A stretch of DNA of 64,000 bases from Clostridia bacterium (GTDB lineage Bacteria > Bacillota > Clostridia > Christensenellales > CAG-138): assembly GCA_030526425.1 (NCBI GenBank), contig JAUNCT010000002.1, forward strand, positions 1 to 64,000, in the 5' to 3' direction. This document shows, piece by piece, positions 1 to 64,000 of this stretch; positions within the stretch are counted from its first letter, which is position 1; every line of letters starts with the position of its first letter. The notes under the pieces are model-generated. The model searched no databases. It saw nothing but the letters and a program-made list of their open reading frames with translations, and had not been told where the DNA came from. The position numbers and the translations under genes are program-made.

Positions 1-1
1 G

Positions 2-286
2 GCTTCCGCCTCGGCCGCGATCGACGCCGCGATCGCCGAGCTCGTCGCCGATGAGACCATGACCTTCGACGCCATCGATTACGATGAAAGCCGCACGGAG
101 TTCCGCCTCATCCTCACCGGGAAAGACGTCAGCATCGCAGAATACGCTTCCGGCATCTCCTTCCTCACCCTCGGCGCGCTGTATTCCATGTACGCGACGG
201 GCAATGTGTGCCCCGTGACCGCGACCTTCTACGGTGCGGACGGCACCGCACTCGAAACCATGACCTCCGCACAGTTCGGTTTCTGA
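2..286 (+). CDS. 3' end of an unidentified protein (partial, runs off window start)
   Basis: Open frame from position 2 to a stop at 284-286, followed by a strong hairpin terminator. No recognisable motif. Confidence 0.3.
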   Translation, partial: ASASAAIDAAIAELVADETMTFDAIDYDESRTEFRLILTGKDVSIAEYASGISFLTLGALYSMYATGNVCPVTATFYGADGTALETMTSAQFGF

Positions 287-296
287 ACCGCACACG

Positions 297-331
297 CAAA
301 AAAAGGACGACCCGCAGGTCGTCCTTTTTTC
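297..331. terminator. Bidirectional rho-independent terminator
   Basis: A-run, then stem ggacgacc (305-312) / ggtcgtcc (317-324), then T-run. Sits between convergent genes. Confidence 0.7.
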
Positions 332-333
332 AT

Positions 334-921
334 TCATCCGCTGCGCTTCCGCCCGAGATAGCGGCAAACCTCCCGTCGGTACGCTTCGTACCGGTCGCCG
401 AATTCCCGCGCAAGGTACTTCTCCTCCTGCAATATCTGCAGGTGCAGCATCGTCACCGCGAACACCGTGGCGAGCAAAAGCCACACATTTCCGTACATCA
501 ACAGAACTCCGAGGTACATCAGGTCGAACCCGAGGAACGCGGGATTCCGGCTGATGCGGAACACGCCTTCGGAAACAAAGGGTCTGTGCTCCGATGCGGC
601 AACGCCGGCACGCCACGAATCGCGCATGGTGTACGCCGCCGCGGCAAAAAACGCATCGCCCGCAAGTCCGGTGACAAAACCCGCAGTGCGCCAAACGTTT
701 CCCAACAAGGAAGCCCCGCAGGCGATGCTCACCAGCTGTACCGCGGACACAAGGATCGTTGCGGCCTTCATCACAAGCTCCGTGCGGTAGCGCGCCGGGT
801 CCGTTTTGTCCCTTGCGATCGCGTCCGTCCGGATGCCCCGGCGCCGCTGTGCGAACATCTTTCCGAAATAGGCTCCGTAAAACAAGGCCAATACCCCGCA
901 TGCGGCGATGTCGTAACGCAT
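334..921 (-). CDS. Isoprenylcysteine carboxyl methyltransferase (ICMT)/phospholipid methyltransferase family membrane protein
   Basis: 195 aa, multi-TM. C-terminal RNPAFLGFDLMYLG...EE.L..FG..Y..Y motif typical of the ICMT/PEMT family. Confidence 0.7.
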   Translation of the reverse strand: MRYDIAACGVLALFYGAYFGKMFAQRRRGIRTDAIARDKTDPARYRTELVMKAATILVSAVQLVSIACGASLLGNVWRTAGFVTGLAGDAFFAAAAYTMRDSWRAGVAASEHRPFVSEGVFRISRNPAFLGFDLMYLGVLLMYGNVWLLLATVFAVTMLHLQILQEEKYLAREFGDRYEAYRREVCRYLGRKRSG

Positions 922-963
922 TTCTTTCTCCTTTCAAACACAAAAGACCCCCGGAGGGATCTT

Positions 964-1716
964 TCAGAAAAGCAAACTCACATTGCCGTACACGAGCATG
1001 CGGATGAGCCCGATGGCGGCGAGGTGTGCGGGATAGTACAAGTAGAAGAACCACTTCATCCACTTCGCCTTGCCGCGTTCGCCGTTATAGTGAGCGAGCA
1101 GCGGCCACACCATCAGCACGCCCACGAGTTCGAGCGCATAGGCCTTCGAAACGAAGAAGAACGAGACGATGCCGTACACAAGCACCCATTGGCACATGCC
1201 GAGCATCTGCTTTTTGAGGTTCCCGCGGTTGCCGTACATCGTAAGGACCGCCAGCACCGCAGGGCAGCTCCAGTCCGCGGGGAGCGCGGCGAAGATCAGC
1301 ACCGCCTGCAAGGTGATACGCTGCCACCGCTTCCATGTCGGCGTATTGTCTTCGATGTACAACGCCAGCACCGCGAGGAACAGCGGCAGCATCACGCTCG
1401 TGCGGTTGAGGAAGCTTCCCGTCGTCGGGTCGAGCGGGATGCCGAACGCAAAGCAGTACGCAAAATGCGAAACGATCGCGAACAGCCCGAGCCGCAGCAA
1501 ATACTTTTTGACGTTGCGCGTGTGGGCGTACCCCTCGCACACGAAAAACCACATGATGGGCGCCGTAAGCCTGCCGATGAAATGCAGCGCCAGCGGCACG
1601 GGCTCCGCAGGGAAGCCCGGAAAAAACAGATCCGTCGCGTGGTCGACCGTCATCGCGAGGATCGCGATCAGCTTGAGGTGGTTCGCGTTCAGGCGAAACC
1701 CCGGTTTCGTTTCCAT
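964..1716 (-). CDS. TraX family membrane protein
   Basis: Polytopic membrane protein with a TraX-like sequence (LKLIAILAMTVDH...YLYYPAHL). Start moved to the internal ATG at 1714-1716 because the longer ORF would overlap the TetR gene. Confidence 0.65.
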   Translation of the reverse strand: METKPGFRLNANHLKLIAILAMTVDHATDLFFPGFPAEPVPLALHFIGRLTAPIMWFFVCEGYAHTRNVKKYLLRLGLFAIVSHFAYCFAFGIPLDPTTGSFLNRTSVMLPLFLAVLALYIEDNTPTWKRWQRITLQAVLIFAALPADWSCPAVLAVLTMYGNRGNLKKQMLGMCQWVLVYGIVSFFFVSKAYALELVGVLMVWPLLAHYNGERGKAKWMKWFFYLYYPAHLAAIGLIRMLVYGNVSLLF

Positions 1717-1760
1717 CCTCTGTGCCCCTTGCCCCGCGCATGGCAGAGCCGGTCCGTTCC

Positions 1761-2363
1761 TTACCGCCCGGTCCCGTAGACCTCGGCGAAATGGCGCATG
1801 TGCCGTTCCGCCATCGCGAGGAATTCCGCTTCGCGCTCGGGCTCGCGGTCGTTGTGCTGAATGAGCAGGCTCACCGGTGCAGTGTATTCGAGCGCCATCA
1901 TTTCGGAACCGAGGTCCTTCAGCTGCCCGCAGGCGATCAGGTGTTCGATGCACACGCGGTTCAAACGCATCACGCCCTCGAGCTGGTGCGCGCTCGTCAG
2001 AGCGGCGATCTTCCGGTTGCGGAACTGCTCCATCGCCATCATTCTGCGGACGTTGCGGATGCGCTCATCGTGCAGGGTGAACTGCAGGCGCTTTTGGGAA
2101 GCCGCGATGAACTCCTCCATCGTTTCGGGGAGCCGCCCCATCTTCTCCGCAGTGCCGAAGTTTTCGCAATAATACGCTTCGATTTGGTCGATCAGCGTAT
2201 CGAGCAGAGCTTCCTTGCCCTTGAAATAATGGTACAGCGCCGGCCCTTTGATGCCGACCGAATCGGCGATCTCATCCACGCCGACACCGTCGTAGCCCCG
2301 GTCCGCAAACAGCTTCAGCGCCGCATCCAGGATCTGTTCTTTTTTCGAGAGTTTCGTTTCCAT
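1761..2363 (-). CDS. TetR/AcrR family transcriptional regulator
   Basis: N-terminal HTH ILDAALKLFADRGYDGVGVDEIADSVGIKGPALYHYFKGKEAL is a canonical TetR_N domain. 200 aa. Confidence 0.85.
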   Translation of the reverse strand: METKLSKKEQILDAALKLFADRGYDGVGVDEIADSVGIKGPALYHYFKGKEALLDTLIDQIEAYYCENFGTAEKMGRLPETMEEFIAASQKRLQFTLHDERIRNVRRMMAMEQFRNRKIAALTSAHQLEGVMRLNRVCIEHLIACGQLKDLGSEMMALEYTAPVSLLIQHNDREPEREAEFLAMAERHMRHFAEVYGTGR

Positions 2364-2443
2364 CGCATCCTCCGTGTTTAACGGTCATTAAACATATTCT
2401 AATACTGTATCGCGCCCCCGTCAAGCCGATGCCGTCACGGCGC

Positions 2444-2476
2444 AAAAAAAGAGCGCCGCGCGGGCGCTCTTTTTAT
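2444..2476. terminator. Bidirectional terminator between the TetR gene and tdk
   Basis: A7 run, then stem agagcgcc/ggcgctct, then T5 run. Confidence 0.7.
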
Positions 2477-2519
2477 TATGCGGGATATCGCTTTATTTTG
2501 CAATAGCTTGCGGCGGTGT

Positions 2520-3113
2520 TCACTCTTCCGTACACTCGCCTGCGCGGAGACCGGGACCGGGGTCGCCCAGCATCCAGTGCTTGCGGCACAGCCCGATGTA
2601 TTTGTCGTTCGCGCCGAGCACGACCTGTTCGCCCTCGCGCGTGACGCCGCCCTTGCCGTCGAGGCGGGCGTTGTTCGTTGCCTTGCGTCCGCACCAGCAG
2701 ATGGTCTTGACCTCTTCGATGGTGTCGGCACGCGCCAGAAGCCAGTGGCTCCCGGGGAAGAAATCCCCCTTGAAATCGGTGCGAAGACCGTAGCAGATGA
2801 CCGGAACATCGAGCGTGTCCACGATGGTAACGAGGTTGTCGACCTGTTCCTTCGTCATGAACTGCGCCTCGTCGATGATGAGGCAGTCGTACTCGTGCGC
2901 GCGGACCTTGTCCATGTCGAGCTCGTCGAGCCAGATGCACTCCGCCTCGAGACCGCAGCGTGACCAGACCTTGCGCGCACCGTTGCGCGTGTCGACCGCG
3001 GGTTTGAGCAGAATGGCGTTCTTGCCGCGTTCGCGGTAGTTATACCACACCATGATCGCATTCGCCGTTTTCGAGGAGCCCATCGCTCCGTAACGGAAGT
3101 ACAGTTTCGCCAT
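2520..3113 (-). CDS. tdk: Thymidine kinase
   Basis: MAKLYFRYGAMGSSKT P-loop start, DEAQF motif and C-terminal Cys4 zinc ribbon (CWCGRKA...CRKH). 197 aa. Confidence 0.95.
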   Translation of the reverse strand: MAKLYFRYGAMGSSKTANAIMVWYNYRERGKNAILLKPAVDTRNGARKVWSRCGLEAECIWLDELDMDKVRAHEYDCLIIDEAQFMTKEQVDNLVTIVDTLDVPVICYGLRTDFKGDFFPGSHWLLARADTIEEVKTICWCGRKATNNARLDGKGGVTREGEQVVLGANDKYIGLCRKHWMLGDPGPGLRAGECTEE

Positions 3114-3196
3114 TTGTTTCCTCCCCCCGTCCGCGCCTTGCGCCGGACACTGCCGCCTATTATATCAAAGACCGCACGGGTCCGCCACATCGTTTT

Positions 3197-4117
3197 TCAG
3201 AAGGCGTACTTTTCGGTGTAGTTCGCGTCGTCGTTCAAAAACGATTCCGGTACGCCCGCGTCCGCAAAGGTCGGATCCATGCGCCGCCAGCTCTTTCCGT
3301 CGAAGTACACGACGTTCTCGAGCCACCCGGCTTCCTCCGTCCACACGCCGATCCACGCGTGGTACTGCGTGCCGGCGTATCCCATGATGAGCTTCGTCGG
3401 GATCCCGACGGAGCGGAGCATCCCCGCCATGAGCGCCGCGTAATCGAAGCAGATGCCCTTTTTGTTGCGGAGCGCCGCATCGAGGTCGGGCACGTAGCCC
3501 GACTGCACGTTGCTCGCGAGCGCCTCGTCGTAGCGGAGCTCTCCGAGAACGAAGTCGTACACGCGCGCCACGCAGGTCAGCGTGTCGTTCGCGCCCCGCG
3601 TGAGTTCCGCGGCTTTTTTCACGGTCTCCGGCGCGTCCTGCCAGTTCACATAACGGTTCGGGTGCAGGAAGGGTGCGAACGCGTCGCGCAGCGCGACTTC
3701 CGCATCCGCCGAAACCAGCACGGCGTAGCGGTCGTCCGCCACGTTCACGAGCACAGTCACGCGGTAGTTCCCGTCCCCTTCCGTAAGCGGCAGCGCCGCC
3801 CATGCTCCGTTATCGATGGGGTAGGTCATCGTCGAAGCGGGTCCCTTGACCTGCGCCTTCAGCTTGCGCCCCGCCGCGTCCTCGCCGCGCACCATGACAT
3901 AGCCCTCCGAAACGTTCGAGGTGTCGACCTCCGCAAACTCCGTCCGCTTGCCCGAAAGCCCCGGCGCCGTGTTGAACAGCGCCTCCGTCATCACCTTCGG
4001 ACGGACGCCGACCGACTCGAGCCGCACCGCCGTCTGCCGCGAACAGGCACAGCAAACAAGCCCGCAGAGCATGCAGGCGCAGAGCAGTCGTATGCGGTTG
4101 CGGCGTCGGTTCGTCAT
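3197..4117 (-). CDS. Transglutaminase-like domain lipoprotein
   Basis: Lipobox-like Cys-rich signal (LLCACMLCGLVCCAC). Transglutaminase core GICFDYAALMAGMLRSVGIPTKLIMGY...YHAWIGVW, consistent with a Cys/His catalytic pair. Confidence 0.65.
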   Translation of the reverse strand: MTNRRRNRIRLLCACMLCGLVCCACSRQTAVRLESVGVRPKVMTEALFNTAPGLSGKRTEFAEVDTSNVSEGYVMVRGEDAAGRKLKAQVKGPASTMTYPIDNGAWAALPLTEGDGNYRVTVLVNVADDRYAVLVSADAEVALRDAFAPFLHPNRYVNWQDAPETVKKAAELTRGANDTLTCVARVYDFVLGELRYDEALASNVQSGYVPDLDAALRNKKGICFDYAALMAGMLRSVGIPTKLIMGYAGTQYHAWIGVWTEEAGWLENVVYFDGKSWRRMDPTFADAGVPESFLNDDANYTEKYAF

Positions 4118-4121
4118 CCGC

Positions 4122-5666
4122 TCAGTCTCCTTTTGCGAGTTCCGTCAGTTTTCCGAGGATACGCACCATCGCGTAGGTGTCCAACCCGCAGTACTCCAGC
4201 AGCTGTCTGCGGATCCGTTCCCGCGGTTCTCCCGCGGTGAGTGCCATGCGTATGAACGCGTCCGGCGCCTCGGCGCCGTTGTGCACGCCCTCCAGCGCCC
4301 CGTAATCGAGTGCGGGATCGTCCGGAAACAGGGCGGGCAGCACCTTTTTCAGTGAGCACGAGCCGTGCGTTGCCGCCGGGACCACCATGCGCTTGCGGAA
4401 CGGCAGCATGAGGTCCGTGAGGTTCCCCGCGATGGCGTTCAGGTGCGGCGCAAGGTCGGCGTACCGTTCGCCGAGCCCCGTCAGCACGCCCTGTTCGAAG
4501 CCGCTGCACCAGGCGAGCACGCAGGCGTCGCGCGGGATCTCGCGGCAAAGCCGCTCCGCGATCTCGCGCTGCGGGTCGGCTTCCCGCTCATCGGGCAGGG
4601 GCGCGAGGTATTCGGTATGTCCGGGTTCCGCGCCGGGCGCTTCCTGCACATGCAGAGAATACTGAAAGGGCATGAACTCATACGGTCGCATCCCGGGGTA
4701 CAGCGGCACGGGCGCGTTCAGCGTTTCGAAATCCAGATGATACAGCGGGTAATGCAGCGTGCCGAGGAATCCCGCCAGCGCCTCGCGGTCCACCGCGATC
4801 CCCGTTTCGGGTCCCTGTTCCGCGGCATCGAGCTGCATCCGCGCCGTCGCGCACAGGCGTTTCACCGTTCTGAGCTGTTCGAAGGAGACCTTGCCCTCGC
4901 CGTACAGGCGCAGCTTCGTCGTCAGCTGCATCCCGCCGAGGTCGAACACGTTCGGGCTCGGCAGCCCGGCATCCTCCGCGCAGCGCCCGAAGTACGGGCA
5001 CCGTTCCGGCTTGAAGCAATGCGCGCCGAAGTCCACCCCGGGTGGCGTCCGCCGTGCGACCGTATCGCTTGCCTCCGACAGGCGCTGTGCCGCGAACCCC
5101 GCGCGGTTTTGCACGCGGCAGGTGATATCCTCGGTGATCAGCAGTTCCTCCGGCACGAGCGTCCCGCCGTGCACGTAGTTCGGGTCGGGGCGCAGCACCC
5201 GCACGCCCGCGGGCGTGTACCCGAGCGTCTGCAGCGTCACACAGAAGCACGCCGCGCGTTCCGTCAGGCTGTCGGGGATGCGGAACCCGTCGCACACGTA
5301 TACCACGCCGATGCGCCCGCCGGCACAACGCACCAGGGCGTCCGCCTCCGCAAGGCGCCCTTCACAGGTCAGTGCCGCGCCGAAGACCCGCCGCGCGCCG
5401 TTTGCCAGCGCACGCTCGGTCGCAAAGCAACGCTCTTCAGCGTCCGCCTCCGGGGCGATCGCAACGTTGCCTTCCCGCATGCCGCCCATCCGCAGCCGCG
5501 CCGCGCGGAGCAGCTGCTCGCGCCCCGCCGAGGGGGACACCTCCGGACAGGCACCGTCGCGGTAGGCGAACCAAAGCCGTTTCGGGCAGGAGAGCCCCGA
5601 AAGATACTGCGCTTCCGTCAAATACGCCGTGTGCACCGGTACTCCCCCCTTCCGAAGCCTTTGCAT
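4122..5666 (-). CDS. DUF2779 domain protein (PD-(D/E)XK/Cas4-like nuclease fold family)
   Basis: N-terminal YLSGLSCPKRLWF and central YHLDFETLNAPVPLY motifs match my recollection of DUF2779 proteins. 514 aa. Confidence 0.55.
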   Translation of the reverse strand: MQRLRKGGVPVHTAYLTEAQYLSGLSCPKRLWFAYRDGACPEVSPSAGREQLLRAARLRMGGMREGNVAIAPEADAEERCFATERALANGARRVFGAALTCEGRLAEADALVRCAGGRIGVVYVCDGFRIPDSLTERAACFCVTLQTLGYTPAGVRVLRPDPNYVHGGTLVPEELLITEDITCRVQNRAGFAAQRLSEASDTVARRTPPGVDFGAHCFKPERCPYFGRCAEDAGLPSPNVFDLGGMQLTTKLRLYGEGKVSFEQLRTVKRLCATARMQLDAAEQGPETGIAVDREALAGFLGTLHYPLYHLDFETLNAPVPLYPGMRPYEFMPFQYSLHVQEAPGAEPGHTEYLAPLPDEREADPQREIAERLCREIPRDACVLAWCSGFEQGVLTGLGERYADLAPHLNAIAGNLTDLMLPFRKRMVVPAATHGSCSLKKVLPALFPDDPALDYGALEGVHNGAEAPDAFIRMALTAGEPRERIRRQLLEYCGLDTYAMVRILGKLTELAKGD

Positions 5667-5742
5667 CCGTATTTATCATACTCCTATCCGCTCCAAAAAG
5701 AAACAGAGCGCCGTTCCGGCGCCCTGCATCGGGTATCCTGTG

Positions 5743-6153
5743 TTATTGTTCTTTCCGCATCAGGTCGGCGAGCGTGACGCCGTCGAGATAATCGTTCACG
5801 GTTTCCGTCAACCCGCTCCAAAGCGTGTGGGTGCGGCAGTCGCACTCGTGCGTGCAGCGTTCCGCGCCGTTCGCCATGCAGGCCACGGGCACGAGGTCGC
5901 CCTCCGTCAACCGCAGGATCTCTCCGATGCGGTATTCCTCGGGTTTCCGCAACAGGCGGTATCCGCCGCCCTTGCCCGTCACGCCTTCGATGAGCCCGTT
6001 CGCGACCAGTACCGGAAGGATCTTTTCGAGGTATTTCAGCGAGATGCCGTGCTTTTCCGCCACGTCCTTCATGGCGACGTATCCGTCGGGACCGTGCTCG
6101 GCAAGCTCGACCATCACACGGAGGGCGTATCTGCCCCGCGTGGAGACCATCAT
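5743..6153 (-). CDS. Rrf2 family transcriptional regulator (IscR/CymR-like)
   Basis: RGRYALRVMVELA...YVAMKDVAEKHGISLKYLEKIL HTH. Three Cys (CMANGAERCTHEC) suggest Fe-S ligation, as in IscR. Confidence 0.85.
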   Translation of the reverse strand: MMVSTRGRYALRVMVELAEHGPDGYVAMKDVAEKHGISLKYLEKILPVLVANGLIEGVTGKGGGYRLLRKPEEYRIGEILRLTEGDLVPVACMANGAERCTHECDCRTHTLWSGLTETVNDYLDGVTLADLMRKEQ

Positions 6154-6178
6154 ACCGCTTCCTCCCTTCGCGCGGTGC

Positions 6179-6613
6179 TCAATGGCAGCCGCAGTGATCG
6201 CAATCGCAGCCCTCCGGGAACATCGCGGGGTCGTACGCGATGCCGTTCTTGTCGTAGTAGTCCTTGACCGCCGCCTTGATCGCCTCCTCCGCGAGAACGG
6301 AGCAGTGCAGCTTGTGCGCCGGCAGACCGCCGAGCGCCTCGGTGACCGCCTTGTTCGTGAGCTCCAGCGCCTCGGAAAGCGGCTTGCCCTTGATGAGCTC
6401 CGTTGCCATGCTGCTCGAAGCGATCGCGCTGCCGCAGCCGAAGGTCTCGAACTTGACGTCGGTGATGACGTCGTTCTCGATCTTCAGGTAGATCTTCATG
6501 ATGTCGCCGCAAACGGGGTTGCCGACCTCACCGACGCCGGAGGGATCCTCCATCACGCCGACATTGCGCGGGTTGCGGAAGTGGTCCATGACCTTTTCAC
6601 TGTATAATGCCAT
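6179..6613 (-). CDS. nifU: Fe-S cluster assembly scaffold protein, NifU/IscU N-terminal-domain type
   Basis: YSEKVMDHFRNPRNVG...GNPVCGD...FGCGSAIASS...HCS scaffold motifs. 144 aa. Confidence 0.9.
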   Translation of the reverse strand: MALYSEKVMDHFRNPRNVGVMEDPSGVGEVGNPVCGDIMKIYLKIENDVITDVKFETFGCGSAIASSSMATELIKGKPLSEALELTNKAVTEALGGLPAHKLHCSVLAEEAIKAAVKDYYDKNGIAYDPAMFPEGCDCDHCGCH

Positions 6614-6625
6614 AACGGTTTCTCC

Positions 6626-7825
6626 TTATTTCGCAAAAATGTGGGGGCGCTTTCCGCTCTCGAGGTCGCGCCAGAAGGGGGACATGCCGCGGAGGTACGC
6701 AACGACCTCCTTGACGGCTTCGATCGTGTAGTCGATCTCTTCCACGGTCACGTCCTCGCCGAAGGAGAGACGCAGGGAACCGTGTGCGACTTCGTGCGGG
6801 CGGCCGATGGCCAGCAGCACGTGGCTCGGGTCGAGCGAACCGGAGGTGCAGGCGGAGCCGGAGCTCGCCGAAACGCCCTTGTCGTCGAGCAGCAGCAGCA
6901 GGGATTCACCCTCGATGCCCTCGAAGCAGAAGTTCACCGTGCCGGGCAGGCGGTGTTCGCGGTCGCCGTTCAGTTCGCCGTAGGGGATCTCCGAAAGCCC
7001 CGCGATCAAACGGTCGCGCAGGGGGATCATCTTCGCTTCATACGCGGCGATGTTCGCGGTCGCTTCCTCGAGCGCCGCCGCAAGACCCATGATCGCCGGA
7101 ACGTTTTCCGTACCCGCGCGCTTGCCGCGCTCCTGCGCGCCGCCCTCGATGAGGTTCACGAGCGGGATGCCCTTTTTCGCATACAGAACGCCGGCGCCCT
7201 TCGGACCGTGGAACTTATGCGCCGAGATCGACAGCATGTCGATGTTCTGCGCCTTGACGTCGATGGTCGTGTGACCCGCCGCCTGCACGGCGTCGGTGTG
7301 GAACAGCACGCCCTTTTCGCGGCAGACCGCGCCGATCTCGGCGATGGGCTGCACGGTGCCGATCTCGTTGTTGGCGAACATGACGGTCACAAGGCAGGTA
7401 TCCTCGCGGATGGCGTTCGCGACCTCTTCCGCGGTGACGATGCCGTTGGCGTGCACATCGAGCAGGGTGACTTCGAAGCCCTGTTCCTTCTCGAGCTTTT
7501 TCAGCGTGTGCAGCACGGCGTGGTGTTCGAACGCGGTCGAGATGATGTGCTTCTTGCCGCGGCGCTCACCGCTCTTTGCCGCCGAGACGATCGCCTGGTT
7601 GTCGGCTTCGCTGCCGCCGGAGGTGAAGATGATCTCCCGCGGTTCCGCGCCGATGCACTTTGCGACGCGTGCGCGCGCATTTTCCAGTGCTTCCTTCGCC
7701 TCCTGCCCGATGGTGTACAGGCTCGAGGGGTTGCCGTAGATCTCCGCCATGTAAGGAAGCATCGCTTGGATGGCGGTGTTGCTCATTTTCGTGGTCGCGG
7801 CGTTGTCCGCGTAGATCCTCATCAT
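6626..7825 (-). CDS. nifS: Cysteine desulfurase (NifS/IscS class, PLP-dependent)
   Basis: [12 protein letters not shown] start with an [22 protein letters not shown]-lysine motif and SSGSACTSG active-site Cys loop. Start set at the ATG at 7823-7825. Confidence 0.9.
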
Positions 7826-8039
7826 TGTCTTCTCCTGTCTTCCGGCACGTTGCCGGGTCCGTTTTCGTATCTTGTGCCGCAGGCTCCGGAGGCTTTCGCG
7901 CCCGAAGATCCCGGCGGACGATTCTCCTACCTTTTCGGTCGGTATCATGATACCCTCTTTTACCTACCTCGTCAAGGGGTAATACCAAAAGAAAACGGGA
8001 CCTCCGGAGAGATCCCGTCCGCGCGCAAAACGCGTTTTC

Positions 8040-9407
8040 TTATTTGACGAACGCAGCGGCGTTTTCGCCCGCGAGCGTACCGAACACGACGTTGACCGTC
8101 AGCGGCGCGTCGCCCATGGTGCCTTCGTCCGCGCACTCACCCGCAGCGTACATGCCGGGGATGACGTTGCCGGCCTCATCGAGGACCTCGGCCGCCGCAT
8201 TCACGGTGATACCGCCGAAGGTACCCTGCACAGCGGGCTTGGTCAGCAGCGCATAGTAGGGAGCGTTGGTCAGGTCGGTGGTGAAGTTCTTCTTGCCGAA
8301 GTCCGGGTCGCTGCCGTTCTTGGCGTAGGTCGTGAAGTCCGCGCAGGTCTTCAGGAAGGCTTCCTTGTCGACGTCGATCTTGTCGGCGAGCTCTTCGAGG
8401 GTGTCTGCCTTGACGAACCACTGCTCATAGGTCTTCGAAGCGGCGACCTTGTCGACGAGGGTCTGGTCGAAGATCATGTAGGTCTCGCCGCCCGCATTGA
8501 CGATGGCTTCGGAGTTCGGCGTGTAAGCGCCTTCCTCGTTGACGACGCGCACGCCCGCGTGGCTGACCTGGATGCAGCCGTTGATGCGGAAGGGTGCCGC
8601 GGAGATGCAGTTCTTCTCATCGAGGTAGTAAGCGGTCGGGTTGACCTTGACGTTGGTCATATGGGAGACCGCAGCGCCCGCTTCCATCGCAACGACGGTG
8701 CCTTCACCGGTCGCGCTGGCGGAGCAGGAGAAGCTGAGACCTTCCCAACGGGGGTCGAACTTCGTGACGAGCTCGTTGTTGGCCGCGAAACCGCCGGAGG
8801 TCACGACGACCGCCTTGCAGGCGATGGTGTACTCGCCGTTGACTTCGACGCCGCAGACCGCGCCTGCTTCATCGCGCAGGATCTTGGTCGCTTCCGCGTT
8901 GACGCGGTAGTCGATGCTGCGGTTCTTCAGCTCGTTCTCCATCGCGACGACCATCGGGTAGCCGGGGGCGCTGCCGTCCGCCGGACCGTGACCGAAGGTG
9001 TTGAACAGACGGGTCAGGTCCATGCCGATGCTGCAGAGCCAGTCGGCGGAAGCGCCGCTGTTCTCGGCGAGGAAGGTGATCGCGGAGATCTCGTTCGCCG
9101 GGTTGCCCTTGTGGAGCTTCGCGACCCACGCATCGACGGTCGCGCCTTCGATGCCGGCTTCGATCTGCAGCTTGGAACCGACCGCGTTGTACACGGAGGA
9201 ACCGAGCTTGGTGTTGCCGCCGACGGAAGCTTCCTTCTCGAGAAGGACGACCTTCGCGCCCGCGTTGTCCGCCTTGATGGCGGCGGTCATGCCCGCGCCG
9301 CCGGCGCCGATGACGACGACATCGCAAGTCGTTTCCGCTTCCGCGAAAGCGACCGTCATGCTCATGAGCATCATGAGCGTCAGTACGACCGAAACGATCT
9401 TTTTCAT
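8040..9407 (-). CDS. Secreted FAD-dependent oxidoreductase, fumarate-reductase/flavocytochrome-c flavoprotein family
   Basis: Signal peptide, dinucleotide fold DVVVIGAGGAGMTAAI, C-terminal GMYAAGECA motif of FRD/SDH-like flavoproteins. Hairpin terminator just downstream (8000-8030 region). Confidence 0.8.
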   Translation of the reverse strand: MKKIVSVVLTLMMLMSMTVAFAEAETTCDVVVIGAGGAGMTAAIKADNAGAKVVLLEKEASVGGNTKLGSSVYNAVGSKLQIEAGIEGATVDAWVAKLHKGNPANEISAITFLAENSGASADWLCSIGMDLTRLFNTFGHGPADGSAPGYPMVVAMENELKNRSIDYRVNAEATKILRDEAGAVCGVEVNGEYTIACKAVVVTSGGFAANNELVTKFDPRWEGLSFSCSASATGEGTVVAMEAGAAVSHMTNVKVNPTAYYLDEKNCISAAPFRINGCIQVSHAGVRVVNEEGAYTPNSEAIVNAGGETYMIFDQTLVDKVAASKTYEQWFVKADTLEELADKIDVDKEAFLKTCADFTTYAKNGSDPDFGKKNFTTDLTNAPYYALLTKPAVQGTFGGITVNAAAEVLDEAGNVIPGMYAAGECADEGTMGDAPLTVNVVFGTLAGENAAAFVK

Positions 9408-9565
9408 TGTTTGACTCCCTTTGTGTGTGATTTCACGATACTTTATTATCGCACAAAAAAATTATAAATATACAAATACAGATTGTCAACGCACAGGACG
9501 AATCGGTCAAAAAAAGCCCCGGTCCGTTTTGGAACGAGGCATATTATGCATTTTGTGCATATTTA

Positions 9566-10210
9566 TTATTCACTCAGGATGCTCAGCGCCTTCGAAACGT
9601 TGATGTGCTTCTGCAGGGTCTGCGCCGCCGCCTGCGGGTTGCCGCCGATGAGCGCATCGAGGATCTTCAGGTGTTCCTCGCGCACGGCTTCCATGTTGTT
9701 GTTGAACAGCGCCATGTACCAGAACCGCTGCGACTGGAAGATGAGCTCCTGGCAATAACGCACAAGGTGGCGGTTCGGATACAGACGGATGAGCGTCTGG
9801 TGGAAGTTGAGGTCCGCCTGCAAAAAGCCGAGGTAGGTCTCGCGGCTGCCGTCCGTCAGGTCCATGTGCTGCCAGCGGTCGTGCAGGATGCGCAGCGTGT
9901 CGAGGTTCGAGCCGATCTCGTCGCCGAGCGTGCGCAAAATGTGCGTTTCGACGAGGCTCCGCGCGTCGTAGATGTCCTTCAGATCCTGCAGGGAGATCTT
10001 CGACACGGTCGTGCTCTTGCGCGGGTTGACGGTCACATACCCGTCGTAGGCGAGTTCGAGCAGCGCCTCGCGCACGGGCGTTTTCGAAATGCCGAGCAGC
10101 TCCGCCACCTCGTTGACGTTGATGGCGCTGCCGGGCGCCATGTCGCAGGTCACGATGCGGTCTTTGATGTAACTGAGCGCGAGTTCCTTCGAGTCGGTCT
10201 TTCCGTCCAT
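9566..10210 (-). CDS. GntR family transcriptional regulator (FadR/FCD subfamily)
   Basis: wHTH (LGISKTPVREALLELAYDGYV) plus C-terminal FCD-like helical domain. Divergent from the sugar-catabolic genes. Confidence 0.85.
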   Translation of the reverse strand: MDGKTDSKELALSYIKDRIVTCDMAPGSAINVNEVAELLGISKTPVREALLELAYDGYVTVNPRKSTTVSKISLQDLKDIYDARSLVETHILRTLGDEIGSNLDTLRILHDRWQHMDLTDGSRETYLGFLQADLNFHQTLIRLYPNRHLVRYCQELIFQSQRFWYMALFNNNMEAVREEHLKILDALIGGNPQAAAQTLQKHINVSKALSILSE

Positions 10211-10391
10211 GGGCGTCCCCTCCTTGTTGTTTTCAGTTTAGAGGGTATCGTTATATTTGTCAAACGGAAAATCCCGACCCGTGATATATCAGAACTGTGG
10301 GAGTTGCGGCGGATACCGCCAAGATATATCCTCCCGAATCCGCGAAAACCGATTGACATCAAGCGAAAACCGTGCTATATATAGGGCAAAG

Positions 10392-10407
10392 CTGTGATAT
10401 ATCACAG
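10392..10407. promoter_or_regulatory. Perfect 16-bp palindrome CTGTGATATATCACAG (candidate GntR operator); related half-copy GTGATATATCAGA at 10281-10293
   Basis: Read directly in the divergent GntR/catabolic intergenic region. It fits the T.GT-N-AC.A pattern of FadR-subfamily GntR operators. Confidence 0.5.
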
Positions 10408-10460
10408 AATCCCGTTCGCAAATCACATCAAATATCTGTTTTCAGGAGGGAAAGACCCAT

Positions 10461-11111
10461 ATGCCGATCCAAAAACTCGATTTTGCGGAGCCGTTCTATT
10501 CGCTCGACTACGTTACGAACGAACCCGTGTACCACGCCGCCGGCAAGTGCATGATCATCAACCTCGCCGAGCACGAGCATGAGAACCTGTACATCAAGGG
10601 TGTCGTCACCCTGCCGCTGAAAGCCTCCGTCGTCAAGGACGTCGATGCGGAAAACGTCGTCCGCGCGCTGATCGTGAAGGATATCGACAAGGTCGACCTC
10701 AACGACATCGCCACCATCAAGAAGATCAAGTCCACCTGGAAGACCCTCTACGAGATGAGCGGCATGGAGCGCCACAAGGGTCTGCCCTATTACAAGAGCC
10801 CGAAGTTCCGCATCGGCGACGGACGCGACCGCATGGAGCTGAACTTCTGCTTCGTTTCCGAACCGTTCGCGCCCTCGGGCCCGCACCAGACGCACGACCG
10901 CAACTTCGACGAGGTCCACGCGCAGATCGCGGGCTACGGCAAGATGCGCGTGTTCGAGACCCCCGATTACGACACCTTCTACAAGGAGCTCCCCATGTCG
11001 CCCGGCACCGTGCACGACAAGATGTACGCGGAAGACGGCAGCTACCCCTGGCATGAGTATCAGAGCGTGACGCCCTGCATCTACTGCCCCATCGAACTCG
11101 ACAGAGAATAA
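10461..11111 (+). CDS. Hypothetical protein, first gene of the GntR-controlled sugar-catabolic cluster
   Basis: 216-aa ORF with an AGGAGG-type RBS. No motif I can place confidently. Confidence 0.5.
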   Translation: MPIQKLDFAEPFYSLDYVTNEPVYHAAGKCMIINLAEHEHENLYIKGVVTLPLKASVVKDVDAENVVRALIVKDIDKVDLNDIATIKKIKSTWKTLYEMSGMERHKGLPYYKSPKFRIGDGRDRMELNFCFVSEPFAPSGPHQTHDRNFDEVHAQIAGYGKMRVFETPDYDTFYKELPMSPGTVHDKMYAEDGSYPWHEYQSVTPCIYCPIELDRE

Positions 11112-11123
11112 GGAGGAACACCC

Positions 11124-12311
11124 ATGAACAAGGACATCAAACCCATCGTCGTCGGCAGCGTCGGTACCGGTTACGGCGGATACCTGCATGTGCACGGTTA
11201 CCAGCATGTCACGGGCATCCCGATCCGCCTCAAGTCCATCTGCGGACGCGACCCCGAAAAGACCGAAGCCTTCCGCGTGAAATACGGCTACGAACAGTGC
11301 GTGTTCGACTTCGAAGACCTCATCAACGACCCCGAGATCGACGTCATCGACCTTTCCGTTCCCCCGGCGCTGCACATCCCCATGAGCATCAAGGCGCTCG
11401 AGGCGGGCAAACACATCATCTGTGAAAAGCCCCTGTCCGGCTACTTCGGGCGCGAGGGCGAGACCGAGATCGGCCGCACCGTCAAAAAGGCGGATATGTG
11501 GGCGCGCATGAGCGAGGACCTCGATAAGCTCAAGGCGGTCATCGACAAGTCCAAGGCGAAGTTCCTCTACGCCGAAAACTTCATCTACTCCACCCCCGTG
11601 CAGAAGGCGGCGGAGATCATCCGCGCCAAAAAGAGCAAGATCGTCATGATGAACGGCGAGGAGCTCATCATCGGCTCCACCTCCCCGCTCGCGGGTCAGT
11701 GGAAGAACTTCGGCGGCGGCACCACGATGCGCAACGGCATCCACATCCTCTCGAGCATGATCTACCTGAAGATGTGCGAAGCGAAGGCACGCGGCGAGGA
11801 GTTCAAGATCGTCAGCGTCACGGCGGAGAACGCCCAGCAGACCAAGGCGCTGAAGGAGGACGAGAAGGCGTACATCCGCGCCCGTCCGGACGATGTCGAG
11901 GATATGACCTGCATCATCGTCACCTTCTGGGACGGCACCAAGGCGGTCGTCGTCGCTTCCGACGCGACGCTCGGCGGTTCGCAGAACCATATCGACGTCT
12001 ACACGAACGATTCCACCCTGCGCTGCACGCTCACCAACAACAACCTGCTCGAAGCCTACACCGCCGACACCAACGGTCTCGACAACGTCGAGTGGGGCGA
12101 GCTCGTCCGCCCGCAGGACAAGATCGGCTGGAACAACGTTTACGTTTCCGACCCGATCATCCGCGGCTACGTCGGCGAGATGCAGTCCTTCTGCGAGTCC
12201 ATCGCCTACGACCGCGCGCCCGAAACGGGCTTCGACATCGCCTACGAGATCATCCGCGTGGTCTACGCCTCCTTCCGTTCCGCGGAAGAAGGGCGCCGCA
12301 TCATGCTGTAA
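11124..12311 (+). CDS. Gfo/Idh/MocA family NAD(P)-dependent oxidoreductase
   Basis: N-terminal Rossmann VVGSVGTGYGGYLH...EKP motif characteristic of Gfo/Idh/MocA. 395 aa. Confidence 0.85.
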   Translation: MNKDIKPIVVGSVGTGYGGYLHVHGYQHVTGIPIRLKSICGRDPEKTEAFRVKYGYEQCVFDFEDLINDPEIDVIDLSVPPALHIPMSIKALEAGKHIICEKPLSGYFGREGETEIGRTVKKADMWARMSEDLDKLKAVIDKSKAKFLYAENFIYSTPVQKAAEIIRAKKSKIVMMNGEELIIGSTSPLAGQWKNFGGGTTMRNGIHILSSMIYLKMCEAKARGEEFKIVSVTAENAQQTKALKEDEKAYIRARPDDVEDMTCIIVTFWDGTKAVVVASDATLGGSQNHIDVYTNDSTLRCTLTNNNLLEAYTADTNGLDNVEWGELVRPQDKIGWNNVYVSDPIIRGYVGEMQSFCESIAYDRAPETGFDIAYEIIRVVYASFRSAEEGRRIML

Positions 12312-12329
12312 GGGCGGAGGTCTCCGTTT

Positions 12330-13142
12330 ATGAAATTCAGCGTTTGCGCCGTCGACCGGGACCTTCCGGTCGACCGCCCGTTCCCGCTCCGCGCGCCGAC
12401 CTACGCCGAGTGCGCGCGCATCGCCCGTGAGATCGGCTTCGACGGCATCGAGCTGCAGGTGCAGGATCCTTCCCTGTACGACGGCAAGCTCCTCAAGCGC
12501 CAGCTCGACGATCAGGGCATCGCCTGCTCCGCCGTCACGACGGGTCTCGCCTACGTGTACGAGGGGCTGAACATGGCCGACCCCGACCCCGCCATCCGCA
12601 AAAAGACGGTGGAGCGTCTGCACCGCCAGCTCGACCTCGCCAAGGAACTCGACTCCGCCATCCTCGTCGGCTTCATCCGCGGGCGTCAGGGCGACCGTTC
12701 CGCCATCGAGTTCGAGAAGTGCCTCAGCGAGAGCGTCCGCGCGGTGCTCGACTACGCCGAGGAGCTCAACACCCCCTTCATCATGGAACAGGTGAACCAC
12801 CACGACGGCGACATCTACTGCAACACCGAGCGCACGATGCAGTTCCTCGAAAGCTTCCACTCCGACCTGCTGCAGTACAACGGCGACACCTACCACATGT
12901 GGATCGACGACACGACCATCACCGAAGCGATCGAACGCAGCCTCGGAAAGCTCGTGCTGTTCCACGTTTCGGATGTCGGACGCAACCTGCCCGACGACAA
13001 GCACTTCGACTTTTACGAAGCCGCCGCCGCGCTGAAGAAGTTCGGCTACAACGGCTGGACGAGCATCGAGTGCAAGCCCCTGCCCGACAGCTACACCTGC
13101 TGCAAGCAGGGTCTCGCATACCTCAAGCGCGTGTTCGGCTGA
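12330..13142 (+). CDS. Sugar phosphate isomerase/epimerase (xylose-isomerase-like TIM barrel)
   Basis: AP-endonuclease-2/xylose-isomerase-like TIM-barrel signature (FDGIEL...HVSD...E). 270 aa. Confidence 0.8.
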   Translation: MKFSVCAVDRDLPVDRPFPLRAPTYAECARIAREIGFDGIELQVQDPSLYDGKLLKRQLDDQGIACSAVTTGLAYVYEGLNMADPDPAIRKKTVERLHRQLDLAKELDSAILVGFIRGRQGDRSAIEFEKCLSESVRAVLDYAEELNTPFIMEQVNHHDGDIYCNTERTMQFLESFHSDLLQYNGDTYHMWIDDTTITEAIERSLGKLVLFHVSDVGRNLPDDKHFDFYEAAAALKKFGYNGWTSIECKPLPDSYTCCKQGLAYLKRVFG

Positions 13143-13222
13143 CACCGCGTTCTGCCGCAGGCGTCCCCTCCGGGATGCCCGCGGCTTTTTGTTTACGGCG
13201 CACCGGGCGTATGATATGATGG

Positions 13223-13540
13223 ATGCAAACCACGAGAGGAGACGGGACCGTGTACGGATTGAAAGACCGCTTGGTCGGCGAACTCACGGCGCTCGCCGCA
13301 TACCACGACCTGGACAGGCTGATCCTCTTCGGCTCCCGCGCGCGGGGCGATCACCGCGAGCGCAGCGACATCGACCTTGCCGTTCTCGGCGGCGACACCG
13401 CACGCTTCGCCTTGGATGCCGATGAAGAGACCTCGACCCTGTTGCGGTTCGACATCGTGGACCTCGGCGGTGCCGTTCAGCCCGAGCTGCTCGAAAGCAT
13501 CCGCCGCGACGGAAAGGTATTGTATGCAAAAGTTCGATAA
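13223..13540 (+). CDS. Minimal nucleotidyltransferase (MNT) antitoxin-type protein
   Basis: GS-x10-DxD motif (GSRARGDHRERSDIDLAV). An alternative GTG start at 13250 has a better-spaced GGAGA RBS. Overlaps the downstream HEPN gene by 17 nt. Confidence 0.8.
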   Translation: MQTTRGDGTVYGLKDRLVGELTALAAYHDLDRLILFGSRARGDHRERSDIDLAVLGGDTARFALDADEETSTLLRFDIVDLGGAVQPELLESIRRDGKVLYAKVR

Positions 13541-13916
13541 CTTCTGCCGGGCGTTGGAAAACCTCGGCGAGATCGGGCGCTATTCCGCCCCTTACGGCAC
13601 CGTGGAGCTGACCGGGATGGTCGCCCTGTTCGAAATCTGCTTCGAGCAAGCGTGGAAGGCGATGAAGGAAGCCCTCGAGCTTTCCGGCTTTTCCGAAGGG
13701 AAGACCGGCTCGCCGAAGCTCATTCTCAAAACCGCTTACGCCGCCGGAATGATCGGCAACGAAGACCTGTGGCTTTCCGCCCTCGAGGCGCGCAACAGCG
13801 CCGCGCACGCCTACAACGCCGCCGTTGCCGAAGACATCGTGCAAAAAACCAAGGCGGAATTTCTCCCCATGTTCCGCGCGCTGAAAGAGGAGATCGCCCG
13901 CAATTGGGCGGTTTGA
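13524..13916 (+). CDS. HEPN-domain nucleotidyltransferase-substrate-binding protein (HI0074-like toxin-type)
   Basis: RNxxxH HEPN motif (ARNSAAHAYN). 130 aa. Forms an overlapping pair with the MNT gene. Confidence 0.8.
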   Translation: MQKFDNFCRALENLGEIGRYSAPYGTVELTGMVALFEICFEQAWKAMKEALELSGFSEGKTGSPKLILKTAYAAGMIGNEDLWLSALEARNSAAHAYNAAVAEDIVQKTKAEFLPMFRALKEEIARNWAV

Positions 13917-13930
13917 CCGCATACCGACGC

Positions 13931-13958
13931 AGAGCCCCTTTGCGGGGGCTCTTTTTTC
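13931..13958 (+). terminator. Rho-independent terminator after the MNT/HEPN pair
   Basis: agagcccc / ggggctct stem followed by a T6 run. Confidence 0.75.
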
Positions 13959-14155
13959 GTTTGCAACCGGGCGCTTGATTTTTTGAAAGCGAATCTTTGA
14001 AAACCCATTGACAAACCGCGGGAAAGCGATAAACTTTTACTTGTACAAAAAAATATTTTTCTTTTCTGCAAATCTTTTCGTTATTTCACCGAACGTCTCA
14101 GTATCTCAAAAGTCCACAACGTATCCAGTCAATTCATTCAAAGGAGACAACCGAC

Positions 14156-15532
14156 ATGACCGAGAAACAAGAGAATACCTGTTGCGTGGAAAACATTTAC
14201 AAGCTGAACGGCAAAGTACCGATCGGCAAGGCGATCCCCTTCGGTTTGCAGCACGTGCTGGCGATGTTCGTTTCGAACGTCACCCCCGTCATGATCATCG
14301 CAGGGCTCGCGCAGTACAACGGCGTTGCGTTCTCGGGCGTCGACACCGCGCTGCTCGTGCAGGCGGCAATGCTCGTTGCCGGTCTCGGCACGCTCATCCA
14401 GCTGTTCCCCGTGTGGCGCATCGGCGCGAAGCTGCCGGTCGTCATGGGTCTTTCCTTCACCTTCCTCGCGGCGATGATCAACCTCGCCGTGCAAGATTAC
14501 GGATTGATGATCGGCGCCGTCATCGTCGGCGGCTGCATCGAAGGTCTGCTCGGTCTCACCGCCAAATACTGGCGGCGCTTCATCACCCCGGTCGTCTCGG
14601 CGTGCGTCGTCACGGCGATCGGCTTCAGCCTCCTTTCCGTGGGCATCACCTCCTACGGCGGCGGCGACGCGTCGGCAGCGGATTTCGGTTCCTGGCAGAA
14701 CCTCACCGTCGCAACGATCACCCTGCTTTCCTGCCTCATCTTCAATAACCGCGTCAAGGGCTTCTGGCGGCAGCTGTACGTGCTGTTCGGTCTCGGCGTG
14801 GGCTACCTCGTCGCTGTGATCTTCACCGTGACGAACCTCGCCCCCGGCATGGTCAACTTCGCGCAGATGAAATCCACCGTCGCGGAACTCGGCTTCATCG
14901 CCCTGCCCCGCATCTTCCACTTCACGCCCAAGTTCGAAATCGGCGCGATCATCTCCGTCACGCTGGTGTTCCTCGTTTCCGCTGCGGAAACCATCGGCGA
15001 CACCACGGCGGTCTGCACCGGCGGTCTCGGCCGCGACATCACCGAAAAGGAAGTCTCCGGCTCCCTCGCCTGCGACGGTTTCATGAGCGCCGTGAGCGGC
15101 GGCGTGTTCGGTTGCCCGCCGATCACCAGCTTCTCCCAGAACGTCGGTCTCGTGGCGATGACCAAGGTCGTCAACCGTTACACCATCATGTTCGGCGCGC
15201 TGACCCTCGTGCTCGCGGGTCTCTTCCCGCCGATCGGCGCGTTCTTCTCCACCCTGCCCGCCTGCGTGCTCGGCGGCTGCACGGTCATGATGTTCGGTAC
15301 GATCATCATCTCCGGCGTCAACATGCTTTCCTCCTGCGGTATGGATGAGCGCAACACCATCATCGCCGCAACGAGCTTCTGCGTCGGCATCGGCGTCACG
15401 ACCAACCCCACGATCTTCCAGCACATGCCGAAGATCGTCGGCGATATCTTCGCCGGCAACTCCGTCGCGGGCGTGTTCGTGGTCGCGATGATCATGTCGC
15501 TGCTGCTCAAGAAGAAGCCCGAAGCGAAGTAA
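14156..15532 (+). CDS. Nucleobase:cation symporter-2 (NCS2) family permease (uracil/xanthine-type)
   Basis: 458 aa with about 12-14 TM segments. The N-terminal GLQHVLAMFVSNVTPVMIIAG is characteristic of the xanthine/uracil permease family. Confidence 0.85.
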   Translation: MTEKQENTCCVENIYKLNGKVPIGKAIPFGLQHVLAMFVSNVTPVMIIAGLAQYNGVAFSGVDTALLVQAAMLVAGLGTLIQLFPVWRIGAKLPVVMGLSFTFLAAMINLAVQDYGLMIGAVIVGGCIEGLLGLTAKYWRRFITPVVSACVVTAIGFSLLSVGITSYGGGDASAADFGSWQNLTVATITLLSCLIFNNRVKGFWRQLYVLFGLGVGYLVAVIFTVTNLAPGMVNFAQMKSTVAELGFIALPRIFHFTPKFEIGAIISVTLVFLVSAAETIGDTTAVCTGGLGRDITEKEVSGSLACDGFMSAVSGGVFGCPPITSFSQNVGLVAMTKVVNRYTIMFGALTLVLAGLFPPIGAFFSTLPACVLGGCTVMMFGTIIISGVNMLSSCGMDERNTIIAATSFCVGIGVTTNPTIFQHMPKIVGDIFAGNSVAGVFVVAMIMSLLLKKKPEAK

Positions 15533-15675
15533 CCCCCGTTCCCACCCGCCGGAAACCTGTCCTCCTATTCAAAACGATTCTTTCCTTGGATTTTCCACTC
15601 GTTCCCGGCGGTTCCCCCGCAGCGCCCTTTTTGATTGGTGAAGGCACGCTGCGGGGGCTTTTTGTTTGCGATGTA

Positions 15676-15710
15676 CAAAAAACGGAGCCCCCGAAAGGGC
15701 TCCGTTTCGT
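15676..15710 (+). terminator. Terminator after the permease; a second, weaker hairpin lies at about 15618-15670
   Basis: aacggagccc / gggctccgtt stem with a T-rich tail. Confidence 0.7.
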
Positions 15711-16156
15711 TGTGGTACTGATATTCGGAAAAGCATCGGCCCTCCGCAGGAGGCTCCACTTGGGAATGTGCTGCAAAACGCTCACCGTTCTCAAGCGCCT
15801 TTGGCGCTTGGCTCCACTTGAGGAAGCAAGGGGATGCCCGAGCGTGCCGAAGGCGTGCGGGGCGCGACAGCTGTTGCCGAAGGCAATAGCGAAAGCGTGG
15901 CGAGCGCAAGCGAGACTGAGGGGTTTCGATGCAAGTAGGGTTCCTTTGGATTTCAACCCGCAAGCATTTCCGATAGTGGCAAGCGTTGACCTCGCACAGA
16001 ACCGATAGCCGCTCCCAACGCGATATGCCTCCCTCTGGAGGGAGGCCGAGTGTTGCGAAGCAATACGGGGCGCGGCAGTGGTGCTTGCACCACGAGAGCG
16101 GGGCACGCCGTGCAGTAGGCGCATCGGGACGGAAGGAGTTCTCTCCCACGCGACAC

Positions 16157-16192
16157 ACAAAAACGGAGCCCTTTTACGGGGCTCCGTTTTGT
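16157..16192 (-). terminator. Terminator of the TIR operon (also usable on the plus strand)
   Basis: aaacggagccc / gggctccgttt stem, nearly identical to the hairpin at 15681-15706, with T-runs on both sides. Confidence 0.7.
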
Positions 16193-16300
16193 GCCTTTCC
16201 GCCCGCCTGCGGCGGGAAGGGCGCCTGCGGCGCAGCGGCATAATAACCGCCACACCGCACCGTCATTTTCGTTTCCCGTTACCTTCGGATTGATTTCAGA

Positions 16301-19141
16301 TCAGAAGATATCGGATTCAAGATTCATCCAAAAAGCGGGGCGAACACAGCCACCGTCGTCGTTGACATAGTTGAGGAGGGAGCCGTAGGGGTACACGCGA
16401 GCGGCACAGTCCTGATTGAGGCCGGGGGAGCGCAGCCACCAACACCCGGCGGCAGCCCCTTCCGCGGTCTTATAGTCCTCGTTCGTCCAAGCACCTTGCT
16501 CTTTTGCGTACGCCGTCGGCTGCACGCGGGATTTCGTGTTCTTATCCGCGCCACTCTTCTGCCAATACTCGACGCCGAAATACTTGTTCGCCTCGGCGTA
16601 GCTCAAAAGGAACACCTTGTCCTTCGTGTCGTTGCCGCCGTTGGTGCTCCACTTGCTGTACCCCTGACTCTTGCCGTTGTCCACTTCCGTCGTCAGGATA
16701 GCCTTCTGTTCTTCCGCCGTGAACGCCTTGTTCAAAAACTCGCCGTTCAGCCAGGTGCGCAGCGTGCACTTTTCCCACGTGACGCTCGTGTCTTTCGTGT
16801 TGTATGGTTTTGCATCCAAACCGTATTTTGCTATCAGCAGCGACTTGTCGCCTTTTACATCCAGCACGATCCATTCGATCGGTTCCGCGCCGTTCGATGT
16901 GTTGTTGTCCTGCTCGTAGCTGCCGAAGGTCACGACGCTGCCCACCGTGCGGTAAAGCTTGCGCTTCGCTTCGCGCGCCGCCGCCGCCGCCGCCAGATTG
17001 TCGTCCGTTTTCAGCAGCGTGTCAACATCCTTGTAACCTTTCAGCGGCAAAAACACATCATACGCTTTATCATAATTCTTTGCCGCAAGCAGTGCCTTGC
17101 CCTGTTGGTACTTCGTTTCGGAAACCTGCGTCGCGGCGTCCTTGTAGCCGCCGAGCTCTTCGAACGCCAGCACGGCGCCCGCGTAATTTCCCGCTTCCCG
17201 CAGGGCGACCGCCTTGTTGTAGTTGCCGCTCGGGATGATGACCTTCGTCACCACGAGAAACACGGCAACGCACAGCGCCGCCGCGGCGGTGGCGATGGTG
17301 ATGAGCCGCCTGCGCTTTGCGGCGGCTTCCTCCGCGGCGATCCTTTCGCGTTCCTCCGCTTGTCTCCGGCGCTCTTCCTCTTGGCGGCGGCGTTCCTCTT
17401 CGGCGCGCCGTTCTTCCGTCTCGATGCGCCCGATCTCCGCGGCGCACCGGCGCGCAAGTTCCGCACTGTCCTTGTAACCGTGCATGGCTTCGAGCGCGGT
17501 CTTCGCGTTTGCAAAGCCCTGCTTGTCGCGCGCGGCGTTCATGGTGCCGGCAGCCTTCTCGTAATCGGCTTCGCGCTTCTTCACGGCACCATCATGCAGC
17601 TTGGCGACCTTGGCGTCCGCCGCCGCAAGGTGCGCCTTGTAAGCGTTGCACACCCTTTCGGTGCTCGCTTTGTCCTGCGCTTCGGCTTGGGCAACGCGCG
17701 CATCCAACGCGGCGTTGATTTCCGCTACCGCGGCTTCGGTCTGCTGCTTGGTTTCGCCCTTGGCGTACTGCCGCGCGCGGTTCAGCAGGCGGTCGTTCGC
17801 AAGCGCCCTTTTCTGCTGTTCCCGCTGGCTGCGCCTGCCCGCAAGCACGCTGTCATAGCCCCGGTCGAACGCGTACGGTAACCGGATCTCCTTTTCCGCA
17901 AGGTAGTGCGCAACGGTGTTTTCCTTCACCGCCCGTGCGATGTGCATCGTATCCTCGGGGCACGCGGTCAGCCGCTCCGCCGGAGGTTGCTTTTCGTTGC
18001 GCCCGCATTCCGCCTTCACCCACGAAGCGAGAGAGGGCTTCTTTTCCCGCGCGAGCAGCTTGCCGATGAACGCCTCCGCGCACTCGGGCTCGAGGTTCAG
18101 CGCCTCCTCGAAAAAGCCGTCCGCCTTTTCCCACTCGTGGTCTTCGAGCGCCATGTTGCCGCGCTTCACCTGTGCGGCGGTGGTCGTTCCGCCCACGGTC
18201 GCTTGCGTTACGACGGTCTGCACCTTGGGCGCTTCCGGCTTCTTGCCGGCATCCAGCACCTTTTTCACGCCGCGCAGCAGGTCCTGCATGAAGCCGATCT
18301 TGCCCATATCCTGGCTTTGCAGGTTGCTCAGCTCCTCCGGCAGGTCGTAGGGGTCCATCCCCCGGTAGCAGGGGATGAGCAGGCGCTTTCGGTCGTTCGC
18401 CATCAGGGCGAGGTAGCGGCTCCACTCGTTTTTGACCCACACGGCGTTGAAGTATTCGGGCTTGCTGCCGACCGCCACCATGACCTTGGCGGAATTCAGC
18501 GCCGCGAAGATATACGGTTCGTACTGCTGCCCCAGCTTGTCTTCGAGCGTGATGCGGCTGAAGAACACCTTGTAGCCCTGTTCGGCAAGCCCGTAATAGA
18601 TCTCCTGCGCCCACTGCGAGTCGCGCGTGCGCTGCCCGTTCTCATCCGTTTCCTTGTAGCAGATGAACACATCGTAGGGCTTTTCGTTCGCCGAAATCGC
18701 GAGGATGCCCTTTTGGATCTCGGCGATGCGCTGCGCCTCCGCCTTGTAGATGTTCGCGCTCTCCGCATCCGGCGCATGTTCAACGGCGGCAAGGTAATCC
18801 GCATCCGCGAGGATGCTCGCCACCTGCACGCGGTGGCAGGTCGGGATGCGCTGCTTGGTTTTCGGGTCTTCGACGTATTCGATGCCGTAACGGCTCAGCA
18901 CAGCGCCCCAATGCGCCTCGGCGTCCGTGTCGTCCTGCTCGAGCAGCTTTTCATACGCCGCGACCGCCTTGTCGAATTCGCACTGCCGGCGGAAGTGGTT
19001 CGCCCGGTTGTAGCGGTTGAGCTGCTGCTCGTCTTCCGCCTTCGGGATGGTCGAAACGCTCCCGCAGTATTCGCACGTGCCGTAGGTATCCCCCGGCGTG
19101 AACGCGATGTCCCCACCGCACATTTTGCATTTGATGATCAT
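16301..19141 (-). CDS. Zinc-ribbon / TIR-domain / single-pass TM / extracellular TPR-like plus DUF6273-like domain protein
   Basis: N-terminal CxxC...CxxC ribbon. TIR core KPYDVFICYKETDENG...KVFF with candidate catalytic Glu in AVWVKNEWSRYL. Glu/Arg-rich coiled coil, then TM helix LITIATAAAALCVAVFLVVTKVII. C-terminal domain has a CWWLRSPG...VRPAFWMNL motif. 946 aa. ATG lies 3 nt after the upstream gene's stop. Confidence 0.85.
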   Translation of the reverse strand: MIIKCKMCGGDIAFTPGDTYGTCEYCGSVSTIPKAEDEQQLNRYNRANHFRRQCEFDKAVAAYEKLLEQDDTDAEAHWGAVLSRYGIEYVEDPKTKQRIPTCHRVQVASILADADYLAAVEHAPDAESANIYKAEAQRIAEIQKGILAISANEKPYDVFICYKETDENGQRTRDSQWAQEIYYGLAEQGYKVFFSRITLEDKLGQQYEPYIFAALNSAKVMVAVGSKPEYFNAVWVKNEWSRYLALMANDRKRLLIPCYRGMDPYDLPEELSNLQSQDMGKIGFMQDLLRGVKKVLDAGKKPEAPKVQTVVTQATVGGTTTAAQVKRGNMALEDHEWEKADGFFEEALNLEPECAEAFIGKLLAREKKPSLASWVKAECGRNEKQPPAERLTACPEDTMHIARAVKENTVAHYLAEKEIRLPYAFDRGYDSVLAGRRSQREQQKRALANDRLLNRARQYAKGETKQQTEAAVAEINAALDARVAQAEAQDKASTERVCNAYKAHLAAADAKVAKLHDGAVKKREADYEKAAGTMNAARDKQGFANAKTALEAMHGYKDSAELARRCAAEIGRIETEERRAEEERRRQEEERRRQAEERERIAAEEAAAKRRRLITIATAAAALCVAVFLVVTKVIIPSGNYNKAVALREAGNYAGAVLAFEELGGYKDAATQVSETKYQQGKALLAAKNYDKAYDVFLPLKGYKDVDTLLKTDDNLAAAAAAREAKRKLYRTVGSVVTFGSYEQDNNTSNGAEPIEWIVLDVKGDKSLLIAKYGLDAKPYNTKDTSVTWEKCTLRTWLNGEFLNKAFTAEEQKAILTTEVDNGKSQGYSKWSTNGGNDTKDKVFLLSYAEANKYFGVEYWQKSGADKNTKSRVQPTAYAKEQGAWTNEDYKTAEGAAAGCWWLRSPGLNQDCAARVYPYGSLLNYVNDDGGCVRPAFWMNLESDIF

Positions 19142-19144
19142 GAT

Positions 19145-19768
19145 TTATTTCTCCGCTGTTTCAAATCTCTTAAATCTGTTTTCGACTATTTCTTCAATGT
19201 TTTTTACGAGCAGTTCGATTTTCTTTATGTTTTCCGCGTCCTTTACGCTTATTGACTTTATCTCGTTCTTTTTATAATCCCCTTTATGCACTATCGCATT
19301 TCTTCTATCCACGAGTTTCTCAACATCTTTAAGCAATGCTTCGTCTTGTGACTTTCCCTGTGCATTTTCGGTTATCTTCGGCAAACCGTACAACGCAAAC
19401 AGTTCATCAATTACTTTCATCCTTTGTGTCGTATAGTGTTCATAGTACTGATAAACCTTATCTTGGATGCCGGAAAGAGATTGATTATCCCGATACATCT
19501 CGATTACCGTACCTATTGTCACACCATAATCCAACAGGCGTTTCTCGATATTCTCGTTGATTTCCTCATTATTGATAAAGGTATAGAAATGTTCAGCAAA
19601 ACAGTTCGTCATATATGCATCCATCGCCGCAACACTCAAAACGACAGCCGCACGTAACAAATCACAATTACCTTTGGGGTCTGTACCTGCTTTCTGATTG
19701 TTGTACAAAGCTACCAATTTGTTGCAACGATCTATCGTCTTCCGAAAAATCGTATATGCATTAGACAT
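19145..19768 (-). CDS. HEPN-motif protein (RNxxxH), probable Abi-type RNase; strongly AT-rich gene
   Basis: 207-aa ORF at roughly 38% GC inside a genome of about 63% GC. Canonical HEPN motif DRRNAIVHKG near the C-terminus. Confidence 0.6.
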   Translation of the reverse strand: MSNAYTIFRKTIDRCNKLVALYNNQKAGTDPKGNCDLLRAAVVLSVAAMDAYMTNCFAEHFYTFINNEEINENIEKRLLDYGVTIGTVIEMYRDNQSLSGIQDKVYQYYEHYTTQRMKVIDELFALYGLPKITENAQGKSQDEALLKDVEKLVDRRNAIVHKGDYKKNEIKSISVKDAENIKKIELLVKNIEEIVENRFKRFETAEK

Positions 19769-19777
19769 ACTACCCGC

Positions 19778-20410
19778 TTACTTCTTCTCCGCCTTCGCGA
19801 CCGTCTTCCGCTCTTCCACCATCCGCAGCGCTTCGGCGACATCGCCCTTTTCCACCGCTTCGGCGATCCTTCCGTCCATGCTCGTCGGGGTCGGGTCGGC
19901 ACAGCGCACGGCTTCCGCCAGCCGCTTCGCCGCGGGGTCTTTCGTTTTCGCCGCAAGGGCGTTGACCGCGGTGCGGATGGCTTTCCATCCGGCGGTCGTG
20001 TCCTTCACGCGTTGTTCGCTCTTTTCCACCGCTTCGCGCACGGCTTGCTTTACGCTCAGCGCCATCAGCGTGCCGAGCACCAAAGCGATCTCGATAATGA
20101 GCGCGAGCCACAGCGGGCACAGCTTCGAAAACGCCATCAGCAGCAGACCGGCGACGAGCTGCGCCGCCAGCGCCGCACAGCCCACCCGGTACAGGGGCCA
20201 GCCGATCAGCTTGCTCTGCAAGCCTTGCGCCTTGCCGAACGCCAAATAAAACGCAACAGCGCACAGGGCGAACATCACCGCATCCGCGCCGAGCGCGACA
20301 TAAAACACCGCCGTCCGCGCGAAGGGGAACAGCAGCGCCACCGCCGCAACGAGCAGCAGCGCCAACAGCCAAACCTTGATTGCCTGCTTCGATTCTTTCA
20401 TCGTTTCCAC
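19778..20410 (-). CDS. Small membrane protein (4 predicted TM helices plus a helical cytoplasmic tail)
   Basis: 210 aa. Hydrophobic segments across aa 10-120. Stop and start are tightly spaced with the flanking genes. Confidence 0.6.
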   Translation of the reverse strand: METMKESKQAIKVWLLALLLVAAVALLFPFARTAVFYVALGADAVMFALCAVAFYLAFGKAQGLQSKLIGWPLYRVGCAALAAQLVAGLLLMAFSKLCPLWLALIIEIALVLGTLMALSVKQAVREAVEKSEQRVKDTTAGWKAIRTAVNALAAKTKDPAAKRLAEAVRCADPTPTSMDGRIAEAVEKGDVAEALRMVEERKTVAKAEKK

Positions 20411-20411
20411 C

Positions 20412-22265
20412 TCACTCGGGTCGTTTGCCGCCGCACTCGGGGCAGAACTTCGCCGTTACGCCCTTGTTGCCGCAGGCGCAATCCCACACGGCGGGGGCTT
20501 CGGGCTTTTTCGCCCCGCACTCGGGGCAAAACTTGCTTGTGATGCCCGTTGCGCCGCACGCGCAGCTCCACGCCGCCGGGGCTTCGGGCTTTTTCGCCCC
20601 GCACTCGGGGCAGAACCTGCTGGTAATGCCCTTGGCACCGCAGGCGCAGTCCCAAGCATCCGCCGCAGCGGGCGCGGGCTTCTTCGCGCCGCATTCGGGG
20701 CAGAAGTTCGAGGTGATGTTCTTTGCGCCGCACGCGCAGGTCCATCCGCCCATGCCGGCCGCCTGCCCGAGCACGCCGCCCGCCTGTTGGGTCAGGGGCG
20801 AAACGGCTTCCTTCGTCATGCCGATCACGCCGCCCATCACGCCGAGCCCGATGCCCAGCTGCATCGCATCCCCGGCGATGGTGCCGAGTCCGCCCGCGCC
20901 GCCGTTCCGCACGGCTTCCGTGCCCACCTGCCGCGCGGTCTCCTGCTGGTAGGTGTAGCCCTTCATCTTCATTTCCATGGCTTCCGCCTCCGCCTGCATG
21001 CGGTAAGCGTCCGCCTCTGCCTGCGCTTGGATGCGCAGCGCGTCCGCATCGCCCTGCGCGCCGATGACCTTCATGCGCGCGGCGGTCTGCGCCTCCACGG
21101 CCTTGCGTTCGAACGCCGCCTCCGCCTCCGCTTTTTTGATCGCCTCTTCCTTCGTTTTCAGGTACAGGTCGGCGTGCTGCTGCTTCATGCGGCGGAAGTT
21201 CGGGTCGTCGTCGGGCGTGACGATGTTCGCCACGTAGAACTCCGGCATTTCGAGACCGTATTCCGAAAGCTCGGGGTCGATCGCCGCCTTCATCGCCGCG
21301 GCGATGGCGTCGAGATGCATATCGAGCTCGAGCACGCTGATGCTGTTTTGCTTGATGACCCGCGCGAGGTTCGCCTTGACCTTGGCGGCGATCATCGTGC
21401 GGAAATATCCGCCGATGGCGCGCGCGCCGATCGCCCCGCCTTCGCCGAACAGGTCGCCCTGCGTCAGCCCGCCCGCGGTGCCCACCAGCTTGATGAGCAG
21501 CTTCCGCGCATCCGTCACGCGCATGTTGAACGCACCCGATGCGCCGAGCTCCACGTGCATGCCCGTCGCGGGGTCGAACAAACCGACCTTACTCGGCGTG
21601 CCCCACTTGATGCCCGCCTGCGTGGTGAGGTTCACGAAGTAGACCTCCGCATGGAAGGGCTGCCCGTCGACGGGCAGGCGGTACAGGGCTTCCGTCTTCG
21701 GCATCACGCCGGTTTCGAGCGTGTAGCCGCCCGGTCCGAAGGAGTCGAGCGCCTCGCCGTTGCGGAAGAACACCGCCTCCTGACTTTCGTGCACGATGAG
21801 GCGGCTGCCCGTCGTAAAGTCGGTGAGCGGGTGCTTCCACACGAAGGTGTCGTTCGCCCCTTCGTAGCGGATCACCGCGGGCACGCCCTTGTCGCGCACC
21901 TCCGCGCGTTTGATCTCCTTTTGCACATCCGCCACGGTGTCGCACACGGGGCAGGTGATGTGCGCCGCGCCCTTCGAAGCCTGCAGCTCGCAGCCGCAGG
22001 TCTCACAGCGGAAGTGCACGAGGTTGCCGTAATCGGCTTCCGTCACGAGCTGCTGCCTGCACACGGGGCACTTCGCATCCGTGCCCTCCGCCTGGTCGTA
22101 AACGACGTTGTTCCCGCAGGAGGGGCAGGTCTTCGTGGTCATGCGGTCCGTCTTCACGTGGATGACGTTGCCGCAGCTGCATTGGATGTGCTTGGATGCG
22201 AAAAAGCCCGTGCTTGCCTGCACATAGCTGTGGCAAACCGGGCATGCGATGATGAATTTTCCCAT
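20412..22265 (-). CDS. SPFH/band-7 (COG4260-type) protein with N-terminal and C-terminal zinc-ribbon arrays
   Basis: N-terminal run of CxxC motifs, then an SPFH-like core (VIRYEGANDTFVWKHPL...), a coiled coil, and four C-terminal W-C-x-C-G...F-C-P-E-C-G-x-K-(K/R)-P-E repeats. 617 aa. Confidence 0.8.
   Translation of the reverse strand: MGKFIIACPVCHSYVQASTGFFASKHIQCSCGNVIHVKTDRMTTKTCPSCGNNVVYDQAEGTDAKCPVCRQQLVTEADYGNLVHFRCETCGCELQASKGAAHITCPVCDTVADVQKEIKRAEVRDKGVPAVIRYEGANDTFVWKHPLTDFTTGSRLIVHESQEAVFFRNGEALDSFGPGGYTLETGVMPKTEALYRLPVDGQPFHAEVYFVNLTTQAGIKWGTPSKVGLFDPATGMHVELGASGAFNMRVTDARKLLIKLVGTAGGLTQGDLFGEGGAIGARAIGGYFRTMIAAKVKANLARVIKQNSISVLELDMHLDAIAAAMKAAIDPELSEYGLEMPEFYVANIVTPDDDPNFRRMKQQHADLYLKTKEEAIKKAEAEAAFERKAVEAQTAARMKVIGAQGDADALRIQAQAEADAYRMQAEAEAMEMKMKGYTYQQETARQVGTEAVRNGGAGGLGTIAGDAMQLGIGLGVMGGVIGMTKEAVSPLTQQAGGVLGQAAGMGGWTCACGAKNITSNFCPECGAKKPAPAAADAWDCACGAKGITSRFCPECGAKKPEAPAAWSCACGATGITSKFCPECGAKKPEAPAVWDCACGNKGVTAKFCPECGGKRPE
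20415..20744 (-). repeat. Four tandem DNA repeats of about 84 bp, each encoding one C-terminal zinc-ribbon module of the SPFH protein
   Basis: Near-identical nucleotide units and peptide repeats WxCACG..(I/V)T(S/A)xFCPECGxK(K/R)PE x4. Confidence 0.8.
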
Positions 22266-22330
22266 GTGTGTGCTCTCCCGTGTCGTTGTTTTATCGGTAA
22301 ACCTGTGGTGTGAACTGCATTTTCGGTACC

Positions 22331-22362
22331 ATTATACACCCCCCCCCGATTTTGCTTTTCAA
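22331..22362 (-). promoter_or_regulatory. Sigma-70-like promoter TTGAAA-N20-TATAAT with a G9 homopolymer (plus-strand C9 at 22339-22347) inside the spacer
   Basis: Read on the minus strand: TTGAAAagcaaaatcGGGGGGGGGtgTATAAT. It lies about 70 bp upstream of the ATG at 22265 and is oriented toward the operon. Confidence 0.55.
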
Positions 22363-22431
22363 CCGTTGTTTCACAATATAAGAAACGGATGTAAACGGAG
22401 TTTTGAAAGCCGCGCATGCTTCGGGGCACAG

Positions 22432-22460
22432 AAAAAAGCACCGCCGGAGCGGTGCTTTCG
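22432..22460 (-). terminator. Terminator of pyk
   Basis: agcaccgc / gcggtgct stem with a T-run on the minus strand. Confidence 0.75.
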
Positions 22461-22475
22461 TTGCTTGGTATGCGC

Positions 22476-23888
22476 TTATCTTGCGGTCTCGACCTTGATG
22501 ATGTTGGTGTTGCCGCTGCTGCCCGTGGTGCCGCCGGTGATGACGACGTTCTCGCCGGGCTTCAGGTCCATGATGCGCTTGGCCTCCTTCATGCCCTGAT
22601 AGAACATGACGTCGATGGAGGTGTAGTGCTCGCTCATCACGGGGATGACGCCCCAGCTCAGGTTCAGCTGGCGCCACGCCTTGGGCGTGGTCGTCACGCC
22701 GATGATATCCACCGGGCTGCGGAAGCGGCTGACCATGCGCGCGGTCTTTCCCGTGATGGAGTTGACCACGATGCAGCGCGCGTCCACGTCGATGGCCATC
22801 GCGCAGGTCGCGTGGGAAATGGCGTCGATGGTGTTTCCGATGGGGAACTCGGTCTTCAGGAAACGGCGCTTGTAGTTGATGCTCTTTTCGGTGAACAGGG
22901 CGATCTCCGCCATGTTGCGCACGGCTTCGGCGGGGTATTTGCCCGCGGCGGTCTCGCCGGAAAGCATGATCGCCGAGCTGCCGTCGTACACGGCGTTCGC
23001 CACGTCCGAGATCTCCGCACGGGTCGGGCGCGGGTTCGTGACCATGGATTCGAGCATCTCCGTCGCGGTGATGACGCGCTTGCCGAGCATGCGGCACTTT
23101 TCGATGAGCTTCTTTTGGATGACGGGCACCTCCACGAAGGGGATCTCCACGCCGAGGTCGCCGCGCGCAACCATGATGCCGTCGGCGATCTCGCAGATCT
23201 CTTCGATGTTGTCGACGCCGGCGCGGTTCTCGATCTTCGCGATGATGCTGATGTCCTCACCGCCGTTCTCCACGAGGAAGTCGCGCAGGACCTTCATGTC
23301 GCTCTTGTTCGAAACGAACGAAGCCGCGACGAAGTCCACATCGTTTTCGATGCCGAACAGCAGGTCGGCCTTGTCCTGCTCGCTGAGGTAATCCTGCTTG
23401 AGCACCTTGTTCGGGAAGGACATGCTCTTGCGGTCGGAAAGAACGCCGCCGTTGACGACGCGGCAGTTCACATCGTTGCCCTCGACGCTTTCGACGGTCA
23501 GCTTCACCATGCCGTTGTTGATCGTCACGGTGTCGCCCGCCTTCAGCTCCTCGTGCAGGTGCTTGTAGCTCACGGAAACGCGCTGCTCGTTGCCCGCGAC
23601 ATCCGCGGTCGTCAGGGTGAACAGGTCGCCGTCGTTCAGAACGATCTTCTTGTTTTCGAAGGTGCCGATGCGGTATTCCGGTCCCTTCGTGTCGAGCATG
23701 ATGGCGATGGGCTTGCCCAGCTCCTCGCGGATCTTCTTGATGCGGTCGATGCGCGCCTGATGCTCGGAGTGATCCCCGTGGGAGAAGTTGAGGCGCGCCA
23801 CGTTCATGCCTTCCTGCATGAGGTTGCGCAGCATCTCCTCGCTTTCGCACGCGGGGCCGATGGTGCAGATGATCTTCGTTTTTCTCAT
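22476..23888 (-). CDS. pyk: Pyruvate kinase
   Basis: MRKTKIICTIGPA start with an AGGAGG RBS. ...MVARGDLGVEIP active-site region. 470 aa. Confidence 0.95.
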   Translation of the reverse strand: MRKTKIICTIGPACESEEMLRNLMQEGMNVARLNFSHGDHSEHQARIDRIKKIREELGKPIAIMLDTKGPEYRIGTFENKKIVLNDGDLFTLTTADVAGNEQRVSVSYKHLHEELKAGDTVTINNGMVKLTVESVEGNDVNCRVVNGGVLSDRKSMSFPNKVLKQDYLSEQDKADLLFGIENDVDFVAASFVSNKSDMKVLRDFLVENGGEDISIIAKIENRAGVDNIEEICEIADGIMVARGDLGVEIPFVEVPVIQKKLIEKCRMLGKRVITATEMLESMVTNPRPTRAEISDVANAVYDGSSAIMLSGETAAGKYPAEAVRNMAEIALFTEKSINYKRRFLKTEFPIGNTIDAISHATCAMAIDVDARCIVVNSITGKTARMVSRFRSPVDIIGVTTTPKAWRQLNLSWGVIPVMSEHYTSIDVMFYQGMKEAKRIMDLKPGENVVITGGTTGSSGNTNIIKVETAR

Positions 23889-23992
23889 ATCTGAAATCCT
23901 CCTTGGGACAGAATGTCGCGGGTTTCGGTCTATTATAAAACAAAGCGCGCGGCATTCCAACAAAAACCGCGAAGTTTGTTTTTGGGGGTATG

Positions 23993-24019
23993 GAAAAACG
24001 CCCGTGCGGAAACGGGCGT
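23993..24019 (-). terminator. Terminator after the secreted hypothetical gene
   Basis: acgcccgt / acgggcgt stem followed by a T-run on the minus strand. Confidence 0.65.
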
Positions 24020-24029
24020 TGCGTGCGGC

Positions 24030-24740
24030 TCAGCCGAGGGTGAAGCCCTCCGTGCCGTCGAGACGGTACATCAGAAAGCGCGCGGCATCGTAGAAGCCCG
24101 CGTCGGCGACGGAAGCGGTGTTGCTCTTGAGGCGCGAATCGTACAGCACCGAAACGATGCCGTCGAAGCCCTCGGGCACGAGGTAGGACATCACGACGGA
24201 GCAGCGGGTCTCCTTGCGGTCGTGCTTGCGGATGAACTCCGTTTCGCCCCAGCTGAAGCGCACCTTCACGCGGCAGTCCGTCCAAGTCTTCCCGTCCCAA
24301 TCGACGGAGAACACGCCGTCGCGGTAGTTGCCCGTTTCGTCGTAGCGGGTCTCCTCGTCGAACACGGTGTTCGGGTAGGTCGCGGCGTCGTAGGCGTTTT
24401 CGAAGCGGTAGGCGGTGGTCACGCCGTAGCGGTTCGCCTTCGCGTCGAAGAAGTTCAGGTCCCAAACGACGGTGCGCCATTCGTAACCCTCCTGCGGTTC
24501 GAGCCCGCGTTCGGCGTTTTCCTTCGCGATCTCATACGCGGAAACGGCGGCGGTGCCCTTGGTCACGCACTTTTCGGCGAACTTCGCCGTGGCGGTCTTG
24601 TAATCCGCCGTTTTGCCGGGTTCGAGGTAAACGGGGGCGCACGCCTCTTCGAGGGTCACGGGCGCGGCAAGCGCGCCGGCGGCAAATGCGAACGTCAACG
24701 CGCACGCAAGAACGCGCGCGGTCCAACGGTTGGTCTTCAT
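24030..24740 (-). CDS. Secreted hypothetical protein (signal peptide)
   Basis: N-terminal signal peptide with an AxA site (AGALAAP). No recognisable domain. Confidence 0.55.
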   Translation of the reverse strand: MKTNRWTARVLACALTFAFAAGALAAPVTLEEACAPVYLEPGKTADYKTATAKFAEKCVTKGTAAVSAYEIAKENAERGLEPQEGYEWRTVVWDLNFFDAKANRYGVTTAYRFENAYDAATYPNTVFDEETRYDETGNYRDGVFSVDWDGKTWTDCRVKVRFSWGETEFIRKHDRKETRCSVVMSYLVPEGFDGIVSVLYDSRLKSNTASVADAGFYDAARFLMYRLDGTEGFTLG

Positions 24741-24934
24741 ACGGTCTCTCCTTTGAAAGCGGGATCCCGTAGATTATACCACAGCCCGCGCTTTGCCGCC
24801 ACCCGCCGCTATTCCGCCGCGGGCGCGGGTTTTGCCGCACCCAATTCGCCGCGCGGGCGGTTCCCACCATGCGTTTTGCGGGGTATAATGGGGACATCCC
24901 CCAAGGGAAAAAGCAACAAAGGAGAATGGATCTC

Positions 24935-25807
24935 ATGTTCAAAAAAGCAGACGGGACCCGCGCCTACGGACGCATCGTCGCGTTCGCGCTCGTCGCCATC
25001 ATCGTGCTCGGCGTCGCGCTGGGCTGCTACACCACCGTACCCGCAGGTCACACGGGCGTCGTGCTCAACTTCGGCCGCGTGCAGGAGACCGTCCTCGGCG
25101 AAGGTCTCAACTTCAAGATCCCCTTCGTGCAGAACGTCATGCTCATCGACAACCGCATCGTCAAGCTCGACGTCCGCACCGAATCCTTCTCGAAGGACCT
25201 GCAGTCCGTCGAAGTCGACGTGGCGGTCAACTACAACATCCGCAAGGACGCCGGCTCCGCCCTCTACCGCGACATCGGCATGAACTACGAAGACGTGCTC
25301 ATCACCCCCGCCGTGAACGAGGTGCTCAAGGCGGTCACCGCCCGCTACACCGCGGTCGAGCTCGTTGCCAACCGCTCCGAGGTCTCGGTGCTGCTCACGC
25401 AGGGGCTCGTCGAAAAACTCAGCCCCTACGGCATCTCCATCCGCGAGCTCAACATCATCAACTGGGACTTCTCGGCGGAATACATCTCCGCGGTCGAAGC
25501 CAAGCAGGTCGCCGAGCAGAACCTGATCAAGACCCGCACCGAGCAGGAGCAGGCGCTCGTCATCGCCAACACCGAGGCGCAGAAGCGCGTGATCGCCGCC
25601 GAGGCGCAGGCGAACGAGATCAAGATGCTCGCCGAAGCGACCGCCGAAAGCAACCGCACCATCGCAGAATCCCTGTCCGACGAGCTGATCCGCTACCGCA
25701 CCGTCGACAAGTGGGACGGCATGCTGCCCTCCGTTGTCGGCAGCGGCACCACCCCGATGATCGACATCTCCGGGCTCACGGGCATCGGAACGAACCCCAA
25801 CGAGTAA
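24935..25807 (+). CDS. SPFH/band-7 family protein (prohibitin/HflC-like)
   Basis: N-terminal TM, then SPFH core (GHTGVVLNFGRVQETVLGEGLNFKIPFVQNV), then coiled coil. Start chosen for RBS spacing; an alternative ATG lies at 24926. Confidence 0.8.
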   Translation: MFKKADGTRAYGRIVAFALVAIIVLGVALGCYTTVPAGHTGVVLNFGRVQETVLGEGLNFKIPFVQNVMLIDNRIVKLDVRTESFSKDLQSVEVDVAVNYNIRKDAGSALYRDIGMNYEDVLITPAVNEVLKAVTARYTAVELVANRSEVSVLLTQGLVEKLSPYGISIRELNIINWDFSAEYISAVEAKQVAEQNLIKTRTEQEQALVIANTEAQKRVIAAEAQANEIKMLAEATAESNRTIAESLSDELIRYRTVDKWDGMLPSVVGSGTTPMIDISGLTGIGTNPNE

Positions 25808-25984
25808 CCCTTTCGGGGGAGCACACCGCTTCCCCCGCACCCGCACCGTGCCGCGGCATCCCCGCGGCGCGGTTTTCTTTTGGGCGCGCCGCTCTCCCCT
25901 TGAATCCGCGCTTGCGTTTCTATATAATAGGCGGGTAAAAACCGAAAAGGAGAGCCCGCAGCCCGTTCTGCGGCACGACCGAAC

Positions 25985-27262
25985 ATGGCAAAAGAGACCC
26001 CGGTCGCCGTGCGCGACCTGATCGTCTATTCCGTTTACATCCGCAACCACACCGAGGAGGGCACCTTCCGCGCGCTCATCCCCGACCTCGACCGCATCAA
26101 AGCCCTCGGCACCGATGTCGTGTGGCTCATGCCCATCCATCCCATCGGCGAGAAGGGCAAGAAGGGGAGCCTCGGCTGCCCCTACGCCAACCGCGACTAC
26201 CGCACGACGAACCCCGCCTACGGCACGATGGAAGACTTCCGCGCCCTGTGCGACGCCGTGCACGAACGCGGCATGAAGATCATGATCGACGTCGTGTACA
26301 ACCACACCTCGCCCGACGCGACCCTCGTCACCGAGCACCCCGAGTTCTACTACCGCAAGCCCGACGGCAGCTTCGGCAACAAGACCGCCGACTGGACGGA
26401 CGTCATCGACCTCGATTACGACAACCGCGCCCTGTGGGATTACCAGATCGAAAGCCTGAAGCAGTGGGCTTCGATGGTGGACGGCTTCCGCTGCGACGTG
26501 GCGAGCCTCGTCCCCACCGGGTTCTGGTGCGCCGCCCGCGCCGCCGTGAAGGAGGTCAACCCCGATTGCTTGTGGCTCGCCGAAAGCGTGCACGCCTCCT
26601 TCGTTGCCTTCAACCGCAGCACCGGCAACTACGCCGCGAGCGACGCCGAGCTCTACGAGGCCTTCGATATCGAATACGAGTACGACATCCGCGAGATCTT
26701 CGACGAGTACACCGAGGGCAAGCGCCCGCTCAAGGACTGGCTCGAGGCGCTGAACCGTCAGGAGATCGCCTACCCCGCGAATTATTCGAAGCTCCGCTGC
26801 CTCGAAAACCACGACATGCCCCGTGCGGCGAAGCTCTTCCCCGAGCGGGAGCGCCTCGTCAACCACACCGCGATGCTGTACTTCATGAAGGGCACGACGC
26901 TCCTCTACGGCGGGCAGGAATACGCGAACAGCCACCTGCCGAGCCTGTTCGAGAAGGATGTCTTCTCCCGCGAGACCGGCTGCGACCTGTCTTCGTATCT
27001 GACCCGCCTCGGTCGCATCAAGAAGACCGTGCTCGAAGCGGACGATTGCTTCCGCGCCGTCGAAGAGAACGGCGCCGCCGTCTGCACCCGCGTGAACCCG
27101 CGCAGCGGCAAAACGAAGCTCGGCGTGTTCTGCCTTGCGGGCAAGCCCGCCGAAGTCACCGTCGACCTTGCCGACGGCACCTATGAGAACGTGCTCGGCG
27201 GCACCGTGACCGTCGCGGGCGGCAAGCTCAGCACCGCCTTCCCCGTCATCCTCGCTTACTGA
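25985..27262 (+). CDS. Cytoplasmic glycoside hydrolase family 13 alpha-amylase-like enzyme
   Basis: GH13 motifs DVVYNHTS, GFRCDVAS and a catalytic Glu region. No signal peptide. Confidence 0.8.
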   Translation: MAKETPVAVRDLIVYSVYIRNHTEEGTFRALIPDLDRIKALGTDVVWLMPIHPIGEKGKKGSLGCPYANRDYRTTNPAYGTMEDFRALCDAVHERGMKIMIDVVYNHTSPDATLVTEHPEFYYRKPDGSFGNKTADWTDVIDLDYDNRALWDYQIESLKQWASMVDGFRCDVASLVPTGFWCAARAAVKEVNPDCLWLAESVHASFVAFNRSTGNYAASDAELYEAFDIEYEYDIREIFDEYTEGKRPLKDWLEALNRQEIAYPANYSKLRCLENHDMPRAAKLFPERERLVNHTAMLYFMKGTTLLYGGQEYANSHLPSLFEKDVFSRETGCDLSSYLTRLGRIKKTVLEADDCFRAVEENGAAVCTRVNPRSGKTKLGVFCLAGKPAEVTVDLADGTYENVLGGTVTVAGGKLSTAFPVILAY

Positions 27263-27278
27263 TCGTGCGGCAAACGAA

Positions 27279-27314
27279 AGCCGCGGAACGCACTCGCGCT
27301 CCGCGGCTTTTTCT
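27279..27314. terminator. Bidirectional terminator between the amylase gene and LysR
   Basis: agccgcgga / tccgcggct stem followed by a T-run. Confidence 0.7.
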
Positions 27315-27337
27315 TTATGTGCTTTTCCGTCGCCGCT

Positions 27338-28225
27338 TCACTCCGCGGCGTCCTTCTTTTTCAAAAACGCGAGCACGCACTCCTTCAACACGCGCACGCT
27401 CTCGGGGATGCTCTCCCCCCGGCGCGTACCCATGCCGAGCTCGCGGTACGCCGGCGGGTCGAGCGGCACGCAGCGGACGTCGTCCGTCCGCCCGCGGATC
27501 ATCAGCTCCGCCATCAGCGAAACGCCGAGCCCGCTGCCGACCATGCGGATGACCGTTTCGTCGTCCACGCGCGACTCGCGGATCTCGGGCGAAACGCCCG
27601 CGTGTTCGAACACCTCCCGCACGAGCTGATCGAACCGCCCGTAGGGCATCAGAAATTCGCACCCCGCGAACGCCGCCACCGGGAATCGCTCCGCCCCGCT
27701 CAGCGGGTGACGCTTCGGGAGGATCGCATAGAGCGGCTCGTCGTACAGGGGCGTCCAATTGCACGGGCGGTCGTCCTGCTTCGCGGCGAAAATGACGTCC
27801 GTCCCGCCCGATTCCAGCAGTTCGAAGGGTTCGAGCGCGTGGTCGACCATGCGCAGGTCCACCGTGACGTCGGGGCGTTCGCGGCGGAAACGGTACAATA
27901 TCTCGGGCATCCACTGCATCGCCATGCTCGAATACGCCGCGATGCGGATGCTGCCGCGCTCCCGCGCCGTGCACGCGCGCATCTCCGCCGCAAGGCGCTC
28001 GTCCGCCCGCAGCAGTTCTTTGATGTAGGGCAGCAGCTGTTTGCCCGCAGGGGTCAGCCGCACGCCGCCGTGCCCGCGTTCGAGCACCGCGAAACCGATC
28101 TCCCGCTCAAGCCCGTCCATCATGTGCGTCAAGCCGGACTGGGTGTATTCCGTCGCTTCCGCCGCCTTGGTGAAGCTGCCGCATTCCGCGCAGGTCAGCA
28201 GCACCGACCACTTCTTCGTATCCAT
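27338..28225 (-). CDS. LysR family transcriptional regulator
   Basis: N-terminal HTH (VLLTCAECGSFTKAAEATEYTQSGLTHMMDGLEREIG) plus a LysR substrate-binding domain. 295 aa. Confidence 0.9.
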   Translation of the reverse strand: MDTKKWSVLLTCAECGSFTKAAEATEYTQSGLTHMMDGLEREIGFAVLERGHGGVRLTPAGKQLLPYIKELLRADERLAAEMRACTARERGSIRIAAYSSMAMQWMPEILYRFRRERPDVTVDLRMVDHALEPFELLESGGTDVIFAAKQDDRPCNWTPLYDEPLYAILPKRHPLSGAERFPVAAFAGCEFLMPYGRFDQLVREVFEHAGVSPEIRESRVDDETVIRMVGSGLGVSLMAELMIRGRTDDVRCVPLDPPAYRELGMGTRRGESIPESVRVLKECVLAFLKKKDAAE

Positions 28226-28335
28226 ATCCGTTCCTCGTTATCTATTACGGTTTGTCATACTTCTATTCTAATCCCGCGTTTCCTATTCCGCAAGATACAT
28301 GATAAACTCATGGTATTCCACAAAGGGGTTCCATT

Positions 28336-29688
28336 ATGAAAACGAATAAACTCACACGCGCACAGAGTCTTTTGACGGCATTCACGCTGTTCGGTATGTT
28401 CTTCGGGGCGGGCAACATGATCTTCCCCGTGCACCTCGGTCAGCTCGCGGGCAGCCACACTTGGTTGGCGATCCTCGGCTTCTGCGTCACCGCCGTCACC
28501 ATCCCGATCCTCGGCGTCGCCGCCATCGGCTGCACGCATGCGGACGGTCTGCACGCGTTGTCCCAGCGCATCGGCAAGCGCTACGGCACGGTCTTCACCT
28601 GCCTTCTGTACCTCACCATCGGACCCTTCTTCGCCATCCCGCGCTGCGCGACCGTTTCGTTCACCACGGGCATCGTGCCGATGCTCGGCGAAGGTTCCTC
28701 CCACGCCATCCCGCAGCTGATCTTCTCGCTCGTCTTCTTCGCGATCGTGCTGTATTGCTCGCTGCGCCCCGCGAAGATCACCGTGTGGATCGGCAAGATC
28801 ATCAACCCGCTGTTCCTCCTGTTCCTCGCGGTGCTGATCGTTGCGGCGCTGCGTGCGCCGGGCGCGGCGATTTCCGCCGTCGAACCCGCCGCGGGCTATG
28901 AGAACGGCGCGTTCTTCAACGCGCTCATCGAAGGCTACGGCACGATGGACGCCATCGCCGGTCTCGCCTTCGGCATCATCGTGGTGGATATCATCCGCGG
29001 CATGGGTGTGCAAGAAGACGGCGCGGTCGCCAAAGAGGTGCTGCGTTCGGGTCTTCTGACCGGCGCGCTGATGGCGCTCATCTACTGCCTCACGACCGTG
29101 ATCGGCGCCCAGTCCCGCGGGCTGTTCGAGCTTTCCGCAAACGGCGGCATCGCCTTCGTGCAGATCGCCCGCCACTACCTCGGCACGCCCGGTCTCGCGA
29201 TCCTCGCGGTCACGTTCTTCTTCGCCTGCCTCAAAACGGCGCTCGGTCTCGTGACCAGCTGTTCGGAAGCGTTCGTGCGTATGTTCCCGAACTTCATCTC
29301 CTACCGCGCTTGGGCAGTCTTTTTCACGATCTTCTCGTTCGCGGTCTCGAATATCGGTCTTTCGGCGATCATCAACTACAGTCTCCCGATGCTGATGTTC
29401 CTCTACCCGCTGTCGATCACGCTGATTTTGCTGGCGCTCTGCGGCAAGTTCTTCGGTCACGACCGCCGCGTCTACATCTCCGTCACGGCGTGCACGCTGT
29501 TCGCCGCCCTGTTCGACCTCGTCAAGACCCTGCCCGCTTCCGTCGTTTCCTCCCTGCGCCTCGGCGGCATGGTCGGCTTTGCGGAGCGTTTCCTTCCCTG
29601 GTTCGACCTGAACCTCGGCTGGGTCGTACCGGCGCTCATCGGTCTCGCGGTCGGTCTCATCCTCCGCGCGGCAAAGAAAACCGCCTGA
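28336..29688 (+). CDS. brnQ: Branched-chain amino acid transport system II carrier (LIVCS family)
   Basis: FGMFFGAGNMIFP signature. About 12 TM segments. 450 aa. Confidence 0.9.
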   Translation: MKTNKLTRAQSLLTAFTLFGMFFGAGNMIFPVHLGQLAGSHTWLAILGFCVTAVTIPILGVAAIGCTHADGLHALSQRIGKRYGTVFTCLLYLTIGPFFAIPRCATVSFTTGIVPMLGEGSSHAIPQLIFSLVFFAIVLYCSLRPAKITVWIGKIINPLFLLFLAVLIVAALRAPGAAISAVEPAAGYENGAFFNALIEGYGTMDAIAGLAFGIIVVDIIRGMGVQEDGAVAKEVLRSGLLTGALMALIYCLTTVIGAQSRGLFELSANGGIAFVQIARHYLGTPGLAILAVTFFFACLKTALGLVTSCSEAFVRMFPNFISYRAWAVFFTIFSFAVSNIGLSAIINYSLPMLMFLYPLSITLILLALCGKFFGHDRRVYISVTACTLFAALFDLVKTLPASVVSSLRLGGMVGFAERFLPWFDLNLGWVVPALIGLAVGLILRAAKKTA

Positions 29689-29705
29689 ACGCATCCCGTT
29701 TCACA

Positions 29706-29739
29706 AAGCACCGTTCTCTCGGGGACGGTGCTTTTTTCA
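29706..29739 (+). terminator. Terminator after brnQ
   Basis: agcaccgt / acggtgct stem followed by a T6 run. Confidence 0.75.
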
Positions 29740-29840
29740 TACCGTCCGCCCGCACTCCTTGCGCGGCTCCGCCCGCCTTGGTATGATGGAAAGAAAACGC
29801 GTCCCCTCCGCGGGACCCGTTTCCGAAGGAGACCCAACGT

Positions 29841-31121
29841 ATGGAATGGACAACCATCACCCTGCTGGCGCTCGGCGCCGTCAACGCGGGGCTTCTGATC
29901 GCAGCGGTCGTGCTGCTCGCCAAACCGCGGGACAAACGCACCCGCAAGGACATCGCCCGCGGCGTCGCTTTGATGAAGGAAGCGCTCGGCGAGGAGCTCG
30001 GCGCCGTCCGCAAGGAGCTCACGAGTTCCCAGTCCGACCTCCGTCAGGAGGTCACCGCCGGCGTTTCGAACCTCGGCAACATGCTGACCGAACAGCAGCG
30101 CGCCGCCGCCGCGCAGCAGGAGGAGCGCCTGCGTTCCTTCGAGCAGCAGAACATCCGCTCGCTCGAGCTCGTCCGGCAGATGACGGAGCACCGCCTCACC
30201 AAGCTGCAGGAGGACAACAACAAGCGCCTCGACGAGATCCACGGCATCGTCGACGAAAAGCTGCAGAAGACCCTCGAGGAGCGCATGGACCGCTCCTTCC
30301 GCCTCGTGAGCGAACGGCTCGAGCAGGTGTACAAGGGGCTCGGTGAGATGCAGACCCTCGCCAACGGCGTCGGCGACCTCAAAAAGGTGCTGTCGAACGT
30401 GAAGACGCGCGGCATCCTCGGGGAGATCCAGCTCGGCGCGATCCTGCGCGAGGTCCTCTCCCCCGCGCAGTACCTCGAAAACGCCGTCACCAAGCGCGAC
30501 GCGACCGAGCGCGTGGAGTTCGCCATCAAGCTGCCCACCGAAGACGGCGGCACGGTGCTGCTCCCGGTCGATTCGAAGTTCCCCGGCGACACCTACCGCG
30601 CCTTGCTCGACGCGCGGGACACCTGCGATAAGGATGCCATCCAGAAGGCCGGCGAAGAATTCGAACGCCGCCTGCGCCGCGAGGCGAAGGACATCCGCGA
30701 GAAGTACGTCGATCCGCCGCAGACGACCGAGTTCGGCGTGATGTTCCTGCCCTTCGAAGGGCTCTACGCCGAGGCCGTCAACCGCGGCATGGTCGAAGAG
30801 CTGCAGAACACCTACCGCATCAGCATCGCGGGGCCGTCGACGATGGCGGCACTGCTGAACACGCTGCAGATGGGCTTCCGCACGGTGGCGCTGCAAAAGC
30901 GTTCCGGCGAGGTCTGGAAGGTGCTCGGCGCCGTCCGCACGGAGTTCTCGAACTTCGAAGACGTACTCCGCACCTCGCAGCGGCAGATCTCGCAGGTGAG
31001 CGAAAACCTCGACAAGCTCGTCGGCGTGCGCACGCGGCGCATCCTGAAAACGCTGAACTCCGTTGAGGAGCTCGAACCCGACAGCGCCGAGCAGCTGCTC
31101 GTCGGTGCGGACGACGAATGA
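29841..31121 (+). CDS. rmuC: DNA recombination protein RmuC
   Basis: N-terminal TM, long coiled coil and a conserved RmuC C-terminal domain (VEFAIKLP...GVMFLPFEGLYAEA). Confidence 0.85.
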   Translation: MEWTTITLLALGAVNAGLLIAAVVLLAKPRDKRTRKDIARGVALMKEALGEELGAVRKELTSSQSDLRQEVTAGVSNLGNMLTEQQRAAAAQQEERLRSFEQQNIRSLELVRQMTEHRLTKLQEDNNKRLDEIHGIVDEKLQKTLEERMDRSFRLVSERLEQVYKGLGEMQTLANGVGDLKKVLSNVKTRGILGEIQLGAILREVLSPAQYLENAVTKRDATERVEFAIKLPTEDGGTVLLPVDSKFPGDTYRALLDARDTCDKDAIQKAGEEFERRLRREAKDIREKYVDPPQTTEFGVMFLPFEGLYAEAVNRGMVEELQNTYRISIAGPSTMAALLNTLQMGFRTVALQKRSGEVWKVLGAVRTEFSNFEDVLRTSQRQISQVSENLDKLVGVRTRRILKTLNSVEELEPDSAEQLLVGADDE

Positions 31122-31217
31122 CCTGTCCGTTTTATCGGATACCCTTTGCGGTACACTGACCCATGACCACACGGCGCCCGACCGTCCCCGGCGGCGCCTT
31201 TTTATTCGGAGGCAACG

Positions 31218-33371
31218 ATGTCGGAACTGTTCCAAGATCTCAACCCGTCCCAGCTCGAGGCGGTCACCGCGACGGAAGGCTTCGTCCGCGTCATCGCGGG
31301 CGCGGGCTCGGGCAAAACGCGCGCCCTGTCGCACCGGTTCGCTTACCTCGTCAACGAGCTGGGCATCCTGCCGGGCAACATCCTGTGCGTGACCTTCACG
31401 AACAAATCGGCGAACGAGATGCGCCAGCGCATCCACACCCTCACGGGGGACAACGACACCGGCTACATCAACACCTTCCACGGGTTCTGCGTTTCCGTCC
31501 TGCAGGAGGACATCCACGCCGTGCAGTACCCGAAGAGCTTCCTCGTGCTCGACAATTCGGATATCGACGCGATGCTTCAGATCATCTACGAGGAGCGGAA
31601 GCTGAGCCTCCGCGACATGACCTTTTCCAACGCGCGCGACCGCATCGAGATCCGCAAGCTCCTCAAGGAGCCGGAGTACTACCGCGATCTCATCGCCATG
31701 TCGCCCGAGACCCTGAAGGAAAAGTACGATGCCGCCGTGCACCCCGAGGACATCATCTTCTACGGTTACCTGTACCAGCAGAAGAAATGCTTCGGGCTCG
31801 ATTACAACGACCTCATCAAGTTCACGCTCGCGATCTTCGAGCAAAGCGAAGAGATCCGCCTCAAGTGGCAGCAGCGGCTCGAATACATCATGATCGACGA
31901 GTTTCAGGATATCGACGAGCTGCAGTACGAGCTCATGCGCGTGCTGTGCGGCTACCACAAAAACCTGTTCATCGTCGGCGACCCGGATCAGACGATCTAC
32001 ACCTGGCGCGGCGCGAACGTGAAGTTCCTGCTCGATTTCGATCAGGCGTTCCCCGGCACCCGCACGATCCGCATGCTCGAGAACTACCGCTCGACACCCG
32101 AGATCCTCACCGCCGCCAACGCGCTCATCGACAAAAACACGACCCGCATCAAAAAGGACCTCGTGCCCGTTCTGCCGCACGGCGCGCCGGTCACCTGCTG
32201 TTTTTCCGAAAACCAGACCGCCGAGGCGCTGTGGATCGCCGCCGAAATGAAGCACCTGCACGCCGAAGGCGTCCCCTTCCGCGATATGACGGTGCTGTAC
32301 CGCGCCCACTACGTGACCCGCGCCGTGGAGGAGGTCTTCCTCAAGGAGCAGCTGCCCTACACCATCTACAGCGGCGTACCCTTCTTCGGGCGCATGGAGA
32401 TCAAGGACGCGCTCTCCTACCTCCGCATGATCGTCTACCGCGACGACCTGTCCTTCAAACGCATCGCGAACACCCCGAAACGCAACCTCGGCAACCGCCG
32501 CATGGCGTTCCTGCGGGAGCTTGCGGAAAAGGAGCGCTGCACCCTGTACGAGGCACTGAAGCTGAGCCTCGGCGACCCGCTCTTCAAAGGCACGAAGGCG
32601 AACGCCTTCGTCAAGCTGATCGAGCGCTTCGGCGCGGAGTGTCACGACCGCCCGGTCTCGGAGGTCCTGACGGCGCTCATCCACGAAAGCGGTTACGAAG
32701 AGATGCTCCGCACGGAGGGCGCGCAGGACCGGCTGGACAACCTCGCCGAGCTGAAGCAATCCGTGTACGATTACGAAACGACCTGCGGCGAGGAATGCAC
32801 GCTCGAGCACTACCTCAGCCACGTGGCGCTGTTCACCAACGTTGACGCCGCCGACCGCGCCGACAAGGTGAAGCTCATGACCGTGCACGCCGCGAAGGGT
32901 CTGGAGTTCCCCTATGTGTGGCTCATCGGCATGAACGAGGGCATCTTTCCCTCGCGCAAGGTGCGCACCGCGCCCGCCATGGAAGAGGAGCGCCGCCTCT
33001 GCTTCGTCGCCCTGACCCGCGCCGAAAAGCGCCTGTACCTTTCCGAGGCCGAGGGGCGGAACATCGACGGCACGCCGCGCTACCCCTCGCGCTTCCTGCT
33101 GGATATCGGCAAGGAAAACATGGTCTTCCCCATCCCCCCGCGGGATGGTTTGATCCCCAAGGCGGAAGCCTTCATCCGGATGCGGAGCTTCGCGATCCTG
33201 CCGGATGAGGAAACGGGCGTCTTCGCCGAAGGGAGCCGCGTGCGCCACGCGGTCTTCGGTCCCGGCACGGTCCTCGGCTGCGACCGGGACAAGGGCGTGC
33301 ACGTCGTTCTGTTCGACGGCATGGAGACCCCGCGCCAAATCTCCTTCCGCGCCAAGCTCGAGCGGGAATGA
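31218..33371 (+). CDS. ATP-dependent DNA helicase, UvrD/PcrA/Rep family
   Basis: Walker A AGAGSGKTRAL, DEFQD and the remaining SF1 helicase motifs. 717 aa. Confidence 0.9.
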   Translation: MSELFQDLNPSQLEAVTATEGFVRVIAGAGSGKTRALSHRFAYLVNELGILPGNILCVTFTNKSANEMRQRIHTLTGDNDTGYINTFHGFCVSVLQEDIHAVQYPKSFLVLDNSDIDAMLQIIYEERKLSLRDMTFSNARDRIEIRKLLKEPEYYRDLIAMSPETLKEKYDAAVHPEDIIFYGYLYQQKKCFGLDYNDLIKFTLAIFEQSEEIRLKWQQRLEYIMIDEFQDIDELQYELMRVLCGYHKNLFIVGDPDQTIYTWRGANVKFLLDFDQAFPGTRTIRMLENYRSTPEILTAANALIDKNTTRIKKDLVPVLPHGAPVTCCFSENQTAEALWIAAEMKHLHAEGVPFRDMTVLYRAHYVTRAVEEVFLKEQLPYTIYSGVPFFGRMEIKDALSYLRMIVYRDDLSFKRIANTPKRNLGNRRMAFLRELAEKERCTLYEALKLSLGDPLFKGTKANAFVKLIERFGAECHDRPVSEVLTALIHESGYEEMLRTEGAQDRLDNLAELKQSVYDYETTCGEECTLEHYLSHVALFTNVDAADRADKVKLMTVHAAKGLEFPYVWLIGMNEGIFPSRKVRTAPAMEEERRLCFVALTRAEKRLYLSEAEGRNIDGTPRYPSRFLLDIGKENMVFPIPPRDGLIPKAEAFIRMRSFAILPDEETGVFAEGSRVRHAVFGPGTVLGCDRDKGVHVVLFDGMETPRQISFRAKLERE

Positions 33372-33402
33372 TCCCCCGTTCGGCACGATATCGGTTTATA
33401 TG

Positions 33403-33440
33403 AAAAACGCACGGACGTCTTCGGACATCCGTGCGTTTTC
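33403..33440. terminator. Bidirectional terminator after the helicase gene
   Basis: aacgcacggacgtc / gacatccgtgcgtt stem flanked by an A-run and a T-run. Confidence 0.7.
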
Positions 33441-33452
33441 TTCTTGGGTTCG

Positions 33453-34448
33453 TTACGGTTTCACCGGTGCGCCGCAGTGCGAGCAAGTCACGTCGCTCTC
33501 GCTCACCTTGCAGTCGCAATAGGGGCACACGCCGGGCGCCGCAGGCTGCGCTTCCGCAAAACGTTTCCGCCGCGCGTGCGAACGGAGGATGAGCACCGCC
33601 AGCAGCACATACACCCCGAACAGGATGCAGGCGATGACGATCGCCGCGGGGAAGGTGAACTTCACATCCATCACCGTCTCGCCGAGCTCGTCGAACGCCT
33701 TCGCGACCGCCTCGCCGACCTCCTCGGGGTCCGCGCGCAGCAGGCGCCGCTGCAGCAGTTCGCCGAACTTCCACCGCGCCTCGAGGTCGATGGTCTCCGG
33801 CGTATCCTCACCGATCATGCCCTGCCATTTCCAGTCGATCAGCCCCGTCACTTCATCTGCGGCGGGATACGAAACGACGATCAGCCAATGCTTCTCATCG
33901 TCGAACAGGCGCAGGTACTCGTGGTAAGCGAAGGTCTCGCAGTCCTGATAGAAGCCGACCCAGCTCTCCTCGTCCACCACGACGAGCGATGGCGTGACGC
34001 CCGTTTTTTCGCGGAAGTCCGCAAAGGAGCTTTCCACCGGCGCGGTATCCGCGATGAGGTCCGCCCGGTCCTCGATGACGATGCGGCTGTCGTAGCTCGC
34101 GGGGTCGATCCGCTTCGGCACCGAAACGCCGAAGCTCCACAGCACGATCACGAACGGCAGGAAGAACGCCGCGATCAGCATCAAAATCGCAAACACGCCG
34201 AACTTCGACGGTTCGGACCGCTCGCCCGACTGCCAGAAGACCTCGCGCTTGCCGTTGCGCATGAACACGTAAGGGCGGGCGTTGCCGTAAGGCTTCCCGG
34301 AGATCGGACCGGAGGTGCTGCCCCCGTGCGCGTACCCGTGGGATGTGCTGCGCGTGGACCCGCGCGATGAACTGTGTGATGTACTGTGCGATGAGCCACC
34401 CGAGCGGTGCCCGCCGGAATGCGAACCGCCGCCTGAAGATACCGGCAT
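33453..34448 (-). CDS. Hypothetical membrane protein with a Gly/Ser/His-rich N-terminus, two TM segments and a C-terminal Cys4 zinc ribbon
   Basis: Start set at MPVSSGGG (ATG 34446-34448) with a GAGGAAAA RBS. C-terminal CPYCDC...CSHCG. Domain assignment is uncertain. Confidence 0.5.
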   Translation of the reverse strand: MPVSSGGGSHSGGHRSGGSSHSTSHSSSRGSTRSTSHGYAHGGSTSGPISGKPYGNARPYVFMRNGKREVFWQSGERSEPSKFGVFAILMLIAAFFLPFVIVLWSFGVSVPKRIDPASYDSRIVIEDRADLIADTAPVESSFADFREKTGVTPSLVVVDEESWVGFYQDCETFAYHEYLRLFDDEKHWLIVVSYPAADEVTGLIDWKWQGMIGEDTPETIDLEARWKFGELLQRRLLRADPEEVGEAVAKAFDELGETVMDVKFTFPAAIVIACILFGVYVLLAVLILRSHARRKRFAEAQPAAPGVCPYCDCKVSESDVTCSHCGAPVKP

Positions 34449-34625
34449 ATCGTTTTCCTCTTTTCCCTGTTGTCGGCTTTTCCGCGTATGCGGGAGGCAG
34501 CCGCCGCCTCGATCTCTACTTGCGTGATTATAGCACAAACAGCACGCGCTTCTCAATGCCGTGCCACAGTTCCCCAAAACAAAACGCCCCTTTTCCACCG
34601 GGTCGCGGAAAAGAGGCGATGCGAT

Positions 34626-35231
34626 TCAAGCGCGGAGGAACCGCGGGTCGAGCGTGCAGCGTCCGTCCTCCGTTTCCGTCACGGGGATCGGCACCGCACA
34701 GCGGATATCGTACAGGCTCCGCGTGCCGGGCGCGGGCTTTCTCAAACAATCGAGCAGGATGCGGATGAGCCCGCCGTGGCTCACGACGGCGATGTTTCCC
34801 GAACTCTTGCGGATGACGGAGAGCGCCGCTTGCGCGCGGAGCATCCCCGCCGCATCCGTCTCACCGCCGGGCGGCGGAAAGCACAGGCCCTTTTCGAACG
34901 CCTCCCCGTATTCCTCGCGGACGGAACGCACCGTGCGCCCTTCCCAAAGACCGGGGTCGAGCTCGGTCAGGTCCTCCAGTACGGCGGGCGTACAGCCCAC
35001 GCGGCGGGCAATGGCGTCGGCGGTCTCCCTGCAGCGGGTCAGCGGGCTTGTGAACACAGCGGTCACGCCGGCAGCCGCCAAGGTCTCCGCCACAGCCTCC
35101 GCCTGCCGCTTCCCCTCAGCGCACAGCGGATAATCCAGCCTGCGCCCGAGGTAGACGCGCTCCCCGTCCGGAAACAGCGGCTCCGCATGGCGCACGAAAT
35201 ACAGCGTGCGCGCCTTCCGGGACTCAGGCAT
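34626..35231 (-). CDS. Histidine phosphatase family protein (phosphoglycerate-mutase-like; CobC/alpha-ribazole-phosphatase-type)
   Basis: LYFVRHAE (RHG-type catalytic His motif) and a later VVSHGG His. 201 aa. Confidence 0.75.
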   Translation of the reverse strand: MPESRKARTLYFVRHAEPLFPDGERVYLGRRLDYPLCAEGKRQAEAVAETLAAAGVTAVFTSPLTRCRETADAIARRVGCTPAVLEDLTELDPGLWEGRTVRSVREEYGEAFEKGLCFPPPGGETDAAGMLRAQAALSVIRKSSGNIAVVSHGGLIRILLDCLRKPAPGTRSLYDIRCAVPIPVTETEDGRCTLDPRFLRA

Positions 35232-36054
35232 AGGAATGCAGACCCGCCAGCAGCTTGTTGACGCCCGCGAACGTGAACAGCACGCACACGAAGGCGATCG
35301 CGCAGAACCACGCCATCTTCTTGCCGCGCCAGTTCTTGCGGATGCGGTTATGCAGCAGCACAGAGTAGATGAGCCAAGTGATCAGCGCCCAGGTCTCCTT
35401 CGGGTCCCAGGTCCAGAACGAACCCCACGCCTGTTCCGCCCAGACGCAGCCGGAGAGGATGACGACCGTCAGCAGCAAAAAGCCGAAGCAGACGAGCTTG
35501 TAGCTGAGCGTATCGAGCTTTTCGAGGTGCGCCTCCTCTTCCGCGCGCGCATTTGCGGAAAGCGTTCCGAGCTTTTTCTCCTTCATCAGGTAGCGCACGG
35601 AAAAACCCGCCGCCAGCGCGAAGCCGGAGTAGGAGAACACCGCCGCGCCGATGTGCAGCGCGAACCAGGAGGAGCGCAGCGAGGGCATGAGTTCCGCCGC
35701 GATCTGGTCGGGCTTCGCCTGGAACGCCGCATACGAAAGGATGAGGAACGCCAGCGGCAGACCCGCCGTCACGACCCAATCCATCCCGCGTTTCCCCGCG
35801 ATGCGGAGGACGACCGCCATCAGCGCGATGCCCCACGCGAACGCCGTCGCGAACTCGAACTGGTTGGAAAGCGGGAGCCGTCCGCCCTTGACGCCGCGCA
35901 CGACGAGGTACGCCGTGTGGAGCGCGAGCGATACGAGCAAGCCGTACCAAGCGGCCTGCTTCAGCCCTTCCTTCCGGAAGGCGGTCCCGAGGAACTGCAG
36001 CAACGTCGCGATGAAGTACAGCGCGATCGGCGCGAAGAACAGAAAATTCAGCAT
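35224..36054 (-). CDS. ccsA: Cytochrome c-type biogenesis protein CcsA/ResC (system II haem lyase subunit)
   Basis: WGSFWTWDPKE matches the WWD-domain WGxxWxWD haem-handling motif. Polytopic membrane protein. Confidence 0.85.
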   Translation of the reverse strand: MLNFLFFAPIALYFIATLLQFLGTAFRKEGLKQAAWYGLLVSLALHTAYLVVRGVKGGRLPLSNQFEFATAFAWGIALMAVVLRIAGKRGMDWVVTAGLPLAFLILSYAAFQAKPDQIAAELMPSLRSSWFALHIGAAVFSYSGFALAAGFSVRYLMKEKKLGTLSANARAEEEAHLEKLDTLSYKLVCFGFLLLTVVILSGCVWAEQAWGSFWTWDPKETWALITWLIYSVLLHNRIRKNWRGKKMAWFCAIAFVCVLFTFAGVNKLLAGLHSYA

Positions 36055-36076
36055 GGTTTCTCCTTTCGTTATGGGG

Positions 36077-37228
36077 TCATTTCAGGGTCGTCACGGTCAT
36101 CTTGTTCCCGCGGACGGTCACGACCTTCGGCACCGCGAAGAAGCACAGGTACAGACCGAAGGTCAGCATCAAAAACGATGCGTACATCAGGGGCATCACA
36201 AAGCGCGGCAGGTATTTCACATTGAACACCGGGTAGATCGATGGGAATCGCACGTAAACGCCGCCTGCCGTCAGCACCGTGCCGGGCAGAACGACGCCCA
36301 TCTTCTCCTCGCCGTTCTCAATGGTCGCCGCGAGGTAGCAAGGGTTTTTGAGCGCGCCGTTCGCCGTGGACATCGGCACGATCTGCCCGTCTTCTGCGGT
36401 CATGTGGTCGGGATAAATGGCGTCGATCCGCACGCCGTCCTCCCCGCCGAGGCTCAAAAACGCGGGTCCTTCGAGTTCGAGCGGCATCGGCTGATCGTTC
36501 TCCTCCGTCCACAGTTCGACCTCCGCCGCGTTCATGGTGTACGACTGCTGGTAAACGGTGTAGTTGCCGAAGCGCACCGGTTCGTTGACGCGGATGACCT
36601 TGTCCTCCGCCGCCTGCCCGGGGTGCGTCAGCGTGACGTTCGAAATGTAATCGGTCTCGCCGGAAACGTTCTTCATGTCGAAGGACTTCACGACGATCTC
36701 CGTCCCGTCGGGCAGCGTCGCCGATTGACCGATCTTCACGCCGACCTCCTGCGCGCTCTGCAGGCTGAACACCAACGCCGCCGAAACAAACAGCAGCAAC
36801 AGCCCGAGGTGCGTCAGGAACGAGCCGTAAAAACCCGCGCCGTTGACGAGATGCGTCCCCGGCTTGACCTCTTTCTTGCCGAGCCCGCGCAGCGCCCCCT
36901 CTGAAAACGCGGTGCTTTCGCCGTTGTTCTCCGCCTTTTTGAGCAGGGCTTCCTTGCGGTTGCCGACCTTACCGAAGCGCACCACCGAGCACAGCGTGAG
37001 GTTCAGACACAACAGCGCGAACAGCGCCACGAAGTACCACATCGAAAAGATGCGGTTGAACCCGAGCGTATCGATGATCCCACCCCAGGTCTCGCCGTAC
37101 CGTACGATGACCGACGCGCGGTCGACACCCTGCGGGACGACCGTGCCCGGCAGGCTCAGCACCGCGATGAGGATCAGCAACAAGATGCCGAAGCGCATCG
37201 AGCGCAGGTAGTTCAAAACCTTCTTCAT
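36077..37228 (-). CDS. resB: Cytochrome c biogenesis protein ResB/CcsB
   Basis: N-terminal TM, large extracytoplasmic domain and C-terminal TMs. Start set at MKKVLNYLRSMRFGILLL (ATG 37226-37228). Confidence 0.75.
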   Translation of the reverse strand: MKKVLNYLRSMRFGILLLILIAVLSLPGTVVPQGVDRASVIVRYGETWGGIIDTLGFNRIFSMWYFVALFALLCLNLTLCSVVRFGKVGNRKEALLKKAENNGESTAFSEGALRGLGKKEVKPGTHLVNGAGFYGSFLTHLGLLLLFVSAALVFSLQSAQEVGVKIGQSATLPDGTEIVVKSFDMKNVSGETDYISNVTLTHPGQAAEDKVIRVNEPVRFGNYTVYQQSYTMNAAEVELWTEENDQPMPLELEGPAFLSLGGEDGVRIDAIYPDHMTAEDGQIVPMSTANGALKNPCYLAATIENGEEKMGVVLPGTVLTAGGVYVRFPSIYPVFNVKYLPRFVMPLMYASFLMLTFGLYLCFFAVPKVVTVRGNKMTVTTLK

Positions 37229-37944
37229 ACTTCTTTCCTTTCCAGACATACCATTTGCCCGCACGCGAACACGGGACCGTCCCCGTTGAGCGCCGCGCGC
37301 ATTTTTTCATCGTCCGTCACACAGAAGCCGCACAGCGCGTCCGCACCGTAACCGAACAGCACGGGGTCCATCGGCGTCGAAGGACCCGAGATCACCGTGA
37401 AGGCGTTTTCGCACAGTTTCAGCAAACGCGGCATCGTCTTGTTTGCGAACGCCGACCCCGTGATGAACACGGCGTCCATCTCCGGCAGCAGGTATTCGCA
37501 GGCGGTGTCGGGGTAATCGTTCCCCTCCGGCTTCCGTTCGAGCACAAACAGGTCGCACAGCCCTTCCAGCCGCCTTTCGAGGTAGGCAAAGTGCCCCACA
37601 CACGCGACCTTCTTGCCGAGAAGCCGGTCGCGGTAGCGCAAAAACGCATCCTGCTCGCCCTCGGGGCGGAAAAACTCCGTTTGGTTGCGTGCGGCGTTGA
37701 TCGCGGCGATGCCCGCCGCCGCCTCGTTGAAGCACCAGCTCTTCGCAAGCGCCGCGACTTCCCGCAGGGGTCTGCCGACGACCTTCCGGGGGTCCACCGC
37801 CGTCCCGGGCTGCACGGCGTTCAATCCGTACCGTCCCCGTTCCGTCACGATGCACATCCAGTTCGTGCCCTGCAGGCATTCCCGCACGGTATCGTCCGTT
37901 GGAACACCGGCGATCACTTTATCGTACAATTCCCATGCGTTCAT
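37225..37944 (-). CDS. DUF364 (plus DUF4213-like) Rossmann-type protein, so-called putative heavy-metal chelation family
   Basis: Family recalled from the sequence pattern. 239 aa. Overlaps resB by 4 nt and the SecA-paralog gene by 4 nt. Confidence 0.6.
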   Translation of the reverse strand: MNAWELYDKVIAGVPTDDTVRECLQGTNWMCIVTERGRYGLNAVQPGTAVDPRKVVGRPLREVAALAKSWCFNEAAAGIAAINAARNQTEFFRPEGEQDAFLRYRDRLLGKKVACVGHFAYLERRLEGLCDLFVLERKPEGNDYPDTACEYLLPEMDAVFITGSAFANKTMPRLLKLCENAFTVISGPSTPMDPVLFGYGADALCGFCVTDDEKMRAALNGDGPVFACGQMVCLERKEV

Positions 37945-40034
37945 GGCGTTTCGTTCTCCGTTTTTTCACCCGTTCCGGTTTCCCCGGCGGTCTCCGGCAT
38001 CGAACCGATCCTGCGGTCGAGTTCCTCGCGGACCCCGGCGAAGATCTCGTCGAACAGGCGGGTGATGTCCTTTTGAAAGCTTCTTTTGGCGTCGTGCCCC
38101 GTCATGGACACCGCGCCGCAGTTCTGTTTGAGGCGGTTCGCCTCGCCCAAAAAATCCGACCAGCCGCCGTCCATCGCGGAAAGCACGGTCTCCCGCACGA
38201 GCGCTTGCGGCTTCGTCCGGTACCGTTCGGGGACTTCCCCGTTCAGCACGTTCCGCCGTTCGGCGTAGAACCCGTCGCGGCAGGCGGCGATCGCCTCGTC
38301 GAGCTTCGCCGTACCCTCGCGCTGCGCCTGCGCGTTGCCCTCCGCAAGGCGCTGTGCCAAGCGGATGCGCTTTTTGCACTCCTTCTCCGTTTCCGGAGGG
38401 TCGCCTTCCGTAAAGCGGCGGATCAGTTCGTCCCCGGCGCATACGAGAAAGCGCGTGCTGCCCGGTTCGCCCTGCCGCCCCGCTCTGCCGCGCAGCTGGC
38501 GGTCGCCCCGGCGCGTATCCTGGTGCGAAAGCCCGAGCACGAACAGACCTCCGGCTTCGAGCGCCTCCCGGTCCAAACGGATATCCGTGCCGCGCCCCGC
38601 CATCGCCGTCGCGACGGTCACGTTGCCGTGAGTTCCTGCTTCGCGGATGATCTCCGCTTCCTCCGCGGGCTTTTTCGCGTTGAGCACCCTGCAGGGGATG
38701 CCCGCTTCGGTGAGCAACGCTCCGAACCGTTCGCTGTCTTCAACGCTGCGCGCCGCCACGAGGCACGGACGCCCCGCCGCGCGGTTGCTTTCGATCTCGC
38801 GGACGGCGAGCTCCGCCGCTTCCTCCGCGGTCTTCGCGAACAGGTCGGGCAGGTCCTTCCGCCGCGAGCGCTTATGCGGGCGGATGCGTTTGACGGAAAG
38901 CCCGTACACGGAGGAAAACTCCGCGCGGTCTTCCCACGCGGTGCCCGTCATGCCGCACAGCAGCGGATACCTGCGGAAGAACTGTTGGTAGGAGATCGCC
39001 GCGAGCGTGCGGCTCTCCTCGTTGAGTTCGAGCCCTTCCTTGACCTGCAACGCCTGCCACAAACCGTCGCAGAAGCGCCGCCCTGCGGCGATGCGCCCCG
39101 TGTTGCGGTCGACGATCTTCAGCTTGCCTTCCGAAACGATGTAATCCACATCCCGCTTGAGCGTTCCGTGCGCCTGCAACGCCTGATACAAAAGATGCTG
39201 CAGCGCCACGTCCGTGTCGAAATCCTCCTTCGGGAAGAACTGCGCGGCATGCTTCGCCCCCAGCGACGTGAGGATCGCCACGCGTTCCTTCTGCAGCACG
39301 ATATAGTCGTACGCGGCGTCGAGTTCCGCGTAATTCTCTTCATCGAGAGTCTGCACCGAGGTGCTTTTCAGCCACGGGATCAGCCGATCCACGGGATAGA
39401 TGCGCGGGTCCTGCCGCACGCCCTGCCCCGACAGCAGCATCGGCGTGACCGCCTCGTCGAGCAGGATGCTGTCCGCCTCGTCGACCAGCATGAAATACGG
39501 TTCGCGCTGCACGGTCTCCGAAGGGTCCCGCACGAGGTTGTCCCGCAGGTAGTCGAAGCCGAATTCCGAATGCGTGCCGTAGGTGATATCCGCCGCATAC
39601 GCCGTGCGCTTCTCCTCACGCTCCTGCCCCGCGGCGACGAGCCCCGTCGAAAACCCGAGCATGGCGTACACCGGTTCGAGCCATTCGCGGTCGCGCGCGG
39701 CGAGGTAGGGGTTCACCGTCGCGATGCATACGCTACTGCCCGTCAGCGCGTACAGGCAGGCGGGGAACGCCGCCGTGAAGGTCTTGCCTTCGCCGGTCTC
39801 CAGCCGCGCGATCTTGCCCTTGGCCATCGCAGCCGCGCCTTCGAGCTGTTCGGGGTGGATCGCAATGCCCATCACGCGGCGGAACGCCTCGGCAACGAGC
39901 GCGAACGCTTCCGCAACGGGCTTCCCCGCGGGTGCGCCGCGCAGCGCCTGCATCCGTTCGCGCAAGGCGGCGTCGTCCAACAGCGCCGCTTCCGCCGCCA
40001 ACCGCCCGATCCGACGGATCAGCATGCTCCGCAT
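37941..40034 (-). CDS. SecA-family ATPase paralog (short, SecA2-like; lacks C-terminal SecA domains)
   Basis: SecA DEAD-motor motifs: KIARLETGEGKTFTAAFPACLYALTG, VNPYLAARD, YGTHSEFGFDYLRDNL, LVDEADSILLDEA. About 698 aa from the ATG at 40032-40034, which has a GGAGGAGG RBS. Confidence 0.8.
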   Translation of the reverse strand: MRSMLIRRIGRLAAEAALLDDAALRERMQALRGAPAGKPVAEAFALVAEAFRRVMGIAIHPEQLEGAAAMAKGKIARLETGEGKTFTAAFPACLYALTGSSVCIATVNPYLAARDREWLEPVYAMLGFSTGLVAAGQEREEKRTAYAADITYGTHSEFGFDYLRDNLVRDPSETVQREPYFMLVDEADSILLDEAVTPMLLSGQGVRQDPRIYPVDRLIPWLKSTSVQTLDEENYAELDAAYDYIVLQKERVAILTSLGAKHAAQFFPKEDFDTDVALQHLLYQALQAHGTLKRDVDYIVSEGKLKIVDRNTGRIAAGRRFCDGLWQALQVKEGLELNEESRTLAAISYQQFFRRYPLLCGMTGTAWEDRAEFSSVYGLSVKRIRPHKRSRRKDLPDLFAKTAEEAAELAVREIESNRAAGRPCLVAARSVEDSERFGALLTEAGIPCRVLNAKKPAEEAEIIREAGTHGNVTVATAMAGRGTDIRLDREALEAGGLFVLGLSHQDTRRGDRQLRGRAGRQGEPGSTRFLVCAGDELIRRFTEGDPPETEKECKKRIRLAQRLAEGNAQAQREGTAKLDEAIAACRDGFYAERRNVLNGEVPERYRTKPQALVRETVLSAMDGGWSDFLGEANRLKQNCGAVSMTGHDAKRSFQKDITRLFDEIFAGVREELDRRIGSMPETAGETGTGEKTENETP

Positions 40035-40305
40035 TCGTCCTCCTCCGCGGAAAGCCGTCCGTTTTTCCGTTTCCCGTTCCGCACTGCACCCTCCGCTTTT
40101 CCGAAACCCCATCGTATGGGCATACTATTGTTTATTATATCATTTTATTTTAAAATCTCCGCGCGCCCGGTGTCAAGCGACGGCAAGCCTTCCGCGTCCC
40201 CGTTTCCCCCATCCGACCCCGCACAAACAGCCCCGCAACACAAGACCCCGTCCGGGATGCTTCCGGGCGGGGTCCGTTCTTTTTCTTTTCAATACGGTGC
40301 GCACG

Positions 40306-41079
40306 TCATTCGGCGAGTCCGAACAGGCGGCACGCGTTCTCATGGCATTGTTCCGCAAGCGCGTCGGCGTCCATGCCGATCAGGTCCGCGATGTGGTGGC
40401 AGGTGACCGCCGTGAGCGAGGGGTCGTTGCGTTCCCCGCGGAAAGGCTCCGGCGTCATGTAGGGGCAATCCGTTTCGAGCACGATGCGCTCAGGCGGCAG
40501 CTTCGGCAGCATCTCCTTCATGCGGCGGTTGTTCTTGAAGGTCGCGCTCCCGCCGATGCCGATGTGGTAACCGAGGTCGATCAATTCCTTCGCCATCTCG
40601 TAGCTGCCCGAGAAGCAGTGCATGATGCCGAAGCCGCGTCCCTTCAGCGCTTTCAGCACATCCATCGTGTCCCCGTGCGCTTCGCGGTCGTGGATGAGCA
40701 GCGGCAGCCGCTTTTCCGCGGCGAGCTCCGCCTGCGCGGCGAACAGTTCCCGTTGCACGTCCCGCGGGGCGAAATCGTAATGGTAATCGAGCCCGACCTC
40801 ACCGACGGCAAGAATGCCCTCGTTTCCGAGCGCCGCTTCCACGAGCGTCACCTTCGCCGCGGGGAATTCCGCCGCATAGTGCGGATGCACGCCGACGGCA
40901 CCGGAAATGTAACCGGGATATCGTTTGACCAGCTCCGGCACGCGGACAAGGTCCTTTTCCATGCAGGCGCATTCCATGATGTGCGCAACGCCCTTGTCGG
41001 GAAGCGATGCGATCAGCTTTTCGCGGTCTTCATCGAAGCGCTCGTCGAGCAGGTGCGCGTGGGTATCGAACAGTTTCAT
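40306..41079 (-). CDS. tatD: TatD family metal-dependent hydrolase (DNase)
   Basis: MKLFDTHAHL start plus the conserved His/Glu/Asp ligand pattern of TatD. Confidence 0.9.
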   Translation of the reverse strand: MKLFDTHAHLLDERFDEDREKLIASLPDKGVAHIMECACMEKDLVRVPELVKRYPGYISGAVGVHPHYAAEFPAAKVTLVEAALGNEGILAVGEVGLDYHYDFAPRDVQRELFAAQAELAAEKRLPLLIHDREAHGDTMDVLKALKGRGFGIMHCFSGSYEMAKELIDLGYHIGIGGSATFKNNRRMKEMLPKLPPERIVLETDCPYMTPEPFRGERNDPSLTAVTCHHIADLIGMDADALAEQCHENACRLFGLAE

Positions 41080-41143
41080 GGTTCCTTCCTTCCGAAAAAC
41101 AGGGGCAGACCGCCGGTCCGCCCCGTTGCCGTGTTTGGTTGTG

Positions 41144-43108
41144 TCAGCGCACCTTCAGACCGCTCTCCATCTCGGAAAGGGTCGTCAGCGCGGAAAGCTT
41201 CTCGTCCGCCGCGTCGGATGCGCAGAGGATCATACCGCGGCTTTCGATGCCGCAGAGCTTCACGGGCTTGAGGTTCGCCACGAGAACGACCGTCTTGCCG
41301 ATGAGATCCTCGGGGGCGTACCACTTTTTGATGCCCGAAACGACGGTGCGCTCCTCGCCGCCGACGTCCACCGTCAGCTTCAGGAGTTTCTTCGCCTTCT
41401 TCACTTCTTCGCAGGCGATGACCTTCGCGAGGCGCAGGTCGATCTTCTCGAAGTCCTCGTACTCGATTTCGGGAATGGGCTCCTCCGCGGGCTCCTCCGC
41501 CTTCTTCGCGGCGGCTTCCGCGGCTGCCTTCTGCGCTTCCATCTCGGCATCGAGCGCCGCAAGCTCCTTCTCGACGTCGATCCGCGGGAAGAGCGCGTCG
41601 CCCTTCACCACCGCCGTGCCGGCGACGGTGCCGCCGAATGCCACGGTGTCGATCGAACGCAGGTTTTCGGGCGTGCCGAGCTGTTCGAACATCTTCGCGG
41701 GCGTGGAGGTCAGGTACGGCACGAGCAGCACGCCGACGATGCGCAGGCACTCCGCCAGGTTGTACATGACGGTCGCAAGGCGCGCCTTGCCCTCTTCGGT
41801 CTTCGCCAGAACCCAGGGAGCGGTGACGTCGATGTATTTGTTGCACGCGCGGACGAGGTTGAATATCTCGTTCAGCGCGTCGGGAATGTGCCATTCGGAC
41901 ATCTGCTTGTCGACGTTCGCGGGCGTCGCGTTCGCCAGGGCGATCAGCGCGTCGTCCTCTTCCGCAACGGTCACGCCGGGTGCGGGAATGACGCCGTCGA
42001 AATATTTGCCGATCATCGCGACCGTGCGGGACAGGAGGTTGCCGAGGTCGTTCGCCAAGTCGGTGTTGATGCGCTTGATGAGCGCTTCGTTGCTGAACAC
42101 GCCATCGGAGCCGAAGGGCACCTCACGCAGCAGGAAGTAGCGGATGGCGTCCACGCCGTAGCGGTCGCAGAGCTTCACGGGGTCGACCACGTTGCCCTTG
42201 GACTTGGACATCTTGCCGCCGTCCAGCACGAGCCAGCCGTGACCGTAGACCTGCTTCGGCAGCGGCAGACCCAGCGCCATGAGCATGATGGGCCAGATGA
42301 TGGTGTGGAAGCGGACGATCTCCTTGCCGACGATGTGCACGTCTGCCGGCCAGAACTTTTTGAAGTTCGCGTCGTTGTCGCTGCCCCAGCCGAGCGCGGT
42401 GATGTAGTTCGAGAGCGCGTCGAGCCAGACGTAGACGACGTGCTTCTCATCGAACGTGACGGGGATGCCCCACTTGAAGCTCGTGCGGGAAACGCACAGG
42501 TCTTCGAGACCCGGCAGCAGGAAGTTCTGCAGCATCTCGTTCGCGCGGGAAGCGGGCTGGATGAAATCGGGGTGCGTTTTGATGTGCTCGATGAGCGCGG
42601 GCGCGTACTTCGAGACCTTGAAGAAGTAGCTCTCCTCCTCGACGATCTCGGTCGGACGTCCGCAATCCGGGCACTTGCCGTCGACGAGCTGGCGCTCGAG
42701 CCAGAAGCTCTCGCACGGTGTGCAGTAATGACCGGTGTAGCTCGCCTTGTAGATATCGCCCTGATCGTAGAGCTGTTTGAAGATCTTCTGCACCGCGGCG
42801 ACATGGTAGTCGTCGGTCGTGCGGATGAAGTGATCGTAGCTGATGTCGAGCAGCTTCCACAGGTCCTTGAACGTGGCGACGATGCGGTCGACGTACTGTT
42901 GCGGCGTCACGCCTTCGGCCTTTGCCTTGCGCTCGATCTTCTGACCGTGCTCGTCCGCGCCGGTCAGGAAAAACACCTCATGACCGCGCTGGCGCTTGTA
43001 GCGGGCGATGGCGTCGGTCGCGACGGTGCTGTATGCGTGGCCGATGTGCAGCTTATCCGAAGGATAATAGATCGGCGTGGTGATGTAAAAGGGCTTCTTT
43101 TCACACAT
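41144..43108 (-). CDS. metG: Methionine--tRNA ligase with a C-terminal tRNA-binding (EMAP-like) domain
   Basis: HIGH motif (P..D.LHIGHAYS), KMSKS (GKMSKSKGNVV), Cys4 knuckles and the C-terminal OB domain. Start at MCEKKPFYITTPIYY (ATG 43106-43108). Confidence 0.95.
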   Translation of the reverse strand: MCEKKPFYITTPIYYPSDKLHIGHAYSTVATDAIARYKRQRGHEVFFLTGADEHGQKIERKAKAEGVTPQQYVDRIVATFKDLWKLLDISYDHFIRTTDDYHVAAVQKIFKQLYDQGDIYKASYTGHYCTPCESFWLERQLVDGKCPDCGRPTEIVEEESYFFKVSKYAPALIEHIKTHPDFIQPASRANEMLQNFLLPGLEDLCVSRTSFKWGIPVTFDEKHVVYVWLDALSNYITALGWGSDNDANFKKFWPADVHIVGKEIVRFHTIIWPIMLMALGLPLPKQVYGHGWLVLDGGKMSKSKGNVVDPVKLCDRYGVDAIRYFLLREVPFGSDGVFSNEALIKRINTDLANDLGNLLSRTVAMIGKYFDGVIPAPGVTVAEEDDALIALANATPANVDKQMSEWHIPDALNEIFNLVRACNKYIDVTAPWVLAKTEEGKARLATVMYNLAECLRIVGVLLVPYLTSTPAKMFEQLGTPENLRSIDTVAFGGTVAGTAVVKGDALFPRIDVEKELAALDAEMEAQKAAAEAAAKKAEEPAEEPIPEIEYEDFEKIDLRLAKVIACEEVKKAKKLLKLTVDVGGEERTVVSGIKKWYAPEDLIGKTVVLVANLKPVKLCGIESRGMILCASDAADEKLSALTTLSEMESGLKVR

Positions 43109-43174
43109 GGTCGTTATACCTCGTTGTTTGATCGGTGACCGCGGCAACGGTGCCGCGGAAGGTTTCTTTTTTCG

Positions 43175-43816
43175 TTATTTGCGTTCCAGTACGAAGAACA
43201 GATGCCACGGCTTTTCCGGCACGCGGAATTCCTTTCCGATCCGGTACACGGAGGCGATGTCTCCGCGGACCTTCGCGAGCGGATAATTCTTCGTTCCCGC
43301 TTCCCAGTAGTGTTCGCCGTTGAAAGTGAAATGTTCTTTTTTGAGTTCGAGATACTTCACCTTGTCGGTATGGATCTTCGGCAGATCCACCTTGAAATGC
43401 AGTTCGCGGTATTGGCAGGGGATGCTCAGCACGAGCCTCGGCGCGATCCTCGAAAACGCCCGGAGGATGGGAACGAAATTCTCATACGGCAGGTGTTCGA
43501 GCACCTGACTGCAAAGGATGCACCCGAACGAATCGTTTCCGGCATAGGAGGCGATCTCCCGCACGTCTCCGGTGATCGTCGGCTTCAGCTCCGGGTCGAA
43601 GTCGAAGGTCTCCACCCGCATGGCGGGCATCATATGCTTCAGCAGAAGCGGCACGATCCCGTCCCCGACACCGACGACCAGCAGGCTTTCCGGCGCGATC
43701 GCCGACACCTCGTCGAGCTGGTGCCAATAGGAGCAAAACCGGGGCTTTGCCGCATAGCTGCCAAAGCGGTAATGGCTTGCTTCTTTTTGCAGTTCCGGGG
43801 GCTTTTTCTGTTCCAT
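43175..43816 (-). CDS. Class I SAM-dependent methyltransferase
   Basis: Motif I LVVGVGDG. 213 aa. Immediately upstream of metG and probably co-transcribed. Confidence 0.7.
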   Translation of the reverse strand: MEQKKPPELQKEASHYRFGSYAAKPRFCSYWHQLDEVSAIAPESLLVVGVGDGIVPLLLKHMMPAMRVETFDFDPELKPTITGDVREIASYAGNDSFGCILCSQVLEHLPYENFVPILRAFSRIAPRLVLSIPCQYRELHFKVDLPKIHTDKVKYLELKKEHFTFNGEHYWEAGTKNYPLAKVRGDIASVYRIGKEFRVPEKPWHLFFVLERK

Positions 43817-43870
43817 ACGGTCATACTCTCCTGAATTGTAATAATACTATCGCAAGCCCCGGAATGTCAA

Positions 43871-43912
43871 GAAAACGGGGCACGGGAACACGTCCCGCGC
43901 CCCTGCCCCGTT
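43871..43912 (-). terminator. Terminator after the DUF362 gene
   Basis: Long GC hairpin acggggcagg...cccgtgccccgt followed by a T-run on the minus strand. Confidence 0.65.
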
Positions 43913-43943
43913 CATTTGTTTTCGTGTCGTTCCGCAGTGCCCC

Positions 43944-45071
43944 TTACATGCGGATGAGTTCGTATGCGCGGCTGCCGAGACCGATCTTCTCCGCGTGCGC
44001 CATACCGGCCTTCCAGTCGGACTCCGCGCCGCAGTTGTCGAAGTGGTCGTGCTTGTCGACGAAATCCGGCTTCGCCATGATGTCGGAAAGCTGTGCGTTC
44101 GGCAGCGGTTCCGCCGCAAGGCACGCGTCGGCGCAGGCCTGATCGATCGCCACCGGGTCGAAGGATGCGAACATGCCGATATCCGGCAGGATCGGCGCGT
44201 CGTTTTCGGCGTGGCAGTCGCAGTTGGGCGAAATATCCATCACGAGCGACAGGTGGAAGCTCGGCATCGCGTCCGTCACCGCCTTCGTGTACTCGGCGAT
44301 GCGGCAGCACAGGACCTCCGCCGCGTCGTAGTTGCGGAACGATATCGCGTCGAAGTTGCACGCGCCGATGCAGCGTCCGCAGCCGAGGCAGTTCTCATTG
44401 ACGGACATCTTCTTCGTTTCGGGGTCGAAGGTCAGTCCGTTGTTGGCGCACTGGCGCTGGCAAAGCTTGCAGCCGCGGCAGGCTTCCGCTTCGATGGTCG
44501 GGTGACCGGAGCAATGCATCTCCTTCTTGCCGCGGCGGGAACCGCAGCCCATGCCGATGTTCTTCATCGTGCCGCCGAAGCCGGTGTTCTCATGCCCCTT
44601 GAAGTGCGTGAGCGAAATGAGCACGTCCGCATCCGCGACCGCGCGTCCGATGTACGCTTCCTTGCAGTATTCGCCGCCTGCGATGGGCAACGCCGCTTCA
44701 TCCGTTCCCTTCAGACCGTCGCCGATGAGGATCGGCGCGTTCACCGTCATGGGCGTGAAGCCGTTCTCCCATGCGCAGTACAGGTGCTCGACCGCATTCT
44801 TGCGGCTGCCCGGGTACAGGGTGTTGCAGTCGGTCAGGTAGGGCGTGCCGCCCATTTCGCGCACCAAATCGACGATGGCGCGCGCATAGTTCGGGCGCAG
44901 GAAGCTCAGGTTGCCGAGCTCGCCGAAATGCATCTTGATGGCAACGAACTTGCCCTTCATGTCGATATTGCCGATCCCCGCCTTGACGGCAAGGTCCTTC
45001 AGCTTTTTGGTCAGCGGATCGCCGAAGCCGCGTACGCGGAAATCCGTAAAGTATACTTTCGATTTTTCCAT
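43944..45071 (-). CDS. DUF362 domain protein with a 2x[4Fe-4S] ferredoxin domain
   Basis: CxxCxxCxxxC motifs (CRGCKLCQRQC, CLGCGRCIGAC) within a DUF362-like frame. 375 aa. Confidence 0.75.
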   Translation of the reverse strand: MEKSKVYFTDFRVRGFGDPLTKKLKDLAVKAGIGNIDMKGKFVAIKMHFGELGNLSFLRPNYARAIVDLVREMGGTPYLTDCNTLYPGSRKNAVEHLYCAWENGFTPMTVNAPILIGDGLKGTDEAALPIAGGEYCKEAYIGRAVADADVLISLTHFKGHENTGFGGTMKNIGMGCGSRRGKKEMHCSGHPTIEAEACRGCKLCQRQCANNGLTFDPETKKMSVNENCLGCGRCIGACNFDAISFRNYDAAEVLCCRIAEYTKAVTDAMPSFHLSLVMDISPNCDCHAENDAPILPDIGMFASFDPVAIDQACADACLAAEPLPNAQLSDIMAKPDFVDKHDHFDNCGAESDWKAGMAHAEKIGLGSRAYELIRM

Positions 45072-45226
45072 ATCGTCCTCCGTATCCGGGCGGCGTCCGC
45101 CCCCGTAAAGATGGTATTCAGTTTACCAAAACGCGGGGGCCCTTGCAATGAAAACCTTTCATGTGCCCACCCGCCGTCCGCCAAAGAAAAAAGCCCGGCG
45201 GGAAAGCCGGGCTTGCATTGGTTTCG

Positions 45227-46168
45227 TTACTTGCTGATGATCGTGCCGGTGATGCCGTGCAGGGCGTCGACCGCGCGCTCGAGGCTCGTGATGATCGCCT
45301 TGCGGCCGGGCTTGGACTCGGCAAAGCGGGTCGCCGCTTCGACCTTCGGCAGCATGGAGCCGGGTGCGAACTGACCCTGCGCCGCGTACATCTTCGCTTC
45401 CTCGGGGGTGAGGTTGTCGAGCGCCTTCTGATCGGGCTTGTTGAAGTTGACGCAGACCTTTTCGACCGCCGTCAGAATGATGAGCTGGTCGGCGTCGAGA
45501 CGCTCCGCGAGGAGCTCCGCGCAGTGATCCTTGTCGATGACCGCCGCAGCGCCCTTGAAGTGGTGACCGCCGCCGATGGGGTACACGGGGATACCGCCGC
45601 CGCCGCAGCAAACGACGAGGTGACCGGTGTCCGCAAGGCTGCGGATCGCCTTGAGCTCGAGGATCTCCTTCGGCATCGGGGAGGCGACGTAACGGCGCCA
45701 GCCGCGGCCCGCATCCTCATGCACGGGGTTGCCGGTCTTCTCGCTGAAAGCGCGGGCTTCTTCCTCGGTCATGAACTTGCCGATGGGCTTGGAGGGGTTT
45801 TGGAACGCCGGATCTTCCGGGTCGACCATGACGCGCGTGACGATGGTGCAAACCGGCACGTTTTCCATGCCGCGGTCTTCCATTTCCTCGAGGAACGCGG
45901 ACTGCAGATCGTAACCGATGTACGCCTGGCTCATCGCGCCGCAGACGGAGAGGGGCGTGAAGCCCTGCTTCGGGTCGGTCTTTTCCAGTGCCGCCATCGC
46001 GTTGTTGATGATGCCGACCTGCGGACCGTTGCCGTGCACGACGATGATCTCGTTGCCGTCGGCCAACAGATCGATAACGGATTTCGCAGTGACCTTTACG
46101 GCGACCGCCTGTTCGGGAAGCGTTGCGCCGAGTGCGTTTCCGCCCAGCGCGATAACGATCTTGGACAT
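45227..46168 (-). CDS. arcC: Carbamate kinase
   Basis: MSKIVIALGGNAL start, VVHGNGPQVG, and a C-terminal GGGIPV region. 313 aa from the second ATG, which has the better RBS spacing. Confidence 0.9.
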   Translation of the reverse strand: MSKIVIALGGNALGATLPEQAVAVKVTAKSVIDLLADGNEIIVVHGNGPQVGIINNAMAALEKTDPKQGFTPLSVCGAMSQAYIGYDLQSAFLEEMEDRGMENVPVCTIVTRVMVDPEDPAFQNPSKPIGKFMTEEEARAFSEKTGNPVHEDAGRGWRRYVASPMPKEILELKAIRSLADTGHLVVCCGGGGIPVYPIGGGHHFKGAAAVIDKDHCAELLAERLDADQLIILTAVEKVCVNFNKPDQKALDNLTPEEAKMYAAQGQFAPGSMLPKVEAATRFAESKPGRKAIITSLERAVDALHGITGTIISK

Positions 46169-46419
46169 ATGCATATTCTCCTTTTGATTTCGGGTCGAAT
46201 GAAAGAAATGACAACAGATACGGTATGATGCATACCTATAAACTTATTCTATGATTATGCTTCCCTGTAGTCAAGCGGTTTCCGAAAATTCTTTTGGGAT
46301 ACCGAAAAATATTTTGCCCATCTTTCCGGAACGACCGGAAAACCGCGAAAAAAGGGGACCGATCCCATAGGACCGGTCCCTTTTCCGGAGAGGACCCGAC
46401 ACCCCTTGCGGGGAATGGA

Positions 46420-46860
46420 TCAGCCGGCGATCTCGAGGCGGTGCTTCTGCGGCAGGGCCTCCTGCTGCTTCGGCAGTTCGATCTTCAGCACGCCGTCCGT
46501 GTAGCTCGCCTTGATGCCCTCGGTGTCGATGCCCGACAGGTCGAAGGAACGGCTGAACGAACCGAAGGAACGCTCGATGTGGCGGTAGCCCTTCTTCTCG
46601 TCCTCCTTCGTCTCCTCGCGCTTGCGTTCGGCGGTGATGGTCAGGCAATCGCGCTCGATGTCGATGGCGATGTCCTCCTTCTTGTAACCGGGCAGATCCG
46701 CCTCGAGCTCATAGCCGGTCTCCGTCTCGCGGATATCGGTCTTGAACATCGCCGGGCGCTCACCGCGGAAGGCGGGTTCGAACGCGCCGAACATGCGGAA
46801 GGGGTCGTAAAACAGGGAATCGTTCTGAACGGAATACGGTTTCATATGCAGCATAGTCAT
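46420..46860 (-). CDS. Hsp20/alpha-crystallin family small heat-shock protein
   Basis: ACD signature (...DIRETETGYELEADLPGYKKEDIAID...DGVLKIELPK). 146 aa. Confidence 0.9.
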   Translation of the reverse strand: MTMLHMKPYSVQNDSLFYDPFRMFGAFEPAFRGERPAMFKTDIRETETGYELEADLPGYKKEDIAIDIERDCLTITAERKREETKEDEKKGYRHIERSFGSFSRSFDLSGIDTEGIKASYTDGVLKIELPKQQEALPQKHRLEIAG

Positions 46861-46982
46861 AAACCTCCTTTGGGTTTTCGCTTTTCTTTTTCTTGTTCAT
46901 CGATCGGTCTCCCTTTCGATGCTTGTATGATACCACCCGGTTGTGATGGAAAAAGAGCCGCATTGTGATGCAATTGTGAAAC

Positions 46983-47009
46983 TTAGCACTCTACGCATAA
47001 GAGTGCTAA
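46983..47009. promoter_or_regulatory. CIRCE element (HrcA operator) TTAGCACTC-N9-GAGTGCTAA, perfect consensus
   Basis: Read directly: ttagcactc tacgcataa gagtgctaa. Lies about 125 bp upstream of the hsp20 start. Confidence 0.85.
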
Positions 47010-47134
47010 TATTTTCTTTCATTATTATGAATCCGTTCTCCATTCTTCAGTTTATACGCCATATCATATGTTTTTTTCGTGTTCCTATCACATCGTCTCC
47101 CGGAAACTTTCCCCGCATTCCCCCACGTGGCATA

Positions 47135-47170
47135 CAAAAAACGGACTCCCGCATGCGGGAATCCGTTTTG
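47135..47170. terminator. Bidirectional terminator after the ABC permease gene
   Basis: acggactcccgc / gcgggaatccgt stem flanked by an A-run and a T-run. Confidence 0.7.
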
Positions 47171-47194
47171 AAGTCCGGTCGTGAAGAAAGCGCC

Positions 47195-48363
47195 TCAGCC
47201 CTCGTAGCGCAGCGCTTCGATGGCGTTCTTGCGCGCCGCCTTGTTCGCGGGGTAGAGACCGAAGATCAGACCGATGAACGTCGAGAACCCGACGGAGACC
47301 AGTACGACCCCGGCTTCCATTTTGAACACGATGTTGTCCGCAATGCTCGTTGCCACGGCGAGGATACCGCCCGAAAGCACGAGCCCGATGAAGCAGCCGC
47401 ACAGGCTCAGCAGCAGCGCCTCGATGAGGAACTGCGACATGATGCTGCGGTACCCGGCGCCGATGGCCTTGCGGATGCCGATCTCACGCGTGCGCTCCGT
47501 CACGGAAACGAGCATGATGTTCATGATGCCGATACCGCCGACCAACAGTGAGATCGCCGCGATGCTGCCGAGCAGCAGCGAGAGCGTGCCGTTGATCTCA
47601 TCCATTGCGGAAGCGATGCTCGACATGTTGATGATCGAGAACGCATCGTCGTCCTGCTGAAAGCGGTCGAGCAGCAGCGTATTCACCGCCTTTTCCGCCG
47701 CATCCGTGCTGCCCGTTGCCGAAAAGCACAGTTGGGTGATGTAGGGGTGCTTCGCCATGCGCAGCTCCACCGTCGCGGGGATGAAGATCGCGTAACCGCT
47801 CATCATGCTCTGCAGCATGTTGTCCGTTTTTTCGAGCAGACCGACGACCTCGAAGCCGCGGCCGTCGATGGTCACGGTCTTGCCGATGGGGTCCGCCTCG
47901 TCGAACAGCTGCTCCGCCGCATCGTGCGAGAGCACCGCCGCATAGGTGCGGTTCGCCACATCCGCGGTTTTCAGGTAGCGCCCGTCCTCGAGCGTTTGCC
48001 CCTGAATGTTGTAATACGCGGGCGTCACGCCGTAGACCGTCGCGGTGATCTCGGAGGAGCCAACCTTTGCGGGCACGGAGACCGAACCCGCCGGCGAGAC
48101 CTCGCGGATCTCCTCCGGCGCCATCAGGGAGACCAGGTCCTCGGTGCGGATGGGTCTGCCCTTGTCGTCCTTCACGACGACGTTGATCAGGTCACTGCCG
48201 AGCGCCGTCACCTGGTCGGTGATCGACCCCGTCGCGCCGTTCACGAGCGAAACGAGCACCACCAGCGCCATCACGCCGATGATGATACCGAGCATCGTCA
48301 GAAAGGAGCGCAGCTTGTTCGAGCGGACGGACTCGAACGCCATCTTGATGGATTGTCCGAGCA

Positions 48364-48367
<4 letters not shown>
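47195..48367 (-). CDS. ABC transporter permease, FtsX/MacB-like
   Basis: N-terminal TM, large periplasmic domain and a C-terminal FtsX-type 3-TM bundle. 390 aa. Confidence 0.85.
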
Positions 48368-49094
<727 letters not shown>

Positions 49095-49098
<4 letters not shown>

Positions 49099-50606
49099 TT
49101 GCGTCCACCACCCATCATGGCGGTGCTGCGCTGCATCATCGCGTTCATCATCATCGCGCGGTTGCTCGCCTTGTATTCGATGCGGTCGCCTTCGTTCAGA
49201 CCCGAAAGCACCTCCGCGAAGTTCGCGTTCGCAAGCCCCGTCACGATCGTTTGGCGGCTCGGGGTCCCGTCTGCCGCGACGACGCGCACATAACTGCCCT
49301 CCGCATCCTCACGGACGGCGCCGAGCGGCACGAGCACCGCATTCTCCGCTTTCTCCGCGAGGATCTCCGCGCTGCCGTTCATGCCGTCGATCAGGCGGTC
49401 GTCCGCTTCGAGCGCGAGCTCCGTTTCATACACGGTGATGCTGCCCGAAAGCTTGCCGATGCGGGAGATGCGCTTGACCGTCGCCGGGAAGCGTTCCCCG
49501 CTGTAGGCGTCGAGCGTGACCTCGGCGCTCTGTCCCGGATAGACCTTGGCGATGTCGAGTTCATCGACCTCGACGACGAGCTTCGTCGCGCCTCCGGTCG
49601 CGAGAACGAAGGCCTTGGCTTCGGTACCGTTCGCTTCCGAAGCGGCGGTCTTCTTGCCCTCTTGGAGCGTAGCTTCCGAAACGACGCCGTCGCACGGGGC
49701 GACCACGTTCGGGCACCGCAGGTACGCGAGGATCTCCGTCAGGGTCTTCGCCTTCTCCCCGCGGTCCGCCAGACGGACGCGGTAGGTGTCGGTCGCGGGC
49801 GTGTTTTCGAGGTTGAACAGCGCCGCGCTCGCCATGACGAAATCGTTCACCTTGTAAACGACCTTTTCGATGATGCCGCCGTTGCCGTAGACCTCCACGG
49901 GCGCATGCAGCATCAGCACGCCGCTGCCGAGGACCGCACCGTCGAGCAGGACCTCCGCCTCGCCGAGGTACGGCGCCTTCTTGTCGGGCAGGGTGACGAG
50001 GCAGCCCTTTTCCGTGATGGCGGCGACCTTGCCGGTCTCCTTGCCGCCCTCGAAGCGCACCGTCACTTCGGTGCCGGGCTTCGGCGGCTCTGCAAGCGTG
50101 AGCTCGACCTGCATCAGGTCGTCGGTATTGATCAGGCACAGATAGCCGTGGGCGTTGATGGCGTCGATGACGTCCTCGCCCTCCTGTGCCGGAATGTATT
50201 TGATGCGTCCGCGCACGGGCGCCTTCACGGTCGTCACGTTGTTTCCGCGGAACGCGATCTGCATGTCGAGCTGCGCGAGTTCACCCGAAAGCTCCGCCGC
50301 GCGGCGTTCGAGCGAAGCGGTATCGAGCACCGCAAGCACATCGCCCGCTTTCACGGCGTCGCCCGTTTCGGCGAGCACCGCGTCCACTTCGATGCCCGCG
50401 GGGATGCGGAGCTCTTCCTCATCCTCCGCCTTGAGGCGACCGCTGCCGGTGATCGTCACCGCAAGGTCTCCGCGGCCGATGGTGTAGGTGTTCTGTTCCG
50501 CGACGACCTCCGCCGCCGGTTTCTTTTCGGCGCATCCCGTGAACAGACCCGCCGTCAGGACGGCTGCCAGCGCCATCCCCAATATTCTCTTGTGCTTCAA
50601 ATCCAT
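49095..50606 (-). CDS. Efflux periplasmic adaptor (HlyD/MacA family) lipoprotein
   Basis: Lipobox LFTGC, then coiled-coil/biotinyl-like and beta-barrel regions. 503 aa. Confidence 0.8.
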
Positions 50607-50793
50607 ACCTCCGGACTGTTTGTTTTTAAACTTACTTCAGTATATAGATGCGCACACTTTTCCGCAAGGGGTGCTGTGTGGCGATATTGTGAACAATCGT
50701 GCCGGTTCCGGGGCTTGTGCGCGCCGCTCCGCTCTTGCCCGCCGGCGCGTTTTCCGCTATGATATACGCGAACAAACCCACGGGAGGAACGCC

Positions 50794-51222
50794 ATGCAGC
50801 TCAATGAGGATGCCATCCGCGCGATCGTGACGGAAGTCGTCAAAACGATCGTGAACAACGAACCCGTCCGCGAGGTCGACCCGAGCGGCGTCATCACCAT
50901 CCGCACGGATACCGTCCGCTGCGAACCCTTCATGCAGGAGGGCGTGCGCCTCAAGGACGTCGTCTCCCTCGAGGAAGCGCCGCGCATGGGCGCGGGCATC
51001 ATGGAGCTCGACCACACGAGCTTCCCCTGGACACTCACCTACGACGAATACGACCTCGTGCTCGACGGCGTCCTCGAGATCGAGATCGGCGGGCGCGTGC
51101 ACACGGGACATCCCGGCGATATCATCTATATCCCCAAGGGCTCGAGCATCCGCTTCCAAACGCCCTCGACGGCGCGCTACGCATACTTCGTCACCCCCGC
51201 GAACTGGCAGGAAAACGCATGA
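50794..51222 (+). CDS. eutQ: Cupin-domain ethanolamine utilisation protein EutQ-like
   Basis: C-terminal cupin (GDIIYIPKGSSIRFQTP...). GGGAGG RBS. Stop overlaps the eutV start (ATGA). Confidence 0.7.
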   Translation: MQLNEDAIRAIVTEVVKTIVNNEPVREVDPSGVITIRTDTVRCEPFMQEGVRLKDVVSLEEAPRMGAGIMELDHTSFPWTLTYDEYDLVLDGVLEIEIGGRVHTGHPGDIIYIPKGSSIRFQTPSTARYAYFVTPANWQENA

Positions 51223-51809
51223 CGGAACAACAACGAACGCCGGCGCGCATCGCGATCGTCGACGATGAACCCATCACGAGGATGGACCTCCGCTGTATGC
51301 TCGAAGACCTGGGCTATACCGTCACCGGCGAAGCGGGCGACGGCTTCGACGCCGTGCAGCTGTGCAAGCAGGACCCGCCCGACCTTGTGCTGATGGATGT
51401 GAAGATGCCCGTGTTCGACGGGCTGACCGCCGCGGAGCGCATCCTGTCGGAACGGCTCGCGGGCTGCGTCGTGCTGCTCACCGCCTTCAACGACACCGAG
51501 ATCATCGAAGCCGCAAAGCGCATCGGCGTCACGGGGTACCTCGTCAAGCCGGTCGAACAGCGCCTGCTGCGCCCCACCGTGGAAATGGCGCTCGCGCAGG
51601 CGGAGCGGCTCCGCAGCAGTGAACGCGAAACGGAGACCGTGAAAAAGCAGCTGTCCGACGCGAAAACCATCGCCCGCGCGCAGGCTGTGCTCGCCAAGCG
51701 CGAGGGCATCACCGAAACCGAAGCCTATACGCTGCTCCGCAAGCTTTCCATGGACAAGCGCCTGCCGATGGCGGCGCTCGCCGAAGCGGTCCTCCGCACG
51801 GAAAAGTAA
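51219..51809 (+). CDS. eutV: ANTAR-domain response regulator
   Basis: REC domain (IVDDEP...LVLMDVKMP) plus a C-terminal ANTAR (...AKTIARAQAVLAKREGITETEAYTLLRKLSMDKRLPM). Confidence 0.85.
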   Translation: MTEQQRTPARIAIVDDEPITRMDLRCMLEDLGYTVTGEAGDGFDAVQLCKQDPPDLVLMDVKMPVFDGLTAAERILSERLAGCVVLLTAFNDTEIIEAAKRIGVTGYLVKPVEQRLLRPTVEMALAQAERLRSSERETETVKKQLSDAKTIARAQAVLAKREGITETEAYTLLRKLSMDKRLPMAALAEAVLRTEK

Positions 51810-51861
51810 GTATCCCTCCCGCCCCGGTCCGCGTTGCCGGTCCTTTGAACGACGCGACAGT

Positions 51862-52953
51862 ATGGAAAACCTCTCCGACGAACTGCTCTTTCGGCACACC
51901 GGCATCTCCCCCGAAGACCTTGCGACCCTCCGCGCGGTCGAACGGCAGCTGCCGCTCATCGCCGCGCTCGAAAACGCGGATATCTTTCTCGACATCCCCG
52001 TCGAAGAGGACACCGCGCTCGTCGCCGCGCACGAACGCCCCTCCGAACGGATGAGCATGTACGAAAAGCGCATCGTCGGCGAATACGCCTACCGCGAGAA
52101 CGAGCCCGCGGTCTTCCATGCGGCGCACATGGGCGTGCCCGTCTGCGATATCAAGGCGCTCACGCAGGAACGGCGCACCGTGCGCCAGAACGCCGCGCCC
52201 GTGTTCAACGATGCGGGGCGCGTCATCGCGGTGCTCATCCGCGAAAAGGACATCTCGGGCGACCTTGCGAAGGAACGCAAGTACGAAGAGCTCGCCAAGG
52301 CGGCGGGCGAGAACGTGCCCATGTACGGCGGAGTCCGCGAGCAGGAGGATGCCGGCAGCACCGCCCTGCGGGAAATGCACCACCGCATCAAAAACAGCCT
52401 GCAGCTCATCGCCAGCATGCTCAACCTCGCCGCGCGCACCAAGGACGACCCGGAGACCCGCGCCGTGCTGAAGGAAAGCGTCGCGCGGGTGTTGTCAATC
52501 GCCTCCATCCATGATATATTATGCAATGGAAAGGGAGCCTTGACGAACGTCTCCGCCACCGCCCTGTTCGAGCAGCTGCGCCGCAACCTCGCCGCGCTGA
52601 CGCCCCCGGGGAAGCACATCGTCCTCACGGTCTCCGCCGAGGACGCCGCCCTGGACGCGGACACCGCAACGGCGGTCGCCGTCGTCGTGACGGAGCTTGT
52701 GACGAACGCCCTGCTGCACGCCTTCGAAGGGCGCGACGGCGGTACCGTTTCCGTCGGATTCACCAAGGGGCTCCTGTACCACACCGTGCGCGTCACCGAC
52801 GACGGCACGGGCTTCGAGCCGGAAACCGCAGGGCAAGAGCGCCTCGGTCTCAACATCGTCCGTTCCACCATCCACGACAAGCTGAAGGGGCGGATGCACA
52901 TCGTTTCCGGTCCCAACGGAACCAAAGTATCCTTCGATTTCAAAACCGAATAA
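51862..52953 (+). CDS. eutW: Sensor histidine kinase of the ethanolamine two-component system
   Basis: HisKA_2-type H-box (HHRIKNSLQLIASML) plus a HATPase_c domain. Confidence 0.85.
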   Translation: MENLSDELLFRHTGISPEDLATLRAVERQLPLIAALENADIFLDIPVEEDTALVAAHERPSERMSMYEKRIVGEYAYRENEPAVFHAAHMGVPVCDIKALTQERRTVRQNAAPVFNDAGRVIAVLIREKDISGDLAKERKYEELAKAAGENVPMYGGVREQEDAGSTALREMHHRIKNSLQLIASMLNLAARTKDDPETRAVLKESVARVLSIASIHDILCNGKGALTNVSATALFEQLRRNLAALTPPGKHIVLTVSAEDAALDADTATAVAVVVTELVTNALLHAFEGRDGGTVSVGFTKGLLYHTVRVTDDGTGFEPETAGQERLGLNIVRSTIHDKLKGRMHIVSGPNGTKVSFDFKTE

Positions 52954-53070
52954 TCCGAATCCCGCGTACAACAGCGTGCGCGGTTCCGCCGACAAAGCCG
53001 GGGCGATTCCGAGATCGTCTTGGTTTTTTGTATTCAAAAACGGCTTTTTTCACCGAAAGGGGGTGCCGGT

Positions 53071-54498
53071 ATGGCGGAGATCCTCAGTGTCGGGATCGAT
53101 ATCGGCACATCCACGACCCAGGTCATCTTCTCGAAGATCTCGGTCGACAACACCGCAAGCTACTTCTCCGCGCCGCGCATCGCGATCGTCGGCAAGGAGA
53201 TCCTGTACAAGAGCGCCGTGCATTTCACGCCGCTCAAGTCCCTCACCGCACTCGACGGCGACGGCGTCCGCGCCATCGTCGCGGAGGAGTTCCGCAACGC
53301 CGGCTGCCGCCCGGAGGATGTGGACACCGGCGCGGTCATCATCACGGGGGAATCCGCCCGCAAGGAAAACGCCGCGCTCGTGACCGAAAAGCTTTCGGCC
53401 TTCGCGGGGGAATTCGTCGTCTCCACCGCGGGACCGGACCTCGAGTCCGTCGTCGCGGGCAAGGGCAGCGGCGCCTTCGCCTACAGCAGCGAAAACGAGT
53501 GCTCCGTCGTCAACCTCGACATCGGCGGCGGCACGACGAACATCTGCCTCTTCGACAACGGCGAAACGCGCGGCAAGTGCTGCTTCGACATCGGCGGCAG
53601 GCTCATCAAGCTCGGTGCCGACGGGCGCATCGCCTACATCGCCCCCGCCGCGAAGCGCGTGGCGGACAGCATCGGCGTTTCCCTTGCCGTGGGCGACCCC
53701 GCGGAGGAGCGCACGCTCTCCCGCATCACCGACAAAATGGCGGAGCTTCTGGCCGCAGCCGTGGACCGCGCCACCCCGGAGCCCCTGCTCGAACGGGTGC
53801 GCACCGAAAAGAGCACACGCATGCCGAAGGTCCCCCAAAGCGCGAAGCTGTGCTTCTCGGGCGGCGTTGCGGAATGCTTCTACCGTCCGGAACCGGCGGA
53901 TCCCTTCCGCTACGGCGACATCGGCGTCCTGCTCGCAAGGTCGCTCAAAAAACACCCCGCGTTCTCGGGCAGCGACGTCATCCCCGCGCAGGAGACCATC
54001 CGCGCGACGGTCGTCGGCGCCGGCACCTACACGACTTCGCTTTCCGGCAGCACCATCGATTACTCGCCCGGGGTCTTCCCCGTCAAAAACGTGCCCGCCC
54101 TCACCCTGACCGCCGAAGAGCAGGCGCAATGCCTTGCGGACGGCGGCGCCGCATTGGCGGGAACGGTGCGCTGGTTCCGCGAGCAGAGCGATTCGGAGCT
54201 CCTCATCCTCGCCCTGCCCGGTCTCAAAGACCCGACCTACGGTGAGATCCGCGCGCTCGCGCACGCCGTTGCCGCCGCGACGGAGCACACCCTGCCGAAG
54301 GACGTCCCCGTCCTCGCCGTGGTGGAGGAGGACATCGCAAAGGCGCTGGGCATCGCCCTGAAGCCCTTACTGAACGGACGCCGCTACGCCGTGATCGACA
54401 GCGTGAAGGTCGAGGCGGGCGACTATGTGGATATCGGGAGACCGCTCATGGACGGGCTGGTCGTCCCCGTGATCGTCAAAACTTTGCTGTTCGGCTGA
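53071..54498 (+). CDS. eutA: Ethanolamine ammonia-lyase reactivating factor
   Basis: MAEILSVGIDIGTSTTQVIFS actin-like ATPase start typical of EutA. 475 aa. Confidence 0.9.
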   Translation: MAEILSVGIDIGTSTTQVIFSKISVDNTASYFSAPRIAIVGKEILYKSAVHFTPLKSLTALDGDGVRAIVAEEFRNAGCRPEDVDTGAVIITGESARKENAALVTEKLSAFAGEFVVSTAGPDLESVVAGKGSGAFAYSSENECSVVNLDIGGGTTNICLFDNGETRGKCCFDIGGRLIKLGADGRIAYIAPAAKRVADSIGVSLAVGDPAEERTLSRITDKMAELLAAAVDRATPEPLLERVRTEKSTRMPKVPQSAKLCFSGGVAECFYRPEPADPFRYGDIGVLLARSLKKHPAFSGSDVIPAQETIRATVVGAGTYTTSLSGSTIDYSPGVFPVKNVPALTLTAEEQAQCLADGGAALAGTVRWFREQSDSELLILALPGLKDPTYGEIRALAHAVAAATEHTLPKDVPVLAVVEEDIAKALGIALKPLLNGRRYAVIDSVKVEAGDYVDIGRPLMDGLVVPVIVKTLLFG

Positions 54499-54522
54499 GC
54501 CGATCGGCACCGGAGGAACGAG

Positions 54523-55893
54523 ATGAAACTTTCAACGACATTGGGCGGCAAGACCTTTCACTTCCGCTCCGTAAAAGAAGTCCTCGCCAAAGCGAACGAA
54601 GAAAAGTCCGGCGACATCCTCGCGGGCGTCGCGGCGGAGTCCGCGCTCGAGCGCGTCGCCGCCAAGGAGGTCCTCGCGAACCTTTTGGTCTCCGACCTGC
54701 GCGAGAACCCCGTCGTCCCCTATGAAGACGACGAAGTCACCCGCATGAATCAGGATTCGCTGGATATGACCGTCTACAACGAGATCAAGGGTTGGACGAT
54801 GGCGGAGCTCCGCGAATACATCCTCGGCTACGGCGCCACCGAAGAGGACATCAAGCGCCTCGGCAAGGGGCTCACCGCCGAAGTCGTCGCGGGCGTCTGC
54901 AAGCTGATGTCGAACCTCGACCTCATCTACGCGGCGAACAAGGTCCGCATCACGGCGACCTGCAACACCACCGTCGGCAAGCGCGGCACGCTGTCCACGC
55001 GTCTGCAGCCGAACCACCCCACCGACAACGTCGAGGGCATCACCGCCTCGCTGTTCGAAGGGCTCAGCTACGGTTGCGGCGATGTGCTCATCGGTCTCAA
55101 CCCCGTGAACGACACCGTCGCGAGCCTCGCGGAGGTGCTCAAGCGCTTCGACGAGATCAAGAACCGCTTCGAGATCCCCACGCAGATCTGCGTGCTCGGT
55201 CACATCACGACGCAGATCGAAGCGGTCCGCCGCGGCGCCCCCTGCGACATGATCTTCCAGTCCATCGCCGGCAGTCAAAAGGGCAACACCGCCTTCGGCT
55301 TCTCGGCGGATACCGTCCGCGAGGCGTGGCAGCTGCTGAAGGAACGCGGCACCGCCAAGGGTCCGAACGTCCTGTACTTCGAAACGGGTCAGGGCAGCGA
55401 GCTTTCGAGCGACGCGCACTACGGTGCCGACCAGGTCACCATGGAATCGCGCTGCTACGCCTTCGCCCGCGAATTCGACCCCTTCATGGTCAACACGGTC
55501 GTCGGCTTCATCGGTCCCGAATACCTGTACGATTCGAAGCAGGTCATCCGCGCGGGTCTCGAGGACCATTTCATGGGCAAGCTTTCCGGCATCCCGATGG
55601 GCTGCGACTGCTGCTACACCAACCACATGATGGCCGACCAGAACGACATCGAAAACCTCACCGTCCTGCTCGCCGCCGCCGGCGTGAACTACGTCATCGG
55701 CGTACCGACGAGCGACGACGTCATGCTCAACTACCAGACCAACGCCTATCACGACGCGAACACCGTCCGCGAGATCCTCGGTCTGCGGCCGATCGCCGAA
55801 TTCGAGCGGTGGCTCGAACGGATGGGCATCATGGAAAACGGGCGCCTGACCAAGCGCGCCGGCGACCCGACCGTCTTCACCAAGAGGAGGTAA
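54523..55893 (+). CDS. eutB: Ethanolamine ammonia-lyase large subunit
   Basis: Full-length colinear similarity to EutB (MKL.TTL.G..Y.F.SVKEVLAKANE.RSGD.LAGVAA...). 456 aa. Confidence 0.95.
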   Translation: MKLSTTLGGKTFHFRSVKEVLAKANEEKSGDILAGVAAESALERVAAKEVLANLLVSDLRENPVVPYEDDEVTRMNQDSLDMTVYNEIKGWTMAELREYILGYGATEEDIKRLGKGLTAEVVAGVCKLMSNLDLIYAANKVRITATCNTTVGKRGTLSTRLQPNHPTDNVEGITASLFEGLSYGCGDVLIGLNPVNDTVASLAEVLKRFDEIKNRFEIPTQICVLGHITTQIEAVRRGAPCDMIFQSIAGSQKGNTAFGFSADTVREAWQLLKERGTAKGPNVLYFETGQGSELSSDAHYGADQVTMESRCYAFAREFDPFMVNTVVGFIGPEYLYDSKQVIRAGLEDHFMGKLSGIPMGCDCCYTNHMMADQNDIENLTVLLAAAGVNYVIGVPTSDDVMLNYQTNAYHDANTVREILGLRPIAEFERWLERMGIMENGRLTKRAGDPTVFTKRR

Positions 55894-55897
55894 GCCC

Positions 55898-56770
55898 GTG
55901 ATCGACGAAAAACTCGTACAGCTGATCACCGAAGAGGTGATCCGTCAGCTCGCGGCGACCGGCAGGGTCCGGTTGCCCGGCAAGGAAGGCTCCTTCGTTC
56001 CGCAGCTCGTTGAGGACGAAGACCTCGCCTCCCCCGCCGCGAAAGCGAAGACGCTCGTCGAAGACCCCGAGGATCCGGAAGCCCTCGCCCGCATGAAAAA
56101 GCGCACCACCGCGCGCATCGGCGTCGGCAATTGCGGTCCGCGGCTCAACACCCGCACGCTCCTGACGCTCCGCGCGGATCACGCCGCCGCACGCGACGCC
56201 GTGTTCAAGGATGTCGACCCCGCGCTCATCGAGCGGCTCGGTCTGGTGTCCGTCGAAACGCAGTGCGACTGCAAGAACACCTATGTGACGCGCCCCGATC
56301 TCGGCAGAAAGCTTTCGGAGGAGGCGGTCGAAACGCTCCGCGCCCGCTGCACCGCGGCGCCGGATGTGCAGATCTTCGCGGCGGACGGACTGAGCTCCAC
56401 CGCCATCGAGTCGAACCTCGAGCGCATCCTGCCCGTGCTCACGGACGGGCTCAAAGCCAAGGGGCTCAAGGTCGGCACGCCCTTCTACCTCCGCTACGGC
56501 AGGGTCGCTTCCGAAGACCATGTCTCCGAGGTGCTCGGCGCGAAGGTCGTTTGCGTGCTCATCGGCGAGCGTCCCGGTCTCGCGACCGCGGAAAGCATGA
56601 GCGCCTACATCGTCTACAACGCCTACGTCGGCATGCCCGAGTCGAAGCGCACCGTCGTTTCGAACATCCACCGCAACGGTCTCACCGCCGTCGAAGCGGG
56701 CGCCTACATCGTCGAGGTCATCGGACAGATCCTCGAAAAGAAGGCGAGCGGCGTGGACCTCGTCAAATAA
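55898..56770 (+). CDS. eutC: Ethanolamine ammonia-lyase small subunit (GTG start)
   Basis: AGGAGG RBS 8 nt before the GTG. EutC-like sequence. 290 aa. Confidence 0.9.
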   Translation: MIDEKLVQLITEEVIRQLAATGRVRLPGKEGSFVPQLVEDEDLASPAAKAKTLVEDPEDPEALARMKKRTTARIGVGNCGPRLNTRTLLTLRADHAAARDAVFKDVDPALIERLGLVSVETQCDCKNTYVTRPDLGRKLSEEAVETLRARCTAAPDVQIFAADGLSSTAIESNLERILPVLTDGLKAKGLKVGTPFYLRYGRVASEDHVSEVLGAKVVCVLIGERPGLATAESMSAYIVYNAYVGMPESKRTVVSNIHRNGLTAVEAGAYIVEVIGQILEKKASGVDLVK

Positions 56771-56782
56771 CGGAGGTCCCGT

Positions 56783-57442
56783 ATGACAGGCGATAAAATG
56801 AAAACCACCGTTCTGAGCATCCGGATGCTCGCGAATGCTGACCCGATGCTTCTCGAACGGCTCGACCTTCCCCCGGGGCACCGCAGCCTCGGCTTCCTCA
56901 CGAGCGACTGCGACGATGTTTCCTACGCGGCGCTCGACGAAGCGACGAAAAAGGCGAACGTTTCCGTGGCCTACGCGCGCAGCATGTACGCCGGCGCGGC
57001 GAACGCTTCGACGAAGCTCGCGGGCGAATTCATCGGCGTGCTCTCCGGGGAAGACCCGGCGGAGGTGCGCAGCGGGCTCGAAGCCGCGGTGCGCTTTACC
57101 GAAAACGACGCGAGCTTCATCAGCGCGAACGAGGACGACTCCATCGTCTACTTCGCGCACTGCATCTCGAAGACCGGCTCGTACCTTTCCAAACAGGCGG
57201 GCGTTCCCGAAGGGACGGCGATGGCGTACCTCATCGCCCCGCCCGTCGAAGCGATGATCGGTCTCGACGCCGCGCTGAAGGCCGCGGATGTGGAACTCAA
57301 AGTATTTTACGGTCCGCCGAGCGAAACGAACTTCGCAGGCGGTCTGCTCACCGGGGACCGCCCCTCGTGCGAGGCGGCGTGCGACGCGTTTGCGGATGCC
57401 GTCCGCAAGGTCGCGGCGCGACCCGTTCTGTATGAATCATAA
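56783..57442 (+). CDS. eutL: BMC shell protein EutL (tandem BMC domains, pseudohexameric trimer type)
   Basis: Colinear with E. coli EutL (PPGHRSLGFLTSDCDDVSYAALDEATK...SRTGSYLS...AYLIAPPVEA). Confidence 0.85.
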   Translation: MTGDKMKTTVLSIRMLANADPMLLERLDLPPGHRSLGFLTSDCDDVSYAALDEATKKANVSVAYARSMYAGAANASTKLAGEFIGVLSGEDPAEVRSGLEAAVRFTENDASFISANEDDSIVYFAHCISKTGSYLSKQAGVPEGTAMAYLIAPPVEAMIGLDAALKAADVELKVFYGPPSETNFAGGLLTGDRPSCEAACDAFADAVRKVAARPVLYES

Positions 57443-57454
57443 GGAGGAACGGAT

Positions 57455-58957
57455 ATGGAATTCGACAAAGACCTGTACTCCATCCAGGAGGTGCGGGATC
57501 TCGTACGCAAGGCGAAGGCCGCGCAGGAGGAATACGCTTCCTTCCCGCAGGAAAAGGTCGACGCCATCGTCAAAGCCGTTGCGGAAGCCTGCGCGGCGCA
57601 GGCGGAACCGCTGGCGAAAATGGCGGTGGAGGAAACGGGCTTCGGCGTTTGGCAGGACAAGATCCTGAAGAACCTGCTCGGCAGCACCATGACCTACGAG
57701 TCCGTCAAAAACATGCGCACCGTCGGCATCCTCCGCGAGGACAAGGCGAACGGGCTCATGGAAGTCGGCGTGCCGATGGGCGTGGTCGCGGCGCTCATCC
57801 CCTCCACGAACCCGACGAGCACGGTGATGTACAAGTGCATCATCTCGCTCAAGGCGGGCAACGCCATCGTCATCAGCCCCCACCCGAACGCGAAGAACTG
57901 CATTTACGAAACGTATAAGATCGTGTGCCGCGCGGCAAAATCCGCCGGAGCGCCGGACGGGCTCGTGCAGTGCATCACCACCCCGACCATCGAGGCGACG
58001 AACGCGCTGCTGAAGCACCGCGACATCGGCATCATCCTCGCCACCGGCGGCGAAGCGATGGTCCGCGCGGCGTACAGCTCCGGCAACCCCGCCCTCGGCG
58101 TCGGTCCCGGCAACGGTCCCTCCTACATCGAAAAGAGCGCGGATATCCCCAACGCCATCCGCCGCATCTTCGACAGCAAGACCTTCGACAACGGCACGAT
58201 CTGCGCCAGCGAGCAAAGCATCGTCACCGAGCGCTGCATCAAAAACCGCGTGGTCGAAGAAGCCAAGCGGCAGGGCGGTTACTTCCTTTCCGCCGATGAG
58301 ACCGAAAAGGTCGGGCGCTTCATCATGCGGGCGAACGGCACCATGAACCCGAAGATCGTCGGCAAGTCCGCAAAGGTCATCGCCGAAATGGCGGGCATCA
58401 CCATCCCCGCGGGCACGCGCGTGCTCATTTCCAAGCAGACCACCGTTGGCAAGGACAACCCCTACTCACGCGAAAAGCTGTGCCCGATCCTCGCGTTCTA
58501 CACCGAGGAGAACTGGGAATCCGCCTGCAGACGCTGCATCGAGATCCTCAACAACGAGGGGCGCGGTCACACGATGACCATCCACTCCGAGGATCAAAGC
58601 GTCATCCGCGAGTTCGCGCTCAAAAAGCCGGTCTCCCGCCTGCTCGTCAACACGCCCGGCGCGCTCGGCGGTGTCGGCGCGACGACGGCGCTTGCCCCCG
58701 CGCTCACCCTCGGCTGCGGCGCAGTCGGCGGCAGCGCGACGAGCGACAACATCACCCCGCTGAACCTCATCAACATCCGCCGCGTCGCCTTCGGGCAAAA
58801 GGAACTCAAAGACCTGCGCGGCAATAACCCGGCGCCCGGCGCACAAAGCGGCTGCGCCTGCTCCGCCCCCTGCGGCGGGGAGACCGCGGCGAGCATGCTC
58901 AGCCGCGAAGACATCGAACGCATCACCAGAGCGGTCCTTTCCCGCCTGGCTCAGTAA
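57455..58957 (+). CDS. eutE: Acetaldehyde dehydrogenase (acetylating)
   Basis: ALDH fold with catalytic Cys (...DNGTICASEQS). 500 aa. Confidence 0.9.
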   Translation: MEFDKDLYSIQEVRDLVRKAKAAQEEYASFPQEKVDAIVKAVAEACAAQAEPLAKMAVEETGFGVWQDKILKNLLGSTMTYESVKNMRTVGILREDKANGLMEVGVPMGVVAALIPSTNPTSTVMYKCIISLKAGNAIVISPHPNAKNCIYETYKIVCRAAKSAGAPDGLVQCITTPTIEATNALLKHRDIGIILATGGEAMVRAAYSSGNPALGVGPGNGPSYIEKSADIPNAIRRIFDSKTFDNGTICASEQSIVTERCIKNRVVEEAKRQGGYFLSADETEKVGRFIMRANGTMNPKIVGKSAKVIAEMAGITIPAGTRVLISKQTTVGKDNPYSREKLCPILAFYTEENWESACRRCIEILNNEGRGHTMTIHSEDQSVIREFALKKPVSRLLVNTPGALGGVGATTALAPALTLGCGAVGGSATSDNITPLNLINIRRVAFGQKELKDLRGNNPAPGAQSGCACSAPCGGETAASMLSREDIERITRAVLSRLAQ

Positions 58958-58992
58958 CACCCACAATACATTGAATCAGGAGGAAAACAACA

Positions 58993-59286
58993 ATGGCATC
59001 TCTTCAGGCTCTCGGTATGGTTGAAACCAAAGGTCTCGTCGGCTCCGTGGAAGCGGCCGACGCCATGGTCAAAGCGGCGAACGTCCATCTCATCGGCAAG
59101 GTCCACGTCGGCGGCGGTCTCGTGACCGTCATGGTCCGTGGCGACGTCGGTGCCGTCAAAGCGGCGACCGATGCGGGCGCCGCAGCTGCCACCCGTGTGG
59201 GCGAGCTCGTTTCCGTCCACGTCATCCCGCGTCCGCATGAGGAAGTGGAGAGCATCCTCCCCACCCTCGACAACTGCGACCGCTGA
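58993..59286 (+). CDS. eutM: BMC-H shell protein EutM/PduA-type, copy 1
   Basis: Canonical BMC domain ([24 protein letters not shown]...). 97 aa. Confidence 0.9.
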
Positions 59287-59322
59287 ACACGAACCCCAAC
59301 AACATTTACGGAGGATAAAATT

Positions 59323-59616
<294 letters not shown>

Positions 59617-59652
59617 ACCCGGAACCCGACAACATTCACGGAGGATAACATT

Positions 59653-59946
<294 letters not shown>

Positions 59947-59978
59947 ACCGCGTGCGGCTTTGGAAGGAGACCGCGTAA

Positions 59979-60725
59979 ATGGCTCCGAAAGTCCTCACCG
60001 ACATTGAGCTCCGCGCCCGCGGCAACGGGCTGAAGGACGAGCCGCTCGTTCTCGAGCCCGGCACCATCCTCACGCCCGCGGCGAAGGATTACATCAAAGA
60101 GCACGGCATCCGCGTCACGGAACAGCCGGCGGCAGTGCATGCGCCCTTCCGCGAAATGCCGCGTACCGCCGTCCCCACCGAAAACGGCAAGCCCGTCTAC
60201 CGCGTCGCCGCAACGGGCGAAACGCGCAATGAAAAGGGCGAGTTCCTCACCCAGCTGAACGGCAACACGCTCGTGCCGAAAACGGATCCGCGCATCGCCT
60301 TCCGCGGGAAGCTCGACACCCTCATGGCGGAGTTCCTGCTCCTGCAGCTGACCGCGACCGAGCGCGCCCTGCCCGGGCTTGCAAACGACCTCGGCGAACT
60401 GCTGGACTTCACCCGCGCGATGCTCGCGGCGGAAGTCAACGAACAGCCCCTGCCGCCCGTGCGCCTTTTGGGCATGGACAGCGAAGGCATCCGCGCCGCT
60501 TCGCACAAGCCGGAGCGGTATTTCGGCATCCCGCACCCGGTGCCCGATGTCTCCATGGGCAGCGTTGCCCTGCGGCTGAACCTGCTCCGCACGATGGTGC
60601 GCGAGACGGAGCTCGTCTGCGCCGGCGCCTACCCCGCCCGCACGGATCTCATCGAAGGGCTCAACCGCCTTTCGAGCTGCGTGTACATCCTGTTCCTCAA
60701 ACTGCTTTCGGGCAGGTACGACTGA
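59979..60725 (+). CDS. eutT: EutT-type ATP:cob(I)alamin adenosyltransferase
   Basis: 248 aa at the conserved position in the eut locus. EutT-like sequence (family recalled from pattern). Confidence 0.75.
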   Translation: MAPKVLTDIELRARGNGLKDEPLVLEPGTILTPAAKDYIKEHGIRVTEQPAAVHAPFREMPRTAVPTENGKPVYRVAATGETRNEKGEFLTQLNGNTLVPKTDPRIAFRGKLDTLMAEFLLLQLTATERALPGLANDLGELLDFTRAMLAAEVNEQPLPPVRLLGMDSEGIRAASHKPERYFGIPHPVPDVSMGSVALRLNLLRTMVRETELVCAGAYPARTDLIEGLNRLSSCVYILFLKLLSGRYD

Positions 60726-60773
60726 CCCGTTCCGCACCCCTTCCCGGGGTCGCGGCGATCCACCGACAAGCAC

Positions 60774-61445
60774 ATGAATTACTATTCCGAAAAAGATATC
60801 CGCGATATCGTCGCGGATGTACTGCGGCAGGCGGGGCACGCCTCCGCCGCCCCCGGCGCAGCGCCACAGCAGGAGCATACCGTTCCCGTCGAAGTCTCCG
60901 CACGCCACGTGCACCTCACGCAGGAGGCCGTGGAGGCGCTGTTCGGCAAGGGCGCGGCGCTCACCAAGAAGCGCGACCTTTCCCAGCCCGGCGAGTTCCT
61001 CTCCGGCGAACGCGTGAAGCTCGTGACCCAAAAGGGCGAGTTCTCCGGCGTTGCCGTGCTCGGTCCCGTCCGCAAGGCGGTGCAGGTCGAGCTTTCCGCC
61101 ACCGATGCGCGCGCCCTCGGCGTGACCGCGCCCGTGAACCTTTCCGGCGACCTGACCGGCGCGGGCGACGTGCTGATCATCGGTCCCGCGGGCTGCATTC
61201 TGCAAAAGCAGTGCTGCATCGTCGCGAAGGCGCACATCCACATGACGCCGGAGGATGCGAAGCGCGCCGGCGTGACCGACGGACAAAGCGTCCGCGTGCG
61301 GCTGAACACCGCGCGCCCCGTCACGCTCGAAGACGTGCTCATCCGCGTGAAGCCGAACTTCTCCCTCGCGATGCACGTCGATTTCGACGAAGCGAACGCC
61401 GCCCTCGTGGCGAACGACACCACCGGAACGATTCTGTTCCGCTGA
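60774..61445 (+). CDS. pduL: Phosphate propanoyl/acetyl-transferase PduL-type (the PduL-family enzyme that occupies the eutD role in Firmicutes eut loci)
   Basis: Two PduL repeats (VEVSARHVHLT... and AHIHMTPEDAKRAGV). 223 aa. Confidence 0.8.
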   Translation: MNYYSEKDIRDIVADVLRQAGHASAAPGAAPQQEHTVPVEVSARHVHLTQEAVEALFGKGAALTKKRDLSQPGEFLSGERVKLVTQKGEFSGVAVLGPVRKAVQVELSATDARALGVTAPVNLSGDLTGAGDVLIIGPAGCILQKQCCIVAKAHIHMTPEDAKRAGVTDGQSVRVRLNTARPVTLEDVLIRVKPNFSLAMHVDFDEANAALVANDTTGTILFR

Positions 61446-61466
61446 CCCGGAAGGAAGGAAACGCCC

Positions 61467-62159
61467 ATGAACGAAAAAGAGCTTTCGGCGCTCATCGAAC
61501 AGATCGTCGCGAACGTCCTCGCGGAGAAAACGCCCTGCCCCGGCGCGGCAAGCGAAGAGGGACGGGATAAGATCCTCGTCGTCGGCGACACCGCCGCCGT
61601 GCCCGATGCGCTTTCCTGCGGGGCCGTGCTGTGCCCCCTTGCCGATTACGAGCAAAACGGCAACATCCGCCGTTACAAAAAGGTCGTGCTCGCGAAGCTG
61701 ACGCTGCTCGAACTGGCGGATCTCGCGCTCGGGCGCGCCTCCTGCCCCGCGGTGCAGGCCGCGATGGAAGCCCTGCTGAACGGCATGGAGGTCCTGCTCA
61801 TCGAAGAGGGTCTGCCGCACCGCGGTTACAGCGGCAAGGGCAGCACCCGCCTGTACGCGCTGCTCGAAGAGTATGTGCGCACCCTGCAGAGCTTCGGCGT
61901 CAAAAGCTACGCCGCGAGCCGCATCGTCACGCCGGCACCCGCGCCCCTCGCCGCGCCGAAGTTCGAGGCGCCGAAAACCGCGACGCCCACCGGCACGGGC
62001 ATCAAGAACCCCGAGCGCCTCATCACCGAGTCGCTTGCGAAAAACCTCGCCGCCGCAGCGAACGGCGGCACCGTCCACCTGATGAAGAACGCCATCGTCA
62101 CGCCGAGCGCGCTGGACCTGTTCCGCTCCCTCGGGCTGACGGTCGAAAAGGACCTGTAA
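61467..62159 (+). CDS. Hypothetical eut-locus protein with an N-terminal amphipathic (encapsulation-peptide-like) helix
   Basis: MNEKELSALIEQIVANVLAE start. Position between pduL and eutN. 230 aa. Confidence 0.55.
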   Translation: MNEKELSALIEQIVANVLAEKTPCPGAASEEGRDKILVVGDTAAVPDALSCGAVLCPLADYEQNGNIRRYKKVVLAKLTLLELADLALGRASCPAVQAAMEALLNGMEVLLIEEGLPHRGYSGKGSTRLYALLEEYVRTLQSFGVKSYAASRIVTPAPAPLAAPKFEAPKTATPTGTGIKNPERLITESLAKNLAAAANGGTVHLMKNAIVTPSALDLFRSLGLTVEKDL

Positions 62160-62171
62160 AGGAGACCCCCT

Positions 62172-62462
62172 ATGATCGTTTGCAAAGTCATCGGCCACGT
62201 CTGGGCGACCAAGAAGGACCCGAACCTCGAAGGGCTCAAGCTCATGGTCGTCCAAGAGGAGGACCCGGTTTCGAAAAAGCCGCAGACCTACGTTGCGGCG
62301 GATATCGTCGGCGCGGGCATCGGCGAGCAGGTGCTCGTCGTTTCCGGCAGCACGGCACGCAGAGCCTTCGGGCGGGATGACGTGCCCGCCGATATGGCGA
62401 TCGTCGGCATCATCGACACCATCGAGGTCGAACGCGCCGCCAAGGAAAAGTCCGCGAAATAA
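62172..62462 (+). CDS. eutN: BMC vertex (pentamer) protein EutN/CcmL family
   Basis: MIVCKVIGHVWATKK...GLKLMVV EutN_CcmL fold signature. 96 aa. Confidence 0.9.
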   Translation: MIVCKVIGHVWATKKDPNLEGLKLMVVQEEDPVSKKPQTYVAADIVGAGIGEQVLVVSGSTARRAFGRDDVPADMAIVGIIDTIEVERAAKEKSAK

Positions 62463-62511
62463 CGTTCGCCGGGCGCGCACGCCCCGGCGGTGACCACCGA
62501 AAGGCATCCTC

Positions 62512-63849
62512 ATGAATCTGACCGAACTCATTTACGAAGCCGGCATCGTCGGCTTGGGCGGCGCGGGCTTCCCCACCCACATCAAGCTGAAGGGCAGCTA
62601 CGAGACCCTCATCGTCAACGGTGCGGAATGCGAGCCCATGCTGCGCAACGACCGCTGGCTCATGCGGAACAAGGCGGCGGAGATCGTTTCCGCCACGGCG
62701 GCGATCGCAAAGGAGCTTTCCATCCCGAACGCCGTCATCTGCCTGAAGCACCACTACGAAAAGGAAACGGAAGCGCTGCGCGCCGCGATCGCCGCACAGA
62801 ACGCGCCCGTCACCCTCCACCTCATGGAAAGCTTTTACCCCGCGGGCGACGAGCAGACCATGGTGTACGAGGTCACGGGGCGCGTGGTCCCGCCGGCGGG
62901 TCTGCCGGGTGCCGTCGGCGCCGTGGTCGACAACGTTGCGACCGTGTACGCCGTTTACGAGGCGATGCAAGGCAAGCCTCTCACCGCGCGCCACCTCACC
63001 GTCACGGGCGAGGTCAAAACGCCCTCCGTCCTGTACGTGCCCATCGGCACGCCGCTGCTCCGCTGCATCGAGCTGGCGGGCGGCGCCCTGCACAAAGATT
63101 ATTACGTGCTTTCGGGCGGACCCATGATGGGCAAGCCCGTCACGAACCTTTCGACCGCCGTCGTCACGAAAACGACCTCGGGCATTCTCGTGCTGAAGAA
63201 GGATTGTTACCACGAGGGCGCGAACGCCATCCCCGTGAAGACGATGCTCAACCGCGCGCGCGCCGCGTGCATCCAGTGCTCACGCTGCACCGACCTGTGC
63301 CCGCGCCATCTGCTGGGACACCCGCTCGAGCCGCACAAGATCATGCGGAAAATGGCGGTCGCAGCGGATATCCAATCCGTACTCGACGACCCCGCCGTGC
63401 GCAACGCCGCCCTGTGCTGCGAGTGCGGCATTTGTGAGACCTTCGCCTGCCCCATGAGCCTGCAGCCCCGCCGCATCAACGCCGCCGTCAAGCAGGCGCT
63501 CGGCGCCGCGGGCATCCGTTACCAAGCGGAGCAGAAGGAGTGGCGTCCCCACCCGCAGCGCGAGCTGCGCAAGGCGCCCACGCCGAAGGTCGCCGCAAGG
63601 GTCGGCGTATATCCATACGACCGGTATGAGATCGACAACCTCGTCGAATACGAACCCGAGGAGATCCGCGTACCGCTCAAAATGCACATCGGCGCACCGT
63701 GCGTCCCCACCGTGAAAGAAGGCGACACCGTGCGCAAGGGCGACTGCATCGCCGCCCCGAAAGAAGGCGCGCTCGGCGCGAAGATCCACGCAGGCATCGC
63801 GGGGAAAGTCACCGCGATCACCGACACGATCACCATCCGGAAGAATTGA
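62512..63849 (+). CDS. pduS: PduS-like RnfC/NuoF-family Fe-S flavoprotein (cobalamin reductase-type)
   Basis: GLGGAGFPTHIKL NAD/FMN site. Two 4Fe-4S motifs (CIQCSRCTDLCP, CCECGICETFACP). 445 aa. Confidence 0.8.
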   Translation: MNLTELIYEAGIVGLGGAGFPTHIKLKGSYETLIVNGAECEPMLRNDRWLMRNKAAEIVSATAAIAKELSIPNAVICLKHHYEKETEALRAAIAAQNAPVTLHLMESFYPAGDEQTMVYEVTGRVVPPAGLPGAVGAVVDNVATVYAVYEAMQGKPLTARHLTVTGEVKTPSVLYVPIGTPLLRCIELAGGALHKDYYVLSGGPMMGKPVTNLSTAVVTKTTSGILVLKKDCYHEGANAIPVKTMLNRARAACIQCSRCTDLCPRHLLGHPLEPHKIMRKMAVAADIQSVLDDPAVRNAALCCECGICETFACPMSLQPRRINAAVKQALGAAGIRYQAEQKEWRPHPQRELRKAPTPKVAARVGVYPYDRYEIDNLVEYEPEEIRVPLKMHIGAPCVPTVKEGDTVRKGDCIAAPKEGALGAKIHAGIAGKVTAITDTITIRKN

Positions 63850-63859
63850 GGAAAACCAC

Positions 63860-64000
63860 CATGATGTCCATCGGTTTTTTGGAACTCAACAGCATCGCCA
63901 AGGGCGTTGAGGTCGCGGATATCGTTTTGAAGACCGCCGATGTTTCGATGCTGTTCGCCAAGGCGGGCTGCCCCGGCAAATACTACATCCTGTTCTGCGG
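63860..64000 (+). CDS. BMC-domain shell protein (partial, runs off window end)
   Basis: MMSIGFLELNSIAKGVEVADIVLKTADVSML resembles the start of a BMC domain. GAGGAAAA RBS. Confidence 0.55.

Follow-up and report, generated by a model that had tools for sequence, protein, structure and literature searches.

A widespread module of gut Clostridia combining an SPFH scaffold, a four-helix membrane protein and TIR proteins

Gut Clostridia widely carry a previously undescribed module made up of a zinc-ribbon SPFH protein, a membrane protein with four transmembrane helices (4TM) and one to four TIR paralogues. In the window analysed here, a single 64-kb stretch of a Clostridia bacterium contig, the module is accompanied by a HEPN gene, and the original prediction had taken the four genes together as a TIR-HEPN system. 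Comparison of related loci did not bear this out, as the conserved unit has three components (SPFH, 4TM and the TIR paralogues) and not four genes. We read the core as an array of TIR sensor/effectors, putatively NAD-cleaving, that assembles on an SPFH platform of the YdjI kind and serves in conflict or defence, a reading for which the chances appear about even.

Layout of the locus and conservation of its core

The ORF calls confirmed a tightly packed block, all on the minus strand, running from the SPFH gene (20412–22265) through the 4TM gene (19778–20410) and the HEPN gene (19145–19768) to the TIR gene (16301–19141), exactly where these had been predicted. The intergenic gaps are 1, 9 and 3 nt, the last two as predicted and the first 1 nt rather than 2. 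A putative minus-strand promoter (22331–22362), read directly from the sequence, follows the pyruvate kinase gene's own terminator hairpin and comprises a −35-side element, TTGAAA (22362–22357), a 20-nt spacer holding a G9 tract (22347–22339) and an extended −10 box, TG-TATAAT (22338–22331). The box agrees with the promoter predicted upstream of the SPFH gene; a consensus promoter scan gave it no backing, failing to flag it because of the 20-nt spacer. At the other end of the block, the predicted strong terminator was upheld by RNA folding: an intrinsic hairpin followed by a T-run at 16157–16192 on the minus strand folds at −32.1 kcal/mol (z = −5.24; equally stable shuffles, 0/200), and is absent from the output of a simple terminator scan. 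Next to the operon, the window has housekeeping genes, for pyruvate kinase and a permease, instead of a defence island.

Homologues of the SPFH, 4TM and TIR genes co-occur, as had been anticipated, in a survey of 63 related genomes with enough sequence. The 4TM gene lies directly after the SPFH gene in 60 of the 63 loci, and at least one gene encoding a zinc-ribbon/TPR/TIR protein adjoins on the same strand in 59, the loci having one to four such paralogues each; this makes the core SPFH + 4TM + TIR(n). Cultured carriers include Allobaculum stercoricanis DSM 13633 and the Lachnospiraceae bacterium strains NE2001 and AC2031. Every TIR ORF (114/114) is on the SPFH strand, and the core genes co-diverge, with rank correlations of rho = 0.55 (p = 2e-5) between SPFH and the TIR N-terminal module and rho = 0.50 between SPFH and 4TM. 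More than 6,500 homologues of the SPFH protein were found, with identities of 65–77% across the closest 120 of them. Phage records gave no match to the core module, and plasmids gave only distant relatives of the SPFH protein. Some loci adjoin recombinase, Mob or IS genes.

Proteins of the core

The SPFH protein (617 aa) matches Band_7_1 (PF13421) in Pfam at 3.9e-36, with 125 bits against a cut-off of 24, in addition to zinc-ribbon matches, and by its sequence it belongs to the Band_7_1 (YdjI-like) branch of the SPFH/Band 7 superfamily. The SPFH assignment was thus predicted correctly, while the roughly eight zinc ribbons proposed were reduced to seven by a count of CxxC motifs, three of them N-terminal (aa 1–115) and four in tandem at the C-terminus (aa 508–617). 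Between these lie the Band_7_1 domain (aa 150–353), a long helix (aa 355–434) and a Gly-rich low-complexity segment (aa ~455–507), and hydropathy predicted no transmembrane helix. The helix at 355–434 is present in an AF2 model of moderate confidence (pLDDT 67.5), and Foldseek matched this model to prohibitin, stomatin, HflK/C, QmcA and flotillin with a probability of 1.00 and E-values of 1e-7 to 1e-5. TM-scores against cage-forming SPFH structures were low (0.19–0.21 on the query) because the zinc-ribbon parts and the helix orientation fail to superpose. The modelled SPFH fold with its long helix fits ring- or cage-forming members of the superfamily, and oligomerisation is predicted here.

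The membrane partner, likewise predicted as a small 4-TM protein, has the expected topology of four transmembrane helices, the fourth extending into a long cytoplasmic helix, and closes with a small helical domain in which the motif ADPTP is invariant across the alignment. Its ORF spans 210 aa, and the true start is likely the ATG at 20401 (residue 4), from which the homologues align and where the NCBI call gives 207 aa; the first gap of the block would then widen to 10 nt. No matches were found in Pfam, NCBIfam or PADLOC, and a fold search with the AF2 model (pLDDT 77) returned generic helical bundles only.

The TIR protein (946 aa) begins with a zinc ribbon and TPR repeats (aa 1–150, nt 19141–18692; TPR_2, 2.3e-10 in Pfam), followed by the TIR domain (aa 152–298, nt 18688–18248), which matches TIR_2 at 8.2e-14 over aa 158–280 (cut-off 28 bits). 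The predicted catalytic-type glutamate, E239 in the motif VKNEW (nt 18427–18425), lines up with the Glu of the flax L6 TIR motif SKWCLMELAE (phmmer, 7.7e-4) and is kept in 112/112 ungapped family members, so that this prediction held on both counts. The TIR profile match and the W-x-x-x-E glutamate expected of NAD-cleaving TIR domains are both present, suggesting that this protein may cleave NAD+. To our knowledge, enzymatic TIR activity in bacteria has so far been tied to conflict systems. A conserved post-TIR segment extends to about aa 365 and gives way to a coiled coil and then to a single transmembrane helix (aa 613–636, nt 17305–17234, by hydropathy); the KRRR preceding this helix implies an N-in/C-out orientation. 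The part C-terminal to the helix, consisting of TPR-like repeats and a DUF6273 domain (aa 765–940, nt 16849–16322; 1.3e-30 in Pfam), is predicted to lie outside the cell. A C-type-lectin-like fold has been reported for DUF6273 (PMC10743442). The TIR protein was also considered as a DGR target, which would call for a template repeat matching the DUF6273 3′ end and an RT nearby; the segment 16251–16900 has no repeat anywhere within the 64-kb window, and this candidate was rejected.

Across paralogues, the N-terminal zinc-ribbon/TPR/TIR module is highly conserved, and most of the 8,850 cluster representatives found at E ≤ 1e-30 match aa 2–365 only. The C-terminal domains, by comparison, are swapped among RCC1 propeller, DUF6273 and LRR types, with RCC1_2 in 24, DUF6273 in 16, LRR_5 in 7 and LRR_8 in 6 of 87 TIR proteins. 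A strong transmembrane helix is present in 50 of 88 paralogues (~57%) and no helix in 33, and the description 'membrane receptor' therefore does not fit the whole family.

The HEPN gene and exchangeable cassettes

The HEPN protein (207 aa, soluble) matches HEPN_RiboL-PSP (PF18735) over its full length at 5.8e-14 and carries an intact Rx4H motif, RRNAIVH (aa 155–161, nt 19306–19286), kept in its relatives as RR[NH]xI[VA]H, as the original prediction had it. Also correct was the proposal that this gene was horizontally inserted, as it is a compositionally foreign cassette with a GC content of 0.381 and a GC3 of 0.43, compared to 0.61–0.66 and 0.80–0.87 in its neighbours. Only six HEPN homologues were found. 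In a second lineage (L090), a 48%-identical HEPN fills the same slot, and two relatives at 35% identity sit in unrelated contexts, beside a methyltransferase or PLD gene and with another partner of ~295 aa. HEPN is absent from most related loci, in which the 4TM–TIR junction is empty or occupied by unrelated AT-rich genes.

Such cassettes occur at any gene junction of the operon and include the families HEPN PF05168, HEPN pEK499_p136, SIR2_2, FRG, DUF2971, DUF4365, DUF559 and RVT_1. Cassette GC is below that of the core in 31 of 32 cases (mean difference −0.09, p = 1.4e-9), whereas the flanking DNA is nearly level with the core (−0.006). Some cassettes match PADLOC models of defence or candidate defence systems (RT_UG26 at 2.5e-164, PDC-S15 and PDC-S31), the RT cassette belonging by its match to the defence-associated class UG26. 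Two strains, L005 and L007, have SPFH proteins that are 100% identical and TIR proteins that are 99% identical and carry different cassettes, which reads as a recent cassette swap; its breakpoint falls within the 3′ end of the 4TM gene, a position consistent with homologous exchange between operons. Small AT-rich genes of the kind typical of defence islands are exchanged horizontally at the junctions of the operon, which form a hotspot for them.

These observations bear on two of the alternatives. An obligate four-gene system, with TIR signalling acting upstream of the HEPN RNase as effector, would account for the close packing of HEPN between the 4TM and TIR genes, the intact Rx4H motif and the recurrence of HEPN in the slot of L090. 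The empty or differently filled slot of most loci, the strain pair differing in cassette only, the other partner of the 35%-identity relatives and the low GC all argue against it, and Pfam recognised no domain for sensing a TIR-derived nucleotide in the HEPN protein. As a general rule this model is largely refuted, and we regard it as highly improbable. Alternatively, the operon could be a mere integration or recombination hotspot in which single-gene defence cassettes act alone and the core is irrelevant to defence. Some cassettes do match stand-alone defence or candidate models (DRT UG26, PDC-S15, PDC-S31), cassettes are found at any junction, and the swap breakpoint in the 4TM 3′ end would fit homologous exchange. 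As a complete account this is improbable, leaving the conserved TIR glutamate, the paralogue arrays and the sensor-domain swapping of the core unexplained; it overlaps with defence and housekeeping readings of the core rather than excluding them. Should the operon offer no more than an easy landing site with good expression, the cassettes may be uninformative on core function.

Possible function and relation to known systems

In the proposed mechanism, the 4TM partner would recruit the SPFH protein to the membrane, as YdjG/YdjH recruit B. subtilis YdjI, and the SPFH protein would oligomerise into a ring or cage in which the TIR proteins are kept or arranged. The TIR domains would cluster once the variable domains bind their ligands or the membrane is disturbed, and would then cleave NAD+, leading to NAD+ depletion or a signal product and to cell arrest in the manner of abortive infection or a conflict response. 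The HEPN protein would most likely be a separately acting toxin or defence gene, co-transcribed with the core and not its effector. A broader version of this scheme, possible though doubtful, casts the operon as an innate-immune-like platform in which an SPFH ring or cage with a 4-TM anchor holds a TIR receptor array, exchangeable sensors fire an NAD+-cleaving response and the operon is a dedicated site of cassette exchange. If true, the LRR, RCC1-propeller and C-type-lectin-like sensor domains would read ligands outside or inside the cell depending on the paralogue, effector or defence cassettes such as HEPN would be swapped between species via recombination in conserved flanking genes, and gut Clostridia would have a bacterial parallel to the logic of Toll-like receptors.

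The main rival to a defence role is a housekeeping module for envelope sensing or membrane organisation, in which SPFH and 4TM arrange membrane microdomains and the TIR proteins, at the surface or in the cytoplasm, act as sensors outside immunity. The ligands of the LRR, RCC1 and lectin-like domains would here be cell-wall components, glycans or molecules of a host or partner; the TIR domain would be a signalling or interaction module in envelope homeostasis, adhesion or cell–cell recognition, and the cassettes would have come along without any relation to the core. YdjI, the nearest SPFH protein to have been studied, works in the Psp membrane-stress response (PMC8581546; PMC11237479), and the ectodomain types are common among gut-anaerobe surface proteins. 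The native GC of the core, equal to its flanks, its co-divergence and its very high sequence conservation (65–77% SPFH identity) favour this explanation and count against defence, since the core has the look of a cellular function maintained by vertical descent and less that of a typical, patchy defence system; the same applies to its absence from phage records and PADLOC and its housekeeping neighbours in the window. Extracellular sensing would also be unusual for an antiphage system, and it weighs on the defence reading that we infer NADase activity, SPFH–TIR contact and phage resistance alike. Against a housekeeping role, the invariant catalytic-type glutamate points to enzymatic TIR activity, paralogue arrays with swapped sensors and embedded defence-type cassettes are hallmarks of an arms race, and neither the four-gene block nor the called genes of eight annotated loci include PspA or another envelope-stress regulator. 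Taken together, we consider the housekeeping role rather unlikely.

The conflict or defence reading invites comparison with Thoeris, in which ThsB TIR sensors act with a ThsA effector and a locus may hold several TIR paralogues with divergent sensing parts. Catalytic-type Glu TIRs and multiple paralogues with divergent sensing parts are common to both, but the TIR proteins here are large, multidomain and often transmembrane, with a conserved zinc-ribbon/TPR head. Thoeris itself was rejected, as ThsA (SIR2/SLOG or Macro-TM) is not among the four proteins, the neighbours are pyruvate kinase and permease genes and PADLOC gave no match; CBASS and Pycsar were rejected as well, with no cyclase domain or model match in the operon (Pfam, PADLOC). 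In PADLOC-DB v2.0.0, the four proteins had no significant system match, the only hits being Csx1 at 1.7e-3 (zinc ribbon) and PDC-S66 at 8.4e-4 (TIR region, weak), in line with the prediction that no named defence system fits. Rst_2TM_1TM_TIR and PDC-S66 resemble the operon in joining small transmembrane proteins to a TIR protein; neither these nor other membrane-associated TIR systems are known to include an SPFH component, and no model match was significant.

With animal Toll-like and IL-1 receptors, the TIR protein shares a single-pass layout, extracellular ligand-binding repeats (LRR in some paralogues) and a cytoplasmic TIR domain. The order is reversed, however, with the TIR N-terminal and the ectodomain C-terminal, and the TIR domain, with its catalytic-type Glu, belongs to the enzymatic kind; the resemblance is offered as an analogy only, with no claim of common descent of the architecture. 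Cage-forming SPFH complexes (HflK/C-FtsH, QmcA-YbbJ, stomatin, flotillin, prohibitin) share the SPFH domain and, in the model, the long wall helix, and SPFH-NfeD pairs resemble the operon in having a membrane partner within it; the scaffold here differs in having no TM anchor and no NfeD or protease partner. Literature searches for SPFH or Band-7 together with TIR turned up no such link, and none of the papers in the library searched, nor any PADLOC model, covers the module. In B. subtilis, the SPFH protein YdjI (pspA-ydjGHI operon; COG4260-type) is soluble, carries a low-complexity segment as well as a C-terminal zinc finger and depends on membrane YdjG/H (PMC8581546; PMC11237479). Compared to it, the operon here (SPFH, 4TM, HEPN and TIR genes only) is missing pspA, its 4-TM partner lacks a TPM domain and any detectable relationship with YdjG/YdjH, its SPFH protein carries three extra N-terminal zinc ribbons, and it has linked TIR genes, none being reported for YdjI/Psp (PMC8581546; PMC11237479). 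What the two have in common is a Band_7_1 SPFH protein with no TM helix, with a low-complexity segment and a C-terminal zinc ribbon, and with its membrane partner or partners encoded beside it.

Layout and domain content of the operon

The original prediction described four tightly packed minus-strand genes in the window, and open-reading frames were found for all of them, namely SPFH (gene 1, 20412-22265), 4TM (gene 2, 19778-20410), HEPN (gene 3, 19145-19768), and TIR (gene 4, 16301-19141). The gaps of 9 and 3 nt were reproduced, and the first gap, reported as 2 nt, is 1 nt. It widens to 10 nt if translation of the 4TM protein begins at the residue-4 ATG, which is where the alignment of 4TM homologues begins and corresponds to the 207-aa product of the NCBI annotation. 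The predicted downstream terminator was recovered as a hairpin followed by a T-run at ~16157-16192 (fold of -32.1 kcal/mol, z = -5.2). Upstream lies a pyruvate kinase gene (22476-23963) with its own hairpin at its end, followed, ahead of the SPFH gene, by TTGAAA, a 20-nt spacer containing a G9 tract (22339-22347, minus strand), and TG-TATAAT. Simple consensus scans listed neither this putative promoter nor the terminator hairpin. Shrinkage of the G9 tract to G6-G7 would give a spacer of 17-18 nt, the optimal length. Of 87 loci, 3 have a G/C homopolymer of at least 7 nt in the 300 nt ahead of SPFH (the window, a homologous locus with G9, L014, and another with C7, L045) compared to ~0.2 expected from a background of 0.0078 per kb, and the run is recurrent without being conserved. 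An invertible promoter was unsupported, as inspection around the promoter of the homologous locus L006 gave just one weak 12-nt inverted repeat and no convincing pair, and the window contains no recombinase gene. Two overlapping plus-strand ORFs (13223-13540 and 13377-13916), situated ~2.4 kb beyond the downstream end of the operon, have translations that resemble a nucleotidyltransferase/HEPN (DUF86-like) toxin-antitoxin pair.

Pfam searches upheld the domain calls, with Band_7_1 (3.9e-36) and Zn-ribbon matches in gene 1, HEPN_RiboL-PSP (5.8e-14) over the full length of gene 3 and, in gene 4, TPR_2 (2.3e-10), TIR_2 (8.2e-14, aa 158-280), and DUF6273 (1.3e-30, aa 765-940); gene 2 gave no Pfam match. 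NCBIfam and PADLOC profiles added nothing significant for the four proteins, and no PADLOC model matched, in agreement with the earlier view that the operon fits no named defense system. The SPFH protein is decorated with many zinc ribbons, as had been described, and the count of CxxC...CxxC ribbons is seven (three N-terminal and four tandem C-terminal) rather than about eight, with a Gly-rich segment ahead of the C-terminal set and no predicted TM helix. In its AF2 model (pLDDT 67.5), the SPFH domain leads into a helix of 80 residues, and the model resembles the ring- or cage-forming prohibitin, stomatin, HflK/C, QmcA-YbbJ, and flotillin. Another SPFH/Band-7 gene, a canonical one of 312 aa (24869-25807, plus strand), lies ~2.6 kb upstream of the operon and is weakly similar to the operon SPFH profile (6.5e-6).

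In the TIR protein of the window, KRRR comes before the single TM helix (aa 613-636), indicating that the ZnR-TPR-TIR part is cytoplasmic and the DUF6273 part external. In an alignment with the flax L6 TIR, its E239 (VKNEW) falls on the Glu of SKWCLMELAE, which is the residue used for catalysis by plant and bacterial TIR NADases. The catalytic-type Glu is present in 112/112 TIR copies, and conservation is strong over the first ~365 residues, where many alignment columns exceed 90%. The DUF6273 domain has been described as a C-type-lectin-like fold that binds receptors in phages and is diversified there by DGRs (PMC10743442); it was rejected as a DGR target at this locus because the 64-kb window contains no template repeat.

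Conservation of the SPFH-4TM-TIR core

More than 6500 SPFH homologues were detectable, the best 120 of which were 58-77% identical and nearly all at least 65%. In two homologue contexts, SPFH was accompanied by a ~213-aa protein and TIR_2 proteins, and the place between 4TM and TIR held nothing, a 203-aa HEPN (PF05168), or an unrelated 235-aa gene. Scanning a single genome for each GTDB species yielded 80 loci, carried by Oscillospiraceae, Ruminococcus, Lachnospiraceae, Acutalibacteraceae, Christensenella, Aristaeellaceae, Allobaculum, and Solobacterium, along with single MAGs of Kiritimatiellaeota and Holophagaceae; cultured carriers are Allobaculum stercoricanis DSM 13633 and Lachnospiraceae bacterium NE2001 and AC2031. 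For the locus survey, ORFs were called and searched using profiles derived from the proteins of the window, and the denominator was the 63 loci that have 4 kb or more of downstream sequence. The 4TM gene directly follows SPFH in 60 of these, and one to four ZnR-TPR-TIR genes lie downstream on the same strand in 43 and immediately upstream on the same strand in 16 more, giving an adjacent TIR gene in 59/63. Each of the 114 TIR ORFs has the same orientation as SPFH. Identity to the proteins of the window also co-varies across loci, both for SPFH and the TIR N-module (rho 0.55, p = 2e-5) and for SPFH and 4TM (rho 0.50). This adjacency and co-variation answer the concern, raised with the original prediction, that the homologues might never co-occur. 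The four-gene unit itself did not hold, as the conserved core consists of three genes (SPFH, 4TM, and TIR) and HEPN is a cassette.

The TIR proteins form a family of 8850 clusters at E <= 1e-30 in a full HMMER search of 1.84 billion representatives, and in most of these clusters the match is confined to residues 2-365, in proteins of 615-1935 aa. Beyond this region, the sensor domains are interchangeable: among 87 paralogues, Pfam assigned the C-terminal parts to RCC1_2 (24), DUF6273 (16), LRR_5 (7), and LRR_8 (6), and also found MORN and Listeria-Bacteroides repeats. The TIR protein of L090, a homologous locus in another genome, has an N-terminal region very similar by eye to that of the window, joined to an RCC1 propeller in place of DUF6273. 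Among complete paralogues, a strong TM helix was found near residue 590 in 50/88 and none in 33/88, indicating that the family spans membrane and soluble forms. The L090 TIR gene (1711-4314) has a GC of 0.40 compared to 0.60 for the SPFH fragment and 0.50 for the 4TM gene on the same contig, a composition which suggests that the exchanged segment can take in the part coding for the TIR ectodomain besides the cassette. A 14-member operon-embedded family, most members being 350-552 aa (L068:4717-6375, L030:7567-9177, L033:12628-14217, L013:11886-13277, and 10 more), shares the Zn-ribbon and TPR head of the TIR proteins, with the place of the TIR domain taken by a long stretch of helix or coiled coil; its members are possible regulators or decoys acting on the platform that the TIR proteins use.

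Foreign cassettes within the operon

Across loci, 56 extra ORFs were found at operon gene junctions. With the ZnR-TPR paralogue family left out, cassette GC was below that of the core genes in 31/32 (mean -0.09, Wilcoxon p = 1.4e-9), compared to a difference of only -0.006 for flanking DNA. The window's slot holds a foreign HEPN gene, as the original prediction had proposed, with a GC of 0.381 (GC3 0.43) between neighbors at 0.61-0.66 (GC3 0.80-0.87). A spacer of 12-60 nt otherwise separates the 4TM stop codon from the conserved TIR start (ATGATCATCAAATGCAAAATGTGCGG), and the cassettes stand in its place; no flanking repeats were visible on inspection of the junction sequences. In the homologous loci L005 and L007, the SPFH proteins are identical and the TIR proteins 99% identical, and the cassette is HEPN in L005 and an unrelated 235-aa gene in L007, a swap that takes in the 3′ end of the 4TM gene. 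The cassette families include HEPN PF05168, HEPN pEK499_p136, SIR2_2, FRG, DUF2971 (twice), DUF4365, DUF559, DUF4760, and RVT_1. PADLOC matched the reverse transcriptase to RT_UG26 (DRT, 2.5e-164), the FRG gene to PDC-S15, and the DUF2971 gene to PDC-S31. The RT_UG26 gene (L047:8350-9591) lies between a TIR gene and the SPFH gene of its operon and is followed by a 131-aa Zn-ribbon protein.

The window HEPN has only six detectable relatives, among which its motif RRNAIVH is kept as RR[NH]xI[VA]H. One is the same locus from another sample (L089), one, at 48% identity, occupies the same slot of another operon (L090), and two, at 35%, have native GC and are located elsewhere. Both of the latter are followed by an unannotated gene of ~295 aa and adjoin an N6_N4 DNA methyltransferase or PLDc_2 gene, and this conserved pair (L091:410-1939 and L094:4305-5828) may be a separate two-gene defense module. 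Since the ~295-aa partner is unrelated to SPFH, 4TM, or TIR, HEPN-TIR was rejected as a conserved pair in disguise.

Carriage of the module by phages or plasmids was also rejected, as viral contigs searched with SPFH patterns and INPHARED searched with the TIR N-module gave no match, and the SPFH relatives on plasmids were all distant. The best match, on a Butyrivibrio plasmid, was 37% identical and had no TIR-domain gene among the annotated genes nearby. In one lineage, a small serine recombinase (176-199 aa, GC 0.47) lies directly upstream of SPFH (L005:7247-7777, L006:7247-7777, L007:7178-7777, L008:5470-6000), and in L005 and L007 larger mobile-element genes (large serine recombinase, TnpV, RhuM) are inserted beside it.

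Proposed function and relation to known systems

The SPFH protein YdjI of B. subtilis is a soluble Band_7_1 protein that combines low complexity with a Zn finger at its C terminus, and its membrane localization depends solely on YdjG/YdjH (PMC8581546; PMC11237479). By analogy, the 4TM protein would anchor the SPFH protein at the membrane, where the latter, as in solved SPFH cages, may oligomerize and organize or restrain client TIR proteins. Enzymatic TIR domains become active on oligomerization. A ligand on the variable domain, or membrane damage, could then cause the TIR domains to cluster and cleave NAD+, leading to growth arrest or a signal.

We favor a role for the module in conflict or defense, at roughly an even chance of being correct, because defense-type cassettes recur within the operon and the TIR genes show paralogue arrays and domain swapping. 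A housekeeping module for envelope sensing or adhesion seems somewhat unlikely, and it would account for the native composition, co-divergence, and very high conservation of the core, the housekeeping neighbors in the window, and the absence of the module from phage records and PADLOC. This housekeeping reading is compatible with the operon being merely a landing site for independent defense genes, which we regard as improbable. The obligate TIR-HEPN system of the original prediction is more doubtful still, since near-identical cores (L005 and L007) differ in their cassette and other loci have the slot empty or filled with an unrelated gene.

Exact-sequence contig look-ups with the window's TIR and SPFH proteins gave no match. 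Literature searches on SPFH/Band-7, TIR, YdjI, PF13421, and DUF6273 turned up no account of the module, and the SPFH-4TM-TIR module with its intra-operon cassette slot is widespread and apparently undescribed. If the module works as proposed, it would be the first link of SPFH/flotillin-type membrane scaffolds to TIR signaling and would provide a concrete client for the large, poorly understood YdjI-like branch of bacterial SPFH proteins. It would also mean that bacteria build TIR proteins whose LRR, lectin, or propeller sensors lie outside the cell, raising the question of whether prokaryotic TIR immunity senses surface threats ahead of DNA entry. The slot has a simple signature that can be searched for, as AT-rich genes lying after the conserved 4TM stop codon and ahead of the conserved TIR start 'MIIKCKMCGG' could be mined for new defense genes in gut anaerobes. 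Given the abundance of the family in gut and rumen metagenomes (the >6500 SPFH homologues and ~8850 TIR cluster representatives at 50% identity), any function bears on microbiome phage-host ecology.

In its working, the module would be most like TIR sensor/effector systems. It shares with Thoeris the use of several TIR paralogues, but is not Thoeris because it has no ThsA. Its scaffold belongs to the same Band_7_1 SPFH branch as YdjI, but lacks the Psp linkage of that protein, and its TIR-TM-LRR/lectin layout is analogous to that of animal Toll-like receptors, although the architecture is not homologous.

Follow-up and report, generated by a model that had tools for sequence, protein, structure and literature searches.

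Multicellular bacteria have "antigen sensors" in which a C-type-lectin domain, diversified by a diversity-generating retroelement (DGR), is fused to an effector (Dore et al. PNAS 2024, PMC10907252; Kaur/Aravind eLife 2020, PMC7159879; Vallota-Eastman 2020, PMC7517822). They carry a C-terminal lectin-fold variable region (VR) that is written by adenine mutagenesis, together with N-terminal effectors that include TIR domains, and are proposed to be sensors of conflict. They are built around STAND or MoxR-vWA NTPases, are mostly cytoplasmic, have lectin domains of the FGE-sulfatase type and are found in cyanobacteria and proteobacteria. DUF6273 is also a C-type-lectin-like scaffold that is targeted by DGRs, with the VR at its C-terminus, as in the targets of Faecalibacterium prophages (PMC11792537) and the tentaclins (PMC10743442); these phage proteins are virion receptor-binding proteins. 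The TIR proteins of bacterial defence (Thoeris ThsB, TIR-STING, SPARTA TIR-APAZ and BtpA/TcpB) are of the TIR_2 type with a WxxxE catalytic-type Glu, are soluble and sense cytoplasmic cues. The Toll-like and IL-1 receptors of animals (TLR/IL-1R) join an extracellular binding domain to a cytoplasmic TIR domain through one transmembrane (TM) helix, in type I orientation. Finally, a band-7 protein with zinc ribbons (ZnR), encoded in the pspA-ydj operon of B. subtilis, has been implicated in the assembly of a sub-membrane complex (PMC11237479).

The stretch of 64,000 nucleotides of a Clostridia bacterium analysed here (the window) encodes on its minus strand a 946-aa protein with an ATG start, identified from the ORF list and its translation. 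NCBI holds an identical protein under the title [quoted passage not shown]. The original prediction had placed a real ORF correctly and left its strand unsaid; a plus-strand reading of the same interval yields a spurious translation and was dropped. The family to which the protein belongs is a variant of two themes that are both already known, DGR-diversified sensors and bacterial TIR immunity. Unlike the antigen sensors, it has no NTPase (no STAND or MoxR NTPase and no vWA were found in the protein or its operon), a single TM helix with the VR outside, a ZnR-TPR-TIR module, a DUF6273 scaffold and an operon with SPFH and 4-TM proteins, and it occurs in gut Clostridia; most members, the window copy included, are without an adjacent DGR. 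With the phage targets it shares the DUF6273 scaffold and the C-terminal VR, and Foldseek gives matches to phage DUF6273 and tail-fibre proteins, whereas the window protein is chromosomal and membrane-anchored and carries a cytoplasmic TIR domain. No description of the TIR-TM-DUF6273 family or of its SPFH operon was found in the literature outside supplementary tables.

Table 1. Features of the TIR gene and its operon, with nucleotide positions in the window.
Feature	Position	Strand	Basis and remarks
Whole gene, ZnR-TPR-TIR-coiled coil-TM-TPR-like stalk-DUF6273, 946 aa	16301..19141	-	ORF list, Pfam
Cys4 zinc ribbon, aa 4-30	19052..19132	-	C5, C8, C23, C26 spaced CxxC...CxxC
TPR unit, aa 44-80	18902..19012	-	within the highly conserved N-module, aa 1-365
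TIR domain, aa 156-297	18251..18676	-	TIR_2, AF2 pattern, Foldseek; Glu239 at 18425-18427
Helical/TPR-like middle with Glu/Arg-rich long helices, aa 326-612	17306..18166	-	poorly conserved; AF2
Single TM helix, aa 613-636, N-in/C-out	17234..17305	-	hydropathy, positive-inside rule
Extracellular TPR-like helical-hairpin stalk, aa 637-731	16949..17233	-	repeated G-x-Y-x-x-A-x-x-x-F-x-x-L-G-x-Y-K-D
DUF6273 (C-type-lectin-like), putative ligand-binding domain, aa 765-940	16322..16849	-	Pfam
DGR-type VR	16334..16447	-	hypervariable core aa 908-932 (16346-16420), between WWLRSPG and VRPAFW
GC-rich hairpin, likely operon terminator	16154..16193		about 110 nt past the stop codon; inverted repeats I4 and I12
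HEPN_RiboL-PSP gene, 207 aa	19145..19768	-	RNAIVH motif; Pfam E 6e-14; 3-nt gap to the TIR gene
Conserved membrane protein, roughly 210 aa	19778..20410	-	hydrophobic blocks aa 7-62 and 73-124; helical tail
SPFH/Band_7_1 protein, 617 aa, first operon gene	20412..22265	-	Band_7_1 E 4e-36

The cytoplasmic part begins with the Cys4 zinc ribbon that had been read in aa 1-30. Its cysteines are all present and conserved (C8, C23 and C26 invariant and C5 nearly so in 100 diverse relatives), and its Pfam match is weak (Zn_Ribbon_TF). It is followed by TPR_2 at aa 44-72 (Pfam, E 2e-10) and by TIR_2 at aa 158-280 (E 8e-14; bit score 52.6, cut-off 28). The AF2 secondary structure alternates beta and alpha elements over aa 158-297 in a flavodoxin-like TIR fold, with moderate confidence over the domain (pLDDT about 60-73), and Foldseek matches it to the TIR domains of L6, MAL, TIR-STING and SPARTA, with a probability of 1.00 for L6, MAL and TIR-STING. 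The sequence match of BtpA/TcpB to the window TIR is weak. In the alignment, the E239 of W235-V-K-N-E239 falls on the Glu in "SKWCLMEL" (WCLME) of flax L6 and in "WPARE" of BtpA/TcpB. This residue is invariant in alignments of 45, 100 and 50 sequences, and the WVKNEW motif around it is invariant in at least 100 diverse members. The WxxxE glutamate of TIR domains is the catalytic Glu of TIR NADases. The TIR domain with an intact catalytic-type Glu that the original prediction described is therefore present, as judged from the TIR_2 score, the fold matches and the invariant E239, and the window TIR is predicted to be enzyme-type. Among NCBIfam models, only the retron-TIR model matched, weakly and partially.

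Sequence identity in the N-module is 73-80% across 119 homologues and 54-79% across the best 150 representatives, while the middle region gives a BLAST match in only one of the 119. Here AF2 places long helices at aa 465-536 and 559-610; the latter is Glu/Arg-rich, agrees with the coiled coil foreseen in this region and continues into the TM helix.

There is one hydrophobic helix only (Kyte-Doolittle peak 2.73, the sole segment above 1.6), flanked on its N side by KRRR, and the N-terminus is without a signal-peptide-like sequence. As the positive flank lies on the N side and no signal-peptide-like N-terminus is present, the protein has an N-in/C-out topology. The same charge bias is seen in all 37 distinct homologue flanks (K+R averages 6.6 in the N-side flank and 2.4 in the C-side flank), and 120 of 120 close homologues have exactly one TM helix, placed between TIR and DUF6273. 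Hydropathy and the positive-inside bias thus bear out the proposal of a single TM helix with its flanks on opposite sides, and with it the proposed architecture holds throughout, from the cytoplasmic zinc ribbon and TIR domain to the TPR-like stalk and the extracellular DUF6273. This layout is like that of the TLR/IL-1R proteins, and some family members even have LRR ectodomains. The window protein differs from them in being type II, with an N-terminal TIR domain and a DUF6273 ectodomain, and homology is confined to the TIR domain; it is an analogue of these receptors and not a member of their family. The TIR domains of TLRs are scaffold-type and do not have the enzyme-type Glu that is kept in the window TIR.

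The identity of the DUF6273 domain, originally a guess, proved correct (Pfam, E 1.3e-30). Two properties of DGR targets are found in the window gene, a C-type-lectin-type scaffold with a C-terminal VR and variable codons of the NNY type. All 14 of its variable codons are NNY (p 4e-5), which is expected from AAY template codons. Across the family, E/K/Q/M/W account for 16 of 495 residues in the variable columns, compared with a background of 20% (p 6e-29). The window VR is 76-78% identical to foreign TRs, and against TR_L057, the nearest available TR, 17 of 27 mismatches fall at TR adenines (p 9e-5) and 10 at non-A bases. The loop at aa 908-932 bears the imprint of a DGR, and from its sequence we infer that this C-terminal DUF6273 loop is a DGR-type variable, putative ligand-binding site. 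A cis DGR for the window gene was rejected, as no TR, Avd or DGR RT was found within the 64 kb by repeat searches, blastn with a word size of 7, tblastn with the RTs and Avds of related cassettes as queries, or RT motif regexes.

Homologues with the same architecture as the window protein are found within full target-Avd-TR-RT cassettes. In locus L054 the order is a 4-TM protein, a DUF2971 protein, an 871-aa ZnR-TIR-TM-DUF6273 target, Avd, TR and RT (RVT_1 E 1.6e-20; the bAvd match is sub-threshold), and TIR-bearing DGR targets also occur in L046, L049, L051 and L058. In 14 TR-VR pairs, 252 mismatches are at TR adenines and 29 at G/C/T; for L054 and L051 all mismatches are at adenines (22 of 22 and 13 of 13, respectively). 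L049 and L051, which come from two assemblies, have 17 differences in the VR and none in the 700 nt upstream, the Avd region or the TR. L046 and L052 differ at 25 positions in the VR, 3 in the 700 nt upstream, 2 in the Avd region and none in the TR. VR hypermutation is thus ongoing in some homologues, by way of the adjacent Avd-TR-RT retroelement. With a TIR domain inside and a retroelement-rewritten lectin-like tip outside, these proteins resemble a programmable bacterial surface receptor.

Homologues that share all 300 aa ahead of the VR have VRs that are the same or one residue apart, and most copies are therefore not currently diversified; this probably applies to the window copy as well. 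In one homologue pair, 96% identical over the stretch upstream of the VR, 14 of 28 VR positions differ. Of 35 loci retrieved from genomes through protein similarity, one has a TR-like copy, and it is without an RT, and L040 carries a decayed DGR cassette from which the RT is missing. Scanning with the TR pattern gave 24 matches in metagenome sequences and none in viral contigs.

The ZnR-TPR-TIR family is very large: 4,108 or more protein clusters (50% identity) match the N-module at E<=1e-30. It is found in Clostridia sampled from the rumen and from the gut of humans and animals. One TM helix is found in 97 of 150 representatives. Among 50 representatives scanned, all of which carry TIR_2, RCC1_2 is found in 14, DUF6273 in 12, LRR_5 in 2 and LRR_8 in 2. 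The ectodomains of the family are interchangeable, comprising RCC1 propellers, DUF6273 and LRR. The original prediction had taken bacterial TIR proteins to be nearly always soluble; a TM-anchored TIR family of this size contradicts that premise, which does not hold in gut Clostridia.

The operon begins with the gene for an SPFH protein that has zinc ribbons at its N-terminus and three zinc-ribbon repeats at its C-terminus; homologues of this protein (59-71% identical) lie upstream of TIR genes in 26 of 41 loci. It is like the B. subtilis pspA-ydj protein in combining Band_7_1 SPFH with zinc ribbons at the C-terminus; the operons differ in that the PspA/TPM partners are missing from that of the window, where the partner is a TIR receptor. 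The next gene product, with no Pfam or PADLOC match, is read from its sequence as having about four TM helices, and its homologues (24-46% identical) lie between SPFH and TIR genes in 25 loci. Synteny of the SPFH, 4-TM and TIR genes, the last present as one to five TIR receptor paralogues in tandem, is conserved in Lachnospiraceae, Oscillospiraceae, Christensenellales and Anaerovoracaceae. The HEPN gene directly upstream of the TIR gene has a GC content of 0.38, compared with 0.62 for the genome, and is not a core component since a homologue is absent from all 64 related loci. The slot ahead of the first TIR gene holds various low-GC inserts (HEPN, DUF2971, AbiH-like and YaaC-like genes), and Type I R-M systems that enclose a CAP12-PCTIR TIR or AbiGi gene adjoin related loci; this context is of a defence type. 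The window operon itself is flanked by two housekeeping genes, for pyruvate kinase and for a permease. Rfam detected no RNA family in 13000-23000, which includes the 770-nt gap downstream of the TIR gene. As PADLOC gives only a weak match of the TIR protein to PDC-S66 (E 8e-4) and nothing relevant for its neighbours, no known defence system is recognised; nor is there a ThsA SIR2/Macro, STING, SAVED or Argonaute partner, as in Thoeris and the catalogued TIR defence systems.

The explanation we favour, to which we give about an even chance, is that this single-pass N-in/C-out receptor-like protein is an outside-in sensor in which TIR activation follows from ligand binding. The gene is co-transcribed with those for the SPFH/zinc-ribbon scaffold and the 4-TM protein, and the long helices join the conserved ZnR-TPR-TIR module to the membrane, with the stalk outside carrying DUF6273. 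An extracellular ligand, possibly the tail or receptor-binding protein of a phage or some other foreign surface, would bind the variable lectin tip and cause receptors to cluster in SPFH-organised membrane patches; the clustered TIR domains may then cleave NAD+ or produce a signal nucleotide, leading to growth arrest or to the switching on of effectors encoded nearby, of which the inserted HEPN RNase would be one. The analysis shows the identity of the domains, the topology, the conservation of the operon, the link to DGRs in relatives and the VR imprint in the window copy; TIR enzymatic activity, the identity of the ligand, transmembrane signalling and an immune role are what we infer for the window protein. 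The receptor idea is strengthened by the DGR-type ectodomain tip that is actively hypermutated in homologues, by fusion of the module through a TM helix to RCC1, LRR and other binding ectodomains, and by the Abi/HEPN-type genes in the slot. Against a sensor, the unusually conserved cytoplasmic module and the housekeeping neighbours agree no worse with a core cellular function than with a patchily distributed defence gene. Also counting against it are the moderate model confidence for the TIR domain, the weak PADLOC match, the absence of TR, Avd and RT from the window, the static VRs of near-identical homologues, the lone TR-like copy among the 35 loci and the adhesion reading of cellular DGR targets (Roux et al. 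2021). A fuller version is offered tentatively, as a possibility: that gut Clostridia have a surface-receptor immune system, with a germline TIR repertoire, swappable ectodomains and, in some strains, a DGR-reprogrammed tip, which detects phages or foreign cells on the outside before DNA entry and signals across the membrane as the TIR domains oligomerise on an SPFH platform. Such a system would be the prokaryotic equivalent of TLRs and somatically diversified receptors in one.

The protein may instead be a surface adhesin or binding protein, the variable lectin tip serving colonisation by attaching to mucus or glycans of the host, to particles or to cells, while ZnR-TPR-TIR only anchors or oligomerises it on SPFH, with no immune or NADase signalling. 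Membrane-anchored cellular DGR targets have mostly been read as adhesion or binding proteins (Roux et al. 2021, PMC8144416), DUF6273 is found too on secreted proteins or those of the cell wall, for example the IgA protease of T. ramosa, the locus has a chromosomal, syntenic position with housekeeping genes on either side, and tandem paralogue arrays are typical of adhesin repertoires. However, an invariant Glu239 and WVKNEW motif in so many members are hard to square with a domain that is structural only, some 610 residues in the cytoplasm are too many for an anchor, and the operon carries inserted Abi/HEPN-type genes; we regard an adhesin as doubtful. The parallel between the SPFH protein with its C-terminal zinc ribbons and the B. 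subtilis pspA-ydj protein (PMC11237479), along with the conserved operon partnership, would suit a sensor of envelope stress that, together with the YdjI-like SPFH/ZnR and 4-TM proteins, watches the integrity of wall or membrane, that is self, and triggers a TIR-dependent response. This is unlikely, given that a hypervariable, DGR-rewritten tip and swappable ectodomains are unexpected for the recognition of one conserved self structure, and no PspA homologue was noted in the operon.

The window copy may also be a decayed relic, once a DGR target and now orphaned, whose VR is frozen and which no longer senses anything and is kept by linkage only. TR, Avd and RT are absent from the 64 kb, non-A bases make up 10 of the 27 mismatches to the nearest available TR, and L040 is an instance of DGR cassette decay. 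Nevertheless, the 946-codon ORF is intact and has every invariant residue of the family, the gene is tightly coupled within its operon, thousands of DGR-less homologues are kept with strong purifying selection on the N-module, and a DGR elsewhere in the genome may act on the window gene as a remote target, so a relic seems very improbable.

Known bacterial TIR immunity senses infection from within the cell, and effector-fused DGR sensors have so far been mainly cytoplasmic, NTPase-centred and from multicellular bacteria; the window family puts a hypermutable or swappable binding domain outside and an enzyme-type TIR inside. If ligand binding is indeed coupled to the TIR domain, the family would provide a testable model of outside-in immune signalling in bacteria and of the use of DGRs by cells instead of phages. 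It would also represent a second, independent origin of the logic "binding ectodomain - TM - TIR", and would give a role to DUF6273 as well as to an SPFH/zinc-ribbon operon that is so far uncharacterised.

The receptor gene lies on the minus strand of the window (G+C ~62%); its domains are listed in the table below together with the neighbouring features. The descriptive elements of the original prediction, a Cys4 zinc ribbon and a TIR domain separated by one transmembrane (TM) helix from an outer part with TPR-like repeats and a DUF6273-type module, were all confirmed, while its interpretation, an external signal coupled to a cytoplasmic NADase, is supported in part only. The four cysteines have CxxC...CxxC spacing, the TIR_2 match is far over the curated cut-off, and a Pfam search recovered DUF6273 itself. 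Hydropathy gives a single TM helix, no signal peptide was found in the protein, and lysine plus arginine are more frequent on the N side of the helix in 37 of 37 distinct homologue flanks (mean 6.6 vs 2.4), which together predict a cytoplasmic location for the first 612 residues and an extracellular one for the last 310.

AlphaFold models the ectodomain confidently (pLDDT 85, pTM 0.81): five to six helical hairpins at aa 637-731 lead into an alpha/beta domain. TPR proteins make up the remaining matches, which align to this stalk. Confidence is lower for the full-length model (pLDDT 66), which has the beta/alpha alternation of a TIR domain and long helices entering the TM segment, and in Foldseek retrieves the TIR domains of flax L6, MAL, oyster TIR-STING and SPARTA. 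By sequence, the nearest solved TIR domains are those of flax L6/L7 and BtpA/TcpB. Glu239 (WVKNE) aligns with the glutamate of their WxxxE motif, the catalytic residue of TIR NADases, and is invariant in three alignments of 45, 100 and 50 relatives.

Features of the receptor gene and its surroundings in the window (nucleotide positions, or residues of the receptor where marked aa)
Feature	Position	Strand	Details
TIR receptor ORF	16301-19141	minus	946 aa, ATG start
Zinc ribbon	C5/C8/C23/C26	minus	N-terminus
TPR_2	aa 44-72	minus	Pfam
TIR_2	aa 158-280	minus	Pfam, E 8e-14
TM helix	aa 613-636	minus	sole TM; KRRR directly before
DUF6273	aa 765-940	minus	Pfam, E 1.3e-30
Variable region (VR)	16334-16447	minus	76-78% identity to foreign templates
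HEPN_RiboL-PSP gene	19145-19768	minus	207 aa, RNAIVH motif; between 4-TM and TIR genes
SPFH protein	20412-22265	minus	three tandem C-terminal zinc-ribbon units in last ~100 aa
GC-rich hairpins, near-identical	15676-15714 and 16154-16193		AAAACGGAGCCC...GGGCTCCGTTT, ~440 nt between
NTase_sub_bind protein	13377-13916	plus	179 aa, E 1e-23

A word-indexed homologue search gave at least 8,000 matches, and among the matches listed 120 of 120 homologues carry TIR_2 and DUF6273 with exactly one TM helix between them. Identity is 73-80% in the N-module (zinc ribbon, TPR and TIR, aa 1-365), ~54% in the stalk and ~64% in DUF6273, and the middle region is essentially unconserved. An exhaustive N-module search retrieved at least 4,108 clusters (50% identity level, E<=1e-30). 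The 150 best of these all have the module at the N-terminus (54-79% identical), and 97 of the 150 representatives have one TM helix. TIR_2 is present in all 50 representatives scanned with Pfam, and their C-terminal parts include RCC1-type propellers (14), DUF6273 (12), BspA-type or other LRRs (2+2), and WG and RHS repeats. This combination of a constant, predicted cytoplasmic module with interchangeable, putatively extracellular binding domains follows the design principle of receptor families, and these statements on architecture and family carry very high confidence. LRR fusions of the module (among homologues P0121-P0270) resemble Toll-like receptors still more closely. Tandem arrays of three to five paralogues occur in the related loci L008 (a Christensenellales MAG), L030, L032, L020 and L007; an adjacent pair in L007 has VRs 90% identical at the DNA level, differing mostly at codon positions one and two.

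DUF6273 is a C-type-lectin-like domain targeted by diversity-generating retroelements (DGRs), with the VR at its C-terminal end (PMC11792537, PMC10743442). In the homologue alignment, hypervariability is confined to one patch, flanked by the invariant motifs WWLRSPG and VRPA(L/F)W. Across 15 variable columns of 36 distinct VRs, E, K, Q, M and W make up 16 of 495 residues against a 20% background (p 6e-29), the repertoire that AAY codons should yield when their adenines are mutated. All 14 variable codons of the window gene are NNY, a class that accounts for 49% of codons elsewhere in it (p 4e-5).

Among 24 loci from metagenome contigs scanned for an Asn-codon-rich template pattern, many are complete cassettes of target VR, accessory protein (Avd), template (TR) and reverse transcriptase (RT; RVT_1 match, E 1.6e-20); Avd is at the expected position, with bAvd and 23S_rRNA_IVP matches both under Pfam thresholds. 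Targets with the architecture of the window protein were found in five loci (L046, L049, L051, L054 and L058), that of L054 being an 871-aa ZnR-TPR-TIR-coiled coil-TM-stalk-DUF6273 protein directly upstream of Avd-TR-RT. TR-VR mismatches in 14 pairs fall at template adenines 252 times and at other bases 29 times (adenines in 22/22 for L054, 13/13 for L051 and 18/18 for L045). The independent assemblies L049 and L051 have 17 VR differences, with the 700 nt upstream, Avd region and TR all identical; L046 and L052 have 25, vs three in the 700 nt upstream, two in the Avd region and none in the TR. These sequence comparisons show that DGR diversification of putative TIR-bearing membrane receptors is ongoing in nature, in relatives of the window gene.

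Some cassettes have further peculiarities. The L046 target ORF has 820 aa with a TIR domain and that of L052 341 aa without one, at 99.6% identity over the 700 nt before the VR; this could be truncation, frameshift or an assembly difference. An FRG-domain protein of ~350 aa directly follows the RT in L054 (190-1251, stored strand minus), where its start overlaps the RT gene end, and also in L051. At L040 (120-1124), a DUF6273 VR, Avd-like ORF and TR-like copy are followed by a LytTR/histidine-kinase pair and not by a reverse transcriptase; part of the TR-like copy mismatches the VR at bases other than adenine, and the cassette is apparently in decay.

Against the closest foreign TR, the VR of the window gene has 27 mismatches, of which 17 fall at template adenines, a base that forms 27% of this template (p 9e-5). 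In the 64-kb window itself, neither a TR nor an Avd or RT was found, homologues identical over the 300 aa before the VR have VRs that are identical or one residue apart, and of 35 genome loci retrieved through protein similarity only one has a TR-like copy, in a locus lacking an RT. An orphan or frozen VR is thus the best description of the window copy; possibly, it is targeted remotely by a DGR at another site in the genome.

The conserved gene order runs from a zinc-ribbon-bearing SPFH/Band_7_1 protein through a ~210-aa membrane protein of ~4 TM helices to one to five tandem TIR receptors. It is seen in 26 of 41 TIR-containing loci, many of the remainder being truncated contigs, and in the window (22265-16301). 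Loci are labelled Lachnospiraceae, Oscillospiraceae, Ruminococcaceae, Christensenellales, Anaerovoracaceae, Blautia and Enterocloster. The SPFH zinc-ribbon unit reads W-x-C-A-C-G-x-x-G-I-T-x-x-F-C-P-E-C-G-A-K-K-P-E; several more ribbons lie at the N-terminus of this protein, and the TIR receptor likewise begins with one.

The HEPN gene (G+C 38% vs 62% for the genome) has no counterpart in any other related locus, and looks like recently acquired defence-type cargo. Gaps of 9 nt and 3 nt separate it from the two flanking genes, and the ribosome-binding site of the TIR gene sits within its 3' end. In other genomes, the same slot before the TIR gene holds low-GC genes: DUF2971 (L015 and L054), an AbiH-like gene (L028, weak match), a YaaC-like gene (L035) and a 121-aa protein with an RNAIAH motif (L009). 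Type I restriction-modification systems adjoin related loci, with an embedded CAP12-PCTIR TIR or AbiGi gene, located between hsdR and hsdS in L002 (92-793) and L005 (1366-2193); upstream of the receptor genes, such loci also carry an 878-aa HSP70/MreB-like gene and one encoding an MZB domain. By context, the slot genes and adjoining systems suggest defence-island behaviour. Downstream of the receptor gene, a 770-nt gap (15533-16300) has no convincing ORF and no Rfam match; its hairpins, with unassigned sequence between them, may be terminators that face each other or may mark the two termini of a small, decayed element. NTase_sub_bind is the HEPN-like half of HEPN/minimal-nucleotidyltransferase pairs, and the partner of this protein could be a short ORF directly upstream (13189-13425 or 13223-13540).

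No catalogued defence system was recognised in the window protein, and our literature search found no paper on the TIR-TM-DUF6273 family. Membrane-anchored cellular DGR targets were noted in general terms by Roux et al. (PMC8144416), in whose main text neither “TIR” nor “Toll” occurs. The closest known concept comes from Thiohalocapsa and cyanobacteria, in which DGR-diversified lectin-fold “antigen sensors” carry effector domains, TIR among them (PMC10907252, PMC7159879, PMC7517822). However, those systems are NTPase-centred and mostly cytoplasmic, whereas the present family, from gut Clostridia, has no NTPase, a single TM helix with the VR outside, DUF6273, and its own ZnR-TPR-TIR module and SPFH operon. 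With respect to TLR/IL-1R, the window protein is an analogue and not a member, as its orientation is inverted and homology is limited to the TIR domain.

A pure adhesin, in which the protein would only bind, is unlikely given the invariance of Glu239. It is considerably less probable that the protein senses envelope stress, since its ectodomain is hypervariable and swappable, and we give slightly less credence again to a functionless relic, against which stand the intact ORF and strong purifying selection. Outside-in TIR signalling, or an immune mechanism, has in our judgement about an even chance of being correct. Under such signalling, ligand binding at the variable tip would cluster receptors, plausibly on the SPFH scaffold, and the TIR domains would then assemble and act on NAD+, leading to growth arrest or effector activation in the cell.

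Follow-up and report, generated by a model that had tools for sequence, protein, structure and literature searches.

A 64,000-nucleotide stretch of clostridial genomic DNA, referred to here as the window, carries a short AT-rich gene set between two GC-rich genes of an operon. This locus raises the question of whether the gene is a foreign cassette, how it came to fit the operon so closely, and whether its product works together with the proteins encoded around it. A sequence-only reading of the window had proposed the recent insertion or swap of a HEPN effector cassette into a pre-existing operon, a behavior typical of modular defense islands. The operon comprises four co-directional, tightly packed minus-strand genes encoding SPFH, 4TM, HEPN, and TIR proteins, with the following features.

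20412 to 22265, minus strand: first operon gene, encoding a cytosolic SPFH/Band_7_1 protein of 617 amino acids (PF13421, E = 3.9e-36)
19778 to 20410, minus strand: 4TM gene, upstream of the HEPN gene, encoding 210 amino acids with a C-terminal soluble tail
19769 to 19777, minus strand: upstream junction, a 9-nt spacer from the 4TM stop to the HEPN ATG, inside the maximum-likelihood boundary 19763–19796
19145 to 19768, minus strand: AT-rich HEPN open reading frame (ORF) of the RiboL-PSP-HEPN family, with ATG start and TAA stop, encoding a solo HEPN of 207 amino acids
19286 to 19303, minus strand: predicted active-site motif R156-N-A-I-V-H161 (Rx4H), from family alignment A1
19142 to 19154, minus strand: downstream junction, with GGAG at 19151–19154, the HEPN TAA at 19145–19147, and a 3-nt spacer at 19142–19144
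16301 to 19141, minus strand: TIR gene, downstream of the HEPN gene, encoding 946 amino acids with Zn-ribbon, TPR, TIR_2, coiled-coil, transmembrane (TM), and DUF6273 regions

Composition and boundaries of the AT-rich gene

The HEPN ORF has a GC content of 0.381, with 0.447, 0.269, and 0.428 at the first, second, and third codon positions (GC1, GC2, and GC3). The GC and GC3 values of its operon partners are 0.660 and 0.874 for the SPFH gene, 0.638 and 0.815 for the 4TM gene, and 0.614 and 0.805 for the TIR gene. Across the 64 kb, 624-bp sliding windows have a mean GC of 0.625 (standard deviation 0.039); their minimum of 0.380, approximately 6 standard deviations under the mean, starts at 19134, and no stretch outside the region of the HEPN ORF falls below 0.47 at this window size. 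Block limits were obtained by two-change-point maximum-likelihood segmentation of GC, which placed the low-GC block at 19120–19788 (GC 0.380 inside and 0.635 outside) with support intervals of 19115–19129 and 19763–19796 for its edges. The composition thus switches at the ends of the HEPN ORF, within about 25 nt. The overshoot of about 25 nt on the TIR side is accounted for by the opening codons of the TIR gene (ATGATCATCAAATGCAAAATG), which are AT-rich in insert-free loci as well.

Codon use and amino acid content follow the same pattern. A CAI-like index of the HEPN ORF is 0.284, compared with 0.732 ± 0.084 for a set of 50 ORFs from elsewhere in the window (z = -5.3), a measure that is partly circular because the reference ORFs were picked by high GC3. 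FYMINK residues account for 38% of the HEPN protein, compared with 23%, a make-up of the AT-genome type. The composition of the HEPN ORF is foreign at all three codon positions, in amino acids, and in codon use. The sequence-only reading had put the ORF at about 38% GC on a background of about 63%, with a switch at both gene boundaries, spacers of 9 and 3 nt, and a GGAG inside the HEPN 3' end; all of these hold up on measurement or direct inspection, and both composition checks that it named, sliding-window GC and codon adaptation, single out the same ORF.

AT-richness could instead mark a long-resident gene, in which selection has preserved AT-rich sequence so that rare codons or silencing hold a toxin at a low level, and which was not acquired recently in this lineage. 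A CAI of 0.28 would limit translation, and the AT content of many HEPN relatives exceeds that of the contigs on which they lie, both of which favor such an origin. However, GC1, GC2, and the amino acids are also of the AT-genome type, which goes beyond synonymous sites. Moreover, where HEPN relatives lie on GC-rich contigs, their genes are GC-rich too, with HEPN/contig GC values of 0.57/0.58 (L119), 0.59/0.58 (L127), 0.51/0.52 (L129), and 0.53/0.53 (L133), and AT-richness is therefore not intrinsic to the HEPN family or fold. Together with the evidence from related operons given below, these observations leave an old resident gene very unlikely.

The window proteins MDO4492395/397/398 are singletons from one metagenome-assembled genome ('Clostridia bacterium'), and exact-sequence look-ups of the HEPN and 4TM proteins returned only the same DNA (L001, 100% identical). 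Chimeric assembly is unlikely, since the identical 3.7 kb recurs in a Logan assembly made independently.

Family, motif, and fold of the HEPN protein

The HEPN protein matches Pfam family PF18735 (RiboL-PSP-HEPN) with 52.9 bits against a cut-off of 28.4, residues 11–197 aligning with positions 3–191 of the 191-position model. The motif DRRNAIVH, previously read as a canonical HEPN motif, was found at residues 154–161 (nt 19286–19309), and its core is invariant in 47 relatives: in alignment A1 of these family sequences, R39, R156, I159, and H161 do not vary and Rx4H is fully conserved. R156-NAIV-H161 conforms to the Rx4-6H pattern of RiboL-PSP-HEPN, and a confident structure model predicts the helical-bundle HEPN fold. 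By HMM, motif, and fold, the window protein is a genuine HEPN and a member of PF18735, which disposes of the concern that it might be a non-HEPN helical protein. The family is small: an exhaustive search of 1.84 billion cluster representatives yielded 212 relatives at E <= 0.001, the nearest being 46–49% identical and the best 49%.

Ribo L-PSP-HEPN was described as having a catalytic motif, as fused to endoRNase L-PSP or located in operons with ParB (Table 1), and as 'distantly related' to AbiD/AbiF (Anantharaman et al. 2013, PMC3710099). The window protein shares with this family the full-length HMM match, the Rx4-6H motif, a predicted all-helical fold, and a bacterial defense-linked context. 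Unlike the name-giving members, which occur as endoRNase L-PSP fusions or in ParB operons, it is a solo protein with 4TM and TIR neighbors; the endoRNase L-PSP/ParB context is typical of the PF18735 family and no requirement of its HMM definition. An SPFH-4TM-TIR operon context is absent from the RiboL-PSP-HEPN listing in PMC3710099. No sensor or adaptor domain lies outside the family core in the 47-sequence alignment.

PADLOC and NCBIfam gave no match for the HEPN protein, PDB sequence searches returned nothing significant, and Foldseek against viral structures gave no match at E < 0.49. Matches in PHROGs were to families of unknown function only. The Abi-type kinship suggested earlier did not survive comparison with Pfam, which places the protein in RiboL-PSP-HEPN and not in Abi_2; Abi_2 (AbiD/AbiF) identity was rejected because no HMM match was obtained, either at E <= 0.1 in Pfam or in PADLOC. 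The HEPN toxins of HEPN-MNT pairs (PDB 5yep, 7ae2, and 8xdj) have an MNT antitoxin, unlike the window HEPN. A HEPN-MNT type II toxin-antitoxin was accordingly rejected, because there is no MNT gene: the adjoining genes have no NTase domain and the 9-nt and 3-nt spacers leave no room for one.

As a solo HEPN with an intact Rx4H motif, the protein is most likely a metal-independent endoribonuclease, a prediction drawn from its sequence. It might alternatively be a non-catalytic HEPN that binds RNA and regulates the operon or modulates it like an antitoxin, or a functionless, decaying insertion. Some HEPN families are inactive, for example, MtlR (PMC3710099), and the weak-looking 5' ribosome-binding site and poor codon adaptation also favor such a reading. 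The invariant family residues, including Rx4H, are nevertheless all intact, the ORF is full length with a confidently modeled structure, and no MNT or other partner gene accompanies it. We regard a non-catalytic or decaying HEPN as highly improbable.

The site upstream of the TIR gene in related operons

Homologs of the N-terminal ZnR-TPR-TIR module number more than 2900, with at least 589 loci in species-representative genomes, mostly in gut and rumen Clostridia and sporadically in Victivallales, Synergistales, and others. In the closest operons (L010, L011, and L015), the TIR N-terminal (TIR-N) protein is 85–88% identical to that of the window and SPFH is 69–71% identical; in L011, the match extends to the C-terminal DUF6273 region. 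The site occupied by the HEPN gene is empty in all three, the 4TM stop lying 14–40 nt from the TIR ATG, as measured from the ORF ends, and the spacer containing only a ribosome-binding site. Searches by tblastn with the four window proteins found HEPN in none of 80 ZnR-TPR-TIR loci, and the HEPN turned up solely in L002 and in L001, whose DNA is that of the window itself. No chromosomal synteny beyond the operon was found with any related locus.

In other operons, the same position holds different genes, which are listed below with their GC content and that of the flanking 4TM and TIR-N regions, or of TIR-N where so stated.

L009 (TIR-N 90% identical): 232-amino-acid DUF2971 protein; GC 0.38, flanks 0.58 and 0.54
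L047: 227-amino-acid protein with no Pfam match; GC 0.34, flanks 0.54 and 0.52
L087: 141-amino-acid solo TIR; GC 0.35, flanks 0.56 and 0.52
L067: pEK499_p136-type HEPN; GC 0.34, flanks 0.46 and 0.49
L036: weak pEK499_p136-type HEPN match (23.6 bits, under the cut-off of 26.6); GC 0.41, TIR-N 0.52
L054: protein with no Pfam match; GC 0.35, flanks 0.48 and 0.48
L085: protein with no Pfam match; GC 0.32, TIR-N 0.49

Small AT-rich genes also lie directly 5' of TIR with no 4TM gene immediately upstream, encoding DUF4365 (L064), HNH (L060), or unassigned proteins (L034 and L053). An automated survey classified 73 usable loci by simple rules on ORFs and hydropathy, L054 and L067 being assigned individually: about 22 sites were empty, 9 held soluble-gene cassettes between 4TM and TIR, and about 13 had tandem TIR paralogs, the rest being other arrangements. 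The slot was defined here as a soluble-protein gene between 4TM and the ZnR-TPR-TIR start that is absent in the closest operons and AT-richer than its flanks; the window, L002, L009, L036, L047, L054, L067, L085, L087, and L089 conform to this definition. Relative to TIR-N, the GC of cassettes is offset by a median of -0.16 (n = 10), compared with -0.03 for 4TM genes (n = 22; Mann-Whitney p = 6e-6).

Because the same position is empty or otherwise filled in relatives, the site 5' of TIR appears, from these sequence comparisons, to be a swappable, hypervariable accessory slot of the SPFH-4TM-TIR operon. In most members of the operon family there is no cassette, and the core system therefore does not need HEPN. 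The slot also bears on whether the HEPN gene is an old resident. The slot cassettes exceed their flanks in AT content without exception and regardless of host GC, which would fit selection for AT-richness, whereas the absence of the gene from the closest operons speaks against long residence. A circumstance that would have spoken against an acquisition, namely that all related loci carry the gene in an operon of matching low GC, does not apply among the close relatives.

The HEPN proteins of L002 and L089 lie in the same 4TM-TIR slot and are approximately 46–48% identical to that of the window. L002 is a mosaic, with a HEPN GC of 0.34 against 0.50 for 4TM and about 0.55 for the 5' part of TIR; L089 is a low-GC locus (0.37 overall, HEPN 0.32, TIR 0.38). 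In L158–L160, a 40% identical HEPN gene follows the TIR stop by 43 nt, a position different from the slot, and the low-GC (0.37) SPFH-4TM-TIR operon of L158 lies between an integrase gene and a recombinase gene. The HEPN clade thus accompanies this operon in low-GC Clostridia in two gene orders, which makes the low-GC version the likeliest donor type. The donor presumably had a low-GC genome, plausibly one with a low-GC clostridial operon of the same type that already carried the HEPN clade; the donor search itself did not find it, the best relatives being 46–49% identical.

The earlier proposal of a recent insertion or swap into an existing operon consequently stands as regards the insertion, which the empty and otherwise filled slots support; 'recent' holds for this lineage only and not for the association, because the low-GC hosts L089 and L158 carry the HEPN clade in wholly low-GC operons. 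HEPN identity is 46–47% to both L002 and L089, yet TIR-N identity is 82% and 61%, respectively. HEPN divergence does not track flank divergence, which is a further point against an old resident gene. In a neighbor-joining tree, the three slot HEPNs fall among non-slot relatives with bootstrap values of 2–59%; they may represent one old gain plus exchange, or several gains.

A sister clade (100% bootstrap) is embedded between pglX and pglZ-brxL of BREX (L093, L094, and L096), and these HEPN genes are likewise AT-rich, tightly packed, and without signals of their own. This position fits the association of HEPN RNases with R-M/Pgl systems predicted by Anantharaman et al. 2013 (PMC3710099). A scan with the narrower HEPN alignment A2 retrieved 64 metagenome loci and one viral contig; none of the 64 metagenome loci has a TIR context.

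BrxU and PARIS are published cases of foreign defense-type genes embedded in the operons of other systems. Like the BREX accessory genes between pglX and pglZ, the window cassette is a small foreign defense-type gene inside another system's operon. Unlike them, it occupies a slot immediately 5' of a TIR gene and supplies the TIR ribosome-binding site.

The junctions bear on how the insertion took place. The GGAG Shine-Dalgarno (SD) sequence of the TIR gene lies within the last HEPN codons, 9 nt before the TIR ATG, and the window junction reads ...ACAGCGGAGAAATAA atc ATG. A short C-terminal extension bearing the TIR SD is present in all three slot HEPN ORFs (window, L002, and L089), the corresponding junctions being GAGGAGG...ATGA in L002 and AAGGAGTAG in L089; the non-slot relatives L090 and L091 end earlier, without it. 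Since the SD-bearing extension occurs in three slot loci, the right-hand insertion junction probably lay just upstream of the pre-existing TIR ribosome-binding site, as far as can be judged from sequence. On the left, the 4TM protein ends at a homologous residue in the window, L010, L011, L015, and L002 in the alignment, and nucleotide homology between loci restarts exactly at the TIR ATG; hence, the insert replaced only a short intergenic spacer. The ribosome-binding site at the 5' end of the HEPN gene itself looks weak.

Neither junction shows a target-site duplication, direct or terminal inverted repeats, or an attC-like hairpin. The cassette resembles integron gene cassettes in being a promoter-less single ORF, variable at a fixed site behind an upstream promoter; it differs from them in having no attC-like inverted repeat, spacers of only 9 and 3 nt, and no flanking repeats. 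Integron- or transposon-like insertion was rejected for lack of duplication, repeats, and attC-like hairpins, and because the spacers are too short. Over the TIR 5' end, nucleotide identity between the window and the closest loci is 74–82%, with the GC of those loci spanning 0.42–0.64. The likely route is recombination between operon variants via this highly conserved TIR 5' end; alternatively, illegitimate insertion may have been followed by trimming.

Consensus matches for a promoter or terminator within the cassette are no better than those in shuffled controls. There is no room for an own promoter, terminator, or antitoxin, and the cassette must therefore be co-transcribed with the operon. 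The arrangement of the HEPN stop and the TIR start is consistent with translational coupling, which is probable.

Host operon and possible role of the cassette

The SPFH protein carries N-terminal CxxC pairs and four C-terminal Zn-ribbon repeats, with no predicted TM segments. The 4TM protein has predicted TM segments at residues 13–31, 34–52, 76–94, and 102–120. In the 946-amino-acid TIR protein, Pfam places TIR_2 at residues 158–280, and a single TM helix is predicted at residues 613–631 with DUF6273 C-terminal to it; if the N-terminus is cytoplasmic, DUF6273 would be extracellular. Alignment with the flax L6 TIR matches its WCLMEL segment to a catalytic-type Glu239 (nt 18425–18427) of the window protein. 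Gut-phage receptor-binding proteins are known to carry DUF6273, a C-type-lectin-like binding domain (bioRxiv 10.1101/2024.10.15.618418). The domain is also known as a target of DGRs in gut phages; a DGR acting on the DUF6273 end was rejected, no template-repeat copy of the TIR gene 3' end being found in the window. Overall, the operon looks like a membrane-associated sensor-effector system.

The best hint to the role of the SPFH and 4TM genes comes by analogy from Bacillus subtilis pspA-ydjGHI (samGHI), which likewise places a cytosolic Band_7_1 SPFH gene beside a gene for a multi-pass membrane protein and includes Zn-ribbon elements. YdjI, with YdjG/H, is part of a PspA membrane-stress module (PMC8581546; bioRxiv 10.64898/2026.02.06.704340). 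Unlike that module, the window operon has no PspA gene, bears the Zn ribbons on SPFH itself, and is linked to TIR.

On either side of the operon lie housekeeping genes, for pyruvate kinase and a permease, and no tRNA genes or Rfam families were found in the 64-kb window. PADLOC gave no meaningful match on the window, the host operon being outside its models, and our literature searches on RiboL-PSP, SPFH with TIR, and DUF6273 retrieved no description of an SPFH-4TM-TIR operon. With these flanks and no PADLOC match, the immune role of the host operon is one that we infer, and the modular defense-island setting suggested by the sequence-only reading does not apply: the neighbors are pyruvate kinase and a permease, and the host operon is no established defense system.

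As in Thoeris, a TIR protein with a catalytic-type Glu is encoded beside a small candidate toxic effector gene. The differences are considerable: the HEPN protein has no ThsA-type SLOG/Macro or other ligand-sensing domain, the window TIR is a membrane protein with DUF6273 beyond its TM helix, and a separate effector is missing in most SPFH-4TM-TIR operons. Membership in Thoeris was rejected, given no PADLOC Thoeris match and no extra domain on HEPN. Signs of HEPN activation gated by a TIR-product ligand were not evident.

A functional precedent is HepS, a 'HEPN solo' abortive-infection protein of prophage Gifsy-1. HepS is constitutively made and autoinhibited as a tetramer; once activated by a phage tail-tip protein, it cleaves tRNAs in their anticodon loops (Sargen et al. 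2026, PMC13043305). HepS thus provides a precedent for a solo HEPN able to sense and act by itself. The window HEPN is similarly a single HEPN domain of <250 amino acids with no partner gene, yet it is embedded in an operon, whereas HepS is prophage-borne and independently expressed; no sequence relationship between the two was detectable.

By this precedent, the window HEPN could be a HepS-like solo abortive-infection gene that merely hitch-hikes, using the slot as an expressed safe harbor with no functional link to SPFH, 4TM, or TIR. HepS is itself a solo HEPN that both senses and kills (PMC13043305). Such autonomy is argued by the sister clade in the unrelated BREX operon (pglX-pglZ), the HEPN without an adaptor domain, and the lack of a cassette in most operons; other relatives lie beside IS21, beside a surface-protein gene, or with a 294-amino-acid partner, and the slot takes many unrelated genes. 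Conversely, four loci tie the HEPN clade to the same operon at 40–48% identity and in two gene orders, which argues for coupling and for retained linkage rather than chance, and the SD inside the HEPN ORF would tie its translation to that of TIR. An autonomous hitch-hiker is possible, though we consider it the less probable reading.

We favor, by a small degree over even chances, the interpretation that HEPN is an accessory effector whose expression at least, and probably also whose function, is integrated into the operon. According to this interpretation, HEPN was horizontally acquired as a promoter-less cassette, which sits between the 4TM stop and the TIR SD. HEPN would be translated from the operon mRNA, in small amounts because its codons are poorly adapted and its 5' ribosome-binding site looks weak; its stop lies 3 nt from the TIR ATG, and its last codons contain the ribosome-binding site of TIR. 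The protein would give a membrane-anchored, NADase-type TIR system an additional toxic effector. It may inhibit itself in the manner of HepS; once released by either a product of a phage or the sensor of the operon, it would cut RNA and cause growth arrest or abortive infection. The foreign composition, the empty or otherwise filled slots of relatives, the HEPN fold and motif, and the repeated linkage to this operon type are observations, and the RNase activity, defense role, trigger, and TIR coupling of the window HEPN are predictions.

A more far-reaching and rather unlikely view is that the slot 5' of TIR is a dedicated 'effector bay' of a widespread but undescribed membrane-anchored immune system of gut Clostridia. 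Such a system might combine an SPFH scaffold, 4TM, and a transmembrane TIR with an outward lectin-like or beta-propeller domain, and would receive interchangeable AT-rich nuclease or NADase cassettes (HEPN, DUF2971, TIR, and others) translationally coupled to TIR. Gating of the cassettes might come from the TPR/SPFH scaffold or from an NAD-derived signal that TIR produces. If this were true, HEPN would be one allele in a modular, system-level exchange of effectors and no chance insertion.

The embedding of foreign accessory genes in defense operons is a known phenomenon, and the sister clade shows it in BREX. As far as the searched libraries and literature extend, three aspects are new: the abundant SPFH-4TM-TIR operon family as host, the fixed hypervariable slot just 5' of TIR, and the gene-precise fit, by which the next gene takes its ribosome-binding site from the cassette. 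The locus offers a clean natural case of a putatively toxic accessory gene added to an operon without signals of its own, from stop codon to ribosome-binding site, and the natural empty and differently filled alleles can serve as controls for direct experiments. It also draws attention to an operon that is very common in gut and rumen Clostridia and goes unrecognized by PADLOC models. Solo HEPN clades appear to stay long-term with particular host operons, the TIR operon in one case and BREX in the sister clade, and the company they keep bears on the question of whether embedded HEPN RNases are independent defenses or second-line suicide modules.

Composition of the TIR and SPFH proteins

The 3' end of the SPFH gene (20412-20760) encodes a Zn-ribbon-like unit of about 28 aa in four tandem copies, with the pattern WxCxCG...FCPECGxKKPE, recognized both in translation and as blastn self-matches inside the gene; its copy number may differ among loci. 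The TIR protein ends in DUF6273 (16322-16849), a C-type-lectin-like domain described as being targeted by diversity-generating retroelements in receptor-binding proteins of gut phages (bioRxiv 10.1101/2024.10.15.618418). Neither a template repeat nor a second copy of this region was found anywhere in the window. Among relatives the C-terminal domain is swapped, with RCC1/WD40-type matches in one related locus (L002).

Variation around the TIR gene

Tandem paralogous ZnR-TPR-TIR genes, unlike in their C-terminal parts, occur as two or three per array in related loci (L023-L025, L039, L048, L050, L062, L063, L070, L074 and L083; three copies in L063), and TIR genes have been duplicated and diversified inside single loci. 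In five further loci (L019, L028, L043, L046 and L073), which are devoid of SPFH and 4TM genes upstream, a gene for a 64-82-aa protein lies directly 5' of the TIR gene. The common motif of these proteins, ...KKY..E...VS.R.P.D.L..LD..., makes them look like ribbon-helix-helix, antitoxin-type DNA binders, and the loci may represent a subtype under different regulation.

In the window, the approximately 770 bp from the TIR stop codon to the permease gene (15533-16300) contain no convincing ORF and gave no Rfam match. Two imperfect inverted-repeat pairs lie there side by side, enclosing about 440-470 bp:

15676-15699/16170-16193, imperfect inverted-repeat pair 1
15694-15714/16154-16174, imperfect inverted-repeat pair 2

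A small non-autonomous element is one possible reading of this stretch, a regulatory region another.

HEPN relatives in BREX operons and other settings

HEPN proteins of the sister clade, 39-44% identical to the window HEPN, are encoded in BREX type 1 operons, inserted between pglX and pglZ-brxL:

L093 3580-4203, sister-clade HEPN, its start overlapping the pglX stop (ATGA)
L094 6001-6630, sister-clade HEPN
L096 280-912, sister-clade HEPN

These embedded genes are AT-rich, with a GC of 0.30-0.39 against 0.41-0.52 in their flanks. Two more AT-rich genes (GC 0.30) are present in the same BREX locus at L094 3017-5020, with a methylase gene on one side and a 328-aa ORF after them; their products are of 388 aa (weak RES-domain match) and 263 aa (no Pfam match), and the pair of genes looks like a second embedded insert.

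An entire SPFH-4TM-TIR-HEPN operon appears to be carried on an integrative island in a pig-gut contig (L158 63-9773; likewise L159 and L160), where it is bordered by a phage-type integrase on one side and a recombinase fragment on the other, and adjoins an LRR_5 protein gene. At L161 2681-10487, a further HEPN-DUF6273 neighbourhood in which TIR is absent, the first 50 nt of a surface protein gene (GC 0.44; its 2397-aa product contains LRR_5, Flg_new and DUF6273 domains) overlap a gene for a 40% identical HEPN (GC 0.30).

Where the HEPN relative is more distant (29-36% identity), it is in every case followed by a gene for a 294-296-aa protein, which has no Pfam match and corresponds to phrog_3243, of unknown function:

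L003 1055-1939, after which lies a gene for a 1024-aa N6_N4 methyltransferase
L007 4938-5828
L119, L127, L130-L132 and L135-L136

Within the HEPN family, the distant HEPN and its 294-296-aa partner form a conserved two-gene module of their own.

Follow-up and report, generated by a model that had tools for sequence, protein, structure and literature searches.

Phase variation driven by slippage is textbook in Neisseria, Haemophilus, Campylobacter and the mycoplasmas, and the poly-C tracts of Bordetella pertussis fim2/fim3 and the poly-A tract of Mycoplasma hyorhinis vlp are homopolymers of the promoter core in which slippage shifts the spacing of the recognition elements. The fim promoters are activator-dependent (BvgA), while vlp, with its poly-A tract, belongs to a genome that is AT-rich and deficient in mismatch repair; Streptomyces pglX also carries a G-tract. 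To our knowledge, slippage-based phase variation is hardly documented in gut Clostridia, for which invertible promoters dominate the literature. In Neisseria, the fetA (poly-C) and porA (poly-G) tracts lie between the -10 and -35 elements and changes in their length change expression (PMC5320596), where the spacer tracts of porA and fetA/frpB are cited to van der Ende 1995 and Carson 2000. Phase-variable defence loci include SSR-controlled restriction-modification genes of types I and III (reviewed in PMC11868660), and among the work cited in that review are invertible promoters in gut bacteria and in Clostridioides difficile.

Here, a poly-G tract is described in the spacer of a putative promoter in the window, i.e. 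the whole 64-kb stretch of DNA that was analysed, which belongs to an NCBI metagenome-assembled genome labelled "Clostridia bacterium" that carries MDO4492398.1 and MDO4492399.1. Read on the minus strand, positions 22362-22331 are TTGAAA-agcaaaatc-GGGGGGGGG-tg-TATAAT, GGGGGGGGG being the G9 run, and the elements of this region are as follows:

22357..22362, minus strand: -35 hexamer TTGAAA, read from the sequence; the motif GTTGAAAAG is the -35 in the related loci L013, L089 and L015
22337..22356, minus strand: 20-nt promoter spacer (agcaaaatc + G9 + tg), read from the sequence
22339..22347, minus strand: G9 homopolymer (C9 on the plus strand), the length-variable element, read from the sequence; G11 in a Logan contig
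22331..22336, minus strand: -10 hexamer TATAAT, a perfect consensus, read from the sequence
22266..22324, minus strand: predicted 5' UTR of ~58 nt, the transcription start being placed ~7 nt 3' of TATAAT, near 22324
22279-22273, minus strand: ribosome-binding site GGGAGAG, read from the sequence

The assignment of TTGAAA as the -35 element is supported by GTTGAAAAG, which the window shares with the orthologous promoters of those three loci. The original prediction, a TTGAAA-N20-TATAAT promoter with a G9 run in its spacer, was exact to the letter, and the operon start ATG that it had put about 70 bp away lies at 22265-22263, 65 nt downstream of the -10 box. The intergenic region that holds the promoter, between a pyruvate kinase gene and the operon, is 210 bp long. 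A TG precedes TATAAT, but at -14/-13 instead of -15/-14, i.e. one position out of register, and a canonical extended -10 was rejected for the window promoter on this ground. Alternative -35 elements placed 16-18 nt from TATAAT were likewise rejected, as the available hexamers (AAAGCA, AAAAGC and GAAAAG) match TTGACA, by eye, at 1-2 of six positions.

The tract and its setting are exceptional within the window. In a homopolymer scan, the G9 tract was the only G/C homopolymer longer than 6 nt in 64 kb, followed by four C6 runs, with other G runs reaching 5 nt at most. The pattern TTGAMA-N13-24-TATAAT has two occurrences in the window, where shuffles predict 0.01; the one outside the operon promoter, at 9461-9489, has a 17-nt spacer. 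TATAAT itself is enriched, with 11 copies against 2.2 expected, most of them 5' of genes, and a recognisable -35 accompanies those at 9466 (TTGACA-17), 25923 (TTGAAT-17), 23937 (TTGGAA-17, the pyruvate kinase promoter) and 34532 (TTGAGA-18). The host thus appears to use canonical sigma-A spacing, with the operon promoter as the sole exception; the 20-nt spacing, which had been called suboptimal, is indeed abnormal both against these 17-18 nt promoters of the same genome and against the orthologous promoters described below.

The genes and terminators on either side of the promoter are:

22476..23888, minus strand: pyruvate kinase gene, the upstream core-gene neighbour (Pfam PK + PK_C, E = 1.6e-125)
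22429..22458, minus strand: intrinsic terminator of the pyruvate kinase gene, a perfect 10-bp stem followed by a T-run
20412..22265, minus strand: gene 1, 617 aa, N-terminal zinc ribbons, an SPFH domain (Pfam Band_7_1, E = 3.9e-36) and four C-terminal zinc-ribbon repeats
19778..20410, minus strand: gene 2, a hydrophobic 210-aa predicted multi-pass membrane protein without a family match, from its translation
19145..19768, minus strand: gene 3, a 207-aa HEPN (RiboL-PSP) protein (Pfam HEPN_RiboL-PSP, E = 5.8e-14)
16301..19141, minus strand: gene 4, 946 aa, with zinc ribbon, TPR, TIR_2, coiled coil, transmembrane helix and DUF6273 (Pfam TIR_2 8.2e-14, DUF6273 1.3e-30, TPR_2 2.3e-10)
16157..16190, minus strand: terminator-like hairpin and T-run after the last operon gene, read from the sequence

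The four reading frames of the operon are intact and tightly packed, all on the minus strand. Since the pyruvate kinase gene ends in a terminator, which is predicted to insulate the operon from read-through, the operon needs a promoter of its own. A promoter scan limited to spacers of 16-18 nt gave no match in the upstream intergenic region, so TTGAAA/TATAAT is the one element of sigma-70 type that can be recognised from the pyruvate kinase terminator to the operon, and this hexamer pair is very probably the promoter of the four genes.

The C-terminal zinc-ribbon repeats of gene 1 correspond to a tandem array at 20431-20705 with an 84-nt unit (3.2 copies, 79% matches) and have the pattern W-x-C-x-C-G...F-C-P-E-C-G-x-K-K-P, and more than 6,500 homologs of this SPFH protein were found. 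The copy number of the 84-nt repeat varies between orthologs, and the SPFH proteins range from 553 to 654 aa. The translation of gene 3 shows the HEPN R-x4-H motif (RNAIVH) and that of gene 4 a TIR W-x-x-x-E motif (WVKNEW), the residues of both being presumably catalytic, judging from what is known of the families; the operon is therefore predicted to encode effector domains of the abortive-infection type (TIR, HEPN) with their motifs in place. The HEPN gene has a GC content of 0.48 in its kilobase, against ~0.62 elsewhere, and this is the only low-GC kilobase of the region. Beyond the last gene, a convergent intergenic region of ~770 bp (15533-16300) contains no convincing ORF, and two near-identical hairpins of the form AACGGAGCCC-n-GGGCTCCGTTTTT are found at ~16160-16190 and ~15680-15715, with no match in Rfam.

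The original prediction had described this as a TIR/HEPN operon and as a defence locus. HEPN and TIR domains are present, as genes 3 and 4, but the operon is headed by a zinc-ribbon protein of the SPFH/Band_7_1 type. Searches of the operon proteins against PADLOC-DB v2 returned marginal matches only (PDC-S66, E = 8.4e-4; Csx1, E = 1.7e-3), and the NCBIfam model Retron_TIR reached 22 bits where its cut-off is 600. With no significant match to the defence systems catalogued in PADLOC and NCBIfam, and with a conserved SPFH-headed cassette behind it (described below), the operon is oversimplified by the TIR/HEPN defence label.

The window strain is represented by two assemblies only, both metagenome-derived, which may come from the same or related samples. 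The second, Logan contig SRR24915835_9296 (hereafter L001), matches window positions 20676-29888 across 9,215 bp without a mismatch, the one gap in the alignment being the promoter tract, which is G11 in L001 (22-nt spacer) and G9 in the window (20 nt). The same 9,215 bp contain 18 five-base and 5 six-base homopolymers, all of which are unchanged. The L001 contig breaks at 20676, inside the 84-nt repeat of the SPFH gene. Exact-pattern scans for TTGAAAAGCAAAATC-N3-22-TGTATAATGG in collections of genome and metagenome contigs gave no match, the species being absent from both, and exact-protein look-ups with the SPFH, TIR and HEPN proteins and a 560-aa ORF produced no further sample; the pyruvate kinase look-up alone matched. 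The species is evidently rare, given that homolog searches returned a next SPFH protein of 77% identity and a next pyruvate kinase that is much more distant.

A simple mechanism can be proposed from these observations. Slipped-strand mispairing at replication would add or remove G's in the hypermutable spacer tract, and each change would alter both the distance between TTGAAA and TATAAT and their rotational phasing, and with them the strength of the promoter. Neither G9 (20 nt) nor G11 (22 nt) comes near the 17-nt optimum, and with either allele weak or no transcription of the operon is predicted, while shrinkage of the tract toward G6-G7 would be expected to turn it up. That the tract truly varies in length and modulates transcription is the favoured reading, held with slightly better than even confidence; that it is also an adaptive, reversible switch is less likely. 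The optimum corresponds to G6, a length at which slippage would be much rarer, so that a symmetrical, reversible ON/OFF switch is doubtful, and the tract may instead act in a graded manner, like a volume control or a ratchet, with the operon off most of the time. Furthermore, the perfect TATAAT might allow some transcription independent of the -35, which would blunt the effect of spacing.

In one respect the evidence departs from what had been proposed. The tract does lie in the spacer, and it is G9 in one assembly and G11 in the other, as a candidate phase-variation switch would have it, but the variant expands the spacer to 22 nt and neither of the two window-lineage alleles has an ON length (G5-G7). 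The optimal spacing of 16-18 nt thus falls outside the lengths observed in the window lineage (20 and 22 nt), while the only other lineage with such a tract has a 17-nt spacer without variants.

This second lineage emerged from a comparison of 80 genome and 80 metagenome loci encoding relatives of the SPFH protein, together with a few loci retrieved by exact look-up. Across the orthologous loci (948,566 + 550,799 bases), the spacer of the SPFH promoter is the only place where a G/C run reaches 8 nt, in L001 and in L008/L082; L166, which was fetched later, has the same G9 as L008 and L082. These three loci come from uncultured Oscillospiraceae with an SPFH protein 70% identical to that of the window, and their promoter, TTGACA-aaatattc-GGGGGGGGG-TAAAAT, has a spacer of exactly 17 nt (N8 + G9) and is located 3' of a terminator, ~170 nt before the ATG. 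G9 is constant across the three strains and their three assemblies (ERZ27279229, ERZ27279219 and CAYTOU010000060), which are 98.1-98.7% identical and differ by 61-69 substitutions. The constancy fits selection for 17 nt and gives no evidence of switching, although its optimum at G9 makes the L008 lineage, by structure, a more fitting candidate for a switch of the porA type. The constant G9 also demonstrates that such G runs can be assembled reproducibly, G9 having been obtained in three independent assemblies.

Closer relatives of either lineage lack the tract: L083 and L084 have TAGACA/TAGACT-N17-TATACT, L168-L172 have TTGAAA-N17-TATAAT, identical in five samples, and L011 and L014 have different upstream regions. 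The distribution of the tract is patchy and would be explained either by two gains or by several losses. Nearly all ortholog promoters that match the consensus at 11 or more of its 12 positions show a spacing of 17 nt (L008, L009, L015, L016, L022, L068, L072, L081 and L106, with TTGAAA-N17-TATAAT also in L009 and L106), and the exceptions at this level of consensus are the window (20 nt), L001 (22 nt), L076 (24 nt) and L013 (21 nt). The 24-nt hexamer pair of L076 is probably spurious. L013 has a properly placed TGn extended -10, which may compensate for its 21-nt spacer; at ~690-720 of that locus, comparison with L089 (16 nt) points to an apparent 5-nt duplication (atgat) as the source of the 21 nt, a further instance of altered spacer length among these promoters. 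The position of the promoter, at ~-70 to -110 from the ATG, is common to the window and its orthologs. By a rough estimate, the rate of G/C runs of this length has an upper bound of ~2e-6 per bp (none in ~1.5 Mb of background), and ~60 distinct spacers amount to ~1.2 kb, giving <0.003 tracts expected by chance against two lineages observed. Together with the rarity of the run and of the hexamer pair within the window, this excludes a chance origin of the tract within the promoter.

Three other explanations need to be weighed against a length-variable tract that modulates transcription. The difference between G9 and G11 could be technical, a product of library-PCR slippage, base-calling or the choice made by an assembler, in which case the true tract would be fixed and the spacer merely unusual. 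Just two assemblies are available, both metagenome-derived, long homopolymers are a classic site of indel error, and the uniform G9 of the L008 lineage indicates that such tracts need not vary; yet the difference is of 2 nt and not 1 nt, in consensus sequences, the remainder of the 9,215 bp, with its 23 homopolymers of 5-6 nt, has no indel, and three independent assemblies of the other lineage resolved G9 consistently. Even at a fixed length, the off-register spacing and the recurrence of the tract would remain to be explained, and a technical origin is considered unlikely. Alternatively, the tract could be real and unstable without being a switch, an expanded G run having degraded the promoter so that its length now drifts neutrally and the operon is silenced or expressed at a low constitutive level from the -10 alone. 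Both lengths are off-optimum, the variant is an expansion and no ON allele was found, all of which this account would lead one to expect; the cassette is also accessory, being absent 3' of pyruvate kinase in the sister taxon L165, and it carries a foreign, low-GC HEPN gene, whose possible cost when expressed could favour silencing. Neutral drift is nevertheless unlikely, given that the four ORFs are intact and tightly packed, with no sign of decay after silencing, that the L008 lineage keeps G9 at exactly 17 nt in three diverged strains, as would be expected of a maintained part of a working promoter, and that G/C runs of at least 8 nt are otherwise absent from ~1.5 Mb of related DNA.

It is very improbable that transcription of the operon is independent of the hexamer pair, through another sigma factor, an activator-dependent promoter or residual read-through, such that the length of the tract has no effect. 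The transcription start was placed from the sequence, a spacer of 20-22 nt is not expected to work well and the 16-18 nt promoter scan was empty in the region, as would be the case if the true promoter were of another kind. However, the hexamer pair is far beyond chance and shares its -35 motif and position with the orthologs, a perfect 10-bp terminator hairpin stands upstream, and the 210-bp intergenic region contains no other promoter-like element, inverted-repeat switch or RNA element. The favoured reading remains that of a tract whose length varies and modulates transcription from this promoter.

Several other candidates were considered and rejected. An inverton is not indicated, as no inverted repeats flank the promoter and the only intergenic inverted repeat is the hairpin of the pyruvate kinase terminator. 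A riboswitch or attenuator in the 5' UTR was dismissed, there being no Rfam match and no significant fold (z = 0.2). A two-colour poly-G artefact or a chimeric join was discarded on the grounds that the tract is internal, that both flanks align collinearly in the two assemblies of the strain, and that three assemblies from a different species show this architecture as well.

The operon controlled by this promoter appears to be a version of a widespread Clostridial SPFH / membrane-protein / TPR-TIR-DUF6273 cassette with a HEPN gene inserted. A homolog of gene 2 lies directly 3' of the SPFH gene in 129 of the 148 loci with at least 1 kb downstream, and a homolog of the zinc-ribbon/TPR/TIR N-terminal region of gene 4 is found in 55 of the 58 loci with at least 4 kb downstream, while none of the 165 related loci encodes a homolog of the HEPN protein. 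Because of this absence and its low GC content, the HEPN gene is interpreted as a lineage-specific insertion, and it appears foreign. The slot between the membrane-protein and TIR genes is variable in relatives, with an unrelated 230-aa gene in L083 and a ~1-kb gap in L084. The genomic context of the cassette differs between loci, and the nearest relative by pyruvate kinase, the sister taxon L165 (P0122), has no cassette 3' of its pyruvate kinase; judging from these comparisons, the cassette is widespread but accessory in gut and rumen-type Clostridia. Two of the closest relatives have resolvase-family genes immediately 5' of their SPFH cassette (L084, 4926-5498; L167, 277-570), and this upstream position suggests that the cassette travels on, or adjoins, mobile DNA.

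No publication was found that links SPFH and TIR in anti-phage defence. Diversity-generating retroelements include DUF6273 among their target domains (PMC10743442, PMC11792537), and diversification of this kind was considered for the DUF6273 end of the TIR protein (16301-16900, minus strand), but it was rejected as the 64-kb window contains no copy resembling a template repeat.

Slippage in a promoter spacer is an established mechanism, and what is new is the host, an uncultured gut Clostridia bacterium, the target, a conserved and uncatalogued SPFH / membrane-protein / TIR-DUF6273 cassette with an inserted HEPN gene, and the occurrence of the same spacer tract in two lineages. If variation is confirmed, it would mean that uncultured commensals hedge the expression of potentially self-toxic modules via contingency loci and that metagenome assemblies hide homopolymer heterogeneity, and the cassette, with well over a hundred related loci here and none in the defence catalogues, would have a function worth testing. 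It is conceivable, if doubtful, that poly-G spacer switches have arisen or been kept repeatedly on this widespread but undescribed Clostridial cassette, in which a zinc-ribbon-SPFH protein is joined by a 4-TM protein and by a zinc-ribbon-TPR-TIR transmembrane protein whose DUF6273 is extracellular, that the cassette is a costly, membrane-associated TIR sensing or immunity module bet-hedged by slippage, and that the captured HEPN RNase adds to the cost and pushes the tract to the OFF register here. Were the reading of a bet-hedged TIR cassette true, neither TIR systems nor uncultured gut Clostridia would have a described precedent for transcriptional phase variation of the SSR type; were the G9/G11 difference technical, an oddly spaced promoter of minor interest would remain.

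The gene content of the cassette may have a partial counterpart in Bacillus subtilis, where YdjI belongs to Band_7_1 and YdjG carries zinc ribbons. The PspA-YdjGHI (SamGHI) module of that species combines an SPFH protein with membrane proteins (PMC8581546; bioRxiv 10.64898/2026.02.06.704340). Similarly, an SPFH protein (Band_7_1, E = 3.9e-36) is encoded alongside a membrane protein here, with the zinc ribbons fused to the SPFH protein, but the operon has no pspA and in most relatives the cassette is coupled to a TIR-domain transmembrane protein.

As to regulation, invertible promoters also give heritable ON/OFF heterogeneity of accessory operons in gut anaerobes, but they act by site-specific inversion between inverted repeats, and no such repeats flank the window promoter. 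The SSR-controlled restriction-modification genes and pglX share with the proposed model the idea of stochastic switching, by a repeat tract, of an immunity function that is costly or toxic; the tracts of those loci are mostly coding and act by frameshifting, whereas this one lies in a promoter, that of an operon without a significant PADLOC match. The likeness is to porA and fetA/frpB of Neisseria, with which the locus shares a G/C homopolymer in the -35/-10 spacer (~9-14 nt); its length differs between strains in Neisseria and between the two assemblies here, and in porA and fetA spacing sets the level of transcription, a volume control more than a strict ON/OFF switch. The Neisseria lengths straddle the optimal spacing, and both switching and its effect on expression have been measured, while the lengths here, as read from the assemblies, are 20 and 22 nt. 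Furthermore, the Neisseria tracts control an outer-membrane antigen, whereas here the tract belongs to an SPFH-TIR cassette, cytoplasmic or membrane, of an uncultured Gram-positive gut anaerobe.
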